64,000 bases of DNA from Bacilli bacterium. Its GTDB lineage: Bacteria > Bacillota_I > Bacilli_A > RFN20 > CAG-826. Below are positions 1 to 64,000 of this stretch, one piece after another. Position numbers and translations under genes: made by a program. The notes under the pieces are model-generated. The model had not been told where the DNA came from, searched no databases, and was given only the letters and a program-made list of their open reading frames with translations. Each line of letters begins with the position of its first letter. Position 1 is the first letter of the stretch. The DNA is taken from positions 128,001-192,000 of the forward strand of contig JAZLKX010000052.1 of the NCBI GenBank assembly GCA_045597865.1, read 5' to 3'.

Positions 1-61
1 TTTCAAAAATGGGCGAAATTTTTTTTATATTTGATTTTGAATTTTTAAAGGAGAAAACTAA

Positions 62-199
62 ATGCAAACTAATTGGGATTTAGTTAAAGCTAATCTTCTC
101 AGCGTCATTAAAGAAGATGTAAAATATCTTGGTGAAGCAATGGCGCTTGAAGAAGCAATTACTGAACTGATTGAAAAACACAGAAGAGGAATCAAATGA
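62..199 (+). CDS. small hypothetical protein (45 aa)
   Basis: AGGAG RBS before ATG 62; stop overlaps dut start (ATGA). Not in the ORF track. Confidence 0.6.
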   Translation: MQTNWDLVKANLLSVIKEDVKYLGEAMALEEAITELIEKHRRGIK

Positions 200-732
200 T
201 TAAATTTCTAAAGACAAATTCATTCGCAGTCAAATCACCTAAAGGTAATCCTGGTAAGGACGCTGGCATTGACTTTTTCGTTCCAGAACTTACACCTGAA
301 TTTCAGGCAGTATTGAAATCTGAAAACCCATCCGCACAGATTAGCGTTGATGAAAAGACAGGTGAAGGCTCAATCGTTTTGGCACCTCGTTCTGATATCT
401 TGATTAACTCTGGCATCTATACACGCTTTGACAAGAACATCGCATTCATCGGTTTCAATAAGTCCGGTATCGCTACAAAGAAGAAGCTTGTCGTGGGTGC
501 ATGCGTTGATGATACTTCTTACGAAGGCTTGCTTCACTTGCATGTAATCAATACATCTGACAAGGAACAGGCAATTAAGTTTGGCGAAAAGCTTGTTCAG
601 TTCGTTCCAGTGCTAATTGACTGTTCTGGCTTTGAAGTCGCACATGAAGATGAAGTATCGCTTGAAGAATTTTTCAAGGATCACAATACTGATCGTGGGT
701 CGGCTGGGTTTGGGTCCACAGGACTGAAGTAA
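196..732 (+). CDS. dut: dUTP diphosphatase (trimeric dUTPase)
   Basis: Motifs DAGIDF, KSG, VDDTSYEG, KLVQF and C-terminal RGSAGFGSTG. Confidence 0.95.
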   Translation: MIKFLKTNSFAVKSPKGNPGKDAGIDFFVPELTPEFQAVLKSENPSAQISVDEKTGEGSIVLAPRSDILINSGIYTRFDKNIAFIGFNKSGIATKKKLVVGACVDDTSYEGLLHLHVINTSDKEQAIKFGEKLVQFVPVLIDCSGFEVAHEDEVSLEEFFKDHNTDRGSAGFGSTGLK

Positions 733-846
733 TTCACTAACATACATCTTCGGAAAAGTTTTGCCCATTTTTTTAAATGGGCATTTTTATTTTTATATTT
801 GATACTGTAAAACAATTAAACAAAAATAAACAGGAGAAAAACGCTT

Positions 847-1611
847 ATGATTAAGCAAATGAACTATGATCCCAAGTATATCAGCCTTATGACTGAACTT
901 GCAGCAATTAACCCTCAGCTTATCTTCAAGAAGACTGAGGAAGAAACCGTTTCCGTTAAGGCTATTGAAGGTACAGATAAGTCTGTTTGCTTCTTCCTTG
1001 ATGCACCTGCCAGTGCATTTGACTTTGCAAGCGAAAGCCTTGCTGTTATTGACTTCAAGCGTCTCGTCAGCTACTTCAATACATTCAACAAGGATTCCAA
1101 GGACGAGTCAAAGGCCGATGCTCCGGTTCTTTCTGTTGAATACTCTGATGATGAAGCATCAGAAGCAATTACAATGCACATCAAGTCCAAGCAGGTTAAG
1201 GCTGCTTTCAAGCACCGTTTGGCAAATGAAGATGTGATTGTCAAGCCTAACTTCAACAAGGTTAAGTTCCCGTCCGTTGATGCTAAGTTCACACTTACTC
1301 AGGATCAGATTGCAGATCTCAACAAGATGCTTTCTTTGACTGGTGCTGACCGTATTAAGTGGGCATTCTCTGGTTCCGTTTGTACCGTTACTTTGTTCAA
1401 TACAAGAACTAATGATACATTTGAAAACGCATACGTTCTCAACGAATCTGTTGAAAACGACTTTGACTTCACCACTCTTTCTAAGGGTTTCACCCTTTTG
1501 CCGAAGGGCTCTTACAACTTGGAAGTGTCCAAGGGTGGTATCATGAGCTTCAAGCAGGACCGCGATGACGCTCTTGACTTGATCCTCTATATCGCAAAGA
1601 CTGGTAAGTAA
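847..1611 (+). CDS. gp45: sliding clamp, T4 gp45-like
   Basis: N-terminal LAAINPQLIF resembles gp45 FATINSGI; LLPKGSYNLEVSK...LYIA C-terminus; size fits; clamp loader genes are in the window. Confidence 0.75.
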   Translation: MIKQMNYDPKYISLMTELAAINPQLIFKKTEEETVSVKAIEGTDKSVCFFLDAPASAFDFASESLAVIDFKRLVSYFNTFNKDSKDESKADAPVLSVEYSDDEASEAITMHIKSKQVKAAFKHRLANEDVIVKPNFNKVKFPSVDAKFTLTQDQIADLNKMLSLTGADRIKWAFSGSVCTVTLFNTRTNDTFENAYVLNESVENDFDFTTLSKGFTLLPKGSYNLEVSKGGIMSFKQDRDDALDLILYIAKTGK

Positions 1612-1635
1612 TCAGTTTTAGGTTAGGAGAACCGT

Positions 1636-1664
1636 GTGGGTGAGCGTAAGCTCACCCACTTTTT
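1636..1664 (+). terminator. intrinsic terminator
   Basis: Perfect 10-bp stem GTGGGTGAGC-GTAA-GCTCACCCAC followed by a T run. Confidence 0.85.
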
Positions 1665-1687
1665 GTTTTTTATGGAAGGATATAGAA

Positions 1688-2383
1688 ATGAAAACTGAAA
1701 TTATAGAAATGATTTGGAACATGCTTGCGCCTGATTGGATGAAAGATGATCCAAGCCTTAGAATGCGGTATTTTAAGTGCGAAGAACAACTCGATATGTT
1801 TAATTTTAGCGCAGCAAAAAAGACATTGAAGGCGTATAAACAGGCAAGCAAAAAACGTTTAAAGCGGTATATCGCAGAACACCCTGAATGCGTTATAACT
1901 GATTATTACGTCCTGTCATCAAACACGATTATTTCAGTTCAGCCAGATATACTTTGCTTCAGAGATGAAGCAATGAAATGCTTTGAAGATTTCAATACAA
2001 TCTATGCTTTCAAGGAACATATATCAGATCCATTCATATTCCTACTAGAGGCTGCTTTTAATGTTTGTTCAGGGTCAGCGATAGCGTTTTCACTTACAGC
2101 TAGTGTAGACTTTAATACACAACAGCAATTAAGGCTATATGCTGGGTGTAAAGAAATGCAACTATACAATGAATACTTTTTGAAACATAAGCATGCACCG
2201 TCTGAGTTAATCGTTCACAAATACAATACATCGCATAGCTTGTTTAACATATCAGACGAGCAATATGAAATGTGGTTTGCTGAAATGACGATATGCGTAC
2301 AGGAGTATTTCAAGAAAAAAGCAAAAACGATAACTAGGTATAGTATAGAACACGAAACTGATGGTCTAAACATTAAAGATTAA
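1688..2383 (+). CDS. hypothetical protein
   Basis: Start moved to ATG 1688 (AAGGA RBS) because the track start lies inside the terminator. Confidence 0.7.
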   Translation: MKTEIIEMIWNMLAPDWMKDDPSLRMRYFKCEEQLDMFNFSAAKKTLKAYKQASKKRLKRYIAEHPECVITDYYVLSSNTIISVQPDILCFRDEAMKCFEDFNTIYAFKEHISDPFIFLLEAAFNVCSGSAIAFSLTASVDFNTQQQLRLYAGCKEMQLYNEYFLKHKHAPSELIVHKYNTSHSLFNISDEQYEMWFAEMTICVQEYFKKKAKTITRYSIEHETDGLNIKD

Positions 2384-2399
2384 ATTTTATCGCCAGGGG

Positions 2400-2428
2400 T
2401 TTACAGCCTCTGGCTTTTTTGTTATTTT
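2400..2428 (+). promoter_or_regulatory. early-type promoter (TTTACA-17-TATTTT) overlapping a hairpin
   Basis: GTTTACA -35 as in T4 early promoters, 17-nt spacer, TG-n-TATTTT; near-identical architecture at 10671-10699. Confidence 0.6.
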
Positions 2429-2434
2429 ATAATC

Positions 2435-2707
2435 ATGAGCTTGCATACCGATTTACTTGCTAACAAAATACCAATAAAGATAGCACAACAAATTTTTAGC
2501 CATGATAAAATTCTAAGGGCGTATGATTGGGCAAGGTTGCAGGATGTCAGCATTGAAGTTCTTGTAGCTCTATGTCAAGCAGAAAGATTTAATGAAGACG
2601 AGGTTGAAAAACTGATTATTGATTATGTAAAACGCATAAAAGAAAAAGAAGCACTTATGAACACGATTAAACACGAGGGTGAAAATCTTGGGTTACTGGA
2701 ACATTAA
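2435..2707 (+). CDS. hypothetical protein
   Basis: ORF directly after the promoter. Confidence 0.65.
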   Translation: MSLHTDLLANKIPIKIAQQIFSHDKILRAYDWARLQDVSIEVLVALCQAERFNEDEVEKLIIDYVKRIKEKEALMNTIKHEGENLGLLEH

Positions 2708-2963
2708 CATTAACATTAGCGACGAGGCAACATTTCGTGTTGCATGTAAGTATGCAAATACTCGCGAAGCAAAATGTACATTCTATGGCGCTGAATTTTC
2801 ATGCGCCTTTTTAAGAATTCATAAGATTCGTTCTTTCGCCCATTTATGTGAATTTTTGCCTGATGTAGTTAAGAATCATCGTCATGCACAACTTCAGAAA
2901 CAAAAACAAAAAATCGCTGCTGAAAGCGAAATTGATTTGTCGCTGTTTGAAAGAACTAAATAA
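2679..2963 (+). CDS. hypothetical protein
   Basis: GTG start with GAGG RBS; overlaps the previous ORF. Confidence 0.55.
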   Translation: MKILGYWNININISDEATFRVACKYANTREAKCTFYGAEFSCAFLRIHKIRSFAHLCEFLPDVVKNHRHAQLQKQKQKIAAESEIDLSLFERTK

Positions 2964-3124
2964 TTTTTAGCCAGTTTTAAGATGCACAGAGGCTTAAAAA
3001 TTTTTATCTGATAAATTATATTACTTGTAGCAAAACGCCTTTAAACATCATTTAAACATCAACATACTCTTACGGAAAAATAACTTATGCAAATGAAACT
3101 GATGAAAACTAAATTATATTTGAA

Positions 3125-3440
3125 CAAAATGAAAACCTATTGCTGGCTCGGAGCTCAATCCAATGAGTTATCGGATAAGCTTAGGTCGCAGCAGTAAGAG
3201 GCGATACTGCAATTTAATGCGAATGCCAACGAAGGTAAGCCTAGCCCGCTTACCACTTAGCCGTCACACGCATTGTGAAATGTAGCCGGAGTACAGGGTG
3301 ACCGTCCCGTAAGTTCACATATAAGTCGGATTACTAATGTCATACGGTTCACCAGTCAAAACAAAGAATGGTGTAACTGGAGATTAGTAGGTCTGGATAG
3401 GCTTACTTGTCTCCGGTTACCATATCAAACAAAGAATAAG
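3125..3440 (+). ncRNA. candidate structured ncRNA of unknown family
   Basis: GC-richer gap without a long ORF after TATATT (3115-3120); nested stems including 3282-3291/3411-3420 and 3309-3315/3400-3406 with G-U pairs that favour the + strand. Confidence 0.55.
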
Positions 3441-3451
3441 GAATTGAGGAA

Positions 3452-3880
3452 ATGAGTTTTTCAATTTTTAAAGTTTTAATTGAAACTTCCACAGGTATTG
3501 AGTTTAGGAATTTCTTTGAATTTGGCCAATGGCCGGTCATTGAGAAAGAACTGAAAAAGGTTCGCACTAAGTATAAAAGAATCGCAAAGCAAAAAGATAT
3601 AGATTTGCTAAATCGTGCTTGGAAAGATGACTTTTATCAGCAATATACGACAGGCACACTCGTGGACTTTGAAAGAGTTCCTTTCCAAGCCATTGAGGAA
3701 GCGTTGATAAATAAATGTCGGTACTACTTCTGGAGCAAATGCGAATATGAAGTAGTTGTGCAGGGTTGGCCAAATGAAAAGATTGAAAAGAAAATTGATG
3801 TGTTTGACCAACTTAAAGCAAACTGGCAAGTTTTTGTAACATTGGTATTTAAAGAATTAAGAATAAAGAGAAAGCTATGA
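3452..3880 (+). CDS. conserved phage hypothetical protein
   Basis: GAGGA RBS; YYFWSKCEYEVVV...KIDVFDQL.ANW motif. Confidence 0.75.
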   Translation: MSFSIFKVLIETSTGIEFRNFFEFGQWPVIEKELKKVRTKYKRIAKQKDIDLLNRAWKDDFYQQYTTGTLVDFERVPFQAIEEALINKCRYYFWSKCEYEVVVQGWPNEKIEKKIDVFDQLKANWQVFVTLVFKELRIKRKL

Positions 3881-4281
3881 GAAGACTTTTTATTATCCGT
3901 AAGGATTTGAATTTGACAGCTGGCAAGCTTGCCGCTATGGTTGGCCACTGTGCGGAAGCCTATTGGCTTAATCTTGTTAGAACCGGACAACTGATACCAC
4001 AGGATGTTATGGACGGATATGTTAATGACATCTTCACTAAGACGATATGTGAAGCTAAGAACTTAAATCAGCTGATGAAAGCTGCTGACACCGCAAAAGA
4101 GTTTGGCCTTCTTGAAGGCACCGATTTTGGATTCATTGATGATTGCTGTAAGACGGAACTTGAACCTGAGTTCGTTGACGAGAATGGCGTTGGACGAACT
4201 AGAGTAGGTATTTGGTTTAAACCATTGAATGACGAAGTGTCGCATACGATAAGTAAACGATACCAACTTTATAAAGGTTAG
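3877..4281 (+). CDS. peptidyl-tRNA hydrolase, Pth2 family
   Basis: IIRKDLNLTAGKLAAMVGH N-terminal motif; D...TEL and T.VGI...P motifs. Confidence 0.85.
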   Translation: MRRLFIIRKDLNLTAGKLAAMVGHCAEAYWLNLVRTGQLIPQDVMDGYVNDIFTKTICEAKNLNQLMKAADTAKEFGLLEGTDFGFIDDCCKTELEPEFVDENGVGRTRVGIWFKPLNDEVSHTISKRYQLYKG

Positions 4282-4349
4282 AAATTATTTTATTCTGGAC
4301 AGTTGTTTTTGTCCAGAATTTTTTTATATTTTATAAAAAGGAAATAACT

Positions 4350-5159
4350 ATGCCATCAAGAGAAGAAAACATTAAGATTTTTAATGATACGCTTGCTAAG
4401 TGCAGTAAGACACTAAACGAATCCACAAGCAAGTGCATCGCTGAACAGAAGTTCTATATCAATGAACCTGTTCCTGAAACTGCTGACCGTTTTGAAGAAC
4501 CTGCTAAAGTTCTTGTCACAAAGAGCAGTTCATTTGACGCTGCAAGAAAATACAATAATGTTGCAGTTCTGAATTTTGCATCTGCGACTAATCCTGGCGG
4601 TGGCGTGGTAAAGGGTTCAGGAGCACAGGAAGAATGCTTATGCCGTTGTTCTAACTTGTATCTGGCACTTAGCTGTGATGAAGCGATGGAAAAATTCTAT
4701 ACGCCGCATCGTGAACATCTTGGTCCTTTGCATAATGATGACATCATTTACACACCGAATGTAACCATCATTAAGTCCGATGCTTACAACGGCTTGTACA
4801 AAAATCACAATGTAAATGTTATCACTTGCGCTGCACCTAACCTTCGTGAAAAACCAGGTAACGCATATAACCATGAGAACAGCAGCCGAAAGATAAAGAT
4901 TTCCGACAGCGCTTTGTTGGAATTGCATATTAAGCGCGCAAGAAAGATTCTAGCTGTTGCTGCTGCACACGGAAATGATCATATCATTCTTGGTGCATTT
5001 GGCTGCGGCGCATTCAGGAACTCACCTGTTATCGTCGCAGAAGCATATAAGCGCGTAATTCTTGAATTTCAACATAAGTTCAAGACCATTGAATTTGCTG
5101 TATACTGCCGTGATACTGAAACTGAAAACTATGATGTTTTTAAAACGGCGTTGACTTAA
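4350..5159 (+). CDS. TIGR02452/DUF2263 bacterial PARG-like macro-domain protein
   Basis: VLNFASATNPGGG...GAQEECLCR catalytic loop and ILGAFGCGAF motif. Confidence 0.9.
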   Translation: MPSREENIKIFNDTLAKCSKTLNESTSKCIAEQKFYINEPVPETADRFEEPAKVLVTKSSSFDAARKYNNVAVLNFASATNPGGGVVKGSGAQEECLCRCSNLYLALSCDEAMEKFYTPHREHLGPLHNDDIIYTPNVTIIKSDAYNGLYKNHNVNVITCAAPNLREKPGNAYNHENSSRKIKISDSALLELHIKRARKILAVAAAHGNDHIILGAFGCGAFRNSPVIVAEAYKRVILEFQHKFKTIEFAVYCRDTETENYDVFKTALT

Positions 5160-8100
5160 TATGACTGATTACGAATTTACACAAATCATGCGGGACGCTG
5201 GATATGAAGTCACCGTACATTCTGCTACGATCTGGAAGTATAAAAAACTGCCAGATTGTTTTTGTTTAGAAGAAAACAAGAAAAAGGATTCTGCTAAACT
5301 TTACTTAGGCATTTATGTTCGTGATGAACCGTACTTGCTGCATAATTTCAAATATACATTTGAGAATATCTCAAAAATGAATTCTGTTGAGTTCAAGAAA
5401 CAGTTAAATGCTATGACTGAATATGCTTACAGTCTATACAAGGACATTAACCGTCACATTGACGCTTTAAGCAAGAAAATGGAAACTGCATCAAAAAGAC
5501 TAGGAATGTAACTATGAAGCACATTTTAATTTTATTAGCCATGTTCTTATTCATTGGCTGCATGCACGAAACTCCAACCGTTGAAAACAGACCAAGTAAT
5601 AATGGATGGAAATTAGAGTATTTTCAAAAAGTAAAGATTCAAAATGAAGAATTATATGAATGCGTGTATGGTCGTGCTGTTGGATCTAGACGCGGAATAA
5701 CATTTACAATTTTAAGCAACACGGCATGTAAGGAAAAACTTTAGGAAGGTAATTATGAATAAAGAATTCGTTGAAAAGTTCCTGAACAAACTTAAAGAAG
5801 ATGTGAAAACACTTAAACCCGGTTCTATGGAAGAAGCTTTGTGTAAAGCACAAATTGCAGAAGTATCTAAAGTATTGGCAAGTTTAAGATAAGGTTGATT
5901 TGATTATGACCGAAGAAGAAATCATTGAAAGAGTAACACGGTATAAAGAATTGGTTGAACCATTGACTTCATCCGTCTTTAAAAAGGTTAAAGTTGAAGA
6001 TCTAAAATTTGGAAATCATCTTACTAAACCAGAATGTGATATGGTTGCATATCTGGTATTAGATGATGGTACTAAAAAATATCCTACTATTCTGTTTGGC
6101 GGATTTGAGGATGATCATTGGATAAAATGTGTTGTTAGAAAATCATTAGTTGTAGACGAGATTGTAACCGAACAAGATAATATGGTTGGATATTTCTTCG
6201 TTCATGCTATAGAGGAATAGAATATGAAACTTAAAGAATTGTTTGAACAGTTAAACAAAATCAAAGAATTGCATGGTGATAAAATGGATGTAATTCTGTA
6301 TGATAAGGAAAAGATTCATTATGTATACGCAAAACAGGTAAAATATTCTGAAGATGATGGTTACATGAGACCTGAAACTGTTTGGATTGAAGGAGAATAA
6401 ATATGCGAGAATTTGGCACATTACTTGGAATTGCTGCAATTATTTTTTCTATATTCTTTGGTTCTCATTTGATATTACAAGATGAACTTGCTAAAGAAAA
6501 ACTAAAAACTGAATGTGTTTGTAAGGAGAATAAGTAAATGATACTTTTGATTATACTTGGCTATTTTCTTATTGGTTTCATTATTGGTGTTACCATTTGT
6601 AAGATTAAAGGCAAGGACTGGTGCAGAGCTAGTACAGCATGTGGGTATGGAGTTGATGAGTTTAGTTGGAAAAATAATGCGGAATTCATAATGTTCTTTT
6701 CAACTTTTGCTTGGGTACTTTTTATAGTGTTCGGCCCATTGGTCTTTCTTATTCGTATTGTAGAATATACATCAAAGAAACTTCAAAAATAGAGGATATA
6801 TGTGGCTGTTTAATAGAAGAAAGTGGATCTTGGTAATTGGATATTCAGATCCAGCACATCTATACACCGATATTAAATGCATCTCTAAAAATAGAGATGA
6901 CTGCATACATAAAGCTTGTAAAGAAGTATATGAATGGTATAAGCATAAGAAAGATGTTTTAGGTGGACGGTTAATCTATAATTATTTAGATTTACAACAA
7001 AAATCTGATATTGGAGATGAATGGTATATAATTAGAGCAAAACTTTATGAAGAATTGCTGCATTATACAGAAGAATTTCAAGACACAAATAATTTAGAAT
7101 TAACTTGGAAAAGTTTGCATTTAGAAATTTTTAAGATTTCTATTAGGATCTTTAGCTCAGAATCAGATTTTATCAAATTTTAAGGAGTAAGATATGGAAT
7201 TGCGAATCAAAGAATTAGGTATAAATAGATACACCGTTGAAGAAAAGAAGTTTCTATGTTGGATTCCTTTTTATGATACCATTGGTTATTGTTCTTTATG
7301 TGATGATATTGGTATGAATGAATACTGTAGAGATAATATTGGAAGAATGTTTTTCAATGATAAAAATAAATGTCAAGCCTATATAGATTTTGTTATGAAA
7401 TGTAGGAATCTTTAATAAGGAGAGTAAAATATGATTGGTGGAATTCTTGACCCGCATAGCTTGGAAAATTTTATAGCACCTATTGGGAATGACAGTAAAA
7501 CACCTATTGAAAAAGCAGTTCACGCTTTGTTAGTTCGTGAATTGTATCGTGATGGTAAGAAAGTTTTTTCAAAAGAACACATGCCAGATGATGAAGTCGT
7601 TGATTATTCATATCATAGAGTAATTGAAAGAAAAACTTGTGAACTACTTGACCTTGATTATGAAAAGACTTTGGTGAAAATTGTTGCTGATGATTTATGG
7701 TCTGTATTTCAATGGCAGAAAAGAGTAACCATTTTGGATTGGAAAGTTTCAATAAATGGTGATGTTGTCAATTATTCTATTCAGTATTTAGACGAGGAAT
7801 GAACTATGAAATATGTGCAAATTGAAAAGTTTTGGAAAGTATGGGATAAAGACCCTGAATTGATGCTAGTAAATAAATCTGGAAGAGTGGTAAAAGTTGA
7901 TACTATCTATAATCGTGAATATTACGAACAAGAAATAAGAAATCAGCTTAAATTATTCAGATATTTGGCAAAACACAGTGAATCTGCAAAATGGTTACAA
8001 GTTAATTCACCAGAAGAAATACCAGATGATTTATTCAAAATAGTTCCTTATGATGAGCAAAAATGTATTGCTGATGGTATTATAAAAATTAAGACTGAAG

Positions 8101-9041
8101 AAGACTATAACAAATGCTTTTATCCTCGTGGAAAGGTAGAAAAATAAAATTATTTTGGTCAAATGGAGGAGATTAAGTAAATGAAAAATGAAGATGTGAA
8201 ATATACTTATGAAAACGATTGTTTAATGCTTTATAGAGAAGCAATGAATGATTGTATGAATAAACAGAATTTATTGTTTTTACCATGTAAGGTATCTGAA
8301 TATAATGAAAACACTCAAAAGTATTCTTTAAAGTTTAATGAAGAGTCAAGAACAAGTGATTCATTTAAACAACAATGTGAATTATTTGGAAAAGATGTTG
8401 TTGATAATATCATTGAAACTAAATTAAATGGAAAAACGATTTTTCAAGCTGAAGATTCTGATACAACTGATAAAATGATGGACGAAAACTTAAATCTAGC
8501 GCTATGGGAAATTTCTCGCAAAACAGATAAGGAAAAATTGTAAAATGAAACACGGTGAAGTTGATTTTGGTAAAGTATTTCAAAAGCAATTAGATGATGC
8601 ACAATTTGCTAAAAACATTTTTGAATTTGGAAGAAAGTTTAGGATTGAAATTCGTGATGCATCTACATTAGAAGAACAGTATAATTTGTTAAAAGAAGAC
8701 TTTGAACGAGTTTATACTAATTTCAATTTTGAAGAAGAATGGCAAATGATTATTTAGGAATAATTAAAATGAAAAAGTATGTTATTGTGTATTCACATGA
8801 AGAAGATCTTCCACGCCTTGTTGGCATTTGTTATTCTTTAGAAGTTGCCAAACAAAAGGCTGAAGAATTCATTGAAAAGGTAAAATCAGAATCAGGCTAT
8901 GAAGGTTTTCCTGAATGTTTTGTTCCGATTGAACCTGATGATATGAACGGCGAAGACGCTGTTGGATTCTGGTCTTGGAACTGCAATGAGCATTGTGTAT
9001 CAATTCACGAGGCTGAATAAATATGATCAGAGGAATAAAAT

Positions 9042-9383
9042 ATGAAAGTTGAAGCTTTTGAATTTAATGAAAACCAAGAATTGCCGGCATGGACACAATG
9101 TTTAGAAAATGTTGAACCAGTAAAATTGCCATTGCTGATTGATGAATTGGTCAAACATAAGATTTTTAATTCCAAATCTGAAGCAAGAAAAATGATTAAA
9201 GGCAACGGCGTTTCAATTTTTTCTACTTTTGACGGTCTTAGAAATATAAATGATGAACTAATGGAATCATTTAATGATAAACGCGCAATAGTTACTGATA
9301 CCGATGCCAGGTGGACGTTTATAGACGGCGATGTTATTAAAATTGGCAAAAGACGATTTATTAAAATTGTAGAAAAGGCGTAA
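9042..9383 (+). CDS. stand-alone S4 RNA-binding domain protein (TyrRS C-terminal-like)
   Basis: LV...IFNSKSEARKMIKGNGV and DGDVIKIGKRRFIKI. Confidence 0.75.
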   Translation: MKVEAFEFNENQELPAWTQCLENVEPVKLPLLIDELVKHKIFNSKSEARKMIKGNGVSIFSTFDGLRNINDELMESFNDKRAIVTDTDARWTFIDGDVIKIGKRRFIKIVEKA

Positions 9384-10670
9384 TGCATGGTATGACCCAT
9401 GATTGCGGAGTAAACAAAATGAAAAGGTATTGGGAACTTGTAGTTGAGCGAAAAGATGTAATAGGTCCAGATAAATGGGTTTGGAAATCTGAAGAAAAAG
9501 ATAAAGCACTTAGAATTTTTGAAGCATATTTTAATACCGTTAAGCAGAGGTCTAAACAAATTTATGAAATAAAAGAACACTATATTAAAACTGATTATGG
9601 CTCTGTTACCTTAACTTATCGCACAGAAATTAAAGATACTTCAAAGCCAAACGGTTATGTATTTTGTCCTTATGTAAAATCTATATTTTAATTATGTGAG
9701 GCTGAATAAATATGAAAACAACAAACTTAGAATTTGATGATCATAATAATCGCATTCATTGGATTGATGATAGAAACATTGAATGGAAATCGGTTTATGA
9801 TTATTCTGGTAAGTCAGTGGATGTTTGTATCTATTGGGCTAAGTTTCCGGCAGGTTTACTTTCAACGATGCCTGAAGGTGGTGTAAGAGAGTGGCCCATT
9901 GAATTTAAATCCAATAAGGAGTGATTATGGACATTATCCTAAATGATGGTACTTTCGCAAGAAATGTTTCTGCTTGGGAATATGAACAGCTGAAAGCAAA
10001 AGGTTTGGTAGGAAAAATGAATACTAAGTAAGTAGCTAATGTACCAACTATAACGGAAGAACCAGCACCTGAACCAGGTGAAGCTGATTACTTTGATAAG
10101 CTTCGTAAGCTTTACCCAGGAATGACTATCACTGGTTGCACTGATCTTTGGTGGGCTAAATAATGACAGTTAATGAATTGATTGACTCACTTTACTGTTA
10201 TGATGGCAATACAGAAGTTACAATCATTGAACAGAAAGGCAATGTAACTCGTTGGCGACCAATTGAACAAAAAGACTTTGAAACAATACCTTGTGGAAAT
10301 AAACGAGTTATGCGATTACACGCAAACATTGCATATGAAATTCATCCAGATCAAGAACCGCAACCTTTAACTTGTGGATAGCTTATGCCAATACAAGCCG
10401 AATTTACACACATATATGATACCGGCAGCTGGTGGGTTAATAACGTGAATGATGAACATGTTTTTCGTGCTTTACCGGAAAATGATAGCTATAAAAGACT
10501 AATACTGCCACATTTTAGCACTTATGATGCTCCTAATTATGTTTCAACACCAGATCGTTTAAACGAATTAAGTTTACCTACTAATAGCGACGGCAAAATA
10601 TCTTATTTTGATGAAATGAAATATCGTAACCGTGAATGCTGGGAGTTGGATAAATAATGTTGAACAGGGG

Positions 10671-10699
10671 TTTACATAGCCCCTGTTTTTTGTTATTTT
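10671..10699 (+). promoter_or_regulatory. early-type promoter (TTTACA-17-TATTTT) in a hairpin loop
   Basis: CAGGGG-TTTACATAG-CCCCTG-TTTTTT, second copy of the 2400 element. Confidence 0.6.
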
Positions 10700-11132
10700 A
10701 AAATCATAGAGGTTACTTAATAATGAAACAGTACGATATTTGGAAATTTGAAATCACATTTGAAAATTGTGAAAATGTAGATGTAATTGCTTCTGCTGTT
10801 GAAGGTTTGTGTTTTAGACGAGTAGGTTCTCGTGCAAGTATGTGTTCATCATTGCATGGCATGCTTGTTGTAGAAGAAGACTATATTGATGATCTGTATA
10901 TCAAGATTGCTTTAGACAAAAAGGCAATTCGTCAACTTCGTCCGGATGTTTGGACAGAAGATCCTACAAAGCGACTTAAAGAATCTAATGATATTACACA
11001 TATCACAATTAACGATGAATATCTTGCTGTTCCTTATGAAGAACCAGAAGACAAACGATGGGTAAATAAGTTTCAGAAAATTGAAGTAACTGATACACAC
11101 ATCATTATCAGAATTTCAACAAAGCAGGCAGC

Positions 11133-11285
11133 ATGAAAAAACAATATGAAAAACCAAAGATGAATGTTATTGAATTTACTTTCAAGTCAAGCCTTCTTGC
11201 GAGTTCTTCAGCTGGTCCTGAAGATGAATGCGAAAATCCGTGGTGGTGCGATAGGCAGCCGAGCGCTGATGATTGGTGGGGGTGA
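11133..11285 (+). CDS. 50-aa peptide resembling a RiPP precursor (YxxP leader, Cys/Trp-rich core)
   Basis: Translates as MKKQYEKPKMNVIEFTFKSSLLASSSAGPEDECENPWWCDRQPSADDWWG; ATGA-coupled to the upstream ORF and 3 nt before the GNAT. Not in the ORF track. Confidence 0.7.
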   Translation: MKKQYEKPKMNVIEFTFKSSLLASSSAGPEDECENPWWCDRQPSADDWWG

Positions 11286-11288
11286 ATA

Positions 11289-11822
11289 ATGCTTAAGATG
11301 GTTCCGTTGACAAAAGAACTGATTCCTGAAATCATTCGTGTATGGCAGGAAATCTTTCCTAATGAAACTTTATTCTTTGGATTTGATGGAATGAACTGTT
11401 TTGAATACTCTTTCGTTCCAGGTAACATCGGCAGCCATCGTTATTATCTTTATTATGATAATGATGAAGTCATTGGCATGTCAGGTTTCTATGATGAACC
11501 GAATGAAGATCAATGTGAAAGTGCATGGCTTAGCTGGTTCGGCGTTTTAGAAAAACATCGCGGAAAAGGATATGGACGAGAAATTCTAAAATGTTTTGAA
11601 ACTGAAGCAAAACTTGCAGGCTATGAATACTGCCGTATGTACACCGAAGACTCGCCATCAAACAAAGCAATTCAGTTTTATGAAAAGGCCGGGTATACTT
11701 TTGAAAAGTATAATGGCGCAGTTCCAAAAGACTGTAATGTTGACAAGATAACTGTTGGTAGTAAAGCTATTGACAGCTTACCATTGGTTCCTTGGAACAA
11801 CAGAGAAATCTATTTTGAATAA
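11289..11822 (+). CDS. GNAT family N-acetyltransferase
   Basis: WFGVLEKHRGKGYG acetyl-CoA motif A; N.AIQFYEKAGY motif B. Confidence 0.9.
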   Translation: MLKMVPLTKELIPEIIRVWQEIFPNETLFFGFDGMNCFEYSFVPGNIGSHRYYLYYDNDEVIGMSGFYDEPNEDQCESAWLSWFGVLEKHRGKGYGREILKCFETEAKLAGYEYCRMYTEDSPSNKAIQFYEKAGYTFEKYNGAVPKDCNVDKITVGSKAIDSLPLVPWNNREIYFE

Positions 11823-11833
11823 CGGAGCTAACT

Positions 11834-12214
11834 ATGAGCATTCTAACTGATGTACTGAATGATATTCAGAAAACTATAAAAACTGATATGGAACCTATCT
11901 TTGATGTTCCAACACCAAAAGGTGGCAAGCATACATACAAGACAGAATTTCCTGAACTCGCAAAAGCGCTTGATGCAAATCCAAACATAGATGTTATAAC
12001 TGTATCAAATGTATCTTTTCATGACTGGGCTATTCATATGATTATGAAGTCTGGTGCTAAAGTCTGGATTGATGCCGGCGATGAATCATCAGCACGTACA
12101 TTCAACATGGCTGCGCCGTATTACATTGCAGTTGATGGACTAGGCGATGCTAATTGGTCAAAGAATGAAATTGAATATGAAGAAATGCTAAAGATCATTG
12201 GAGAATTAAAATGA
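11834..12214 (+). CDS. hypothetical protein
   Basis: GGAG RBS, 126-aa ORF. Confidence 0.7.
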   Translation: MSILTDVLNDIQKTIKTDMEPIFDVPTPKGGKHTYKTEFPELAKALDANPNIDVITVSNVSFHDWAIHMIMKSGAKVWIDAGDESSARTFNMAAPYYIAVDGLGDANWSKNEIEYEEMLKIIGELK

Positions 12215-12544
12215 CGCTAACTTTTTATGTACAGTTCCCTGAAACTGATAAACATGTCTACCCGAAGCAGGGCGGCGGCTCAACAACTGACATCAAAGAA
12301 GCTATGATTTTTACTGAGGAAGAAGCCTGCTATTCACGAGCAAAAGAGTTTGCCGGCAAGTATAGTTTCCAATTTGTAAATCTGGGCTAAAACTGTAATT
12401 TTGTGTTTACTGTATAATTGTCCGTAATAAAGAATTTTAACACAACCACAGATGTTTTTCGTCAAAAACTGTAATAAAACTGCTTAAATTTCATAAATTT
12501 ATGATCTTATTTTTAGGATTTTGCAGCGAAGATTTGGTTTTGAC

Positions 12545-13995
12545 AAAGAAAACCCGACCGCAAGATGCCATCCCTTTAGGGTGGCATATAGGTCGGCAAG
12601 GTATGTAAAGAAAATATTACAAACTAGTTGATGCGAAAATAATTATATTTTGAGTAGAAAACATATAAATAATAGTTGACGTCAAGAAATTAAGTCTTAT
12701 GGAACGATTACGAAGTGAAGATACAAAAGCCAAGATACGGGCAAGTATGTCCGCAACGAAGGCTAAACGGAAGACACAGGTCTGCCGTGTATTTGAACTC
12801 AAGGTATCCGTAAGGCACAATCCCAAGGAAGTGTTCCAGAAACTAGCCAACTGCTTTAAGGAAGCAAAGTGGGTAATCAACGATATGCTGTCCAAGTCCA
12901 AGAACAGTAGTATGTTTGATTACAAGTATACCGAGCATAAGGAAGTGACCCACTTTGATAAGGAAATGAATGAGGTTGTATCAACCATTACCTTACCATC
13001 CGTGTTGCACAGGGCGACTGTTGCCCAAAAGCTGACGGATATTTGCAATCTTGCCAAGGCAAGACAGCCTGGCAGAAAGATAGGTGCATTGAAGTACAAG
13101 AGACAAGTTAATTGTATTCCTATCATAACTGGATTCACGAAGATTATAGATGGCTGTAGGATAACCATTCCGGGTTTCCGTAAGTTGCGAGTTCATGGGA
13201 TTAACCAACTCCATCAATTTGAAGAGTTTGAGATAGCGGATGCCAAGCTAATCCGTAAGGCATCTGGCTACTATGTAAAGATTAGCATAATGTTACCGAA
13301 GTCATCAAGGAAGCCTACCAACCGAGAGGTCGGTCTTGATTTCGGTATAAAGGATTCCATAACGACATCGTTCGGTGACAAGTACAACTGCAATGTGCAA
13401 GAATCGGAGTACCTGAAGTTCCTGAGCAGAAAGCTAAATAGGAACAAGAAGCGGAAGGACTCCAAGCGTAGGTGGAGGTGTAGGTGTCAACTGGCTAGGG
13501 AATATGAACACTTGGCTAATGTTAGAAAAGACATTGCTAACAAGATATACCATAGGCTAGTAACCGACTATGATGTGATCTACTTTCAAGACGAGCAGAT
13601 TAAGAACTGGCATAAGGGATGGTTTGGTAAACAAGTCCAGTCCTCTTGCCTTGGTTCACTGAAACAACGACTTGTTGCTCTGGAAGCAAGCGGTCGCAGT
13701 TTCAAAATATCAAAGTGGGAACCCACTACCAAGCTATGTCCTAACTGTGGGTGTATCAATCCTATTGGTTTGGGTACACGAACATACAAGTGTGATTGTG
13801 GATATACACTTGATAGGGATACACACTCTGCCCGTGTTGTCTTGATGATTGGCTCATCTAAAAGAGCCGAGTGCTTGGAACAAGCCTCCGCTGAGGTAGC
13901 TACCTCTATGCCTATTAGCACTGCTAGTAGCGCACAAGCAGCTCCGTTGAAGCGAAAACTAGAAGCTCTCACCCTTTAGGGTGTGGGTAGTTCAC
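12545..13995 (+). mobile_element. IS200/IS605-family TnpB-only (IS1341-like) element
   Basis: Subterminal hairpins sharing CCCTTTAGGGTG at both ends. Left cleavage site TGAC (12541-12544) with guide tetramer CAAG (12561-12564); right end TCAC (13992-13995) with GAAG (13962-13965). No tnpA present. Confidence 0.85.
12699..13979 (+). CDS. tnpB: RNA-guided nuclease TnpB
   Basis: RuvC-I VGLDFG, atypical RuvC-II IYFQDE, Zn ribbon CPNC...CDC, RuvC-III DRD. Confidence 0.92.
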   Translation: MERLRSEDTKAKIRASMSATKAKRKTQVCRVFELKVSVRHNPKEVFQKLANCFKEAKWVINDMLSKSKNSSMFDYKYTEHKEVTHFDKEMNEVVSTITLPSVLHRATVAQKLTDICNLAKARQPGRKIGALKYKRQVNCIPIITGFTKIIDGCRITIPGFRKLRVHGINQLHQFEEFEIADAKLIRKASGYYVKISIMLPKSSRKPTNREVGLDFGIKDSITTSFGDKYNCNVQESEYLKFLSRKLNRNKKRKDSKRRWRCRCQLAREYEHLANVRKDIANKIYHRLVTDYDVIYFQDEQIKNWHKGWFGKQVQSSCLGSLKQRLVALEASGRSFKISKWEPTTKLCPNCGCINPIGLGTRTYKCDCGYTLDRDTHSARVVLMIGSSKRAECLEQASAEVATSMPISTASSAQAAPLKRKLEALTL

Positions 13996-14000
13996 AACTG

Positions 14001-14008
14001 TATAAATA
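14001..14008 (+). promoter_or_regulatory. T4-type late promoter TATAAATA
   Basis: Exact consensus. Other exact copies start at 12664, 19288, 20978, 40555, 49259, 54042, 57146, 59553 and 59839; ATAAATA variants precede many structural genes. Confidence 0.7.
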
Positions 14009-14061
14009 ATTCAATAGGACTACGTGAAATGAGTGTATCATTATCTTCGGGAGGACTTGAT

Positions 14062-14289
14062 ATGAATCCTTGGGAAAAGAGACACAAGTTTATGTTAGAC
14101 CAAGCGAAAGCGATGAATGATCATCGTTGGATTGAAAGCGAAAAAGCGGCACGAGATTTAGGTGAGGCAGCTTACCGCGAATGGGTCGCTAAATTTGCTA
14201 AAGAATTTCGAGAAGCTTGGGAAAAGGAAAACGGCCCAGTTGTGGAGGAAAAAGTAAATGGAAAAGATGAACGAAGCAGTGAAGATTGA
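14062..14289 (+). CDS. DUF4032-like small protein
   Basis: GGAGG RBS before ATG 14062; HRWIESEKAARDLG.AA..EW motif. Confidence 0.55.
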   Translation: MNPWEKRHKFMLDQAKAMNDHRWIESEKAARDLGEAAYREWVAKFAKEFREAWEKENGPVVEEKVNGKDERSSED

Positions 14290-14749
14290 CGGCTTTGACG
14301 CTGAAGCACAGCACGCATTTGATAAGTTGGCAGGATACTTTGCCGTTTTCAAGTCTCGTGCTAATCCTAAGAGTCCAAGATATATTACAAAGCTAAATGA
14401 ATTTCAGCTAAAGTTTTTGGAATTCTTGGATAAGGCTGAAACTGAAAAGGCACGCCTTCAAGTTGGTGCATTCGTTAAAGAAATTCGTGGCTTGATTGAT
14501 GCAAAGGACAAGGAAGCTGCTGCTGAACCTAAGAATACGGTTATTGCTGGTGGAAAGATTCGTGACCTTTCTCGTAAGGGTAGAAGCAAAACAAACAAGC
14601 CTGAAGAATGGTCTTATGTAAATCCAAATAACGGCGGTGAATACTGGGACGGTGATGTTCACGTTTATGAAGCACCGGCTGAAGAAGATGATGAAGTCAG
14701 CGCCGCTGTAGAAAAGCTTCGCAAGAAAGGCTATAAAGTTAGCAAGTAA
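14258..14749 (+). CDS. hypothetical protein
   Basis: 163-aa ORF with phage-typical codon usage. Confidence 0.75.
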   Translation: MEKMNEAVKIDGFDAEAQHAFDKLAGYFAVFKSRANPKSPRYITKLNEFQLKFLEFLDKAETEKARLQVGAFVKEIRGLIDAKDKEAAAEPKNTVIAGGKIRDLSRKGRSKTNKPEEWSYVNPNNGGEYWDGDVHVYEAPAEEDDEVSAAVEKLRKKGYKVSK

Positions 14750-14847
14750 CTTACATAAACTTTAAACATATGAACGGTGTAGGAAGTTCCTCGCCGTTCT
14801 TTTTATCTTAAAACAAGGAAACTCATGTATGAAGGAGAAGAATAACT

Positions 14848-15207
14848 ATGGAACATTACAATGATGACTATGGCTGGCCGTATCTTGACGAAGCTGCTGC
14901 CAATGACTTTGACGAAAAAGCAAAAGGAATGTCAGGCGTATTGTACCGTAGGTTTTCATCAAGAGCTGAATTGGGTTACAGAATTGCTATGTCCGTTGTA
15001 AGACAAGAATACCCTGGCGATCCTAGGATGAGCGAAATAAATATAGACGCAATAGCAAAAAAGACACTTGATATTGTGTATAAGTCATTGACATATGTTA
15101 GCAGTGCATTCTGTGCTAATCCGAGCAACGCTAACTTAGGTATTGAAAATTATTTAAGAATGCACATCACGAAGATGGTACGCAAGCAAGTAATTCTTGA
15201 TGAATAA
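14848..15207 (+). CDS. hypothetical protein
   Basis: AGGAG RBS, 119 aa. Confidence 0.7.
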   Translation: MEHYNDDYGWPYLDEAAANDFDEKAKGMSGVLYRRFSSRAELGYRIAMSVVRQEYPGDPRMSEINIDAIAKKTLDIVYKSLTYVSSAFCANPSNANLGIENYLRMHITKMVRKQVILDE

Positions 15208-15245
15208 TTTATGGAGAGTTTGCTTGACGCTGTAAGGAGTATATA

Positions 15246-15560
15246 ATGAATAATGGATTTAATGCTGCCGATTTGGTTGACAAAACAAAAATGACAGATG
15301 AGCAAAAGTATGATCCTGCTCGTATTGCCAAACTTATTCGCGATGCAGCAAAACAGGGCGGTATCATGCTGAAAGGCCCAGAAAAGAACTGCAAGCATTG
15401 TCATGGCCGTGGGTGGATTGGACTTAATCATGAAACTGGTGATCCTATCTGTTGCCGTTGTATTTTCTTTAAAGAAGACTTACAGAATCGTTCTGAAGAA
15501 ATTCCTGAAGCTGCAAGAAAACCGTTAAACCGTGCAGAACGCCGAAAGAAGAAAAAATGA
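15246..15560 (+). CDS. small Zn-finger protein
   Basis: CKHCHGRG...CCRC motif and basic NRAERR tail. Confidence 0.65.
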   Translation: MNNGFNAADLVDKTKMTDEQKYDPARIAKLIRDAAKQGGIMLKGPEKNCKHCHGRGWIGLNHETGDPICCRCIFFKEDLQNRSEEIPEAARKPLNRAERRKKKK

Positions 15561-15901
15561 CACTGTCTTTATCAAACTCAGCTGTTGTAGAAGTATTTAA
15601 AAAATATGGCTGGAATACTGTTGGCCACAATGATCTTTTTACATCAGCATCAGTAGCAAAAAAATTTGTGAAAGAAGATGGCCGAGCTTTAATCGCAGTG
15701 TATACACAGGACTTGCATGATGAACTTATCATTATAAACGATGAATCATTATTGTATGAAACGCGAGGTGATTGGAAAATCTGGTCCTTATCGCAGCTTG
15801 AGGAAAGACTGATTGAAGACGAAAGAATTTACAAGCAGTATTTGAAACAGATAAAAATTAAGCAAATAATGAATGAAGGCAAAACTTTATTAAATTTGTA
15901 A
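15557..15901 (+). CDS. hypothetical protein
   Basis: ATGA-coupled 114-aa ORF. Confidence 0.7.
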   Translation: MTLSLSNSAVVEVFKKYGWNTVGHNDLFTSASVAKKFVKEDGRALIAVYTQDLHDELIIINDESLLYETRGDWKIWSLSQLEERLIEDERIYKQYLKQIKIKQIMNEGKTLLNL

Positions 15902-15929
15902 AAGGTAAAAATAAATAGGAGTTTATAAC

Positions 15930-16877
15930 ATGGGTATTGCATCTGGTCTGTGGGTGGAGCGCTATCGCCCAAAGTCTGTAGCTGGTCTTGTCCTTCCAAA
16001 GGACTTTATGAAATTCTTTAAGAAGATTGTTGAAGATGGTGACATTCCAAATCTTCTTTTGAGCTCCCCGACACCGGGCACCGGGAAAACTAGCATTGCT
16101 AAGGCTATTGTCGCTGACTTGAACGCTGATTACATTTATTTGAACGCTTCATCTGAAAACAGTATTGATGTTATTCGTAATCAGATTGCTGGCTTTGCTC
16201 AAACAATGAGCTTTAATCAAGGCAAGAAGATTGTTATTCTTGACGAAGCTGACGGTTTGACTCGTCAGTTCCAGCAAGCACTTCGTGCATACATGGAAGA
16301 ATTTCAGTCAAACTGCCGTTTCATTCTAACTTGTAATAGAATTGGTCAAATCATTGAACCGCTTAAGCAAGGCAGAACGATGGTATTTGACTTTGACATG
16401 GCTAAATATCGTACTGAGCTTGAACCTCAAATCGTTGCTCGTGTAAAAGGTATTCTTAAGCATGAAAACGTTGAATTTGCCGATGGGATTGTTGAAAAAA
16501 TCGTAAACAGAACATTCCCTTCAATTCGTAAAGCAATTTCTTTTGTTCAACAGTACGCCGAAACACATGGGTCCATTGATGAAAACGCTGTACCTAAGGA
16601 TTTGGCAAAAGATCTTGTTGAAAAGTTTGCTTATGATCCGGCAGGTAAGCCGAATGTGTCAGCAACACGCTTGTATATTGAACAAGAAGGCTTGTCAGCA
16701 GCTGAAGTTTATCATGCATTGTTTGAAAAATTTGTACCTGATGAAAGGTGCATTAAGAAAGCGCAAGCAACTATCTTGTTAGCTGATTATGAATATCGCA
16801 CAAGTCAGTCTGCTGACCCATCATTACAAATGGCCGCCTGCTTGATGGAACTGGCTGGCTGTTGGGGTAAGAAATAA
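15930..16877 (+). CDS. gp44: clamp loader large subunit, T4 gp44-like
   Basis: LWVERYRP, SPTPGTGKT Walker A, ILDEAD Walker B, NCRFILTCN. Confidence 0.95.
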   Translation: MGIASGLWVERYRPKSVAGLVLPKDFMKFFKKIVEDGDIPNLLLSSPTPGTGKTSIAKAIVADLNADYIYLNASSENSIDVIRNQIAGFAQTMSFNQGKKIVILDEADGLTRQFQQALRAYMEEFQSNCRFILTCNRIGQIIEPLKQGRTMVFDFDMAKYRTELEPQIVARVKGILKHENVEFADGIVEKIVNRTFPSIRKAISFVQQYAETHGSIDENAVPKDLAKDLVEKFAYDPAGKPNVSATRLYIEQEGLSAAEVYHALFEKFVPDERCIKKAQATILLADYEYRTSQSADPSLQMAACLMELAGCWGKK

Positions 16878-17548
16878 TGTACGACGCACAAAAGATTTCG
16901 TTTGATGATTGGGCGCTTGGCTATAAGCATGGCGTGTATGTCTTTTCACAGGACTCATGCTCTGCTTGTAAGCGTTATCAGCAGGAACTGAAATACATTG
17001 ACAACTACTATCTGTATTTTGTAGAAGTAGCCACAACGAAACAGATGGCACTTGTTGAAAAGATCGTCGGCCGTTCTGCATATCCTATTACAGCTGGTTT
17101 TGAAGATAATGTTTTGAAGTTTGCTCGTGTAGGAATTGAATGGGACACGCAGCAAGCGGAAATCATTTTGCCATTCCTTGAAAAGTTTGGTAAGCGTCCA
17201 CTGACACAAGCTGAAATTGATGAACGCGTAAGGAAGCAGCGCAATAAATGTATGCTTACTTACTATGTGTTTCCGCCTGGTGTAACTGATGAACAGAAAA
17301 AGACTATTATGAACACTGCTGGAAAATACAATGAATTGCCTATTGATGTTTCAACAGTGGCACCTGCATGTCCGCTTGAAGAACGAGAACGAATGCTTGA
17401 AAGCCAGTACGCCGTCGCAAAGATGGTTGTGTTCAGCAATGGAAATAATCTTGATAATTTTGAACAGCGCATTGTGATTGGCTACGCTGCAGTAAACAAT
17501 GAAATCAAATTCGTAATGAGGGACATAAATGAATACGGACAATCTTAG
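16877..17548 (+). CDS. thioredoxin-fold protein
   Basis: YVFSQDSCSACK CxxC motif and later AYP (cis-Pro loop-like). Confidence 0.55.
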   Translation: MYDAQKISFDDWALGYKHGVYVFSQDSCSACKRYQQELKYIDNYYLYFVEVATTKQMALVEKIVGRSAYPITAGFEDNVLKFARVGIEWDTQQAEIILPFLEKFGKRPLTQAEIDERVRKQRNKCMLTYYVFPPGVTDEQKKTIMNTAGKYNELPIDVSTVAPACPLEERERMLESQYAVAKMVVFSNGNNLDNFEQRIVIGYAAVNNEIKFVMRDINEYGQS

Positions 17549-17804
17549 TGAAATTGCCGAACTTGCAAATGTAGCCGAAGCTATGTATGGCTTCAAAACC
17601 GAGCTTAACCTATCGGCTGCTAATATGGCTTATAATCAGATTCTTATCGTTAAGAAAGGCCATGAACCCCGAGAAATCATGCATGTAATGTATCTTGACG
17701 GCGTATTTCAGTTTGCTACTTGTGGAGACAAAACTGTACATTCGTTGGAAGAAATGCCGGACATGTTTGAATTTCTAAAGTCATATAAATACTCAAACGA
17801 ATAA
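17529..17804 (+). CDS. hypothetical protein
   Basis: ORF within the operon. Confidence 0.65.
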   Translation: MNTDNLSEIAELANVAEAMYGFKTELNLSAANMAYNQILIVKKGHEPREIMHVMYLDGVFQFATCGDKTVHSLEEMPDMFEFLKSYKYSNE

Positions 17805-17813
17805 CGAGGTTAT

Positions 17814-18569
17814 ATGATAGAAATCATTCCAATCTCAAAACGAGAACCGTGGCAGATTGATACTGACAAGCGGTTCTATATTGAGAATCGTGATAATCTT
17901 GATGGCATTGCAGCTAAGTATAACTGGGCCATTGAGAATATCATTTTGAAATCAGACGATGACGTGATTTGCTTCCGTCATGCTGATACTGAATTTAGAA
18001 CACAGCGAGATATCATCGAGTCGCAGGTTCGTCAGCAGTGGGAAAACGGTGCAGGTGTCTGCGGCGTAATTGGAACTATTGCTTTGGAAGGTTCATGTCA
18101 GTGGTGGACACCTAATCGTCACATCAACGGTTCAGGCTATATCATCCAAGGTGGGGTAAGACCTAAGGTTGATGATAAAGGTAAGCCAATCATGAATGAT
18201 GCTGGCCAGCCAATTATGGAAAAATATGAATATCCTATGGCAGACCACCCAGGTGTACATGATTATCTTGCAACTGTTGATGGTTGTTGCCTTTGGGTAA
18301 ACAGAAAGTTATTTGAAGAAGGCGTAAGATTTGATACCAGCTTAAAGGGTTATCATTTTTATGATACGGATATCTGCTGTGAAGCACTTTCTAGAAAATA
18401 CAAAGTTTCAACAGTGAATGTAGTCGTTAAACACGATAGCGTTGGTGCGATGCCTGAAGGCTTTGATGCACTGCGTAAAGTTTTCTTTGAAAAATGGAAC
18501 CAAAGAATTGATACTTGGCCCATCACTCGACTAACGAGGTTCAAAGATGACAGGCGTGGAAAGAACTAA
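17814..18569 (+). CDS. GT-A fold glycosyltransferase (GT2-like)
   Basis: IAAKYN, CFRHAD (DxD-like), GVIG, VDGCCL and FD....YHFYDTDIC motifs. Confidence 0.85.
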   Translation: MIEIIPISKREPWQIDTDKRFYIENRDNLDGIAAKYNWAIENIILKSDDDVICFRHADTEFRTQRDIIESQVRQQWENGAGVCGVIGTIALEGSCQWWTPNRHINGSGYIIQGGVRPKVDDKGKPIMNDAGQPIMEKYEYPMADHPGVHDYLATVDGCCLWVNRKLFEEGVRFDTSLKGYHFYDTDICCEALSRKYKVSTVNVVVKHDSVGAMPEGFDALRKVFFEKWNQRIDTWPITRLTRFKDDRRGKN

Positions 18570-18918
18570 CGAGATTCAGTACATTGAGGACCAGTTTCCT
18601 GGACTCCAGTGGTCTTTTGCCACTGGAGATTCTTCGCGTTTCTATACTGGAAAGGTACGCGGTATTTCAGTTGTAAGCGTTTCATTACCGTCAGGCGATT
18701 TTTTCTTATATGATAAGGCAGCTAAGATCATGGCTGAAACAGAATCGCTTGACCATGATGAAAAGTTTATGATAAACAATAGCGCGGTGATGTATAATAT
18801 CTCTGATAAAAAACGAACCTTGAAGAAAATTTGTGAGACTGCTGAAAAAGCGATAAAACGTTATTATATTTTACAAAAGAAGGAAGAAATCTATGCCGAA
18901 GGCAACTACGAAGACTAA
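18547..18918 (+). CDS. hypothetical protein
   Basis: ORF within the operon. Confidence 0.6.
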   Translation: MTGVERTNEIQYIEDQFPGLQWSFATGDSSRFYTGKVRGISVVSVSLPSGDFFLYDKAAKIMAETESLDHDEKFMINNSAVMYNISDKKRTLKKICETAEKAIKRYYILQKKEEIYAEGNYED

Positions 18919-19363
18919 GAAACCAGCTGAACAGCCGTCCGAAGAAAAAGAAAAAACGATAGGTCTTTTTGACGTATTAGATATGATTCAGACAAAACGC
19001 ATTCCGTGGTCTGAACTTGACGAAGCTTATAAGAAAGCCTACAGCCAATACATGATAAACCGGTTCATTTCGTCTGTTGAAATGTATTTACCGATCTTGG
19101 CTAAGCTTTCTGAAATTAAACAGCTGACCGATGAGCAGCATTATACTATTTTGTGTAATATAATAGCAACAAAACATTGGTTCAACTATAAAACTTATAA
19201 GAAGGAAAAGACAGATAAAGACACAGAATTGCTTTTGTTTGCTATTACGAAAGAATATGAGATTGGTCGCCGTGAAGCCAAGACTTATATAAATAATTTA
19301 ACGGAAACGGTTAAGGATAAACTTCGCTCCAAGTGGACTGAGTTATACAATTCATTAAATTAG
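18893..19363 (+). CDS. gp62: clamp loader small subunit, T4 gp62-like
   Basis: LFDVL..I...K, YSQYMINRFIS, EYEIGRREAKTY match the gp62 pattern; gp44 lies upstream. Confidence 0.8.
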   Translation: MPKATTKTKKPAEQPSEEKEKTIGLFDVLDMIQTKRIPWSELDEAYKKAYSQYMINRFISSVEMYLPILAKLSEIKQLTDEQHYTILCNIIATKHWFNYKTYKKEKTDKDTELLLFAITKEYEIGRREAKTYINNLTETVKDKLRSKWTELYNSLN

Positions 19364-19372
19364 AGGAAACAA

Positions 19373-20899
19373 ATGAAAACATTTCGCGACTTTATTAACG
19401 AAGCTTCTGTTGGTGCATCGGATATCTATCCGGCATCTGTGAAGATCGTTAAGTTTTTAGAAAAGCGACTTGGCACAACTTTTAAGGAAGTTGATGGCCA
19501 GGAATACGCTAATGGCTCCGGTCAGTATTTTGGCCTTCTTTTTATTAGTCCTGATGGTAACGCTGCTATTCGTATTAACTGGGACGGAACATCATTCCAT
19601 TCAATTAACTGGTGGAACGACTATTCAAAGGAAATGGCTCCTGCATTTGAAATCTTCACTGGCAAGATCGCTCCTGCTCAGGCATCTTTCGCTCGCCTCC
19701 TACCTGAAATTGCGGAAATTATCGTAAATGGCGGAAAGACTGGCACAGAGGACGATGACGCTATGGATGAATTTGAGGAAGATCTCGAAGAATCCACAAT
19801 TAACGAAGATTACGAATACAACGGCAATGTTTATAAGTCAAAGGTTGAAATCGTCAATGCAATGTATGACGAAGGTAAATCAGTTGAAGAAATTAAATCT
19901 GCAACTGGCTATCCTCCTGGACATATTCGTAATTTGATTGCTAAGCATACAGGCGAAGGTGGTCCTGCTACTTCTAAGTCTGGTGCTATCAAGGTTGTTA
20001 AAGGTCAGCCGGAAACAATTACGCCGTCTAAAGCAACAAAGAAAGCACAAGCTATGCTTGACGATACTGAATATGCAGATCCGGATGTTGTCTTTAAGGA
20101 ACTTGATTCTTATGTAACATTGATTGGTAAAGGCCTTATGCCTGCTTTGATGATTACAGGTCAGGGCGGTGTTGGTAAATCATTTACCGTAACTGATGTT
20201 TTGAAGCGCTTTGGCAACAAGGGTGAAGATTACGTTATCATGAAGGGTCACTGTACTCCTCCTGCTATGTATAAGTTCTTGTACTACCATTATAACCAGA
20301 TCTGCGTATTTGATGACTGCGATAGCATCTTTGATACAGCAGATGGTATGAACATTCTTAAGTGTGCTTTGGACTCTGGTGACCCTCGTGAAATCTCTTG
20401 GATGTCAAAGGGTGCCGACATTGTTGATACATTCGGTATTGAAGACCATCAGGAAATTGAAGCTCGCCTTGCTGAATTTGCTGATGAACACGGTGGTAAA
20501 GAAGGTATCCCATCTTACTTCCAGTTTGAAGGTGCTGTAATCTTTATCTCTAACTTGTCAAAGAAAGATATTTACAAGAAGGACCGTGCATTGCCTTCTC
20601 GTTGCACCTGCATTGATATTACTCTTCGTGCTAAGGATGTTATTCGCCGTATTGAAACTGTGCTCCCACACATCAAGATCTTCGCTGCATTGAAGGGTCG
20701 TGGTAAGAATGGCGGCCGTGATATTACTAACGACGCAATTAAGAAGGAAGTTTTTGAATGGATCTCATCTGATGAATTCTTGAACGATCCTCGCATGCGT
20801 GGTAAGGAGCTGAACTTCCGCATGTTCAACCAAGTTTACACATATCGGTACGCGGAATTACCCGACTGGAAAACCTTAAGTTTCAGAGCCGGGGGTTAA
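19373..20899 (+). CDS. P-loop ATPase with HTH-like segment and capsid-targeting-like N-terminus
   Basis: ITGQGGVGKS Walker A, CVFDDCD Walker B, ALPSR arginine finger; N-terminus MKTFRDFINE; late promoter at 19288. Confidence 0.8.
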   Translation: MKTFRDFINEASVGASDIYPASVKIVKFLEKRLGTTFKEVDGQEYANGSGQYFGLLFISPDGNAAIRINWDGTSFHSINWWNDYSKEMAPAFEIFTGKIAPAQASFARLLPEIAEIIVNGGKTGTEDDDAMDEFEEDLEESTINEDYEYNGNVYKSKVEIVNAMYDEGKSVEEIKSATGYPPGHIRNLIAKHTGEGGPATSKSGAIKVVKGQPETITPSKATKKAQAMLDDTEYADPDVVFKELDSYVTLIGKGLMPALMITGQGGVGKSFTVTDVLKRFGNKGEDYVIMKGHCTPPAMYKFLYYHYNQICVFDDCDSIFDTADGMNILKCALDSGDPREISWMSKGADIVDTFGIEDHQEIEARLAEFADEHGGKEGIPSYFQFEGAVIFISNLSKKDIYKKDRALPSRCTCIDITLRAKDVIRRIETVLPHIKIFAALKGRGKNGGRDITNDAIKKEVFEWISSDEFLNDPRMRGKELNFRMFNQVYTYRYAELPDWKTLSFRAGG

Positions 20900-21032
20900 T
20901 TGTAAATTCTAATTTACAAAAAGGACAGATGGTATCATTCCCATTTGGCGGCGCTTACCGGAGCGCCGCCTAACTTTTATAAATAAACTAGACGAACCGG
21001 TAATTCGTCTTTAAATAAAGGAGAATGAAATG
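20900..21032 (+). promoter_or_regulatory. structured leader (4 hairpins plus late promoter) of nuclease-MTase copy 1
   Basis: Same architecture as 53963-54096 with compensatory changes; TATAAATA at 20978-20985. Confidence 0.8.
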
Positions 21033-22802
21033 ATTACTTGTAAAATCTGTAATCGTGAGCTTGCTTCTTTTCAAGCTCTTGGAATACACCTAAAATATTC
21101 TCATAAGAATTGTTGCGGCGAAACATATTACGCAACATACATCAAGCAACCAAATGAAGGAATATGCGTTTGTGGTAAGCCATGTGGTTTTATCTCATTA
21201 AAGCTAGGCTATCATAAATACTGTTCACATCAATGTCAGGTTGAAAATTCTATAGAAGCTGCATTAAAAACAAAAGAACTACATTATGGAAAAGGTAAAT
21301 ACCATTCAGATGAAGGACTGAAAGCAATATCAGCAGCAAATAAAGCCAATAAAGAAACACGTGTCAAAAAACTAAATGAAACTAATCTGAAAAAATATGG
21401 AACTGAATGGGCATCTCAAAATAAAACTGTAAAAGAAAAAACAGCAAATACTAACATACAAAATTGTGGTAATGCATGTTCTTTGCATGGCAGTAATCAA
21501 ACTAAGTCTGAAAATATATTTCTTGAAAAATTCGGCTGTAAGAATCCTATGCAAAACACGGAGATTAAGACAAAGCGTGATGCAACTAATCTTGAACGAT
21601 ATGGCGCATCATCACCGTTTGGTTCTGCTTTGTGCATAGAGAAACGCAAACAAAACTATTTTAACAAGACAGGGTATTTCTTCCCAGCACAGAATCCTGA
21701 TAATCATACAATGCGCAGAAAAGCATACTTGTATGACGGAATTTATTTTGATAGCTCATGGGAACTTGCGTTTTACATTTTTCACACTGAACAAAATCAT
21801 AACATAACTGCACATCCAGCTGTTACATTTGAGTATGAACATGCCGGCATAAAACACAATTATATGCCCGACTTTATATTAGATGGTCAACTTACTGAGA
21901 TAAAAGGACCGCAGTTCTTTAATGAATCTGGTGAAATGATAAATCCTTTTGATAGGAACCAGGACGCATTGTATGAAGCGAAACATCAGTGTATGTTAAA
22001 GAATAATGTGAAAATCATAACGGACTGTACTGAGTATATCAATTATGTTAATGAAAAATACACCAGTGACTATTTGGAACTTTTTAATGTTAAATCAGCA
22101 TTTCCATATCCAGCAGAAAAACCAAATCCAACCTATGACGACGTAATAAGAAAGTATCACAAGTCAATATGGCATGCAAAACGTTTTGGAATGTTATCGC
22201 CTTTTGAAGCATGGCAGGATAAAACTCTTATTAAGAAATGCGCAGCAAATCGTTTAAAGTATGTAAAACATTGTGATCCTGATTCTATAAGACAAGGATT
22301 TAATGTAATGAAACTTGCGCCTAAAGTTTCAGTGTTCAAGCCTTTGTTAGCAAAGCGTATTATTGAAACATATCTCGCAGATTTTGAAACAATCTTTGAC
22401 CCATTTAGCGGATTTAGCGGCCGAATGTATGGCACGTATCTTTGCGGTAAAAAATATATTGGACAAGACATTAATGAAACTCATGTAAACGAAAGCAATG
22501 AACTTATACATGACTACAATATGAATGCTACTGTTGTGTGTAAAGACATATTTGAAAGTGAAGGTGAGTATGAATGCTTGTTCACGTGCAGTCCATATCA
22601 TTTAAAAGAAATCTGGAATGAAAACGAAACTGACATGAGTTGTGACGAATGGATTGATGAATGCATTAAACGATTTAAATGTAAACGATATGTGTTTGTG
22701 GTTGATGAAACGGAAAAGTATAAAGACAAGATTGTTGAGCTGATTGAAAACAAATCACATTTTGGCACCAACAGTGAAAAACTTTTAGTTATTGATGTAT
22801 GA
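21030..22802 (+). CDS. homing-endonuclease-like nuclease / amino-methyltransferase fusion, copy 1
   Basis: C2H2 finger and CxC..YCS..C, KYG repeats, FDSSWE...YMPDF...EIKG PD-(D/E)XK nuclease, DPFSGFSGR (motif I), FTCSPY (motif IV-like). Confidence 0.8.
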   Translation: MITCKICNRELASFQALGIHLKYSHKNCCGETYYATYIKQPNEGICVCGKPCGFISLKLGYHKYCSHQCQVENSIEAALKTKELHYGKGKYHSDEGLKAISAANKANKETRVKKLNETNLKKYGTEWASQNKTVKEKTANTNIQNCGNACSLHGSNQTKSENIFLEKFGCKNPMQNTEIKTKRDATNLERYGASSPFGSALCIEKRKQNYFNKTGYFFPAQNPDNHTMRRKAYLYDGIYFDSSWELAFYIFHTEQNHNITAHPAVTFEYEHAGIKHNYMPDFILDGQLTEIKGPQFFNESGEMINPFDRNQDALYEAKHQCMLKNNVKIITDCTEYINYVNEKYTSDYLELFNVKSAFPYPAEKPNPTYDDVIRKYHKSIWHAKRFGMLSPFEAWQDKTLIKKCAANRLKYVKHCDPDSIRQGFNVMKLAPKVSVFKPLLAKRIIETYLADFETIFDPFSGFSGRMYGTYLCGKKYIGQDINETHVNESNELIHDYNMNATVVCKDIFESEGEYECLFTCSPYHLKEIWNENETDMSCDEWIDECIKRFKCKRYVFVVDETEKYKDKIVELIENKSHFGTNSEKLLVIDV

Positions 22803-23122
22803 ATGAAATTAGATTAAGTATCAAATTTTATAGGGATGAAACAGAAGTCTCTCCGTACACTGGTGTTGACTTACCGTTAATAAGACGGGCCTTCCCTCAG
22901 CTTCTGTCTGCCACAATGGTCGGCGTTCAACCAATGTCAAGTCCTACCGGTCTTGCTTATGCGTTAAGACCGCTATACCAAGACGACGAGATTCAGAATA
23001 CACCAGCTCCTGCACCAATCCCTAAACCGGCTAAGAAAAAGGTAAAACCTAATCACCCATTTTCATTGAATCCTGCTAAAAGTAAGTGTAGGAAAAATTT
23101 CTCTTACAAAAGAAACCCATAA
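22799..23122 (+). CDS. short protein containing a major capsid (gp23) conserved segment
   Basis: PLIRRAFPQLLSATMVGVQPMSSPTGLAYALRPLY matches the gp23 VRRA.P...GVQPM..PTG...A.R..Y signature. Confidence 0.7.
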   Translation: MNEIRLSIKFYRDETEVSPYTGVDLPLIRRAFPQLLSATMVGVQPMSSPTGLAYALRPLYQDDEIQNTPAPAPIPKPAKKKVKPNHPFSLNPAKSKCRKNFSYKRNP

Positions 23123-23160
23123 ATAAGTTGTTATATTTTAACGGTAGACAAAGGTAACAA

Positions 23161-23367
23161 ATGCTTAGTTTAAAATTTAAGAACAAAAGTTCCCGTGAGA
23201 TTCCAGCTGAACTTATGGCAGCAGTTGATTCTGATATTACTTACGAGGAAATCAATAAAATTCTGGACCAATATAATCTTCGTGTAAATGAATACGAAAA
23301 AGTATTTGACCATGATAATAATGAAGTTGAACAAATCTTTGTGATTGGAGATATAAATGTTGAGTAA
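23161..23367 (+). CDS. hypothetical protein
   Basis: AAGGT RBS, 68 aa. Confidence 0.6.
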   Translation: MLSLKFKNKSSREIPAELMAAVDSDITYEEINKILDQYNLRVNEYEKVFDHDNNEVEQIFVIGDINVE

Positions 23368-24712
23368 GAAATTAAAATGGGGATTTGTGCAACCGCTCAC
23401 GGGCGGTTTCTATCTTGGTGCTGAGAAGGCTATCGGCTGCCCAGCTGCTTGGATATTGTCTTACCCAGGTTTGTGTGCTCACCGTGATGCTGAAGATGGC
23501 TCATGCGTTAGCGCAGCAAATGAATATCACTTGTTGAAGTACTTGCAGAAGAAAAATCGTCTTCCGCCTTACTTGACAATTAACCGTGAGATGTTTGCGG
23601 AATTTAAAGGCGACCCGAATGCTTTTGAACCAGAGTTGATTAGAAATGAATTTTCAACTACTGATACCATTGATACCACAAACATGGATATCGTCTGTGC
23701 TTTGCCTGTATGTTCTGGTTTGTCAAATGCAACAACCACACCTAATGATGAAACACGCGAAGCTCGTAATCAGAACATGCAGTGGATAACTGAATATGTT
23801 CTTCGTAAGATTAAGCCAAAGGCATACATCTTTGAAAATGCACCTGCACTTTTTGCTGGCGCTAAAGGTAAACCTATTCGTGAATACATCAATAAGGTTG
23901 CAGAAGAAACGGGTTATTCAGTTTCTTACTTCAAGACTGATACCATGCTTCATCATAATGCACAGCGCCGTCCGCGTACATTTGTTATTTGCTGGCAGTG
24001 GACCGGTGATACAAAGCAGATGCCGCCGATCATTAACTTTGTGAAGGACGAAGTTTCTATTAAGCAGTTCTTTGATGAAATGCCACAATATGAACAGACA
24101 GAACAGATTCCGCTTGGTTATTCCAATCAAGCTGCATTGGACTATATGAAGTCTGCCCACCCTGATGACTATCGTGAATTGCTTAAGGAAAATACTTCAT
24201 ACGCTCATATCATTCAGAATAATGAACGTGAAGCGTTTATCAAGTTCTGTGAAAATTATACCTTTGATGATGCACCTAGCACAAAACATCGTGATTCTAC
24301 TATTCGTCAGATTAACCATGCTCAAGAAAAGTATGACGCTGGCAGTTGGATCTTTGATACAACTACTGCTGTGATTGATGATAAGAAGAAAATTCCTAGC
24401 ATCATGCATAAAGTTACACAAGCAAAGCTGCATCCTTACGAAGATCGTCTGCTTAATGTAGGTGAAATTTTGTATTGCATGGGTATGCCTACAGACTATT
24501 ACATTTATGGCCAAACATTTGAGAAGACACATCAAACTGGTCAGAATGTTCCAGTAAATACAGCTAAGTACATTGTCAGCGAAATCGTTCGTGTTGTTGA
24601 AAATTGGGAAACTGCTAGAAACGAAACGAATGGTAATCCTTTCTTCGGTGAAGATGACAATGTAGAATATGTTGACAATACAAAGCAGACATATTCCTGT
24701 AAGTCGGAATAG
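23357..24712 (+). CDS. atypical DNA cytosine-C5 methyltransferase-like protein A
   Basis: QPLTGG in the motif I position, PVCSGLS (motif IV), FENAP (VI), QRRPRTF (VIII), R.L...E....MGMP (IX), GQNVP (X). Confidence 0.8.
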   Translation: MLSKKLKWGFVQPLTGGFYLGAEKAIGCPAAWILSYPGLCAHRDAEDGSCVSAANEYHLLKYLQKKNRLPPYLTINREMFAEFKGDPNAFEPELIRNEFSTTDTIDTTNMDIVCALPVCSGLSNATTTPNDETREARNQNMQWITEYVLRKIKPKAYIFENAPALFAGAKGKPIREYINKVAEETGYSVSYFKTDTMLHHNAQRRPRTFVICWQWTGDTKQMPPIINFVKDEVSIKQFFDEMPQYEQTEQIPLGYSNQAALDYMKSAHPDDYRELLKENTSYAHIIQNNEREAFIKFCENYTFDDAPSTKHRDSTIRQINHAQEKYDAGSWIFDTTTAVIDDKKKIPSIMHKVTQAKLHPYEDRLLNVGEILYCMGMPTDYYIYGQTFEKTHQTGQNVPVNTAKYIVSEIVRVVENWETARNETNGNPFFGEDDNVEYVDNTKQTYSCKSE

Positions 24713-24808
24713 GAAAAGTTTTGCCCAAACTTAAAATGGGCAATTTTATTTTTATATTTTAACTACAATCAAAAAATCATCATAAACATTCAACAGGAGA
24801 AAAATCCA

Positions 24809-25102
24809 ATGATGACTAATCTCAGTAAAAATACTTTCGCTATTGACAAGAAGACCGGCAAGTGCTATGTACTTACCACCAACACTCTTCAGTCACGCAA
24901 TCGTCGTCAGTGCCAAGACATGCGTATCTATAAGTCTGTAACTAAGCAGATTGCTGAATCCGCACTCGTTCCTGTTACTGACTTTGAAGGTGAACTTTGC
25001 TTCAAGGCTGAAAAGATTCAGCGTGGCATGATGAAGCACAGCGATGCTGATAAGGCCATTCTTGCACTTCATAAGGATCTTCTTGCCCGCGTAAGAGGTT
25101 AA
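24809..25102 (+). CDS. hypothetical protein
   Basis: CAGGAG RBS; follows the TATATT promoter element. Confidence 0.7.
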   Translation: MMTNLSKNTFAIDKKTGKCYVLTTNTLQSRNRRQCQDMRIYKSVTKQIAESALVPVTDFEGELCFKAEKIQRGMMKHSDADKAILALHKDLLARVRG

Positions 25103-25281
25103 TCATGTTGTGGAAAATCTATAAGTTCAAGTGCGATTCCAATGGTTTGCCTTATGGCGATGTAGTTACTTCTATGTGCTACAGCAAAGAACTAATGGAA
25201 TCTTATAAGAACCGCAAGTTCGTCGTTAAGATTGAAGAAGTTAGCGGTTCTGAAGCAAAAACCGTTTGGTCCGTTTAAAGC

Positions 25282-26124
25282 ATGAATTGTTATTTCGTCA
25301 ATGATATCCACATAGATCAGCAAGGTCTGGATTTAAAGCCAGGCACTAAGCAGACCCGTGTACTCCATAAATGGATTGACGAAAACTTCTTGCCGGCCGA
25401 CATTCTGTGTATCGCTGGCGACATCGCAGATGATAGTAGAATCTTTATGGATTTTCTCGCTGCATGCCGCGACCGATATTCAGATGTTGTTTTTGTTTTT
25501 GGTGACCACGATATTTCGGTAGCAAACAAGGAATACCCTTCCGTAACCCTGAAATGTGAATCTATAAATAATTGGGTTGGGGAAATGAAACGGCTTTGTA
25601 CATCAACACATAAGATAAAGACAAAATTTACAAAGCTAGATGGAAAAAAAATTGTTGATGTAAAGAAAATTCCTTTTGTCGGTTGCATGGGTGCACCAGA
25701 CTGCTCTTACATCAGTAAGATCTTGGGGCAGGATCCCTCATCTGCTCAAGCGAAAATCTTGACTAAGATGGGTTGGAAAAAATGGTGGTCAAAAGATCCG
25801 CTGGAAATATCAGGTGATGAACACGACCGCCTTGCACACGCCGTCATGGTTCGTGATCCGCGTATCGTGGTCACTCATTTTGTTCCGCTTGGTTTGCCTT
25901 GTCCTACATCTGATCCTAGAAAAGCATGTTATCAATTTCAGGATGTAGGTGATATTATAAATATGTTGCCGAACGGAACAATTTGGCATTTTGGGCATAC
26001 ACACGCCCGACTGAAAATGAAAAAAGACGGTATCTTGTTTCTTTCTAATCCTATTGGTTTACCTGGTGAAAAGGTTAATGTATTAGGTGACTGGAAGAAA
26101 GAAGATTTCTTGATTGAATTATAG
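25282..26124 (+). CDS. calcineurin-like metallophosphoesterase
   Basis: DIH, AGD, GDHD, THF and GHTH motifs. Confidence 0.9.
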   Translation: MNCYFVNDIHIDQQGLDLKPGTKQTRVLHKWIDENFLPADILCIAGDIADDSRIFMDFLAACRDRYSDVVFVFGDHDISVANKEYPSVTLKCESINNWVGEMKRLCTSTHKIKTKFTKLDGKKIVDVKKIPFVGCMGAPDCSYISKILGQDPSSAQAKILTKMGWKKWWSKDPLEISGDEHDRLAHAVMVRDPRIVVTHFVPLGLPCPTSDPRKACYQFQDVGDIINMLPNGTIWHFGHTHARLKMKKDGILFLSNPIGLPGEKVNVLGDWKKEDFLIEL

Positions 26125-26135
26125 GAGAAAATAAA

Positions 26136-26435
26136 ATGAGAGTTACTGGTGGAAAAATCCTCCTCACTGGCAAGGAAGATAAATCAGTAGGTGGCATTTA
26201 CATGCCTGAGACTGAAACAGGTAAGCGTACATTTACTGTCGCTGAAGTTGGTCCGGGTTTGTGGAATCCTCTTCGCTGTGAACGTGTTCCTGTTGCTGTA
26301 AAGCCGGGCGACCGTGTGGTTGTTGATGTTAGCCTTGCTCCGGAAATCACCATTAAAAAGAATGGCGAAAAGAAGAAGTACTACATCATTCCTGAATCTG
26401 AAATTCAGTTTATTCTTGACGAAGGAGAAGTATAA
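26136..26435 (+). CDS. groES: GroES/Cpn10-like co-chaperonin 1
   Basis: SVGGIYMP mobile loop, VAEVGPG, VKPGDRV, IIPESEI. Confidence 0.85.
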   Translation: MRVTGGKILLTGKEDKSVGGIYMPETETGKRTFTVAEVGPGLWNPLRCERVPVAVKPGDRVVVDVSLAPEITIKKNGEKKKYYIIPESEIQFILDEGEV

Positions 26436-26752
26436 TGAAGCTTCTTGACGACAAGATTGTGGTTCGTAGCCTTACCCAAAAGACTGCTGGAGGCATCGTT
26501 ATCCCAGGCATGCTAGTTGCTTATACTATGTATGAAATCGTCGCCATTGGCCCTGGGCATTATGATAAGCGTTCTGGAACCATCGTTCCAAACGAAGTAA
26601 AGGTTGGTGACCGTGTGCTCATCAACTACGGTTCTTGCAAAGAAATTGAAGGCAAGACAATTAACATTGATGGTAATGAAGAAAAGCTTTATCTTTGTGA
26701 TACTGCTGAAGAATGCATTATTGTTCTAGATGATGATGAGAGTATTGGATAA
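26435..26752 (+). CDS. groES: GroES/Cpn10-like co-chaperonin 2
   Basis: KLLDDKIVV, KTAGGIVIP, VAIGPG, VKVGDRVL. Confidence 0.85.
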   Translation: MKLLDDKIVVRSLTQKTAGGIVIPGMLVAYTMYEIVAIGPGHYDKRSGTIVPNEVKVGDRVLINYGSCKEIEGKTINIDGNEEKLYLCDTAEECIIVLDDDESIG

Positions 26753-27093
26753 TGAATAAAAAGCTTGTTGCTATCATGGCCGTTACTATTGTCGTTTGGA
26801 CGCTGATTCTTACATGCATAGGCGCCTTTGGTCCAACAGTTCAAGCTACGATGATTCCCATCTGTTTGGAACTGTTGAAATGGATAGGTGTTCTTATTGG
26901 CTATGCTATCGCAATCTTTTTGCCTGTCCGCATCTATAACGCTCTTGTCTTAAACAAAACTCGTAAACAGCTAATGGAACTGCAGGAAGAAGCTGCTCGT
27001 AAGACCGCTGTAGCAAATCAGGAAGCCCTGAGACAGCGTGCTGTTGAAGAGGCAATACTTAAAGCCTATTATAAGGAAGAAGACGATGTCTAA
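26752..27093 (+). CDS. membrane protein with coiled-coil tail
   Basis: Two hydrophobic segments followed by a charged helix. Confidence 0.65.
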   Translation: MNKKLVAIMAVTIVVWTLILTCIGAFGPTVQATMIPICLELLKWIGVLIGYAIAIFLPVRIYNALVLNKTRKQLMELQEEAARKTAVANQEALRQRAVEEAILKAYYKEEDDV

Positions 27094-27511
27094 TCAAACT
27101 TTGCTTGAAGAAGTAAACACACCTAATCATTACCGCGGCCATGAAAGCGGTATTGAAACAATTTCAATTACTCGTTACTTGCCTAACGACCTTGGTAACG
27201 CTTGGAAGTATGGCATGCGCTATGAGGATAAGAATACGCCTAAAAAGGATCTTTTGAAACTTTGCTGGTATATGAACGATTATCGTACTCACTTCATTGA
27301 TGACAATAATGAGGTGACTGAAAACTTTCATGTTCCGACTAAAGTTTTAGCCCTTATGGAATGCGTAATTGAAGCAGAGCCGAATGAAGTTATCAAAGAT
27401 TTCTTCAAACAGGTTTATCAGCTCTGTACGGAACAAGGCGTCTTGAACCCTTGTAAATTAAACCAGTGCTTAAAGGGCGTTGAACTTTTAGCAGAAAATT
27501 TTTCAGTATAG
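27086..27511 (+). CDS. DUF3310-domain protein
   Basis: VNTPNHY...GIETI...LGNAWKY..R...K....DLLK..WY. Confidence 0.8.
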   Translation: MSNQTLLEEVNTPNHYRGHESGIETISITRYLPNDLGNAWKYGMRYEDKNTPKKDLLKLCWYMNDYRTHFIDDNNEVTENFHVPTKVLALMECVIEAEPNEVIKDFFKQVYQLCTEQGVLNPCKLNQCLKGVELLAENFSV

Positions 27512-27587
27512 CAGTATTTACATTTTTGTAATCTTTGTTATATTTTATACTGAATTTTAAAACACAAATTAAATAAAGGAAAACAAA

Positions 27588-27857
27588 ATGAATTCTCTTA
27601 CTATTACTTCTACGAAGATCCTCCCTATTGAGAACGGCATTGGCGGGTGTGTTGCTATCGCTCAGCTAGTTCTTTGTGATGCTATCAAGTTGACAGGCAT
27701 CAAGCTCATTGATAACGGTGATAAGCGTTATATCACTTATCCTCGTAATATGAGTAACAAGCAGAAGAAGAGCTACTTCTATCCGCTTAACAACGAAACT
27801 TCCGATCTCATCGCAAATCGTCTTTGGGCTGATTACGATAAGGAATTCAAAGCCTAA
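27588..27857 (+). CDS. spoVG: SpoVG family nucleic-acid-binding protein
   Basis: ITSTKI, A.A.LVL.D.I.LTGIKLI, YP.......YPLN.E pattern. Confidence 0.75.
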   Translation: MNSLTITSTKILPIENGIGGCVAIAQLVLCDAIKLTGIKLIDNGDKRYITYPRNMSNKQKKSYFYPLNNETSDLIANRLWADYDKEFKA

Positions 27858-28666
27858 TGAAAAAAGTGAAGCCAAGACCAATTCCTCCGCAGTTAATTCC
27901 GCGTAGGAAAAAGGATATGGAGCGACTGGCCGCAAACCCAGCCGCTATCAAGGCTATCATTGAAATGAATAAGTCAGCAGCCGAAGTCTTGGAAAAGCAA
28001 AAAACACAACGCGCTCTAACTAGTGAAGAATGGTTAGAGCGTTCTTTTGCTATTCTACCGGAAGACTTTGATACTGATGAAATCAAAAACAAGATCCGTT
28101 CTTGTTTTAACACTGAGACGAAGGAAGCTTAATGACACATACTATGAATGGTAAACAGGTTAGTACTAATGAACTAATCAGCTTTGTAATTGCATCTGTT
28201 CTTGAAGACGTTGACAAACACTTTGATGAATACGCTGAAAATTGTATTACTGATTGGGAAGAACTTAATGAAGGCGATATGGACGCCATTGAAAAATGGA
28301 AACCTCGCGTCTTCGGCAAAATCAATACACGCTTGGGCAAACGAAATATGGTGGAACAAGATGGTTGATTTTGAAATTGGTAAAACTTACATTTCACTTA
28401 AAGGAATACCGTTTACCGTTACAGAAATGGACGGTGATAAGATAACCCTTCAATGTAGGTTGTTGAAAAAGAAAGCGATTAAAACACTTTATTGCGGTGT
28501 ATATGCTGCGTTCTTCAGTTTTGGCGAAGATAGGATCTTAGCTGAAAAGATTGTGCCGAATGAAGACCCAAGTGTTGAATATGGTTATAATAAACGAAAC
28601 GTTACAATGAACACGCATGGAGAGACATATGTCAATTTATTCAAAAGACACAAAGAAGAAGACTAA
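27857..28666 (+). other. three short hypothetical ORFs (27857..28132, 28132..28368, about 28361..28666)
   Basis: Consecutive coupled ORFs. Confidence 0.6.
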
Positions 28667-29354
28667 GACTACTAAGCCTAAGAAGAAAGAACCCGATGTT
28701 GAACTTGAATTTAGCCCAGAAGGTGTAGAAGCACTTCAAGACGGTGATATTCAGGAGGCAGTCCAGCAGGGTATTAACCCGATGGCAATTCCTGACTTGT
28801 TTAACAACATTCGTAATAACTATTATGTTGGAAATCGTATCATTTGGTTGACTGGTGAAATTGATTGGCCTGTAATTACTGAAGTAATGAAACGTCTTAA
28901 CTTCTATGAAGATGGTTCAAAGGATCCTATCTACATTTACATTTCCTCACCTGGTGGACTGTGCGATGCTGGCTGGGCTCTCATTGATATGATTGAAAAA
29001 ATCAAGAAGAAGGGTATTGATGTTTACACAATTTGTGCTGGCTCTTGCTCTTCTATGGCTGCCGTAATTCTAGCGGCCGGTACAAAGGGTTGCCGCTACG
29101 CATTCCCAAGTTCTCGTATCATGATTCATCAGGCAGGCTTTGGTTTGTTCGGACCCGGCGGTAAGCTTGATGAAATGGCAAATGAAGTTCGTGAACTTCA
29201 GTACTGGACTGATTTGACAGCTAAGTACTTTGCTAAGGTTTCTGGTAAATCCATCAAGGACTGTCAGAAATCACTCTCGTATGACAATTACATGAGCGCA
29301 CCTGAAGCAAAGAAGTTCGGCATCATTGATAAGGTTGATGTGGTATTAGCATAA
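28617..29354 (+). CDS. clpP: ClpP-family protease proteolytic subunit
   Basis: IYISSPGG, CSSMAAVIL (catalytic Ser), SRIMIHQ (His), DNYMSAPEAKKFGIID (Asp). Confidence 0.95.
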   Translation: MERHMSIYSKDTKKKTKTTKPKKKEPDVELEFSPEGVEALQDGDIQEAVQQGINPMAIPDLFNNIRNNYYVGNRIIWLTGEIDWPVITEVMKRLNFYEDGSKDPIYIYISSPGGLCDAGWALIDMIEKIKKKGIDVYTICAGSCSSMAAVILAAGTKGCRYAFPSSRIMIHQAGFGLFGPGGKLDEMANEVRELQYWTDLTAKYFAKVSGKSIKDCQKSLSYDNYMSAPEAKKFGIIDKVDVVLA

Positions 29355-29722
29355 TGCTTACATTAGAGAAAGTTAAAAGCTATCTCGCCGAAAAATATGA
29401 CATCAAAATGACCGGAGATGATCCGGTCATTTTTTCAGAATCTGCACAAAGCGGCGTTACCAGCAGATTGTCTGCATGGATGTCAGAACACATCGATGAA
29501 GTCGCTGAAGTTCTTAATCGGCTTGAAATTAACGCAGGTATCAATTTTCATGACTATTTCGCAGATGAAGACTTATTCGTTGAACTTCGTGAAATGCGAT
29601 ATTCCGACCCAGAAAAGTTTTATCTGATTCTTCGTAGTGAAGAATTGTTCCTTAATACTTGCTTAAAGATTAGCGGTGATACAAAATCCATAATTCATTT
29701 TAATCTTGAAGATCTGTTCTGA
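29354..29722 (+). CDS. hypothetical protein
   Basis: Coupled ORF. Confidence 0.65.
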   Translation: MLTLEKVKSYLAEKYDIKMTGDDPVIFSESAQSGVTSRLSAWMSEHIDEVAEVLNRLEINAGINFHDYFADEDLFVELREMRYSDPEKFYLILRSEELFLNTCLKISGDTKSIIHFNLEDLF

Positions 29723-29746
29723 CTAATAAATACAAAAAGAGGAAAC

Positions 29747-30394
29747 ATGAGTTTTAGAGATTTTTGTTCTAAGGAAAATTACACAATGCAAACTAACCCA
29801 GCAGCTATTAGACGAGTGCCACCTAAGAAACCTGCACCTCAGCCAAAGCGTCCACCGATGACTGAAAGCAGCGATATCTTGGCTGAATCTCAGGAAATGA
29901 TTGCTACATTGCAGGAAAAAATCCAGCAGGTATTTTACCGTTTTGGTATGGCAGGTCTTGAACGCCTTGATGAAGCTATCATTGATACATGTCAGCAAAT
30001 GATGTATCCTGATGGCGTGCCGCAGTCAACTCGCCGAGCACCAGCAAAAGCAGCTCCTGCTAAACCAGCAGCTAGACCGCAACCACAACAGCAGCAACAG
30101 CGTCGTCCACAGACTGTCGCAGAAATTGCTGCAGCTGCATTGAGATCTATGCCGCCAATGTACGAAGAAGTTAAATCTGCACCAGCAGCTCAACAGCCAG
30201 CGCAGCCTACATTAGAAACTGCTGCACCTATGCCTGCTATGGACAGTTCACGTCGTGCATTTAATCCGTTGACTGATATGGCTCCACCTAAGGCACCGAC
30301 CCAGACAGATTTTATGGCACAGTTTGCAGGTGAACAGCTAAGCGAAGAAGAACTAGCTATCCTTCAGCAAGGTTTAGCACAGGAAACAAACTAA
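29747..30394 (+). CDS. Pro/Ala/Gln-rich protein, probably a late or head-associated protein
   Basis: ATAAATA upstream; MSFRDF N-terminus; low complexity. Confidence 0.6.
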   Translation: MSFRDFCSKENYTMQTNPAAIRRVPPKKPAPQPKRPPMTESSDILAESQEMIATLQEKIQQVFYRFGMAGLERLDEAIIDTCQQMMYPDGVPQSTRRAPAKAAPAKPAARPQPQQQQQRRPQTVAEIAAAALRSMPPMYEEVKSAPAAQQPAQPTLETAAPMPAMDSSRRAFNPLTDMAPPKAPTQTDFMAQFAGEQLSEEELAILQQGLAQETN

Positions 30395-30661
30395 ATGTCA
30401 AAAAATAAACCTAACAAACTTATAATTAACGAAAAAGAATACAAAGACCTCGTAATTGTAAATGGTACGGTTACTGAGGCACATGCCAATGCGATGTTCA
30501 GCGTTGAACTTGACAATGGCGTGGAAGTTAAATTACCTATCTCAGGTAAAATACGAAAATTCAAGATTAAGATTACTCCGGGAGATAGGGTTCAGGTTGG
30601 CCTGAATACTTATGATCTATCTAAGGGTCGTATTTTATTTAGGCTTAAAAAGGAAGAATAG
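30395..30661 (+). CDS. infA: translation initiation factor IF-1
   Basis: [17 protein letters not shown]...[20 protein letters not shown]...[11 protein letters not shown]. Confidence 0.95.
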
Positions 30662-30663
30662 GT

Positions 30664-32152
30664 ATGATTATTCCACCATATAAGCCGGACCATGAGTATT
30701 CCTATTGGGAGTTAGCAAACAAGCACCCTGAGTATGCGCAAATGCTTGGTAATGCTTGGGCTCCATACGAGGCAAAACCTGACCTCGCAGGATTACCCCC
30801 GGAAGTGGTGAAAATGATACCTCAGGAATGCCGCGAAGGCAAACCGAATGACCGTATAGATGCATGGATCTTAACCAAATAAATACTATATGGAAGAAGT
30901 GGAAGTAGCTTTAGACTTTTGGAATAAATTGAGCGAAGCGCTTGAAGACGAAAACGGCCTTAGCTGTTTGCGCCGTGTGGTAAATAATGCACGTGTGTTG
31001 AGCTCAATGATGGAAGCCAATGGCATGCTTACCGAAGCAAATAATCTTGTCAGCACAATGCAGACAATGAATAAGAAGTTGACGATGGCAACGCATAACC
31101 GTTCGGTTGATAATGTGTTGGTATTCGTATTTCTTAAATCATTGCTCACTTTGCCAACAAGAACTAAAGCATTCCGCCTTGGCCTAATTGATAAAGACGG
31201 TCGCCTGATTAAGCAGCCCAAAACAAAGGAAGAACATGACTGCATCTCAAATCTTGACTTGCTTATGTTCAAAATTCGTAAGTGGCTTGCTCCAAAAATG
31301 CAATTCTTAACCACCGTTTCTTGGCTAAAGAGCGCTGGAAACGATGCTCGTGTACAGAACTATTTCTCAAATACAGAAACTGTTTCAAGAACTTATATGG
31401 TCAATCGTGTAAACAAAGATCTTGAACGAATTTTAGATAAGGGTTAATTATGGCTTGTCCTGAATGCGAAGCACAGCGTGCCGTTTATGGATTTGTGTTA
31501 GAAGTTGGCGGAATTTACATGTCCAAGGTTGAAGAAATCAAGGCATGTTGTCCAGTTGAAGTTGAGGTAACTGAAATTACCACGCTGGACGTCAAATTCA
31601 CACACAAAGGTAAAACCTATAAAATGAACAAAAAGAAATTTCTTAGCTCAAGCTGGAGAAAATATGAGTCATTTTAAGATGCAACTAACAGAGGCAATAC
31701 AGATTCTTGAAGCCAATGGGTTTGGCGCTGAAATTACAAATAAGCGTTTGAGAAAAATGCTTGACGACGCTGGCTATTCTGATGTACATCTTATCAAAGG
31801 TGACGGATATCTTTATGTTGACTCTGATGATGCACAACATCAGGATTGGCTGAATGCTTTGGATAGCACATCAATTTATCTCAATTCATTTAATCAGCAG
31901 TCACCTGAAGAATGGTTCAATGACATTATCGTGATGCTTCGTAAAGGACGAAACGAATTCATTGCTCAGAATCCTGATGGACCTGAAGATGTAAATGAAG
32001 ACTTTGGTATTGGCGTAGGTGGTATGACTGGCGCTGACCAAGGTATACCAATGGGTGGTGACTGCAAAGCCGTTGTTGCAAAAAGAATGGACGGTGGAAC
32101 ACCTGTTAGCCGTTTTCGCAGAAGAATCAAGAAAAGAAGAAAAGCTAAGTAA
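30664..32152 (+). other. four hypothetical ORFs (30664..30882, 30890..31447, 31450..31677, 31664..32152)
   Basis: Coupled ORFs. 30890 has TKAFRLGLIDKDG, a motif I recall from conserved T4-like late proteins. Confidence 0.65.
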
Positions 32153-32637
32153 TGAACGAAGATTTTGAAAGAACAAGCGAAGTTGTAAACGGCTATTTTT
32201 ATACATACGCTTATAAAGCAATAAGCGCAGATCCTGAATACGACGAAATGCCGTTTATTTACTGCTTAGCCCCACATCCTAAAAGTCAGAATTGTTTCGT
32301 TGGCATAAATCTTCACCATTTACCAACCAGTGAACGAATAGATTTTCTTCTTGAACTTGAAAGACTATATCACATATTGGACAATGAAGAAAGAGCCATT
32401 GTAGATATTGATGTTATTAGACGAACGATGCCTTCAGCCAAACTTGCCTTGCGTGTTTATAACAGAAAAAATGTTAGCCGTTGCTATCGTGTTTTAAATA
32501 AAGCAGTTGGCAGATACATAGATAATGATGGCAATATTTACTTGGCTGAACCATCAACCATTATGAACAAGTATTGGACAAACTATGCTGGCGCTAAATC
32601 CGCCAAATCTCAGGAGCCTGAACAAAAGGAAGAGTAA
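32152..32637 (+). CDS. gp2: DNA end protector protein, T4 gp2-like
   Basis: FYTY.Y.A.....YDEMPFI......FVGINLHHLP...R..FL. Confidence 0.7.
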   Translation: MNEDFERTSEVVNGYFYTYAYKAISADPEYDEMPFIYCLAPHPKSQNCFVGINLHHLPTSERIDFLLELERLYHILDNEERAIVDIDVIRRTMPSAKLALRVYNRKNVSRCYRVLNKAVGRYIDNDGNIYLAEPSTIMNKYWTNYAGAKSAKSQEPEQKEE

Positions 32638-32917
32638 TCGTTTGAATTACGGCTTAATTTATCATACACTGATTAGCCGCGCACAAACTCGAGACGAATA
32701 CATACCATATACCGAGCAGCATCACATACTGCCTCGGTCAGAAGGTGGATCTAATAAGAAAACAAACAAGGTGGAGCTTACGCCCAAAGAGCATCACCTA
32801 TGCCATTTGTGCTTAATAAGAATGGGCATGTGCTTAAAGTATTGTTTTAGACATTTGAATATCCGCGAGTATTGCGAAATGAAATACCAAGAAAAGAAAA
32901 AGAAGCATCTCATTTAA
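32585..32917 (+). CDS. short HNH endonuclease (MobE-like catalytic domain only, possibly degenerate)
   Basis: Y..IY..LI.RA..R....YTEQHHILPRSEGGSN...N.V.LT.KEH..CH; no long C-terminal DNA-binding domain; true start uncertain. Confidence 0.75.
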   Translation: MLALNPPNLRSLNKRKSNRLNYGLIYHTLISRAQTRDEYIPYTEQHHILPRSEGGSNKKTNKVELTPKEHHLCHLCLIRMGMCLKYCFRHLNIREYCEMKYQEKKKKHLI

Positions 32918-33004
32918 CATTCAAGAATAAATTTTTTGGTTGCTAGCCGTAAAATGCTAGCAACTTTTTTATATTTTAATCAGAAATCAAATAAGAGGTT
33001 TTTA

Positions 33005-34885
33005 ATGGGTGAATATACCGCAAACAGCATTGACTTTTTGAAAGGTCTTGAAACTATTCGTAGAAGAGCCGATATGTACGTCGGCGCAACTTCCGGAGAT
33101 CCATCCGCTGCATTGTATCGTCTGTGTCGTGAAGCTATTGATAATTCTCTTGATGAATATCTTGGCGGTCACAACAAGCAGCTTTATGTTTTCTATGACA
33201 GCAAAACATTTGAAACGACCGTTGTAGATAATGGTCGTGGCATTCCTGTTGGCTACAATGAAAAAGCACAGCAGGATTCTTTGACTCTTGTATTTACACA
33301 GCTTCATGCTGGTGGTAAATTTGACCACGATGCATATAAGACATCGTCAGGTAAGAACGGCATTGGCCAAAAGGCTATCTCTGCACTTTCTAAACGCCTG
33401 CAGGTTTGGTCAAACAACAGCAAGGGCAAAAAGTGGTATACACAGGTTTTTGAAAAAGGTGAAATCAAATCAGAAGTTCTTCATAATGATCCGCCTAAGG
33501 AATTGAAGAGCTTAATTTCCACCACAGGTACAATTTTAAGATGGACACCTGACCCAACAATTTTCACAGATAGCTGCCGTCTTGATGTTGCCCGTTTGAA
33601 ACACGAGCTTCATGACATTCAGTATCTGTGTCCATTCTTGCACATTCATATGATCATTGATGGAGAGGAAATTGAATTCTTCTCTGAAGATGGACTTGGC
33701 GAACTTGTCGCAAAGAATCCGACTGATGATTGCATTTTTTCTTATTCAGATGAATTTACGGATGTAGCATTGAATTTTACAAAGGGCGATGGAACAACAT
33801 TTAAGTCCTATGTGAATATCTGTTACACAAATCTTGGTGGTACACATCTTGATGGCTTGAAGAAGGCTATCACGAATGTTGTCAAGGATAATTCAAAACA
33901 GAAGATTACCAATGACGATATTCTTGAAGGCGTAATTGGCGCCATTCATCATCGCATGGCTGAACCTCAATATCAGGGACAGACAAAGAACGAACTTACT
34001 AACTCCGAAGTTGAAAAGGAAATCATTGACAAGATGACACCTGCTTTGGAAAAGTTCTTCAAGAAGAATAAAGATGTTTTGAAGCGTATTGTTGAGTACG
34101 CTGAAAAGATGCTTGAACAAAGAAATAAGATGAAAGCATCTAAGGACTTGTTGAAAGGTCTTAAGACACTTAACGCTTCTGCAAACAGAATTTCTGATAA
34201 ATTCCTTGATGCTGACCGCCGTAAGTTCAAGAATCCTAAAGATCTTGAAATGTTTATCGTTGAAGGTGACTCTGCGGGCGGTCACTTTAAACAAGCTCGT
34301 GAAGGTTTCCAAGGTGAACTTAAGATCCGCGGTAAAATCATTAACGCTGCGAAAGCAAATCCGGAAGACTTGTTTGGCAAGCCTGGCAAGAAGGATGGAA
34401 AAGACGGTAACCGCGAAATCAAGGATCTTGTAGCTGCTTTAGGTTGCGGCGTTGGTGAAAATTATGATGAAGCAAAACTTCGCTTCAACAAGGTCATTAT
34501 TCTGTCTGACGCTGATGTTGACGGACAACATATTGCTAACCTTTGTTTGGCATTCTTCATCAACTATATGCCGGATCTTGTAAAGAACGGACATGTCTAT
34601 ATCATTGATGCACCGTTGTTTATCGCTACATCTGCAAAGCATAAAGTATTTGGTATGACTCGTGCTGAAGTTGACAATCAGATGAAGAAACTGAAATGTT
34701 CAGATTATACCGTTACACGTCTTAAAGGTTGGGGTGAAACTTCCGCTGAACAGTTGAGCGAACTTTGTCTAAATCCGAAGACAAGAAAACTCATTCAGAT
34801 TAAATGGACTGACGCTACTGAAAAGATGTGCGAATCTACAATGGGTGGCGATGTTGCATTCCGTAAGGAACTGCTCGGAATTTAA
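33005..34885 (+). CDS. gyrB: type IIA topoisomerase B subunit (GyrB/ParE-like)
   Basis: LKGLETIRRRADMYVG, EAIDNSLDE, DNGRGIP, LHAGGKF, VEGDSAGG, DADVDGQHI, RLKGWGE. Confidence 0.93.
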   Translation: MGEYTANSIDFLKGLETIRRRADMYVGATSGDPSAALYRLCREAIDNSLDEYLGGHNKQLYVFYDSKTFETTVVDNGRGIPVGYNEKAQQDSLTLVFTQLHAGGKFDHDAYKTSSGKNGIGQKAISALSKRLQVWSNNSKGKKWYTQVFEKGEIKSEVLHNDPPKELKSLISTTGTILRWTPDPTIFTDSCRLDVARLKHELHDIQYLCPFLHIHMIIDGEEIEFFSEDGLGELVAKNPTDDCIFSYSDEFTDVALNFTKGDGTTFKSYVNICYTNLGGTHLDGLKKAITNVVKDNSKQKITNDDILEGVIGAIHHRMAEPQYQGQTKNELTNSEVEKEIIDKMTPALEKFFKKNKDVLKRIVEYAEKMLEQRNKMKASKDLLKGLKTLNASANRISDKFLDADRRKFKNPKDLEMFIVEGDSAGGHFKQAREGFQGELKIRGKIINAAKANPEDLFGKPGKKDGKDGNREIKDLVAALGCGVGENYDEAKLRFNKVIILSDADVDGQHIANLCLAFFINYMPDLVKNGHVYIIDAPLFIATSAKHKVFGMTRAEVDNQMKKLKCSDYTVTRLKGWGETSAEQLSELCLNPKTRKLIQIKWTDATEKMCESTMGGDVAFRKELLGI

Positions 34886-34888
34886 GGA

Positions 34889-35086
34889 GTGCTTATGCCT
34901 AAGAAGGTAATGGTATTTTACAAGCCTTTGAACTGTTTAAGTAAGCCAGAATTTGATGTAGCCCACGAAGTTATCATTCCTGATAGCTGGAGTGACGCAG
35001 AAATCAAAGAATGGTATACGAAAAGACATTCACACATCAACGGTGTTGGGATAAAAGTATTTGATATTACTTACTTAGATAATTGA
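34889..35086 (+). CDS. hypothetical protein
   Basis: AAGGAG RBS, about 65 aa. Confidence 0.6.
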   Translation: MLMPKKVMVFYKPLNCLSKPEFDVAHEVIIPDSWSDAEIKEWYTKRHSHINGVGIKVFDITYLDN

Positions 35087-35111
35087 CAAAGCTAATGTAA
35101 GTTAATATATT
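35083..35111 (+). promoter_or_regulatory. sigma70-type promoter TTGACA-17-TATATT
   Basis: Perfect -35 box with 17-nt spacer; next ATG 6 nt downstream of the -10 box (possibly leaderless). Confidence 0.7.
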
Positions 35112-35117
35112 TACTAT

Positions 35118-35489
35118 ATGAACAGGGGTGATTTTATCAGCAAGATCTTACGCCGTTATGCAGCGTTTTACGATGAACGCATTGTCAAGGTTGACCGAGG
35201 AATGGCGGTTCATTTCAACTGGAAGTATGATACGGCTTTCGCAATGAAGCCTATCTTTACAGCAGACAGTATTTTATATGACTATTCGGCGCTGCTTGAC
35301 ATGGAAGTCAACCGAGAGAACTATGAAAAGTTCCTGCGTGATCCGTGCATGGGTGTCAAAGCATTTGAAATAAGCAAAGTCTCGTATAGTAAAGCTGAAG
35401 AAATCATGCTGCGTAATTTACATGCACACGAAAGATTTGAAAAGCTAATCGCAAAAGCAGAAAAAATTAAAACAATCATGGAGGAATAA
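35118..35489 (+). CDS. hypothetical protein
   Basis: 123-aa ORF coupled to the topoisomerase A subunit. Confidence 0.65.
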   Translation: MNRGDFISKILRRYAAFYDERIVKVDRGMAVHFNWKYDTAFAMKPIFTADSILYDYSALLDMEVNRENYEKFLRDPCMGVKAFEISKVSYSKAEEIMLRNLHAHERFEKLIAKAEKIKTIMEE

Positions 35490-36964
35490 TGGGTATCTCC
35501 GACTTTCTTGAAGTAGAAACTGATCCCAATCAGAAGACTGTTGATGCTGACAGCCTTTTAAAGAAAAACATTTATGATTACGGTATGGATGTTATATCCG
35601 ATCGCGCGTTATCCGACTACCGTGACGGACTAAAGCCTGCACAAAGACGCTTGCTTAAGGCAGCTGAAGATCTTCATGCAACTTGGAACAATAAGACCGT
35701 TAAGTCAGCTCGTATCACAGGTGACTGTATGGGTAAGTATCACCCGCACAGCGCTGCTTATGGTTCACTTGCCACAATGGCGACATGTGAATATCCGATC
35801 ATTCACGGGCAGGGTAACTGGGGATCTTTGACTGATGGACCGGCTGCGGAAAGATATACTGAAGCGAAGATTTCACAGCTTGGCATGAAGATGCTTGAAT
35901 GTAATGATGTCGCTGATATGGTTCCAAATTACACAGGTGAATTTATGGAACCCGTTGTCATTCCGACTCGTTTTCCAAACTTCTTTGTCAATGAATGTTC
36001 AGGTATCGCTGTTGGTTTATCCGTGAACATTCCGTCACACAACCTTAAGGAAATCGTTGAAGCGATGAAGGTCGTTGTTAAGAAGGGTCAGGCAACAAAG
36101 GTCAAGGATATTATGAAGTATCTGAAAGGACCTGATTATAAGTACGGCGGACATATCATTTCAACACCAGCAGAAATCGCGGAAGTATATGAAAAGGGTG
36201 AAGGCTCAATTAAGTATGAATGCGATTATACATTAAAGGCAGAAAAACGAAATGTACTTTTGACAGTCACTGGCTATTGTCCTGGCTTCTCGCCGAATGC
36301 TTTTATGAAAAAGATGGACGATCTTATTGATGAAAACGTCGTCTTATATGTTAACGATTCTTCAACCAAAACTGACCCATGTAAGATTGAAGTTTTGATT
36401 AAGTCAAAGGAAGATTTTGAAAAGAAGATTCATAAGCAGCTTATTAAAGCAGAATCTTATCGTTTCTATGCTATTGAACGAACAAAGTCTAACGCTGTTG
36501 AGAAAGATGTTGATACATCTGTATTGATTCCTAATATGGTTGACCTGATGAATATGTGGGTTGACTGGAGAAAGGATATTGAGACTAAAATGTGTAATGT
36601 TGAAAAAGGCATTACACAGGACAGGAAAAAGAAGGCTGAATGGCGTCTTCTTGCAAGCAAGAATTTGAAGGTCATTATGAAGGGTCTTGAAAGCGATGAT
36701 CCTATTGCATACATTGCTGAAAATCTTCCTGGCTTAAAGGGTGAACCTGATGCAACTGAAGGTGCTAAGTACATCTGTGACCAGCGTGTAATTTCACTTC
36801 GTAAGATTGACCAGGAAAAAACTGAACAGGACATCAAGGATCTTCAAACTCACATTAATGAACTTGACTATGACATTGCACACATTGCCGATGTTGTCAT
36901 TCGTGAACTTGATAAACTGAAACCGTTCTTCCGTGACAGAAAGTTGGCAGTCAATAATGAATGA
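35489..36964 (+). CDS. gyrA: type IIA topoisomerase A subunit (GyrA/ParC-like, no C-terminal pinwheel)
   Basis: RALSDYRDGLKPAQRR, KSARITGDCMGKYHPH, GQGNWGS, AAERYTE (catalytic Tyr), SGIAVG..NIPSHNL. Confidence 0.93.
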   Translation: MGISDFLEVETDPNQKTVDADSLLKKNIYDYGMDVISDRALSDYRDGLKPAQRRLLKAAEDLHATWNNKTVKSARITGDCMGKYHPHSAAYGSLATMATCEYPIIHGQGNWGSLTDGPAAERYTEAKISQLGMKMLECNDVADMVPNYTGEFMEPVVIPTRFPNFFVNECSGIAVGLSVNIPSHNLKEIVEAMKVVVKKGQATKVKDIMKYLKGPDYKYGGHIISTPAEIAEVYEKGEGSIKYECDYTLKAEKRNVLLTVTGYCPGFSPNAFMKKMDDLIDENVVLYVNDSSTKTDPCKIEVLIKSKEDFEKKIHKQLIKAESYRFYAIERTKSNAVEKDVDTSVLIPNMVDLMNMWVDWRKDIETKMCNVEKGITQDRKKKAEWRLLASKNLKVIMKGLESDDPIAYIAENLPGLKGEPDATEGAKYICDQRVISLRKIDQEKTEQDIKDLQTHINELDYDIAHIADVVIRELDKLKPFFRDRKLAVNNE

Positions 36965-38051
36965 GCTTAATCTAAAGCCAGCGATGGAATATGAACATAT
37001 AGGGACGAAGTATTGCTTTAATGTAATTGACTCCCTATACATTCAAGCTATACCCTTTGATAAATTTGAGAAGGGTTATGCTTGGTTTTCTTGTCCGTGC
37101 TTTTGCTATGCAAGTATCGTGAAGAAAATTCATGACCAGTATAATGATGTATGCAACTTTCCGTTAGAGATTCTTAATTCAGAAAAACGAATTGAATTCT
37201 TGAAACGAATTATTGAGCGAAAAGACTATAAAGACTGCTGGGGTTGTCCAAAGCTTGAAATGGCGCCGACAACAGGATTTTGGAATCGTGATGATTTTGA
37301 GTATGCTTGGGGTGAAGGTGGCCTTGACATTTGGCGCCAGTATGCAAATAGGAAACTGACCAATCCGTTGCCTTACACAATTGTGTTCAACCTAGATACA
37401 TCGTGTAACTTGAAATGCAAGACTTGCCGTCCTGATTACATTCGTCATACATACGACATTACTGAGGAAGATTCAAAACAGCTTATTGAAATGGCTAAGA
37501 TGGTTCCTCATATTTCCATTGGCGGTGACGGTGAATTTTTTGCTAGTCATAACTATGATGCTTTATTAGCTGCTGATTTGACTGAGAATAGTAAGCTAAG
37601 ATATATAACACTGTATACGAACGGCACACTGATGAATGAAACGAACTGGAACAAAATCAATCTTGCCACAAGACAGAAACTTATCAAGGAAATCAAGGTA
37701 AGTATGGACACTGCTTGCGAGGAGACCTATTTGAAGGTTCGTGGTCCGTGGTGGAATCAGCTAATGAAAAACCTTGACTTCATTCGGCCTATCGCAAAAA
37801 CTTATGGCATTGAAATGTTCACGACATTTACTATAAGCAAGTATAATGTTCAAGATGTTTCAAAGTTTCATGACTTTGCTAAATCGTTAGGCTTTGACCG
37901 CGTAATGTTCCAGTTTGCTCGTGAGATATTCCACCCAGAGCTTGGGGAAGGTGAAGACTTTATTGTTCCGCCTGACCAGCGAAAGGACATTATGGACTAT
38001 CTGCTTGAACTTCAAAGACAGGAAGGGCCAACGAAGGTAATCATTGAATGA
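36957..38051 (+). CDS. radical SAM protein with N-terminal Cys-rich (SPASM/twitch-like) domain
   Basis: CNLKCKTC, GGDGEFF, YTNGT, VSMD...ETY.KVRG; extra CPC and CWGCP. Confidence 0.9.
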   Translation: MNELNLKPAMEYEHIGTKYCFNVIDSLYIQAIPFDKFEKGYAWFSCPCFCYASIVKKIHDQYNDVCNFPLEILNSEKRIEFLKRIIERKDYKDCWGCPKLEMAPTTGFWNRDDFEYAWGEGGLDIWRQYANRKLTNPLPYTIVFNLDTSCNLKCKTCRPDYIRHTYDITEEDSKQLIEMAKMVPHISIGGDGEFFASHNYDALLAADLTENSKLRYITLYTNGTLMNETNWNKINLATRQKLIKEIKVSMDTACEETYLKVRGPWWNQLMKNLDFIRPIAKTYGIEMFTTFTISKYNVQDVSKFHDFAKSLGFDRVMFQFAREIFHPELGEGEDFIVPPDQRKDIMDYLLELQRQEGPTKVIIE

Positions 38052-38332
38052 TAAAACATATTAAGATTAAAGCAAGCGAACTTACAGAGGAGATGGCATC
38101 GTCTCCTCTTTTTCCTAGTTTTGTAAGAAAGCAAATTGCTGACATAGCTGAGGCCATCGCCCGAGATAAGATTGCCATTTCACAGAACCCATGGATGGAC
38201 GAGAATAAAGAACTTTGGCTTAATAAATATGAACACATGGAATTGAGCTTTTATTATGATGACAGTAATAACAATGACAAGCTGGCCGAAACGAATACAT
38301 CGAGTGAAGCCAGCGATAGAACGTTTTCTTAA
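38048..38332 (+). CDS. hypothetical protein
   Basis: ATGA-coupled ORF overlapping the next gene. Confidence 0.55.
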   Translation: MIKHIKIKASELTEEMASSPLFPSFVRKQIADIAEAIARDKIAISQNPWMDENKELWLNKYEHMELSFYYDDSNNNDKLAETNTSSEASDRTFS

Positions 38333-39614
38333 GCAGCAAACAATTAAGCCAGATTACTTTTATCTTTGGCTAGCTGAAAGCGAGTTTCCAAACAAAGAAA
38401 AAGACATTCCAGCAACATTGATGCGCTGCTTGATAGACAACAACGTAAAGTTATGCTGGGCACCTAATAACGAATACTGTCATAAGCGCTGGTATGTATA
38501 CCCACGCCATTTTGATGATCTTGTTATCGCCATTGACGAGGACCAAGTTTATCCTGATGATCTGATTAGGCTCGTTCAGAATAGAATGAACGATTGCCCA
38601 AATACAATTATCACTATTGCCCGTACAGAATACAATAAGTTAACTTTCAATGATTCTTTCAGGCCGGTAATTGAACCAACTGAAAACTTACACATTGATA
38701 CGCCGATGTTCTGCGGTCAGTGTGCTTTTCCACCAGGTACATTTCCACTTGAAGCAGTAATGCAAAAGTACCTTGGAATACGAGATGCCTTTACGCCTAA
38801 GTGCGATGAATGCTGGCTATTGCCTTGGCTTATTAAGACTGGCAAATATGATATTACAACAGTAACCAAATTAAATGAACTTGACGACGATGATACCGCG
38901 TTGTATAAAGAACTTCGTGCTGTTAATTTGGAAACATGGAAAGAACCAAAGTGGATTTCTATGTACAATGTGTTGAGTAAAATCGCTGCGTTGGATAAAT
39001 GGCAGAAAATTTTCAAAGGTTACAGAACCCCTAAGGTCAATGAAAAACGACAGGTTATTCTTGCTTTAAACTGCGGTTCAAATGATGTTCCTTGGAAGGT
39101 AAGGCAAATTATTGACTCAGCATTAAACGGCCTCTATGCGCCTGATAAGGTTATTGTAAATCGTCCATTAGTTGATATGCCGGATAAAACTGAAACCATT
39201 ATGGCTATGTCAATGAATGAAAATTGTGCAAGTAGAATAGCCGACAAGGATGCGATTATTATTTCCGTTAGCACCAATTATGCTGAGTTCCGTAAGGACA
39301 CCATTTCAACATTGCTGAAGACATACTTAAACGGAAACACGCATGTTGTGTTTGGTGAAGAATTTAGAAAGTATGAAAACAACGGAAATGTATTCTACTC
39401 ACCGCGTGTAATGCTTTTTGATAACTCAGCTAACATTGACTTCTATGATGTGCCTTACTTCAACCCGCATCTTGATACATGCTTGAAGGTTTGTCAAGCA
39501 TATCATAATGATTTTGCGATAGCACCAACAAGCTTAGATAATGTAACCGAAGAATGGGAGAATTCTTCACCTGAATTTAAAGGAATGATTGAACATGCAT
39601 ATTTTGGTTCCTAA
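38256..39614 (+). CDS. GT-A fold glycosyltransferase with degenerate second domain
   Basis: VITMTSWPKRI, QTIKPD...LWL...EFP, HKRW, IDED, DECW. Confidence 0.8.
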   Translation: MMTVITMTSWPKRIHRVKPAIERFLKQQTIKPDYFYLWLAESEFPNKEKDIPATLMRCLIDNNVKLCWAPNNEYCHKRWYVYPRHFDDLVIAIDEDQVYPDDLIRLVQNRMNDCPNTIITIARTEYNKLTFNDSFRPVIEPTENLHIDTPMFCGQCAFPPGTFPLEAVMQKYLGIRDAFTPKCDECWLLPWLIKTGKYDITTVTKLNELDDDDTALYKELRAVNLETWKEPKWISMYNVLSKIAALDKWQKIFKGYRTPKVNEKRQVILALNCGSNDVPWKVRQIIDSALNGLYAPDKVIVNRPLVDMPDKTETIMAMSMNENCASRIADKDAIIISVSTNYAEFRKDTISTLLKTYLNGNTHVVFGEEFRKYENNGNVFYSPRVMLFDNSANIDFYDVPYFNPHLDTCLKVCQAYHNDFAIAPTSLDNVTEEWENSSPEFKGMIEHAYFGS

Positions 39615-40563
39615 AGATGTGGCTGTTCCAGCGGCAAATTCTCGGAATAAGAAATACCTAACCGAGATTTGTCTTTTGGTGAAAACGAATAATGCTAGTG
39701 ACTTAGATGATTGGCTTACATGGCATTTGGAAAAGATTGGCATTGAGCATATTCACATTTACGATAACGAATCGGTGGTTTGCATTCCTCGTATGATTAA
39801 GAAGTGGGGAGACAGGGTTTCGTACACTAAAGTTGAAGGCACACCGCACCAAGCTGACATTTACACGAAGCATATTGGCGAAGTTAGCGAAGCTAGATTC
39901 GTATTGCCGCTTGACGATGATGAATTCATTTTCTCAGGCGTTGATTTTAACGAATATGTAAAGTCAATGGAACTGCCAAAGTTTGCGTTAAGATCAATCT
40001 TGTTCGTACCAAAGAAACCAACTGAAAAACGACACGGCGGAAATGTATTTGAACTGTGTGATCATATTGCATTACACAAGTGCCGCGAAAACCGTGAAGT
40101 GAAGTGCATGGTTGATACCACATATCGGCATCTATACTTTGATGTAAAGCGATATGAAGACGCTCATAGAATGGAAAATGGTTTAATTGACTATCAAGAC
40201 GAAGTAATTGGACCTGATGACCAACCTATGGACACTAAGCATAATCTGGACTTTAACTACACAATGCTTGGTAATGTTCATAACCCGATTACTCTCGATG
40301 AAAACGGCAATCGCATTGACGCACTTGACATCAACCTAAATCCAATCTATGGCTTTATGGCATTCAATAATAATACGCCATCTGACATTTTCATTGCTCA
40401 CATGAAAATTCGTTCAAAGGAAGAATGGGATTGGAAATGCGATAGCAGAAAAGTCGTTGCTGATATGGACCCAGCCTATTATGATACACAGCGAGATTTA
40501 TACAGTGAAGTATATGAAGACGAACTACAAAAGTTCACTGGCTTCAAAGAGCTGTATAAATAA
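39589..40563 (+). CDS. glycosyltransferase family 92 / GT2-like
   Basis: VK....L.DWL.WH...G.EH.HIYDNES, LDDDEF, VKCMV, H...RSKEEW. Confidence 0.85.
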   Translation: MNMHILVPKDVAVPAANSRNKKYLTEICLLVKTNNASDLDDWLTWHLEKIGIEHIHIYDNESVVCIPRMIKKWGDRVSYTKVEGTPHQADIYTKHIGEVSEARFVLPLDDDEFIFSGVDFNEYVKSMELPKFALRSILFVPKKPTEKRHGGNVFELCDHIALHKCRENREVKCMVDTTYRHLYFDVKRYEDAHRMENGLIDYQDEVIGPDDQPMDTKHNLDFNYTMLGNVHNPITLDENGNRIDALDINLNPIYGFMAFNNNTPSDIFIAHMKIRSKEEWDWKCDSRKVVADMDPAYYDTQRDLYSEVYEDELQKFTGFKELYK

Positions 40564-40566
40564 TAT

Positions 40567-40917
40567 ATGATAAACGAATTTAGTATATTTGGCAAAAAGA
40601 AGAATCAAGCAATTCCTATGAAACGCATTAAGGAATTGTTTAGCCAGTTTGGTTTTATCATTTTTCAGGTTGATGACTATACTGGCTTTTTGTCAAGGCC
40701 GCCTTATGATATTCGTTTTGCTCCAGTTGAATATAAAGACAAAATCGGAACACGTTTAACTTATAAGATCGGCGACAGCGTTCAGGAAGATTCTATATAC
40801 TTTCATGAACGCGACATTTTAGAGTTCTTGTATCAAAACAGTAATACTATCCGCCGCGGTCATAAAGTTTTGGAAGATACATTCCAGGAAGATTTGTTGA
40901 GGTTCTTGCATGAGTAA
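40567..40917 (+). CDS. hypothetical late protein
   Basis: Immediately after TATAAATA at 40555. Confidence 0.65.
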   Translation: MINEFSIFGKKKNQAIPMKRIKELFSQFGFIIFQVDDYTGFLSRPPYDIRFAPVEYKDKIGTRLTYKIGDSVQEDSIYFHERDILEFLYQNSNTIRRGHKVLEDTFQEDLLRFLHE

Positions 40918-42220
40918 TTGGAAACAAGAAGGATATGATCCGTCGCAGCATAATTGGCATAAAGGTGAGATTGACGGCTTGCCTCGTGGCGGTTATGCAA
41001 CAAATTATTTCTTTGCAGATACATTCCGCTGCATTGATACGGCCTTCGGTAGCTTTTTCAATAACATGCATATTTACCGTTTGACTAAAGAAGGTGAACC
41101 GAAAAAAGAAATTGAAATACCTATTAAGTACGGTCCAAGAACGAAAGCATTTGACTACCGTACTGAAAAGGAAACTGGTAAAAAGTATTACATACAGTTA
41201 CCTAACTTAACATATCAGCAGACTGGTGCTCAGTGGGCTAGCGACCGTGCTTCCGGACAGCGTGAAATAAGAACATTCTATGCTGATTATTTTGATAAGA
41301 ATGGCGTTGACTATCCAATGCAAGAAAAATTCTGGAAGGATATTCAGCCAGTGCCGTATGACATTACATACGAGTTAGTTGGACATTTTGAGTTCTTGGA
41401 CGATGCCAATCAGTTCGTTGAACAGATTCTTGGCCGATTTAGCCCTGAATGTTATTTGAATGTTAAGGAATTTTGGTTCGCAAATATCCGTCGTTCATTG
41501 AAGATGAAACTTGACTCATATTCACGCGAAGCAAACGTTGACTATCAAGAAGAAGAAAAACGCGAAATTACGGTTACTTTCCAATTTACCGTTGAAGCAA
41601 TGATCTATAAGCCGATTGAAATTGGCTACATCATTGACCAGATCGTTACTACATTGAAGGTAAACAAAGCTGGTACAGATCATGCCTGGCAGTTCGGCAT
41701 TAGCGGTAACTACGATGGCTCATTTGATAGCCGTTATAATTTCAAGGATATCTATGGGACTAAGATTGGACGAGTTTCGGCAGTAATTCCTGAAAGCACA
41801 ATTCCTGATTATGTTTATGAAGGCGGCGTAGCCAAATCATGGTCAGCCAGATATGCTTACGAAGAATACGCTGACATTACGAACTACCCATTTGGTTCTC
41901 GCCAGTTCTATGGCATAAGCGGTGTTCGCGATGATGACAAGAGCATTTATAATTCATTAGTGAAACCTGATGGCACACCTATCAATGAAGCATGTTCAGC
42001 CATCGTTGCATCAGCCGATAAAGACTGTACTTTCTGGTATGATGTTAAATGGTCAAACTGCTATACCACAATTAAGACGTACAAAGACCTATCAGGATAT
42101 GGTGATTTTACTTCCTCATCTGTTTTCCGCACTGGTACAAAGGACGCTGACCTTGGCACAAGAGTTGTCAAAGAAGCTCCGTACATCACATCTGCAGGGA
42201 TCTTGCACGAGGATAAATAA
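40910..42220 (+). CDS. gp15: tail terminator / sheath stabiliser, T4 gp15-like, with C-terminal extension
   Basis: FGSFFNN..I.R, IPIKYGP, PVPYDITYEL, DANQFVEQIL..F.P. Confidence 0.85.
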   Translation: MSNWKQEGYDPSQHNWHKGEIDGLPRGGYATNYFFADTFRCIDTAFGSFFNNMHIYRLTKEGEPKKEIEIPIKYGPRTKAFDYRTEKETGKKYYIQLPNLTYQQTGAQWASDRASGQREIRTFYADYFDKNGVDYPMQEKFWKDIQPVPYDITYELVGHFEFLDDANQFVEQILGRFSPECYLNVKEFWFANIRRSLKMKLDSYSREANVDYQEEEKREITVTFQFTVEAMIYKPIEIGYIIDQIVTTLKVNKAGTDHAWQFGISGNYDGSFDSRYNFKDIYGTKIGRVSAVIPESTIPDYVYEGGVAKSWSARYAYEEYADITNYPFGSRQFYGISGVRDDDKSIYNSLVKPDGTPINEACSAIVASADKDCTFWYDVKWSNCYTTIKTYKDLSGYGDFTSSSVFRTGTKDADLGTRVVKEAPYITSAGILHEDK

Positions 42221-42251
42221 ATAAAACAGGAGTTAATTTTAGGAGATTTTC

Positions 42252-42770
42252 ATGAAGTATAAGAAGTTGAACGAATGTGGTGTTAACCGCGACCAACTCG
42301 AGGACGCTATTGACGCTTACATGGATCATTCTGATAAGTATGATGTTCCGTTTAGCCACACTGATATGCTAAAGTTTGTTGCTGAACAGCTCGGTCTTGA
42401 TGAGGACACAGTTGACAATGAATTTGGTAGAATCATTGATGCAGCCGTCAATTTTGATGAAGACGCTTATATCAATGCTTGCGATGCTAAATTCCGTGAA
42501 CAGGAACTAAAAGATTCTTTCATGGATTTTGTCCACAAGAAGCTTGCTCGTATGAACGAAGCTAAGGGACTTGATAAGGCTGAACTTATGAAGGATCCAG
42601 GCCTCGCTGCTTACCGCAAAACACAAGCATATCGTGCCTCTGACCAGGAAGGCAAATACCGTATGTTATGGCGCTATATTGTCAGCGAACATAGTGCTAA
42701 AGTAAAATCTGAAGATGAACTTGCTGATGTATGCATGGAAATTGCCATGTACGACGACCAACAGTTCTAA
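42252..42770 (+). CDS. hypothetical late protein
   Basis: AGGAG RBS, ATAAATA upstream, LNE motif. Confidence 0.7.
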   Translation: MKYKKLNECGVNRDQLEDAIDAYMDHSDKYDVPFSHTDMLKFVAEQLGLDEDTVDNEFGRIIDAAVNFDEDAYINACDAKFREQELKDSFMDFVHKKLARMNEAKGLDKAELMKDPGLAAYRKTQAYRASDQEGKYRMLWRYIVSEHSAKVKSEDELADVCMEIAMYDDQQF

Positions 42771-42794
42771 TAAATAAAAGAAAGGAGATTTAAC

Positions 42795-43202
42795 ATGAGT
42801 TTTAAGACATGGCTTCATAACGATTACAGAGCAATGAACGAAGAAGCGGACCAGGGTCCACTCGACGTTGAAGCTGCAGTTGACCAGCAAGCTACCGCAG
42901 CTGAAGCAAACAAACAGGGCGCAGCACCTTCCAAGTTTGGTGAATATCTTGTTGCCCAGGATTTGACTGAACATCTAGCAAAGCTTGGTTCCGATGTTGG
43001 TGACGCTGTTTTGAACTTCGCAACAAAGACATTCGTTAAGCCGGAAATGTTTGATAGCAAGGACGCTTATGATAAGTATATCAATGCTATGAATCAGAAG
43101 ATTGGCCTTGACTATAAAAAGAAGATGATTGAAGTTTTGAGCAATGCTGGTGTCTTCATTGAAAACACTAAGCGTTCTCTTGGTAAGAAATCTTCTACCT
43201 AA
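42795..43202 (+). CDS. hypothetical late protein
   Basis: AAGGAG RBS, ATAAATA upstream. Confidence 0.7.
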   Translation: MSFKTWLHNDYRAMNEEADQGPLDVEAAVDQQATAAEANKQGAAPSKFGEYLVAQDLTEHLAKLGSDVGDAVLNFATKTFVKPEMFDSKDAYDKYINAMNQKIGLDYKKKMIEVLSNAGVFIENTKRSLGKKSST

Positions 43203-43233
43203 GATTTTGCTTCTTAACTAATCAACTCCTTGG

Positions 43234-43261
43234 AAGACCGAGCATTTGCTCGGTCTTTTTT
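43234..43261 (+). terminator. intrinsic terminator
   Basis: AAGACCGAGC-ATTT-GCTCGGTCTT plus T run. Confidence 0.85.
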
Positions 43262-43290
43262 CATTGGATAAATATATTGGAGGATGATTT

Positions 43291-43791
43291 ATGATTAAAA
43301 CCATTTACTTAGATATGGACGGCGTTTTAGCTGATTTTGAGAAAGGCTGTAAAGACGGCGGTATTATGGGCGACAATGGTAGACCCATTTGGCCTAAGCT
43401 TTTTAAAGCAGGTCCTGACTTTTGGGCTAACCTAGCATGGATGCCAGGTGCACAAACATTCTATACATGGCTAAACAAGTTCTGTAAAGACAATAAGATT
43501 GACCTGTGCATTCTAAGTGCAGCAGGTAAAACAGGTTGGAAAGCTGCTGATACTGGTAAAAAGGATTGGTTGGCTAAGAACTGTCCTGAAATTCCACAGC
43601 AGAACATTTATATCGTTCAGACTGGCGATGGCGTATCTGCTGCTGAAAAGAAAGCAAAGCATGCAAAAGACAATGCACTGCTAATTGATGATTATGGTAA
43701 GAACATCAATGCTTTCATTATGGCTGGTGGTCAGGCTATCAAATACGAAGATCCTAAAAAGGTAAGAGACGCTATCTTGGAGCTTGTATAA
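43291..43791 (+). CDS. HAD-family 5'(3')-deoxyribonucleotidase-like protein
   Basis: IYLDMDGVLADF, ILSA, K..W, LIDD...NI..F..AGG. Confidence 0.9.
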   Translation: MIKTIYLDMDGVLADFEKGCKDGGIMGDNGRPIWPKLFKAGPDFWANLAWMPGAQTFYTWLNKFCKDNKIDLCILSAAGKTGWKAADTGKKDWLAKNCPEIPQQNIYIVQTGDGVSAAEKKAKHAKDNALLIDDYGKNINAFIMAGGQAIKYEDPKKVRDAILELV

Positions 43792-44642
43792 TGACCGACT
43801 TTGCCTCAGAATTTGCTCGTGTATTTGGTAACGGCTGCGATGTCAAGAATACTGACTGGAACGGCAAGCGTTATTTTGATAGTCTGAACAACCCTGACTA
43901 TGAAGCTGAACATGCACTAGCACAATCTCTTACTTCTGAGGCTTATATGCAGTCAGGCTTTAGCGTCCAGTATTTTATAAAGAAGAACTCAGTTGACCGC
44001 GATAAACTGTATGGCGAAGACGCTTTAGAAAACTTTGAAAGACGCTTTAAGTTACAGGTATATGCCGACAGCGTGCCAAGCCTGCAGAAAATGTATCAAC
44101 TGCAAGGTATGATCTATACTGAAATCGTTACAGTGCAAGCAACCATCATGCATTTTGAAGAAGCGTCAACTGTTGACTTTGTTACCGGCGAAGCATCATG
44201 GCCGGCTGCCGTGCCTGCTATTGGTGATGTGATGTATTTCCCTTGGTGTGACCTTTACTATGAAGTTTTGAATGTAAAGGAATTTGCTGAAGGCACTGCA
44301 TTCCTGTCAAGGCCAATTACATATACATTCAGCTTGCGTGTTTGGCGTAATTCGCATGAAGATGTTGATATTGCTCAGGCCAATGATGATAAGATGGAAC
44401 ACCTACGCAGCTATGTTGAACTGTCTGAAGTGTTTGATATGAATCATAAGACTTCACCTACTGAACACGAAAATGAAAGCCTTGGCATTGCTGAGGATAT
44501 TCCATTGCCTACATCAAAGGTAAAAGCTGATGGTGATGTTTTAGCCATCAATCGTAATTTAGAAAATGATACCAATTCACAAGTACTTTGGAAAAATCGT
44601 GAAAAAGACAAGCCGTCAGTTGACCCTTGGGCTGGCTGGTAA
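43791..44642 (+). CDS. gp14: neck / head closure protein, T4 gp14-like
   Basis: L..E.....G..V.Y......D.LYGED....F and P.IGDVMYFP....YEV..V. Confidence 0.8.
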   Translation: MTDFASEFARVFGNGCDVKNTDWNGKRYFDSLNNPDYEAEHALAQSLTSEAYMQSGFSVQYFIKKNSVDRDKLYGEDALENFERRFKLQVYADSVPSLQKMYQLQGMIYTEIVTVQATIMHFEEASTVDFVTGEASWPAAVPAIGDVMYFPWCDLYYEVLNVKEFAEGTAFLSRPITYTFSLRVWRNSHEDVDIAQANDDKMEHLRSYVELSEVFDMNHKTSPTEHENESLGIAEDIPLPTSKVKADGDVLAINRNLENDTNSQVLWKNREKDKPSVDPWAGW

Positions 44643-44666
44643 TAAATAATTCAAAGAGGATTTAAT

Positions 44667-45923
44667 ATGGAAGGAAATGTTAGGGATAAACTATTTGATA
44701 ATGCAGTGGACTTAGCCGATGAAGACGGCTATATTGATGAAGTTGACCTTACCGTTCAACCGTGGAATAGAACAACGGTTGCTGATGGCCAATGGTTAAA
44801 TGACCATGCCATTAAACCACTAAGCTCACGTGATTTGTTTCTAGCCGACTGCATTGACGCAGCAAATTTACAAATTAAAACAATTTCAGCAAACCTTGCT
44901 GCTATTGGTGTTGGTGGAGATGGCAGTGGATCATCTGGAACAAATGGTATAGTTGCTAGTAAGCTGGGAAGATCAAACACAACATTCTCAGATAACAGCG
45001 ATAACATGAATGATAGGAGTGTTGCCCGTGTGCCGGGAGGTCTTGCCGACACCGTTCAGCCGGCATATTCATTGCAGTATTTTGGTTTTGGCCCTAAGGC
45101 TTTAGGAGATGAAAACCTACCAAAAAATTTAATTAAGCAGGACAAAAACGCAATCATTCAAGCAAACATGCATACAGGAATCGCTAGTCAGATTGCATTA
45201 ACACCTAGCGGCATGTATTATCGTGGCATTGAAGACTTATTTCCGTCCGACTATGTAGTACGAAATCCAAAAGATTTCTTACAAGTAATGATGAGTCCAG
45301 TTTTAACAACTGATACATCTGGCGTCATTAATTATAGTACTGACACAAATACATTTAGCATAGTTGCTTTGCCAGCTGCTACAACGGCGGTAACTGGTGT
45401 TTCTGGAAGTCATCTTATATTAACTGATAATAAGGTACATTTTGCATCTACTTTTGCCAGCGACAAATTATATTTTGTGTGTAAGTCTGGATTTAAAGAA
45501 TATACAGCACCACAGCCGCAATTAAAAACAGATGGTGGTCTTAGCGCCGATGCTCAAGGCGGACTTCAACTTGCTATGCCTAAACAAGACGGGATGTTTG
45601 CTTTTAACTATAATAAAAACGCTGGTACGGTCACGCCTACATCATTTTCTCTACCAACATATGAAACGACAATATCTGCATTTAGTGCAGACGAAGTTAA
45701 CTCATTTACAGATAATGGTTATATTTCCAAGGCTGGTACTACAATTACACCATTTATTGTTGTGAAAGACTCAGAAGGCAAAGATCCTAATCAAGGAAGA
45801 CTAGGCGTAAATGTTAATTTCCTTCTAAATGGTTTTGCTGTTAATGACACCGGATCAGCATTAGATCAGGTATTAACTGATTTTGAAATCCGCATCGCTG
45901 CACTGGAACAGAAGCTTAACTAA
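44667..45923 (+). CDS. putative virion fibre/whisker protein
   Basis: Late promoter variant, Thr/Ser/Gly-rich sequence, C-terminal coiled coil RIAALEQKL; lies between neck and sheath genes. Confidence 0.45.
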   Translation: MEGNVRDKLFDNAVDLADEDGYIDEVDLTVQPWNRTTVADGQWLNDHAIKPLSSRDLFLADCIDAANLQIKTISANLAAIGVGGDGSGSSGTNGIVASKLGRSNTTFSDNSDNMNDRSVARVPGGLADTVQPAYSLQYFGFGPKALGDENLPKNLIKQDKNAIIQANMHTGIASQIALTPSGMYYRGIEDLFPSDYVVRNPKDFLQVMMSPVLTTDTSGVINYSTDTNTFSIVALPAATTAVTGVSGSHLILTDNKVHFASTFASDKLYFVCKSGFKEYTAPQPQLKTDGGLSADAQGGLQLAMPKQDGMFAFNYNKNAGTVTPTSFSLPTYETTISAFSADEVNSFTDNGYISKAGTTITPFIVVKDSEGKDPNQGRLGVNVNFLLNGFAVNDTGSALDQVLTDFEIRIAALEQKLN

Positions 45924-45952
45924 CGGATAATAACCAACAATTTAATTCAAAT

Positions 45953-45979
45953 AAGACGGCGTAGAAACGCCGTCTTTTT
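45953..45979 (+). terminator. intrinsic terminator
   Basis: AAGACGGCGT-AGAA-ACGCCGTCTT plus T run. Confidence 0.85.
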
Positions 45980-46070
45980 GTGTTTGCATTCTAATAAATA
46001 AAATAAATTAGTTCAAAAAATGTGAGTGAGTGATTTTATTAGATGTTTAATTTGCTAAAAGAGGTATTTT

Positions 46071-49000
46071 ATGGCAAAGTATTCAGTTCCGGGAATTAGA
46101 TTTACCGAGATTGATAATTCTGTCCGTACCAACGCCGAACCAGGCCTTGGTATTGGTGCTATCGTCATGAAGTCCAATAAAGGCCCTGTTAACCAGCGCA
46201 TTATGACTTCCTCTTACGATGAATTTACAAGAATTTTTGGCCAGCCTGAAGAACTAACTGACTATGGTCACTTCGCTGCTGAAAATTATCTTACTAACTC
46301 AAATCAGCTTTTCGCTATCCGTGCCACAATGGGTGACGAACAGTATGCTCAGATTCAGTTTCCTTATTCTGATGCTGAAGCAGATTACCGCTATCAGTCT
46401 CAGGACGTATCGCAGTTTAAGTATGTAAACAACGAAGATGTATCTGACCTTGTTTTGCTTGATCCGCTTGATGGTCCTGATGTAGGCGTTGACCTTTATA
46501 CATTTACAGGCAATAACGAATACAATGCGCCAAATGCTGATAAGCACTTTTATGTTAATCAACGTGCACAATTCTGCACGATTAGAGATTTAATCACTGA
46601 CGCTGCACCGGCCGTAGCTGTTTTCAAGACTGTTGGTGATGACACTGTTAGCTTAGATACAGTAGCTCCTGTTTCCGCTGGTGCTGGTGTGTATGTTGAA
46701 TATGCACAGAACGTTTCTAGAGATGGTACTATCACTAAGAAATATGATGACCTTATCTTCAAAAAGGAAGTCTGGGATAATACTGAACGCAAGATTTTGG
46801 CAAATCAGTGCATTATTCCTACGACTGCATATAGCATCGTAAACATTGATAATGAAGAAGTGAAGGGTTATAAGGTGCAGTTCACTGTGCCATCAGCTGA
46901 TACATTGGACGAACATAATGTCGCTGTTACCTGTTGGCTCACTGAATCATGTGTTGCATCTCTCTCCGCAAGCCAGTTGTCATACTCACAGCTATTCCAG
47001 AACTATAATTTCTATAAGGGTAAGTTAAGTACTTCAGCTGAAGGCTACTGTGATGATCCTGCAGCAGCAACTAAACTAGAGTTTATTGACTGGGATGATT
47101 TGAACACCAAGACATATTATGTTAAGGACAATGATATTGCTAATACCGTTGGTCAGGCTGCTGCTATTGCATACCGTGAATATGGCATGGCTGATACTGC
47201 TGAATCTTTGATTATGGTTGATGAAGGCAACTATAAGCTAAGCATCGCAAAGGTTCCTGATGTTATTCGTCAGGTAGAAAAAACTGATGACGAAGGTAAC
47301 GTTATTGAGGAAAATGGCCGCAAGCTCATGACACGCATTGCTGCTGAATATGGTCTTGACCTGGCTGACATCAACAATGACAAATTCTCGCTGCTTTCAT
47401 ACTGTGATGTTTGGTCTGGTAAACTGAATGACAGCGATGCAGCTGCTGAAAAGGAATATGCCGACGAAATCCGTTGCTACAAGATCATTTATACTGAATC
47501 TATGGATGGCTACTTGACCGATCCGACTAAGTATAATGAAAACTTGTTCTGGGTTATTTCTAAGAAGGATTCTCGCAAGACACAGCTACTATCTGTTTAT
47601 ACTGCTGCTATGCCTGATCTTGTAACCATTCCTTGGCAGGACGGCATGATTAACAACAACGCATCAGAAGCTAACAGAACTTCAATCACTAAGATGGTTG
47701 CTTATCCTACTTCCGAAGTACTTAACGGTACAAACGGAACATATAAGGACGGTTACACCATGACTATAGAATCCGATGAAGAACCTGGTAATGGTGACGT
47801 TGAACAGTATGTTTCAAATAAGCAGAATCAGCTTATCATCACATCTATCGGCCCTGGTAAATACGGTAACGATATTGGCGTTAGCGTGATTACCAACGAA
47901 TGTGCTGATATTCCAGCACTTAACCACCAGAACGCATTCTGCTGGAAGTACAAATATGATGACGAAGATCTGGTAAATACTGATGATCCTAGTGTTGACT
48001 TCACATGGAAGAAGGTATATCGTATCAACGTTTACGCTAAGCTCAAGACACAAACTGCTGAAGCAGCTTGGGGCACCGGCATGGACGCATTGCTGAAGGA
48101 TCCGGTTGAATCTTGGTTCGTTTCTAACGATCCGCAGGCTAAGGACGGTGAAGGCAATAGCTTGTATGCACCGAACGTTATTAACGGTCACTCTGAATAC
48201 ATCTATGTTAGCCGTTCATCAGTAACTGACGCTATGTCTGGTGTCGGTACATACGCTCAGCCTGTCCAAACTTTCGCTATCTATGGTTTGACTGGTGGTA
48301 TTAACTCTAAGAAGAACAATATCGCTGAAAAGACTGCTGCCTTGAAACTTTACGTTGACCGTCAGAAGTCTGATTTTGATATCTTGTTCAACGTTGAAGC
48401 TATTGACACATTCAATGGCAAGCAGCGCTATGCATCACATCAGCGTCGTATTGCTGAAATCGCTGCTTCAAGAACAATGGACATCGGCGTTGTTCAGCTT
48501 ACATCTAAGGAAGCTATGACTATTAAGCGTCAGTTGAGCGAAGGTAAGGGATTCTCCTTCAACAATGGTTCCTATGTGGCACCATACGCTGGATACGATA
48601 AGTACTATAACACAACATTGGCATCATGGATTTACTTGCCGAAGTCAGTAGCTGCTGCTTGTTCTATGGCAAACTGCGATATGCGTTACTACCCGTGGAT
48701 GGCACCTGCTGGCGTTCTGCGCGGTACCATTGCATATACCACTAACCAGCTTGCTCGTTTGAGCGATGATGAAATTGGTCAGTTGTACGACAACAACATC
48801 AATACATCTCGTCTCTGCGGTGCTTACGGTGAAGTTCTTTGGGGTCAGAAAACTGCTCTTAAGAAGGAATCCGCTTTGAACCGTATCAACGTTCGCCGTT
48901 GCATGAACTACATTGAAAAGCAGCTTGAACAGATGATGACACCGTACTTGTTCCAGCAGAACACAGCAAATACTCGTGCATCTGCAAAGAACTCCATTGA

Positions 49001-49184
49001 TTCCTTCTTGAGCCGCGTCAAGGCTGCCGAAGGTATCATTGATTACGCAACATCAGTTGTTGAAGATGACGATGATCCGCATATCATGCTCGTTAACATC
49101 ACCGTTAAGCCTGCTGAATCTATCGAGTTCATCGATGTTAAGATTACCGTAACTCGTGATTCCGTTACTACTGAAGAAGGCTAA
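46071..49184 (+). CDS. gp18: tail sheath protein, T4 gp18-like, enlarged
   Basis: PGI...EID, KGPV, FGQP, PWMAPAG..RG, LY...IN, WGQKT, RINVRR, KPAESIEFI. Confidence 0.95.
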   Translation: MAKYSVPGIRFTEIDNSVRTNAEPGLGIGAIVMKSNKGPVNQRIMTSSYDEFTRIFGQPEELTDYGHFAAENYLTNSNQLFAIRATMGDEQYAQIQFPYSDAEADYRYQSQDVSQFKYVNNEDVSDLVLLDPLDGPDVGVDLYTFTGNNEYNAPNADKHFYVNQRAQFCTIRDLITDAAPAVAVFKTVGDDTVSLDTVAPVSAGAGVYVEYAQNVSRDGTITKKYDDLIFKKEVWDNTERKILANQCIIPTTAYSIVNIDNEEVKGYKVQFTVPSADTLDEHNVAVTCWLTESCVASLSASQLSYSQLFQNYNFYKGKLSTSAEGYCDDPAAATKLEFIDWDDLNTKTYYVKDNDIANTVGQAAAIAYREYGMADTAESLIMVDEGNYKLSIAKVPDVIRQVEKTDDEGNVIEENGRKLMTRIAAEYGLDLADINNDKFSLLSYCDVWSGKLNDSDAAAEKEYADEIRCYKIIYTESMDGYLTDPTKYNENLFWVISKKDSRKTQLLSVYTAAMPDLVTIPWQDGMINNNASEANRTSITKMVAYPTSEVLNGTNGTYKDGYTMTIESDEEPGNGDVEQYVSNKQNQLIITSIGPGKYGNDIGVSVITNECADIPALNHQNAFCWKYKYDDEDLVNTDDPSVDFTWKKVYRINVYAKLKTQTAEAAWGTGMDALLKDPVESWFVSNDPQAKDGEGNSLYAPNVINGHSEYIYVSRSSVTDAMSGVGTYAQPVQTFAIYGLTGGINSKKNNIAEKTAALKLYVDRQKSDFDILFNVEAIDTFNGKQRYASHQRRIAEIAASRTMDIGVVQLTSKEAMTIKRQLSEGKGFSFNNGSYVAPYAGYDKYYNTTLASWIYLPKSVAAACSMANCDMRYYPWMAPAGVLRGTIAYTTNQLARLSDDEIGQLYDNNINTSRLCGAYGEVLWGQKTALKKESALNRINVRRCMNYIEKQLEQMMTPYLFQQNTANTRASAKNSIDSFLSRVKAAEGIIDYATSVVEDDDDPHIMLVNITVKPAESIEFIDVKITVTRDSVTTEEG

Positions 49185-49215
49185 TCGCTAACTCAATCAA
49201 AAACGGACAATTTTG

Positions 49216-49243
49216 AACCTGCTCAGAAATGGGCAGGTTTTTT
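49216..49243 (+). terminator. intrinsic terminator
   Basis: AACCTGCTCA-GAAA-TGGGCAGGTT plus T run. Confidence 0.8.
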
Positions 49244-49294
49244 GTTATATTTTGTTGGTATAAATACTACATAAATTTATTAGTGAGGTGATTT

Positions 49295-50569
49295 ATGAGT
49301 AACATTAGATGGGTATCATTTCAGCCGCTCGTGGGAGGAATGGTACTCGGTGCAGAAAATGCTTTTGGCTGTAAGCCGGTTTGTAACATTGACTTTGAAG
49401 GTCCAGATAAAGGCAATTCGTCTGCCTATATGTATTATCAGAACGAAGTAAAGAAAGCTGGTTTGAAGCACCTGATTCTTAATGGTGGTATTCTTTCAAT
49501 GAGCACCGAATTTAAGGATCCGACCGACGAAGAATGGTTTGTTAAGAACTGCCAGAACATTGATGTTGTTTCAGCGGTGCCTATCTGCTCAGGCTTGTCT
49601 GCAGCTAACGCAGTCAATGATAGCTCAAAGGCTACTAAGCGTGGTGCTGATGCCCAGCAGAATAACAATATGTATGGTATCGCAAAGATGACTTTTGAAC
49701 GCATCAAGCCAAAGGTATTCATCTTTGAAAATGCTCCTGCTTTGTTCACCAACTGTGGTAAGCCTGTCCGTGATAAGATTATGGAAATGGGCACAGCAAA
49801 TGGCTACTGCGTTACTTGGGTAAAGACAAATACCAATAAGCACGGCAACCCGCAGTATCGTTCTCGTACATTTGGTATCTTCTGGAAGGATACACAGACA
49901 CCTCAGCTTAAGTATGTGAATAAGCCGCATGCTTCTATCGTTGAATATCTAAGCACTATTGACCCTAAGGCAGAATACAATACATTGGAATATGCCAATA
50001 ACACAAAGGTTGGCGAAAGCGGTTGGTATAAGTACGCTAAGGCTAAGTTTGGCGATAATTGGCGTGACTGTATCGCTGGTAAGCTTGGATTCTGGGCACC
50101 GTTCCTTTCTGAATTTAGCAAGACAGGCAAATATGACTTCTCTGAACTTAAGCCTTATCTGAATGAAAAGGAATTGAAGATGGTTGAACACATTGAATAT
50201 AAGCTCTCAATTCATAAGGGCTTTATGGACTGTTCAACACCTGTCTATAAGGGACCGAATGATATTCCGACCGTATTCCACCGCCATATTCAGACGCTTG
50301 TACACCCAACAGAACTTCGTGGCTACACACTTCGTGAATTGATGAAGTTCATGGGTATGCCTGACGATTTCGTCTGGCCGAACGCTAAGAAGACACATAT
50401 TTGGGTATCGCAGAACGTTCCCGTTGTTACTTCTCAGGATTGGCACGCTCAAATTCGTGAATACCTTGAAGGAAAGCTTCCAGGCACAGGCGAAAAGGAA
50501 ACATACTTTAACAATGAAAAGGGTGAACCTGAAAAATCATTGTTAGAAGACATGTTGAATAACGGTTAA
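49295..50569 (+). CDS. atypical DNA cytosine-C5 methyltransferase-like protein B (late promoter)
   Basis: QPLVGG, PICSGLS, FENAP, PQYRSRTF, R.YTLRE...MGMPDDF, SQNVP; paralog of 23357..24712; TATAAATA at 49259. Confidence 0.8.
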   Translation: MSNIRWVSFQPLVGGMVLGAENAFGCKPVCNIDFEGPDKGNSSAYMYYQNEVKKAGLKHLILNGGILSMSTEFKDPTDEEWFVKNCQNIDVVSAVPICSGLSAANAVNDSSKATKRGADAQQNNNMYGIAKMTFERIKPKVFIFENAPALFTNCGKPVRDKIMEMGTANGYCVTWVKTNTNKHGNPQYRSRTFGIFWKDTQTPQLKYVNKPHASIVEYLSTIDPKAEYNTLEYANNTKVGESGWYKYAKAKFGDNWRDCIAGKLGFWAPFLSEFSKTGKYDFSELKPYLNEKELKMVEHIEYKLSIHKGFMDCSTPVYKGPNDIPTVFHRHIQTLVHPTELRGYTLRELMKFMGMPDDFVWPNAKKTHIWVSQNVPVVTSQDWHAQIREYLEGKLPGTGEKETYFNNEKGEPEKSLLEDMLNNG

Positions 50570-50581
50570 TAAACTGTACAT

Positions 50582-50611
50582 AGACGGTCAATAAGAATTG
50601 GCCGTCTTTTT
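50582..50611 (+). terminator. intrinsic terminator
   Basis: AGACGGTCAAT-AAGA-ATTGGCCGTCT plus T run. Confidence 0.8.
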
Positions 50612-50676
50612 AGTCTTAAGAAATTATTTTGTTATCAGTTTAGCAAAACCAACATAAACTTTATTAAATTTGTTAT

Positions 50677-52434
50677 ATGAATAAAGAAGAAATCATTGAA
50701 CAATGTGAAACATGGGCGAAGGCCAACCTTGACCCAAACTTTGAATTTAGAAAATACCAGCTTGAGTCAATAGTCTGTATTATTGAGCGTGTTATTGGCA
50801 AAGTAAAAACACAGGTTATGAATGCGCCAACAGGCTCAGGCAAATCGCTGACTGCTATTATTGCAGCTGGCGTGCTTTGGGAGTATTACAAGAAAAGAAC
50901 ATATATTCTTGTTTCTGACCTTAGCTTGTTTGACCAATATGAACAGGATCTTGCTCGCTATAACCTTCCTTGGGGTCACCTCAAAGGTAAAGACAATTAT
51001 GTTTGTGCAAGAAATGGCAATATCGTCAGCTGTGGTGAATGTGCTTTGAATATGGTTGGTACGACTGTGCTTAGTGACGATGCTCAAGCAGCCCAGCGTG
51101 GTTATGACTGTGCTAAAAACTGCGAATACATCAAGATGCGAAATCTTGCTATCAAGGCACCTGTCACTGTTATGACATACCAGCTGTATTTGATACAAAG
51201 GAATTATGTTGACACATTGATGGCTGCTGCAACAGGTGAAGCACCGTTTCCAGCCCGTGATTTTGTTATCTGTGATGAAGCTCATAAACTGCCTGATATT
51301 ATTCAGAACCACTTCGCACCGCGCATTCCGACCAAAGAACCTGAATTTATGAAGACACTGAATGAATATGCTAAGAAGCACAAACTAGCTGTTCCGAATA
51401 GCAAACAGGTTACTACCATTTCAGCTAACATACAGGCAACTGATAATCATAACGCTATCATTGCTATTATGCAGCGTTATAGTAACCTATTGTCGCAGTA
51501 TACTTCCATTAACGAAGAAGTTCGCAAGTTTGCCCAGGCGTCAAAACAGTTTAAGACGCTGAACAAATACCTAGCTGCTGGAAATCTTGCTAGGGAATGT
51601 AATTGTAAGTTTGGTGACTTCCTTACTTTGTGTGGTGAACTAGGTAATTCTATTGCCGTAAAAACTGATGGTGAAGATGAAACAGTAATCAACTGTACTT
51701 ATGAAGGACAAATGATTACGAAGTACTTCCATAATGTCAGTGAATGTGAATTGCTTATGAGCGCTACTTTAGGAAACCTTCAAATGTACCGCGAATGCAT
51801 TGGGTTAAAGAATGCTGCTGATGATATGTATAGAGGGTTGGATATTCCGTCTACATTTGACTTCAGTAAATCACCTATCTATTTCAGCGACAAGAACCCG
51901 ATGAGCTATAAGGAAAAAGCAACAAGCATTGGACCAATTTGTCAGCAGATAGCCGCTATTATTAAGACCCACAAGGGACAGCGAGGTATTATCCAAACGG
52001 GTAATTACGAGAACTCGCGAAAGCTCATGGAGAAGCTTCCAGCCGATCTTAAAAAGCGCATTATTCTTTACGGCTCAGCAAAAGAGAAAAATTACGCAAT
52101 GTCAAAATACCTAAATTCCACTGACGGTATTCTTGTTGGACCGACATTGCTTGAAGGCTTGAACTTTGATGGCGATAAATGCCGGTTCTGTATCTGTATG
52201 AAACTGCCGTATGGTAATCTGTCCAATAACCTTGTGGCGGCTAAAATGAAACTGATACCTGATTGGTATAGCTATGACTGTGCGGCTCGCCTTGAACAAG
52301 GCTTTGGACGCGGCGTTCGTTATAATGGCGACTGGTGTGTAAACTACATCCTAGACGGCTGCATAGCCAATTTCTTACGATACAGTTCAAATCAGTTTAG
52401 CAGAAACACAATGGCAAGGTTTAAAAAACTATAG
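50677..52434 (+). CDS. DinG/XPD-family SF2 helicase
   Basis: FRKYQ Q-motif, APTGSGKS, LKGKDNYVC with Fe-S-like cysteines, DEAH, MSATL, EGL.F, KLPY, QGFGRGVR...DW. Confidence 0.92.
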   Translation: MNKEEIIEQCETWAKANLDPNFEFRKYQLESIVCIIERVIGKVKTQVMNAPTGSGKSLTAIIAAGVLWEYYKKRTYILVSDLSLFDQYEQDLARYNLPWGHLKGKDNYVCARNGNIVSCGECALNMVGTTVLSDDAQAAQRGYDCAKNCEYIKMRNLAIKAPVTVMTYQLYLIQRNYVDTLMAAATGEAPFPARDFVICDEAHKLPDIIQNHFAPRIPTKEPEFMKTLNEYAKKHKLAVPNSKQVTTISANIQATDNHNAIIAIMQRYSNLLSQYTSINEEVRKFAQASKQFKTLNKYLAAGNLARECNCKFGDFLTLCGELGNSIAVKTDGEDETVINCTYEGQMITKYFHNVSECELLMSATLGNLQMYRECIGLKNAADDMYRGLDIPSTFDFSKSPIYFSDKNPMSYKEKATSIGPICQQIAAIIKTHKGQRGIIQTGNYENSRKLMEKLPADLKKRIILYGSAKEKNYAMSKYLNSTDGILVGPTLLEGLNFDGDKCRFCICMKLPYGNLSNNLVAAKMKLIPDWYSYDCAARLEQGFGRGVRYNGDWCVNYILDGCIANFLRYSSNQFSRNTMARFKKL

Positions 52435-52444
52435 GAGAAAAATT

Positions 52445-53047
52445 ATGTCTTTATCCATACACCAGCTTGATGATGACATTAGGCATTATGAAACAAAGCT
52501 GGCTTTTCATAAAAAACTAAAAGCTGATATTGAAAGCTGTGAGTTTATACAGAAGTTGTCTGCAATGCCAAATATCAAGGTTAATATCGAGTACCCAAAT
52601 CAAGGACGAAACTTCAGCCGAGACTTTGTTGGATATACTGTACATTTTTATGCATCTGGAAAAGACAGCCAAGATCTGCCTAGCCTTTTCTATATCACAG
52701 GTAACATAAAACCATCTACTGAAGATAACGAACAATGGATAACTCTAAACCGTATTTCTTTTACTGGTCTTTGCCATGCAAAAACCGGTGCTTTATATAA
52801 AGCTGTAGATAACGCAACATTTAGAAAGTATAGTGGTGCAGGCGATATGAACAAAGCTTTTGACTTATTCACTATGATAAATGAAGTTATCACTAGCTGT
52901 GATGATTACACATACGAAACATATTGGAATGGCGCTAAATACAAATGTCCGTCACAATCAATGGTTGATGGTTTAACTAGAAAGTTTACTGTTATCAAGC
53001 AGAAAGCGGACATTATGAAAGAGTCCAAAAGGCTGAAAGCTAAGTAG
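52445..53047 (+). CDS. hypothetical protein
   Basis: AGGAG RBS, 200 aa. Confidence 0.7.
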   Translation: MSLSIHQLDDDIRHYETKLAFHKKLKADIESCEFIQKLSAMPNIKVNIEYPNQGRNFSRDFVGYTVHFYASGKDSQDLPSLFYITGNIKPSTEDNEQWITLNRISFTGLCHAKTGALYKAVDNATFRKYSGAGDMNKAFDLFTMINEVITSCDDYTYETYWNGAKYKCPSQSMVDGLTRKFTVIKQKADIMKESKRLKAK

Positions 53048-53092
53048 CACCTAACTAAACCTCTAGTAATAAATATATTAGAGGTTTAGTTT

Positions 53093-53962
53093 ATGATGAA
53101 TTTTAAAGATCCGCGTCCTGCGCCGCCATCTCCGGCTCCATACGATCCTAAGCGTCAGCCGGATCCACAGCCAGGCAATTATTGTGCAGCCCAAGATGGC
53201 TTTATGGCTGCTCATCGTATTCAGAATGTAGCTGAACTGCGTGCTTATATCAAAAGACAGCTTGGTTCTCCTGTTATTTGTGTTGAAATTTCTGACGAAC
53301 AGCTAGATGACATTATCCGCGATACTGTTCAGTATATTCAGCGTTATTATCTAGGTCAGGGTAATTATAGCGATTACCTTATTATGGAATTACTGCCAGG
53401 TGTTTCCAAGTATAAATTATGTCAGGAATTAGAGTCAGTCGTTGACTTCAAGACTTCCAATTATTTTGGCGGTATTAACGAACTTTTCACGGTTCCGCAT
53501 GCTTTGCTATATGACCAGGTTATGGGCATGAACTGCTGGCAGGGTAACTGCTTCGGTAACTCAGCTTCTTATGGTAACATTTTGGGTAACTGGAAGGCAA
53601 CCTTGACATGGCTTGCCGAGGCTGATGAAATGTTTGGTGAACACTATGTTGTTCGCTATAATGAAAAAGAAAAAGAGCTTGAAGTTATGCCTCCACCAAA
53701 AACGCCTGTTAAGGGTATGATGAAGGTTTACAAGCGTCAGCGTTCAGAAAAGATTTTCAATGACTGGATGTTCAAAAAGATGGTTGTTGCTAAGGCTGGT
53801 ATGGTATGGACCAACGCGCTGAGGAAATATCAGTTAGCGATTTCAGGCGGCGGTTCCTTGAACGCCGACTCGCTCTATACAACATACAAAGAAGACTGGG
53901 ATTGGTGCGTAGAACACATTGAATTTGAAAGTCCAAATGGCCACTGTTTCGCGGTAGGTTAA
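53093..53962 (+). CDS. gp13: neck / head-tail adaptor protein, T4 gp13-like
   Basis: EL..YI.RQLG.PVI.VE....QL.D.I, W.NAL.KY.....GG..LN, terminal F.VG. Confidence 0.9.
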   Translation: MMNFKDPRPAPPSPAPYDPKRQPDPQPGNYCAAQDGFMAAHRIQNVAELRAYIKRQLGSPVICVEISDEQLDDIIRDTVQYIQRYYLGQGNYSDYLIMELLPGVSKYKLCQELESVVDFKTSNYFGGINELFTVPHALLYDQVMGMNCWQGNCFGNSASYGNILGNWKATLTWLAEADEMFGEHYVVRYNEKEKELEVMPPPKTPVKGMMKVYKRQRSEKIFNDWMFKKMVVAKAGMVWTNALRKYQLAISGGGSLNADSLYTTYKEDWDWCVEHIEFESPNGHCFAVG

Positions 53963-54096
53963 GTAAACAAAATTTTACATTAAGGACAGATAGGTTGTCA
54001 ATTCCTATTTGGCAGGGCACGCCAATGCCCTGCCTAACTTATATAAATAATATAGACGAATTGGCGTTCGTCTTAAAATAAAGGAAATTGACAATG
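53963..54096 (+). promoter_or_regulatory. structured leader (4 hairpins plus late promoter) of nuclease-MTase copy 2
   Basis: Homologous to 20900-21032 with covarying stems and loops; TATAAATA at 54042-54049. Confidence 0.8.
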
Positions 54097-55839
54097 GATA
54101 TAGAAAATGCTATTTTTATTGATGAAAATGCAGATCTTCATCAAATTAAAAACACCAATACAGTAAAATTCATATGCAAAGACTGCGATAACGCAGTCTA
54201 TATGATTTTTAAATGCTTCAAAAAATCCAAATTATTTTTGTGTAAGTCTTGTAAAACAAAAAAGACATGCACCGTTAAATATGGCAGTCCAAATATGTTT
54301 GCGTCAGATGCTTTAAAGCAGGCGAGACTGAAAAAACAAAATGGCAAATGGATAACCGATGATGCTAAAGAAAAAATGAAAACGACTAAGACAGAAAAAT
54401 ACGATGATCCGTATTATACAAATAGAGCAAAATCAGCAGAATCCTTTAAACGTCACAAAGAAGAAAAACCGCATTTCTTAGAAAGCATTAAAGAAAAAAC
54501 AAAAAATACATGCATGCAAAAATATAATGTTGAACATGTTTCACATACACAAGAATGGCAAGATAAACATAAATTAACTTGTTTAGAAAAATACGGCACC
54601 GAATGGTATTTTCAGTCAAATGACGCTAAAACCAAAATAACGCAATCATTGCTTACTAGATATAATGTTGAACATGCACTACAATGCGATAAATTTAAAA
54701 CCAAGGCATTTAGCAAACATGGCATGACACGTCCTGAAAAAAAGATTTATGAATTTTTAACTAATCGTAAATTTCAATTCAAACACCAGTATGCAGTCAA
54801 TGGCAAGTCATTTGATTTTGCGATTTTTAATAATGATAAATTGGAAATCTTAATTGAAATAGACGGCGTGTATTTTCATGGACTGTTGGAAGACTGCAAT
54901 GGCAAACACAGCCGCGGTGAACTAGACCATGAAAGATTTGCATTAGTTCCAGAAAATGTTAAATTTATAGTATGCGATGACAAAAATATTGACGCATGTT
55001 TTAGTGAAATTCTAAAAGTGTATGATATTAACTATGATAAATGGATTGATGATATGATTGAAGCATTACCGGCTAATTTTCCATACCCATCATATACTTT
55101 GAAACGAATGATGAAAGATTATGATCATTTAATTAAAAACGATTATAACAAACACGCAAATTTAGGATTAAGTATCATTCATAACTTTCATAAATCAATA
55201 TGGACTGCGCATCGTGAAAATATGTTATCTCCAGTATCATGCTGGCAAGATCCTGAAAAGTTAAAAAAATCAGTTAAGAATCGTGTAATATACAGTTCAT
55301 CATTATCATCACAGCAAATTGCTCGTGGATTTAATATTAGTGGTATAGCGAAAACCGTTTCAGTTTTCAACGCATCATTAGCAAAACACATCATTGAAAC
55401 ATATCTTGCTGAATATGATACTGTTTTTGACCCATTTAGCGGTTTTAGTGGCAGAATGCTTGGAACATGTGCATGTAATAAAAAGTACATTGGCCAAGAT
55501 ATCAATGAAAAACATGTAAACGAAAGCAATGAAATCATCAAAACATTTAATCTAAATGCAGCAGTCACAGAAAAAGACATATTTGAAAGCGAAGGTGAGT
55601 ATGACTGCCTATTTACATGCAGTCCGTATCATTTAAAAGAAATCTGGAATGAAACTGAAACTGACATGAGCTGCGATGCATGGATTGACGAATGTCTTAA
55701 ACGATTTAAATGTAAACGATATGTGTTTGTGGTTGACGAAACGGAAAAGTATAAAGACTTCGTTGCTGAGACATTAGTCAATAAAAGTCATTTTGGTAAA
55801 AACAATGAATTTATCATCGTAATAAATAATATAAAATAA
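54094..55839 (+). CDS. homing-endonuclease-like nuclease / amino-methyltransferase fusion, copy 2 (Vsr/DUF559-type nuclease)
   Basis: CxxC..CxxC, KYG/KYN repeats, TRPEKKI...FDF...IEIDGVYFH, DPFSGFSGR, FTCSPY; ATG 54094 preferred by RBS spacing. Confidence 0.8.
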   Translation: MDIENAIFIDENADLHQIKNTNTVKFICKDCDNAVYMIFKCFKKSKLFLCKSCKTKKTCTVKYGSPNMFASDALKQARLKKQNGKWITDDAKEKMKTTKTEKYDDPYYTNRAKSAESFKRHKEEKPHFLESIKEKTKNTCMQKYNVEHVSHTQEWQDKHKLTCLEKYGTEWYFQSNDAKTKITQSLLTRYNVEHALQCDKFKTKAFSKHGMTRPEKKIYEFLTNRKFQFKHQYAVNGKSFDFAIFNNDKLEILIEIDGVYFHGLLEDCNGKHSRGELDHERFALVPENVKFIVCDDKNIDACFSEILKVYDINYDKWIDDMIEALPANFPYPSYTLKRMMKDYDHLIKNDYNKHANLGLSIIHNFHKSIWTAHRENMLSPVSCWQDPEKLKKSVKNRVIYSSSLSSQQIARGFNISGIAKTVSVFNASLAKHIIETYLAEYDTVFDPFSGFSGRMLGTCACNKKYIGQDINEKHVNESNEIIKTFNLNAAVTEKDIFESEGEYDCLFTCSPYHLKEIWNETETDMSCDAWIDECLKRFKCKRYVFVVDETEKYKDFVAETLVNKSHFGKNNEFIIVINNIK

Positions 55840-55867
55840 GATTTATTTACATTAAACATAGGTTAAA

Positions 55868-56521
55868 ATGCTTTTGTCTGAGGCAAATCAAATACTTAAT
55901 TCGGCTGGATATAGCCTTATCTGTGAAGAGTTTGAAAAAGTAACTCCTGAAATCCTAGATAAGGTTACTCAGCGTGTTTCTGACCATATTACTCGCGTTA
56001 AGCATTTCTATAATGTATTGCTTAATAGTAATATGATTCCTGCTGAATACAAAAATACAGCAAGCGTAATGAAACATGACCGTGATAAATTAGCTCCACG
56101 TAACTTAAAAAGACAGGCATTGCGTTACTGCTATACTGAAGAAGAAATGACACCTGAAATTAAGCGTGAAATTAACGCAGTGGTTCAAGAACATGTAACT
56201 GCTAACAAGCATCACGCCGAATACTGGTGGTCAGGTGACTGGAAAGACAAAAATCAAGACTGTACATCAATGCCGCTTGAATACATTTATGAAATGATGG
56301 CTGATTGGGCTGCTACTGCTGAAGAGCGCGGAACCTCGTTAGTCAAATGGTATACAGACGGTGTAGTTAATGTTGGCGGTGTTCATTGGAAATTTACTGA
56401 TGAGGCTGCTGCTGAAATTGCTAAATGCGTCAATTTCCTTAAAGACAAAATTGACCCATCAATGAAAAGAAACTATGGGCTAACACAAATCGCATCATTA
56501 ACGGCGATGCTGGCTAAATAA
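55868..56521 (+). CDS. HD-domain (DUF5662-like) protein
   Basis: H...V, HDRDK, H...NKHHAEYW, MP...I.EMMADW.A. Confidence 0.75.
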   Translation: MLLSEANQILNSAGYSLICEEFEKVTPEILDKVTQRVSDHITRVKHFYNVLLNSNMIPAEYKNTASVMKHDRDKLAPRNLKRQALRYCYTEEEMTPEIKREINAVVQEHVTANKHHAEYWWSGDWKDKNQDCTSMPLEYIYEMMADWAATAEERGTSLVKWYTDGVVNVGGVHWKFTDEAAAEIAKCVNFLKDKIDPSMKRNYGLTQIASLTAMLAK

Positions 56522-56556
56522 TTTGTCCCGGAGATAGTGCTCTGGAACTTACCCAG

Positions 56557-56585
56557 GCTAGGGAACAAAAGTTCCCTAGCTTTTT
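56557..56585 (+). terminator. terminator between convergent genes
   Basis: GCTAGGGAAC-AAAA-GTTCCCTAGC-TTTTT. Confidence 0.85.
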
Positions 56586-56588
56586 AGT

Positions 56589-57116
56589 TTACAGTTCCAT
56601 ATACCGATCGTCCCACATTGGAACATCTTCATCGCAAATAGATTTTGACCCAATAGTCAACGGTTCAGATTCCATGTCAGTTTCGCCGTTAAAATCTTCA
56701 AGTTGAAATCCGTAGTTTTGATAACATGCCTGAGCAGTCAAATTATCTCGTCCAGTATAGAGACGAATGTACTTAAATCCCAGCCTTCTTGCTTCTGCCT
56801 CAAACAGCTCAAGGATTTTTGTGCCATATCCTTTTCTACGATGTTCTGGCAAAACGGAAAACCATCCGAGCCAGGCTGATTCCTTTTCTTCGATTTTCGT
56901 TGTGTATAGACCCCATTGCCCAACCAAAGTATCTTCGTCGTAAACGAGATAATACTTTACATTTACATCACCTATGCCCAAAACGGAACATTCAAAAATG
57001 TCTTTACCGTCCATAAATGTATAGTCAAGTGCTGCTTCTTTAGGAAAGTTTGTCTTCCAAAGATCCTGAATTATTTTAAGATTATCTTTGTTAATAGGTA
57101 CGCTTCTAAGATTCAT
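56589..57116 (-). CDS. GNAT N-acetyltransferase, paralog of 11289..11822
   Basis: ESAWLGWFSVLPEHRRKGYG, N.TAQACYQNYGF; AAGGA RBS on the minus strand. Confidence 0.9.
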   Translation of the reverse strand: MNLRSVPINKDNLKIIQDLWKTNFPKEAALDYTFMDGKDIFECSVLGIGDVNVKYYLVYDEDTLVGQWGLYTTKIEEKESAWLGWFSVLPEHRRKGYGTKILELFEAEARRLGFKYIRLYTGRDNLTAQACYQNYGFQLEDFNGETDMESEPLTIGSKSICDEDVPMWDDRYMEL

Positions 57117-57141
57117 ATGATATTCCTTATCTTTCTTTGCT

Positions 57142-57153
57142 TATTTATAAATA
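57142..57153. promoter_or_regulatory. palindromic bidirectional late promoter TATTTATAAATA
   Basis: TATAAATA on both strands between the divergent GNAT and gp21 genes. Confidence 0.65.
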
Positions 57154-57172
57154 AATCAAAGGAGATTTTAAT

Positions 57173-57838
57173 ATGGAAGACGCAAAGTATCTTTTGCAGG
57201 AAGCCAACCTAGGCGACCAGCGCTCAATCTGCGAAGACTATAACGGTGAAAAATTCATGTACTTGGAAGGTCCGTTCCTTGGTGCTGAAAAACGTAACCG
57301 TAATGGTCGCATTTATAAGCGTTCTCTTATTGAACGCGAAGTTAACAAGTTCCAGACAATGATTAAGAATGCTGAATCTTTTGGCGAGTTGAACCATCCT
57401 GATTCTGCTGTTCCTAATCCTGACCGTTTCGGCGTTTTGATTACCAAGCTTGATATGGACGGCGACCTTGCTATCGGTAAGGCTCGTGTTTTGCCTACGC
57501 CTTGTGGTAAGACTATTGAAGGCATTATCCGTGGCGGTGGCCGTTTGGGTATGAGTTCTCGTGGCACAGGTTCACTTGGTGCAGACAATATCGTTTGTGA
57601 AGACTATAATTTGATTACTATTGACTGTGTATTCATGCCGTCTTGTCCAGATGCATATGTGAACGCCGTTAATGAATCTACTCAATGGGTTCTTGACGAA
57701 TCTACCAATCTTTATATCGAAAAGAAGGTTGCTGTTGACCAAGCTTATAATAAGTTCCACAAGGAAATTGATAAACGCGGCTCAAAAGCAATAGTCAATG
57801 CTTTTAAAGACTATTTGAATGTGATTAAAGGTTGCTAA
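57173..57838 (+). CDS. gp21: prohead protease, T4 gp21-like
   Basis: YLEGPF..AE.RNRNGRIY, GELNHP, G.ARVL.TP.G, LGMSSRGTGSL, D.V..PS.PDAY. Confidence 0.95.
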   Translation: MEDAKYLLQEANLGDQRSICEDYNGEKFMYLEGPFLGAEKRNRNGRIYKRSLIEREVNKFQTMIKNAESFGELNHPDSAVPNPDRFGVLITKLDMDGDLAIGKARVLPTPCGKTIEGIIRGGGRLGMSSRGTGSLGADNIVCEDYNLITIDCVFMPSCPDAYVNAVNESTQWVLDESTNLYIEKKVAVDQAYNKFHKEIDKRGSKAIVNAFKDYLNVIKGC

Positions 57839-57914
57839 TAAATAGAGTACAGCTAAGCCAGAACTTAGCTGTATTTTTATAAGTTAACGCCGTCTAAATA
57901 CCGAGGTGTCCTGA

Positions 57915-59636
57915 ATGATTTGTAAAGAATGTGGATGTGATGTTGGCTCGCTAGGTATGCACATTAAGCATAAACATGGAATGAATGCTGAAACATACTA
58001 TAATAAACATATAGCTGCAACTAATGGAATTTGTAAAACATGTGGAAAGCCAACAAAATTCATTGGTATAGAAAAAGGCGGATATAGACAATACTGCAGT
58101 GTTAAATGCATGGCTAATTCTGAAGAAATTAAAGATAAGCGTGAACAGACTAATCTTAAAATTCGTGGAGTCAAATGTAATCTAGCTTCAGCAGAAAATC
58201 GTGAAAAACAGTATGAAACGTGCCTAAAGAAATATGGAACGAAATTTCCACAACAGTTAGATAGCATTAAAGAGAAGGCGAAAACAACCAATCTTGAAAG
58301 ACGCGGAACTGAATGGTTTGTGCAAACAGATGAATTTAAAGAAAAGATAAAACAGAACTGTTTGAATAAATCAGATGGAAAATACACATGGACTTCGCAG
58401 TTTCCTGAAACCATTGAAAAACGTGTTGCTGCGTTTAAAGAAAATCATGAACAATGGTTAAACCGTTATACCGAAACGTGCAATGAACGTTATGGCGTAA
58501 ACAATCCAATGCAAGTTCCGGAAATTCGTAAAAGATCTCAGCACAAATATACATATGATGGAATTAACTTCGACAGTAGTGCAGAACTGGCATATTATAT
58601 CTGGCTTACAGACAAAAATGTTAAGTTTGAATACCAGCCAAATGTTTCATTTAGTTTTGCTTATAATGGAAAAGAACATTCATATCAGCCAGATTTTCTA
58701 GTAGATGGCAAATACATAGAACTAAAAGGAAGTTACTTTTTTGAAAATGGTAAAATGATAAACCCGTATGACAGAACACAAGACGGTTTATACGAAGCAA
58801 AACATCAATGTATGATTGCTAATAATGTACAGATAGTCACTGATTATTCGTCATACAAAAACTATGTAGACGAAAAGTATACAAAAGACTTTCTTCAACT
58901 ATTTAGAAATGATCTTCCATTTCCATATATAAATGCTGACTTATCTGATACAAGTGATTTAGGCGTAATTCATCACTTTCATAAATCAATATATGAAGCT
59001 TCCAGAAAAAATACCGTTTCGCCGCTGCTTGCGTGGGAAAACAAAGAATTGGTTAAGAAGTGTGCATTGAATAGACTTAAATATGTTAAACGTTGTAAGC
59101 CGGGAGATATTCTTCAGGGATTTAATGTTGCCAAAATAGCGCCAAAAGTTTCATTATTTAAGCCAACATTGGCTGAAAGGCTAATAAACAAATATCTTGC
59201 CAAATATGATACCGTTTTTGACCCATTTAGTGGTTTTTCGGGAAGAATGATCGGCTGTGAGAACTGTGGCAAAAAATATATTGGACAAGACATAAATGAA
59301 AAACATATATCTGAAGGAAACGAAATCATTGCATATAAAAACTATCAAAATAGCAGCTTAGCCGTTCAGGATGTTTTAACCGATACCAATAAGAAATTTG
59401 CGTGTTTGTTTACTTGTCCACCCTATGGCGGTAAAGAACATTGGAATATAAATAATGATGAAGTTGAAAAAACATGCGATGAATGGATAGATATCTGTTT
59501 AGAAAAGTATGATTGTGAATCATATCTTTTTGTTGTGGATAAAACTAATAAATATAAATATAATATCGTTGAAACTATTACTAATAAAAGTCATTTTGGC
59601 AACAATAATGAATATGTTATATTCATAAAGAGGTAA
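57915..59636 (+). CDS. homing-endonuclease-like nuclease / amino-methyltransferase fusion, copy 3
   Basis: C2H2 finger, CKTC..YCS..C, KYG repeats, FDSSAE...YQPDF...ELKG, DPFSGFSGR, FTCPPY. Confidence 0.8.
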   Translation: MICKECGCDVGSLGMHIKHKHGMNAETYYNKHIAATNGICKTCGKPTKFIGIEKGGYRQYCSVKCMANSEEIKDKREQTNLKIRGVKCNLASAENREKQYETCLKKYGTKFPQQLDSIKEKAKTTNLERRGTEWFVQTDEFKEKIKQNCLNKSDGKYTWTSQFPETIEKRVAAFKENHEQWLNRYTETCNERYGVNNPMQVPEIRKRSQHKYTYDGINFDSSAELAYYIWLTDKNVKFEYQPNVSFSFAYNGKEHSYQPDFLVDGKYIELKGSYFFENGKMINPYDRTQDGLYEAKHQCMIANNVQIVTDYSSYKNYVDEKYTKDFLQLFRNDLPFPYINADLSDTSDLGVIHHFHKSIYEASRKNTVSPLLAWENKELVKKCALNRLKYVKRCKPGDILQGFNVAKIAPKVSLFKPTLAERLINKYLAKYDTVFDPFSGFSGRMIGCENCGKKYIGQDINEKHISEGNEIIAYKNYQNSSLAVQDVLTDTNKKFACLFTCPPYGGKEHWNINNDEVEKTCDEWIDICLEKYDCESYLFVVDKTNKYKYNIVETITNKSHFGNNNEYVIFIKR

Positions 59637-59638
59637 AC

Positions 59639-60244
59639 ATGAAGTTAAATGAAGGATTCTTTAAATCTGCTTACGAACGTTATGTTCAAAAAGTTCTAAA
59701 GCTAGCTGCTAAAATGGCTGGACAACCTATTGTACTAACTGCCAAAGTTGAAGATTGGATTAAAGATTTCTATGAAGACTCGTTTGACCCTATGGACTGT
59801 GCTCATGCCGTTGTTGACAGCTGTCTTAGAGAAGGCTTTATAAATACTACCCAAACGTTAAAAGAAGAGGTGAATATGAATGGTGAAGAAGAGTTGATGA
59901 TCGCAAAACGCACTGCTGAACGTGCCGGCTACAAGGTTGAAATGCCAAGGCCTTCTGCTCGTGGTGCTATTGCAGATAACGCTGCACGCATTGCTGCTGC
60001 GAAGGCACGCCTTGGTTATGGTGATGCACCGCAGGCAGCACCTGCTAGATCTGTTGCTGATGATTTGGACCGCCTAGCTTTGGCAGCTCGTACTGCAGAA
60101 AAGGCTGGATATACGGTTCGTAAGATTGACGCTGCCCCGGCACCTGCTCCTGAACCAGCACCTGCACCGCAGAGTGAACCTACTAAGAAGGAATACTCTC
60201 CGTGGCTTGCTGGCGCTGCAAAATTCATGAGTCGTGAACAGTAA
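59639..60244 (+). CDS. Ala/Pro-rich late protein with internal repeat (possible prohead core component)
   Basis: MKLNE start; repeats AKRTAERAGYKV and AARTAEKAGYTV; internal TATAAATA and RBS. Confidence 0.6.
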   Translation: MKLNEGFFKSAYERYVQKVLKLAAKMAGQPIVLTAKVEDWIKDFYEDSFDPMDCAHAVVDSCLREGFINTTQTLKEEVNMNGEEELMIAKRTAERAGYKVEMPRPSARGAIADNAARIAAAKARLGYGDAPQAAPARSVADDLDRLALAARTAEKAGYTVRKIDAAPAPAPEPAPAPQSEPTKKEYSPWLAGAAKFMSREQ

Positions 60245-60264
60245 CGCTAAAAAGAAAATTTTTA

Positions 60265-60294
60265 GGCGGTCGGTAATTCCGACCGTCTTTTTTT
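60265..60294 (+). terminator. intrinsic terminator
   Basis: GGCGGTCGG-TAATT-CCGACCGTC plus T run. Confidence 0.8.
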
Positions 60295-60397
60295 ATATTT
60301 ACATCAGGATTTAATGTAACTGCCTAATAAATAAATCACCATCAAATTGAGTATGTTTATTTGACGTGAATTTATTGTTAGGATAAAAGAGGATAAT

Positions 60398-62821
60398 ATG
60401 ATTAAAAATGTAAAGAAGCGTGACGGGCGTTCACGAGTTTTTAATGCAGAAAAAATCGTTAATGCGATTAACTATGCTTTTAAGGAATCTAAAGAAAGCA
60501 TTGAAAACGAACGGCTTGACCACATTATTGAGCGAACCCTTGAAGAGGTGGAAAAGCTCGGTAAGAAAACTGTTCAGTCCGCCGCGATTGAAAAGATCAT
60601 CAAGGAACTATTGATGAATCACGGCTATCATCAAACTGCCGAAGCGTATATCTTGTTCAGCGCTGAAAAACAAAGGGTTCGTGAAACTAACTCAGAACTT
60701 TTCAAGACCATTCGCGAAATTGGCGCAGCTGACCTTAAGAACTCCAGTCTGCTCAGAGACAATGGAAATGTCAATGGTGCTACTGTTGCATCAAGCTATG
60801 CTAAGGCAGGCGGTGAAGCTTGGAAAACATACAATCTCATGACCCATATCAAGCCAGCAAACCGTATTGCTCATTTGAATGGCGACTTGCATATTCATGA
60901 CCTTGATTACTATTCTTTGACGATGAACTGTCTGTTTATTCCATTGGCAGACTTGTTGAAACGCGGGTTTGACACAGGCAACGGCTATATTCGTCAGCCT
61001 CACAGTATTGGCTCAGCCGGTGCATTAGCAGCTATCCTTATTCAGTCATCACAGAACCAAATGTTTGGGGGTCAAGCATTTGCTCACCTTGATGATGATT
61101 TAGCTCCGTATGTTGAATTTTCATTTAAGAAAAATCTCAAAAAGCAAGTAGACGCATATAAGCGCTATACTGGTATTGATTTTGATGATTCTGACATTGA
61201 TAAAGTTTCTATCAATGATCCTGTTTCGGGACATACCATTCCAGATCCTATTATCAAAGCTGCTATTGAAGAAACGGATAAGGAAACTTATCAGGCAATG
61301 GAAGCTCTTGTTCATAATCTCAACAGTTTGTTTAGCCGCTCAGGTAACCAACTTCCATTTAGCTCAGTAAACTTTGGTTTGAATACAACACGTGCTGGTA
61401 GAATGGTTTCATTGAATTTGCTTAAGGCAACTGAAGCTGGTATGGGCGATGGCGCCACCGCAATCTTCCCGATTAGCATTTGTAAAATGATGATGGGTAT
61501 CAATGTTGACCCTGATGATCCTAACTATGATATTTGGGAAAAGTCATGCGAAATCTGTGCTAAGCGTTTCTATCCTAATTTCGTTAATGCAGATGCCTCA
61601 TATAACAAGCCAGGCGTTCGTTGGACTGAATGGAAAGTTGATATGGGCAATTCTATTGTCCTTAAGAAGATCGCTGCTGATGATGTGGTTACAGCAACCG
61701 CTGATACCATTAGTCAGTATATTGGCAAGTGGGAAAAGAAGAATACGTCCGATGGTAATTGGTATACTCTATCATCAATAGATGGTTCAGAATTAACCTT
61801 TAAACGTCTCGTCCCTGAAAGTGTTATCGCGACGATGGGCTGCAGAACAAGGAGCTATGAAGACGTTAATGGCGTTACTCAGACTGACGCAAAGGGTAAC
61901 CTCTGGTTCACAACTATCAACCTTCCGGCTATCGCTATTCGTGCTAAGAAGGCAAAAGATCCTATTGAAGCATTCTTCACTGAATTGCAGCAGCGTTGCG
62001 AACAGTGCCGCGACATTATGGAAGACCGATATGAACTCATTGCTAAGCGTCATTATGAAAACTTCCCGTTCTTGATGCAACAAGGCGTCTATATGGATTC
62101 TGATCCGGCCAATCATAAGCCTGAAGATGAAATTCGCGAAGTGTTAAAACATGGCTCAAATGCTATTGGCTACATCGGTATCTACGAAGTTTGTAAGCTA
62201 TTGCTTGACAAGACACTTGGTGTTGACCAGGAAGCTTTTGATCTTGGCTATCGCATTGTAAAGCACATTCGTGATTACACCGATAAGGTAAAGAAAGAAA
62301 CCCACCAGAACTGGTCTTGTTTCGCAACACCGGCAGAAAACGTTTGCGGACGCTTTGCTGAACTTGATAAGAAGCGCTATGGCGAAATTGCTGACATTAC
62401 TGATAAAGGTTATTATACCAACAGCCACATGCTGCCATTTGATTTGAAAACAACTCTAGCAAATAAGCTCAAGAATGAAGCTCCGTTCCACAAGCTTTCC
62501 AATGGTGGACACATCTTCTATCATAAGCTTGATGGTAATCCTGCTATGAATGTTGAAGCGGTCAAGAAAGCTATTCGCGCTATGTATGACGCTGACCTAG
62601 GATATTTCACTATAACATTCGACCAAGATAGGTGCCGTGAATGTGGCCATATTGGAATCATCGCTGATGAATGCCCTAACTGCGGCGCTAAGGACGACGG
62701 CGTTAACATTTTGAGAATCCGTCGTATTACAGGGTATTTGGTGGGCAGACCTGGACAGTCTATTGAAAAGTCCTGGGGAACAGGAAAACAAAATGAACTA
62801 AAGAAACGCGTTAACATCTAA
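60398..62821 (+). CDS. nrdD: anaerobic (class III) ribonucleoside-triphosphate reductase
   Basis: ATP cone VKKRDG, IHDLD, NC, MGCR, TPAE, YYTNS, CxxC..CPxC, RRITGYL glycyl radical motif. Confidence 0.97.
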   Translation: MIKNVKKRDGRSRVFNAEKIVNAINYAFKESKESIENERLDHIIERTLEEVEKLGKKTVQSAAIEKIIKELLMNHGYHQTAEAYILFSAEKQRVRETNSELFKTIREIGAADLKNSSLLRDNGNVNGATVASSYAKAGGEAWKTYNLMTHIKPANRIAHLNGDLHIHDLDYYSLTMNCLFIPLADLLKRGFDTGNGYIRQPHSIGSAGALAAILIQSSQNQMFGGQAFAHLDDDLAPYVEFSFKKNLKKQVDAYKRYTGIDFDDSDIDKVSINDPVSGHTIPDPIIKAAIEETDKETYQAMEALVHNLNSLFSRSGNQLPFSSVNFGLNTTRAGRMVSLNLLKATEAGMGDGATAIFPISICKMMMGINVDPDDPNYDIWEKSCEICAKRFYPNFVNADASYNKPGVRWTEWKVDMGNSIVLKKIAADDVVTATADTISQYIGKWEKKNTSDGNWYTLSSIDGSELTFKRLVPESVIATMGCRTRSYEDVNGVTQTDAKGNLWFTTINLPAIAIRAKKAKDPIEAFFTELQQRCEQCRDIMEDRYELIAKRHYENFPFLMQQGVYMDSDPANHKPEDEIREVLKHGSNAIGYIGIYEVCKLLLDKTLGVDQEAFDLGYRIVKHIRDYTDKVKKETHQNWSCFATPAENVCGRFAELDKKRYGEIADITDKGYYTNSHMLPFDLKTTLANKLKNEAPFHKLSNGGHIFYHKLDGNPAMNVEAVKKAIRAMYDADLGYFTITFDQDRCRECGHIGIIADECPNCGAKDDGVNILRIRRITGYLVGRPGQSIEKSWGTGKQNELKKRVNI

Positions 62822-62845
62822 TCTTAATAAACATACAATAAAATT

Positions 62846-62876
62846 GAGCCACAGCGAAAGTTGTGGCTCTTTTTTT
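62846..62876 (+). terminator. intrinsic terminator
   Basis: GAGCCACAGC-GAAA-GTTGTGGCTC plus T run. Confidence 0.85.
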
Positions 62877-63035
62877 AGTATACGGTTTTTGAACCCATAA
62901 AGCGTGTTTAATGTATTCAATTTTAAAAGCAATTTAATTATTCAGCGTGCTAAAACAAAGCGTCTACATTCATTTATCAGCGTCATCACTGCTGCTTTGG
63001 AAACGTAATAAATAAATAAATCAAAGGAGAAATTT

Positions 63036-63821
63036 ATGAATCTTAATGAAGCATTGAACATTCTTGAAAAACATGGTTTTATCACAGAAGCTAGCAATGA
63101 GATAATTACTATTCCTGGCCGTATTAAAAACGATGTTCTTATAATGGCGGCCCGCCGCATTGGAATTTCCAAAGCAGAAGTGGCGGAATTCATTAATAGT
63201 AATGAAAAAGTGCAGCAAGGATTATCATACATTTGTCTGCATACTCGCGATATGAATAATCCTGAGGCTTACGTTGACGCATTGGAAAAATACTGGAATG
63301 AACTGATTTATATGGGTGAAGCTGCTGAACCTGGCTATATGCATGGCGATATTTCAGCTTGGGACCGTGAAAAGATTAACAAAGGCCAAACACCAAGATG
63401 GGCTAAGAAGGTAACTGATATTGGCCCTCGTAAGAAAGAACTTCGTCAGTCAAGCTCTTATTCTGAAATTGCTATGAGAAGCGTGAATACACCAGATGGC
63501 AAAGCAAAGCAGCCTTACACTGAATCTGATTGGCGCCGTGATAAGGAAAATGCAACAGCAATGAATCAACGTATTGCTGATACGGTAGCAAACTTGCTTT
63601 CAAAATTTGAACCGTTTGACCATACTGACGCAAACCAGGAATATGCTTCTATTTATGTTAAAGCTAAAGACGGCCAGTTAGATGAATATCGCGTATACAA
63701 CCGTATGCGTGGTTATATTGTAAAGTTCATCGGACATGAATCTGTATTCAGCCGCAAATCAGAATCAGTTGAAAACATCCATGCTGTAGCAATTTACATT
63801 AAGAATGGAGGAAAAATCTAA
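63036..63821 (+). CDS. hypothetical late protein with LNEA..IL..HG leader
   Basis: AAGGAG RBS and ATAAATA upstream. Confidence 0.75.
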   Translation: MNLNEALNILEKHGFITEASNEIITIPGRIKNDVLIMAARRIGISKAEVAEFINSNEKVQQGLSYICLHTRDMNNPEAYVDALEKYWNELIYMGEAAEPGYMHGDISAWDREKINKGQTPRWAKKVTDIGPRKKELRQSSSYSEIAMRSVNTPDGKAKQPYTESDWRRDKENATAMNQRIADTVANLLSKFEPFDHTDANQEYASIYVKAKDGQLDEYRVYNRMRGYIVKFIGHESVFSRKSESVENIHAVAIYIKNGGKI

Positions 63822-64000
63822 TGCTATTGTCTGAAGCAAAAAGAATCTTGAAGCAACATGGCTGTAAGCTTAATGAAAACTACAGCGAAGATCAGATTAA
63901 CACGGCAGTTGATAAAATTGAAAGAGCAATTTATGAACTTAGACAAAAGGGCAATGATTACTTTGATGATTTCGTAGATGATGTGTATTCTGCTATTAGC
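63821..64000 (+). CDS. partial CDS running off the window (MLLSEAKRILKQHGCKLNE...)
   Basis: GGAGG RBS; TAATG coupling; same leader family. Confidence 0.7.
   Translation, partial: MLLSEAKRILKQHGCKLNENYSEDQINTAVDKIERAIYELRQKGNDYFDDFVDDVYSAIS

What the first reader, a model, noticed from the sequence alone, without database searches (positions are those of the whole stretch)
20900..21032. Conserved four-hairpin leader with covarying kissing loops and loop-to-RBS pairing ahead of nuclease-MTase genes
Seen in two copies (20900-21032 and 53963-54096), each starting right after an upstream GGTTAA stop. The order is H0 GTAAA..TTTAC, AAGGAC, H1, H2, TAACTT, TATAAATA, H3 (AGACGAA/TTCGTCT), AAATAAAGGA, start codon. 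The H2 stem covaries (GGCGGCGCT/AGCGCCGCC versus GGCAGGGCA/TGCCCTGCC). The H2 loop is the exact complement of the H3 loop in both copies although the sequences differ: TACCGG(20956-61)/CCGGTA(20997-21002) and CGCCAA(54020-25)/TTGGCG(54061-66). The H1 loop is complementary to the RBS-start spacer in both: TCATTC(20935-40)/GAATGA(21023-28) and TTGTCAATT(53995-54003)/AATTGACAA(54086-94). Established: T4 I-TevI is silenced on early read-through mRNA by an RBS-occluding hairpin that late transcripts lack. Inference: a double-pseudoknot translational lock present only on read-through transcripts. Alternatives are copy-specific inverted operator or methylation sites flanking the promoter, or a ribozyme or mobility RNA.
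Basis: partly seen in the sequence, partly recalled or inferred. Interest (0 to 1): 0.9.

Follow-up and report, generated by a model that had tools for sequence, protein, structure and literature searches.

The report
RNA lock before phage endonuclease genes
A conserved leader of about 110 bases in front of selfish nuclease genes of large T4-like phages has two hairpin loops that can pair with the gene's ribosome-binding site and with a third hairpin, which most likely keeps the gene silent on read-through messages and active only from its own late promoter.

Summary
Both window copies have the stated hairpins and loop complementarities at the stated coordinates. A third full copy lies outside the window on the same 266-kb phage contig, with a third set of loop sequences.

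Searches that did not use the loops found 34 non-redundant members in viral, metagenome and genome contigs. In 34 of 34, one upstream loop is at least 6 nt Watson-Crick complementary to the loop of the hairpin after TATAAATA. In 29 of 34, the other upstream loop is at least 6 nt complementary to the -16..+5 region of the start codon. Non-cognate pairs reach 6 nt in about 10%, and 0 of 10,000 permutations reached the observed total.

There are two topologies: H1 to RBS with H2 to H3, or H1 to H3 with H2 to RBS. The leader precedes homing-endonuclease genes of several unrelated families, not only nuclease-MTase fusions.

Best reading (0.6): a cis RNA lock on transcripts that read through from upstream, absent from transcripts started at the internal late promoter. 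This is a new architecture of the known T4 I-TevI/mobE/gene e principle. It has no Rfam match, and I found no description in print. The function is inferred, not shown.

The parts
20897..20899 (+). Stop codon of the upstream same-strand ORF (19373-20899). Copy 1 of the leader begins right after it.
20902..20917 (+). H0 hairpin (GTAAAT/ATTTAC). Local to this genome's copies, not a family feature.
20921..20928 (+). Conserved block AAGGACAG. Role unknown.
20927..20946 (+). H1. The stem is AGATGG/CCATTT, and its second pair is G.U in 28 of 28 members. The loop TATCATTC is complementary to GAATGA (21023-28) and to AATGAT (21029-34).
20947..20970 (+). H2. G+C-rich, terminator-like hairpin. Loop TACCGG (20956-61) is complementary to the H3 loop.
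20978..20985 (+). TATAAATA, a T4-type late-promoter-like octamer that splits the leader.
20990..21010 (+). H3. Stem AGACGAA/TTCGTCT, loop CCGGTAA. It would lie at the 5' end of RNA started at TATAAATA.
21020..21032 (+). SD GGAG, spacer and ATG of the ZnF-DUF7487-MTase gene. Target of the H1 loop.
21030..22802 (+). Homing-endonuclease-like gene, 590 aa: C2H2 zinc finger, DUF7487, N6/N4 MTase-like C-terminal half.
53963..53978 (+). Copy 2, H0 hairpin.
53982..54010 (+). Copy 2. AAGGACAG block and H1 (AGATAGG/CCTATTT). Loop TTGTCAATT (53995-54003) is complementary to AATTGACAA (54086-94).
54011..54034 (+). Copy 2, H2 (GGCAGGGCA/TGCCCTGCC), loop CGCCAA.
54042..54049 (+). Copy 2, TATAAATA.
54054..54073 (+). 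Copy 2, H3 (AGACGAA/TTCGTCT), loop TTGGCG.
54082..54096 (+). Copy 2. SD-like AGGA, spacer and ATG (54094). Target of the H1 loop.
54094..55839 (+). Paralogous DUF7487-MTase gene, 581 aa.

Best explanation
The element is the 5' leader of free-standing homing-endonuclease genes in a group of uncultured large T4-like phages.

Architecture: it is built on a terminator-then-late-promoter junction. Upstream of TATAAATA sit a conserved block (A/G)(A/G)GGACAG and two abutting hairpins, H1 and H2. Downstream sit a hairpin (H3) at about the 5' end of the promoter's own transcript, an A-rich linker, the SD and the start codon.

On RNA that enters from the upstream gene, one upstream loop kisses the H3 loop. 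This is a 6-8 bp contact, usually UUNNNG with CNNNAA. The other upstream loop pairs with the SD-to-AUG stretch (6-13 bp), in some members extending into the 3' arm of its own hairpin. Together the two contacts hide the ribosome-binding site.

RNA started at the internal TATAAATA lacks H1 and H2, so its RBS is free and H3 is a 5'-terminal hairpin. The result is that the nuclease is translated only from its own promoter and is insulated from the abundant mRNA of the neighbouring gene.

Shown: the anatomy, the covariation, the positions of the partners and the pairing energies.

Inferred: that TATAAATA is a promoter here, where transcripts start, that the pairings form in vivo, and that they block translation.
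For: 1. Complementarity is cognate-specific. In 28 non-redundant members, the H1 loop matches its own downstream part by at least 6 nt WC in 27 of 28, and the H2 loop in 25 of 28. Non-cognate pairs reach this in 11% and 10%. Of 10,000 permutations, 0 reach the observed sum (370 against a mean of 237, sd 8.4).
2. Duplex energies agree. Own versus others: -7.9 versus -3.7 kcal/mol for H1, and -6.5 versus -3.7 for H2.
3. The targets are not random. The kissing target is in the H3 loop in 28 of 28. The other target lies within -16..+5 of the start in 23 of 28.
4. Six further members each have exactly these two matches. Five (L016, L028, L032, L042, L453) came from the covariance model or the genome-contig scan. 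The sixth, a second copy in L145, came from a looser script pattern.
5. The search patterns and the model contained no H3 or RBS sequence.
6. Stems covary. On the 28-sequence alignment, 9 of 14 H1/H2 pairs show double-sided changes, and the second H1 pair is G.U in 28 of 28. More distant members change the H1 base compensatorily, AGGT/ACTT and AGTC/GATT. H3 stems differ in almost every member. Stem mismatches in H2 and H3 are 5 G.U and 0 A.C, which fits RNA of the + strand.
7. Two topologies exist, 16 class A and 8 class B. Class B is interleaved, which a DNA cruciform or a dimeric operator does not explain.
8. In 15 class A members the H1 hairpin is weak (-2.6 to -6.5 kcal/mol), while loop plus 3' arm pairs with the RBS region at -7.0 to -18.0.
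9. In the folded late-start RNAs of copies 1 and 2 the SD is unpaired.
10. TATAAATA is over-represented and strand-biased. The window has 16 (15 on +) against 5.1 expected. C52 has 43 on + and 3 on -. Of the 43, 10 are preceded by a terminator-like hairpin, against 22 of 2000 random positions.
11. The leader is 130 of 130 identical to L009, while the flanking coding DNA is 86-93% identical.
12. The family precedes nuclease genes of different folds. Above Pfam's cut-off: DUF7487, GIY-YIG, DUF559 and NUMOD3.
13. Precedent: T4 I-TevI/II/III, segB, Aeh1 mobE and genes e and soc are silenced on long transcripts by an RBS-sequestering structure that late-promoter transcripts lack (passages read in PMC2988022 and PMC3014915).
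Against: - No transcript ends, RNA probing or expression data exist. The only RNA-library material is one assembled contig of a relative that spans 20851-21398, and DNA carry-over cannot be excluded.
- Nested folding does not capture the lock. Mean unpaired probability of -15..+3 is 0.42 in the long leader, 0.61 in the late-start RNA and 0.47 with the upstream part shuffled (long versus shuffled p = 0.24). The proposed contacts are pseudoknots, which the program cannot model.
- The loop pairings show no G.U over A.C excess (401 versus 409 summed lengths). RNA rather than DNA therefore rests on the stems, the RBS position and the topology.
- 5 of 34 members lack a 6-nt WC match to the RBS window. 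These are L200, L288, L318 and L349, and L296b with 5 nt, or 9 with one G.U.
- The upstream gene of copy 1 looks late as well, so the lock cannot be a simple early/late switch.
- If H2 terminates well, little read-through RNA would exist to lock. Copy 1 passes a terminator scan and copy 2 does not.
- 4 of 28 members have another exact TATAAATA 5-9 nt before GGACAG. It would make a late RNA that carries the lock.
- I did not verify that this phage has a T4 gp55-type late sigma factor.
Confidence: 0.6

Rival explanations
1. Trans-acting, co-directional antisense. The H1-H2 module would be released either as the 3' end of upstream transcripts terminated at H2, or as a roughly 60-nt RNA from an extra late promoter just before GGACAG. 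Its two loops would bind the H3 loop and the RBS of separately made endonuclease mRNAs and so hold down their translation.
For: H2 is terminator-like in copy 1, and terminator-then-TATAAATA is a recurrent junction in this phage (10 of 43 sites). Four of 28 members have an exact TATAAATA 5-9 nt upstream of GGACAG. The three copies in C52, and the two copies each on the contigs of L296 and of L184/L234, all carry different loop codes. Loop-loop contact is how known antisense RNAs start pairing (recalled: CopA/CopT, RNAI/RNAII).
Against: Class B H2 hairpins are A+T-rich with no T-run, so they are not terminators. Copy 2's H2 fails the terminator scan. The extra promoter is absent in 24 of 28. Cis pairing is kinetically favoured and explains the same data. 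Different codes in one genome are also expected from drift with compensation.
Confidence: 0.15
2. An RNA processing or stability element. The folded leader would serve as a nuclease entry site or barrier that separates the endonuclease mRNA from the upstream message or sets its half-life. RBS overlap would be secondary.
For: H3 would sit at the very 5' end of the late RNA, which is a classical stabiliser position (the stabiliser role is recalled). The GGACAG block is conserved with no pairing partner. A module without a promoter or nuclease gene sits between two tRNA genes, where processing is expected.
Against: It does not explain why one partner falls on the SD or start codon in 29 of 34 members. 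The helices are 6-13 bp, shorter than the roughly two helical turns that RNase III is recalled to need.
Confidence: 0.1
3. A mobile regulatory cassette whose conserved ends serve recombination, as PeSLs do. The hairpins would be only a terminator and a 5' stabiliser.
For: Break-points fall exactly at the promoter. L019 has about 730 nt with ORFs inserted between the H2 tail and TATAAATA. L163 keeps H1-H2-TATAAATA but has other DNA downstream. C52:1803-1859 is a module with no promoter or gene. PeSL cassettes (promoter plus terminator stem-loop) drive modular shuffling in RB49/phi1 (abstract of PMC2839356).
Against: Recombination does not explain the cognate loop-to-loop and loop-to-RBS complementarity or its covariation. 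It may be an added property rather than an alternative.
Confidence: 0.07
4. DNA-level sites: inverted operator, methylation or cleavage sites of the encoded protein flanking the promoter, by analogy with I-TevI autorepression.
For: I-TevI binds an operator overlapping its late promoter (passage in PMC2988022). The window genes carry an MTase-like domain. In class A the complements are nested inverted repeats around TATAAATA.
Against: The same leader format serves DUF7487, GIY-YIG, DUF559/Vsr-like and NUMOD3-bearing proteins with and without an MTase. The sites always lie in hairpin loops. One site always covers the SD or start. Class B is interleaved. An invariant G.U and 5 G.U against 0 A.C in the stems point to RNA.
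Confidence: 0.03
5. A ribozyme or mobility RNA.
For: The element is a compact, conserved, multi-hairpin RNA next to mobile genes.
Against: There is no Rfam match at E up to 10. The conserved single-stranded sequence is limited to a promoter octamer, GGACAG and UAAC. The variable loops pair with the translation start.
Confidence: 0.02

Closest known systems
RBS-sequestering structures with an internal late promoter: T4 I-TevI/II/III, segB, genes e, soc and 49; Aeromonas phage Aeh1 mobE
   Same: TATAAATA lies directly upstream of a late or homing-endonuclease gene. The SD or start is complementary to sequence that lies 5' of the late start, so only long transcripts can hide the RBS. Aeh1 mobE is listed in the reviews' reference lists under 'multiple controls' (title only seen).
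   Different: In those cases one contiguous hairpin holds the RBS. Here the anti-RBS sits in the loop of a separate hairpin 60-90 nt upstream. A second, covarying loop-loop contact (H2-H3 or H1-H3) is added. Two permuted topologies exist. The read-through RNA is probably late as well. The leader is a conserved sequence family shared by unrelated nuclease genes.
Hairpins with TATAAATA upstream of free-standing endonuclease genes in marine metagenomes (Dassa et al. 2009, PMC2677866)
   Same: The setting is uncultured T4-like phage DNA. The 5' UTR hairpins of GIY-YIG and Vsr-like endonuclease genes include TATAAATA in 10 of their hairpins, and two conserved motifs complement each other (passages read).
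   Different: The paper describes single hairpins. Its main text has no mention of kissing, pseudoknot or GGACAG. The motif sequences are in a supplementary figure that I could not open, so overlap with this family cannot be excluded.
PeSL mobile regulatory cassettes of RB49/phi1 (Arbiol et al. 2010, PMC2839356)
   Same: Small repeated intergenic cassettes of a terminator stem-loop plus a promoter, with recombination break-points at the cassette (abstract). Here, 10 of 43 TATAAATA sites follow a terminator-like hairpin, and L019, L163 and C52:1803 show break-points at the leader.
   Different: PeSLs use sigma-70-type early promoters and have no reported loop complementarity to the downstream RBS.
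Kissing-loop antisense control (CopA/CopT, RNAI/RNAII, hok/sok; recalled, not read here)
   Same: Pairing of 6-7 nt between hairpin loops acts as the specific first contact, and the outcome is a block of translation.
   Different: Those regulators are transcribed from the opposite strand and act in trans. Here both partners are on the same strand and, in the preferred reading, on the same molecule.

Membership tests
T4-type late-promoter / RBS-sequestration control (I-TevI, mobE, gene e type) | TATAAATA late-promoter octamer directly upstream of the regulated gene | tested here: met
   Present 42-46 nt before the ATG in copies 1-3 and, by the search design, in all pattern-found members. Also present in 5 of 8 members aligned from the covariance model search. 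The octamer is enriched and strand-biased.
T4-type late-promoter / RBS-sequestration control (I-TevI, mobE, gene e type) | SD or start codon complementary to sequence located 5' of the late transcription start | tested here: met
   29 of 34 non-redundant members have at least 6 nt WC within -16..+5.
T4-type late-promoter / RBS-sequestration control (I-TevI, mobE, gene e type) | One contiguous hairpin that holds the RBS, with the promoter inside or beside its 5' arm | tested here: not met
   The partner is a hairpin loop 60-90 nt upstream, and two other hairpins lie between. It works like the family but is not the same structure. A paralogue fragment at C52:196277 does have the classical form.
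T4-type late-promoter / RBS-sequestration control (I-TevI, mobE, gene e type) | Translation repressed on long transcripts and active on late transcripts | not testable with these tools
   Needs reporters or toeprints.
Any Rfam family | Covariance-model match | tested here: not met
   Only 3 chance-level hits (E 1.9-4.2, 15-16 bits against gathering scores of 55-75) in 20700-21200.
Intrinsic terminator (H2) | G+C-rich stem-loop followed by a T-run | tested here: inconclusive
   Copy 1 passes the scan and copy 2 does not. With a looser rule all three C52 copies pass. Class B H2 hairpins are A+T-rich without a T-run.
PeSL-like mobile regulatory cassette | Repeated terminator-plus-promoter unit with recombination break-points | tested here: met
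   10 of 43 TATAAATA sites follow a terminator-like hairpin, against 22 of 2000 random positions. Break-points are seen in L019, L163 and C52:1803.
PeSL-like mobile regulatory cassette | Sigma-70-type early promoter | tested here: not met
   No convincing -35/-10 pair in the leaders. The promoter-like element is TATAAATA.
Antisense kissing-loop regulators | Complementary hairpin loops of about 6-7 nt | tested here: met
   34 of 34.
Antisense kissing-loop regulators | Regulator transcribed from the opposite strand, or from another locus, and acting in trans | tested here: not met
   Both partners are on the + strand, 35-45 nt apart. Trans action of a same-strand RNA was not testable.
I-TevI-type operator autorepression | Binding site of the encoded nuclease overlapping its promoter and resembling its homing site | not testable with these tools
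   The homing sites are unknown. The complementary hexamers flank the octamer rather than overlapping it, and they occur with unrelated nuclease families.

The most novel reading that the evidence does not exclude
The two variable loops are a private two-part RNA address. Each endonuclease gene would carry its own orthogonal kissing code (UUNNNG/CNNNAA) plus its own anti-RBS code. The H1-H2 module would be a portable, separately released RNA: either the 3' end of the terminated upstream message, or a roughly 60-nt late RNA from the extra promoter seen in 4 of 28 members. It would act in trans on its cognate mRNA, including that of a co-infecting relative. That would make this a natural family of programmable, same-strand antisense regulators riding on selfish genes.
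Probability: 0.15. Interest if true: 0.85.

Novelty: new variant of a known kind. Interest (0 to 1): 0.72.

Why it matters
- It would add a well-supported, covarying RNA family to phage biology, in which structured cis-regulators outside model phages are almost unknown.
- It shows how large uncultured T4-like phages keep several families of selfish nucleases quiet: terminator, then RNA lock, then the gene's own promoter.
- It offers a natural set of dozens of orthogonal loop-loop and loop-RBS pairs in one common scaffold. This can be tested directly with reporters and could be useful for designing translational switches.
- The two permuted topologies are a rare natural experiment on how much geometry such a lock tolerates.
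- In practice, the leader is a marker for homing-endonuclease cassettes and for late-promoter use in metagenomic phage contigs.

Tried and rejected
Searches that found no known match:
- Rfam at E up to 10 on 20700-21200: nothing meaningful.
- Megablast of 19000-24000, and blastn of the leader, against deposited phages: no homologue, only short RBS-like matches.
- PDB sequence search with the 590-aa protein: 0 hits.
- NCBIfam: nothing useful for the nuclease genes.

Ideas tested and dropped:
- A leader peptide starting at the ATG inside AGATGG. The ATG is absent wherever the stem reads AGATAGG, so it is not conserved.
- A sigma-70 promoter in front of H1. There is no convincing pair of hexamers.

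Tests that were uninformative:
- Nested thermodynamic folding as a test of occlusion. It cannot tell the real upstream part from a shuffled one.
- G.U versus A.C asymmetry in the loop pairings.
- A partner for GGACAG. None was found, and the block is not a genome-wide motif.

Other results:
- H3-like hairpins are not a general feature of late promoters here. Only 13 of 43 TATAAATA sites have any hairpin by a lenient rule.
- Sequencing runs: one RNA-library run (X1) holds a relative, kept as assembled contigs only. They show no starts, ends or strand. Runs X23 and X24 laid nothing.
The metagenome scan and the first viral scan were also capped, so counts of members are lower bounds.

Not done or not available:
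- I did not check for a gp55-type late sigma factor, because I lacked a family accession.
- Claim of 'not in print': it rests on searches, and on passages read in PMC2988022, PMC3014915, PMC2677866 and the abstract of PMC2839356. Subscription journals are not covered.
Full report
**Setting**

The window is bases 128001-192000 of contig C52 (266 kb, 39% G+C). The contig sits in a 1.74-Mb, 58-contig bin whose other large contigs have 31-36% G+C. Nearly all ORFs of at least 90 aa in the window lie on the + strand. One ORF matches the N-terminus of the T4 Gp23 capsid family. The contig starts with a cluster of 20 tRNA genes. The closest deposited relative of its helicase is a Lak megaphage at 35% identity.

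The octamer TATAAATA occurs 16 times in the window (15 on +) against 5.1 expected; 0 of 100 shuffles reach 16. In C52 it occurs 43 times on + and 3 times on -. Most sites lie shortly before an SD and ATG. Ten of the 43 directly follow a terminator-like hairpin, against 22 of 2000 random positions. I therefore read C52 as a large T4-like phage contig that uses a T4-type late-promoter motif and often joins genes by a terminator-then-promoter unit. That TATAAATA is a late promoter here is an inference from T4. I did not locate a gp55 homologue.

**The observation**

The two copies align at 81% mean column identity, with the differences concentrated in the stems and loops.

A BLAST and motif search of the whole bin found a third full copy at C52:113015-113125. 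It lies ahead of a shorter paralogue (327 aa) that has the same zinc-finger N-terminus. Its H2 (GGGAGCTG/CAGCTCCC) and H3 (AGCAGA/TCTGCT) stems differ from the window copies. Its H2 loop TTGCCG is again the exact complement of its H3 loop CGGCAA. Its H1 loop holds ACCTCG opposite CGAGGT of the SD.

A fourth paralogue in the window (57915-59636) has a different, simple leader. A paralogue fragment at C52:196277 has a classical SD-sequestering hairpin.

**The family**

I scanned public contigs with patterns made only of the conserved block, the H1/H2 junction and the octamer, and with relatives of the protein. A parser that demands an H1 stem, an H2 stem and the UAAC/UUAC tail kept 36 distinct sequences. 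These reduce to 28 that are non-redundant by their loop pairs. L163, whose downstream half is replaced, was left out.

A covariance model of the H1-H2-promoter part (R1) gave two results:
- In the bin it found the three copies plus a module at C52:1803-1859 that has no promoter and no gene, between tRNA-Pro and tRNA-Ser.
- It hit 9 of the 64 protein-homologue loci.

From these hits, from one genome-contig hit and from a second copy in L145 found by a looser script pattern, I took six further non-redundant members as a validation set: L016, L028, L032, L042, the second copy in L145, and L453.

**Stems**

RNAalifold on the 28 sequences predicts H1 and H2. Nine of the 14 pairs change on both sides while keeping the pair. 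The four pairs at the base of H1 are fixed partly by my search pattern, and the second of them is G.U in 28 of 28. In the model-found members the base itself covaries (AGGT/ACTT, AGTC/GATT, AGAC/GTTT) while the G.U stays.

H3 is a hairpin of 4-13 pairs with a different stem in nearly every member. It starts 0-10 nt, most often 4 nt, after the octamer. With mismatches of any kind allowed, the H2 and H3 stems hold 5 G.U and 0 A.C.

**Loops**

- The longest Watson-Crick match between a member's H1 loop and its own downstream part is at least 6 nt in 27 of 28. For the H2 loop it is 25 of 28.
- Against other members' downstream parts, 6 nt is reached in 11% and 10% of pairs.
- The summed observed length is 370, against 237 (sd 8.4) in 10,000 permutations. 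None reaches 370.
- Duplex energies say the same: -7.9 against -3.7 kcal/mol, and -6.5 against -3.7.
- The targets are specific. One is always the H3 loop (28 of 28). The other lies within -16..+5 of the start codon in 23 of 28.
- In each of the six validation members, the only matches of 6 nt or more between the upstream module and the downstream part are these two.

**Two topologies**

In 16 of the 28, and in all six validation members, H1 addresses the RBS and H2 addresses H3. This is class A, which includes the three C52 copies. In 8 of the 28, H1 addresses H3 and H2 addresses the RBS (class B). In the remaining 4 the H1-H3 contact is present but the RBS match is weak or displaced.

The kissing loop is nearly always UUNNNG upstream and CNNNAA in H3. 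In copy 2 and L194 it is the reverse. The anti-RBS loop is the larger one.

**Energetics of class A**

H1 itself is weak, at -2.6 to -6.5 kcal/mol in 15 members. Its loop, with part of its 3' arm, can pair with the RBS region at -7.0 to -18.0 kcal/mol. The L194 value in that call is an artefact of a misplaced slice. In L032 the complement is 13 nt and covers the whole 3' arm. In copy 2 the nested minimum-energy fold already opens H1 in favour of a 12-13-bp helix over AGGAAAUUGACAAU. The contact may therefore start in the loop and spread by strand exchange.

**What the leader serves**

The downstream ORFs of 20 members were scanned.
- Above Pfam's cut-offs: DUF7487 (5 members, plus the two window genes), NUMOD3 (5), GIY-YIG/SegE-like (1) and DUF559/Vsr-like (1).
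- HNH matches (2) fall just below the cut-offs.
- Two ORFs have no match.

PHROGs calls the window proteins homing endonucleases. An MTase-like C-terminal half occurs only in some members (the window copies and L079). Class B leaders often follow tRNA genes, as segB does in T4 (abstract of PMC2330249 in the listing). The element is therefore a general leader of free-standing homing-endonuclease genes in this phage group.

**Selection and break-points**

Copy 1 is 130 of 130 identical to L009, while the flanking coding DNA is 86-93% identical.

Break-points fall at the promoter:
- L019, a near relative of the copy 3 locus, has about 730 nt with ORFs inserted exactly between the H2 tail and TATAAATA.
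- L163 keeps the upstream half and the octamer, but not H3 or the gene.

**Mechanism**

The preferred reading follows the established T4 logic. Long transcripts hide the RBS, and transcripts from a late promoter placed inside the control region cannot (passages in PMC2988022 and PMC3014915). Here the two upstream partners and the two downstream partners are split exactly by the octamer.

Because the upstream gene of copy 1 has its own TATAAATA, I take the purpose to be insulation from neighbouring late messages rather than timing. The start point of T4 late transcripts, a few bases after the octamer, is recalled and not read here. It would put H3 at the 5' end of the late RNA.

The weak points are listed in the Against line:
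- There is no direct RNA evidence.
- Nested folding cannot show the lock.
- The loop contacts show no G.U excess.
- 5 of 34 members lack the RBS match.
- 4 of 28 have an extra upstream octamer, which keeps a trans-acting small-RNA model alive.

**Comparison and novelty**

The element works like the I-TevI/mobE/gene e controls but fails their structural definition, a single RBS hairpin. It resembles PeSL cassettes as a repeated terminator-promoter unit, but with a late-type promoter. It uses loop-loop contacts as antisense RNAs do, but on the same strand. Dassa et al. (PMC2677866) saw single hairpins with TATAAATA before free-standing endonuclease genes in marine metagenomes. Their main text has no kissing or pseudoknot model, and I could not see their motif figure. 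Rfam has nothing, deposited phages have no homologue, and five literature searches found no description. I rate it a new variant of a known kind.

Noticed in passing
G000:C52:1803-1859 (outside the window; L368:1501-1557): An H1-H2 module (36.9 bits with model R1) lies between tRNA-Pro and tRNA-Ser in a 20-tRNA cluster. It has no TATAAATA, H3 or nuclease gene. It is followed by about 70 nt that looks tRNA-like but is not called by ARAGORN. It could be a relic of a lost cassette or an independent use of the module.
   Followed up: partly
window 57915-59636, leader 57830-57914: A fourth paralogue (573 aa, 45% identical to the copy 1 protein) has a different leader: a terminator-like hairpin, no H1 or H3, and TATAAGTT instead of TATAAATA.
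   Followed up: partly
G000:C52:196200-196610 (outside the window): An N-terminal fragment of the same protein family is preceded by a classical hairpin (AACCTCTA...TAGAGGTT) that sequesters the SD. A TCTAAATA late-promoter-like sequence lies in its loop.
   Followed up: no
window 22799-23122: A 107-aa ORF has a start that overlaps the stop of the copy 1 nuclease gene (ATGA). It matches only the N-terminal propeptide part of the Gp23 major capsid family (profile positions 7-49). It may be a capsid-targeted small protein or a piece of a broken capsid gene.
   Followed up: no
window 23357-24712: A 451-aa cytosine-5 DNA methyltransferase-like gene (dcm superfamily, below cut-off) lies two genes after the nuclease-MTase gene.
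   Followed up: no
L019:679-1500, compared with G000:C52:113015-113125: In a near relative, about 730 nt carrying ORFs sits exactly between the H2 tail and TATAAATA of the copy 3 leader. The two halves keep their matching loops but lie about 780 nt apart.
   Followed up: partly
whole contig C52: TATAAATA occurs 43 times on the + strand and 3 times on the - strand. Ten of the 43 follow a terminator-like hairpin. The phage contig (39% G+C) is binned with contigs of 31-36% G+C, so it is probably not part of that organism's chromosome.
   Followed up: partly
G000:C52:113003-113010; also L136, L200, L272: A second exact TATAAATA lies 5-9 nt upstream of the GGACAG block in 4 of 28 members. It would start a late RNA right at the module.
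   Followed up: partly
window 20891-21083: Contigs of related strains in one RNA-library run and one DNA run list no differences between 20890 and 21084, while the flanks differ every 10-30 nt. The table was truncated, so this is only a hint. L009 confirms 130 of 130 identity for the leader.
   Followed up: partly
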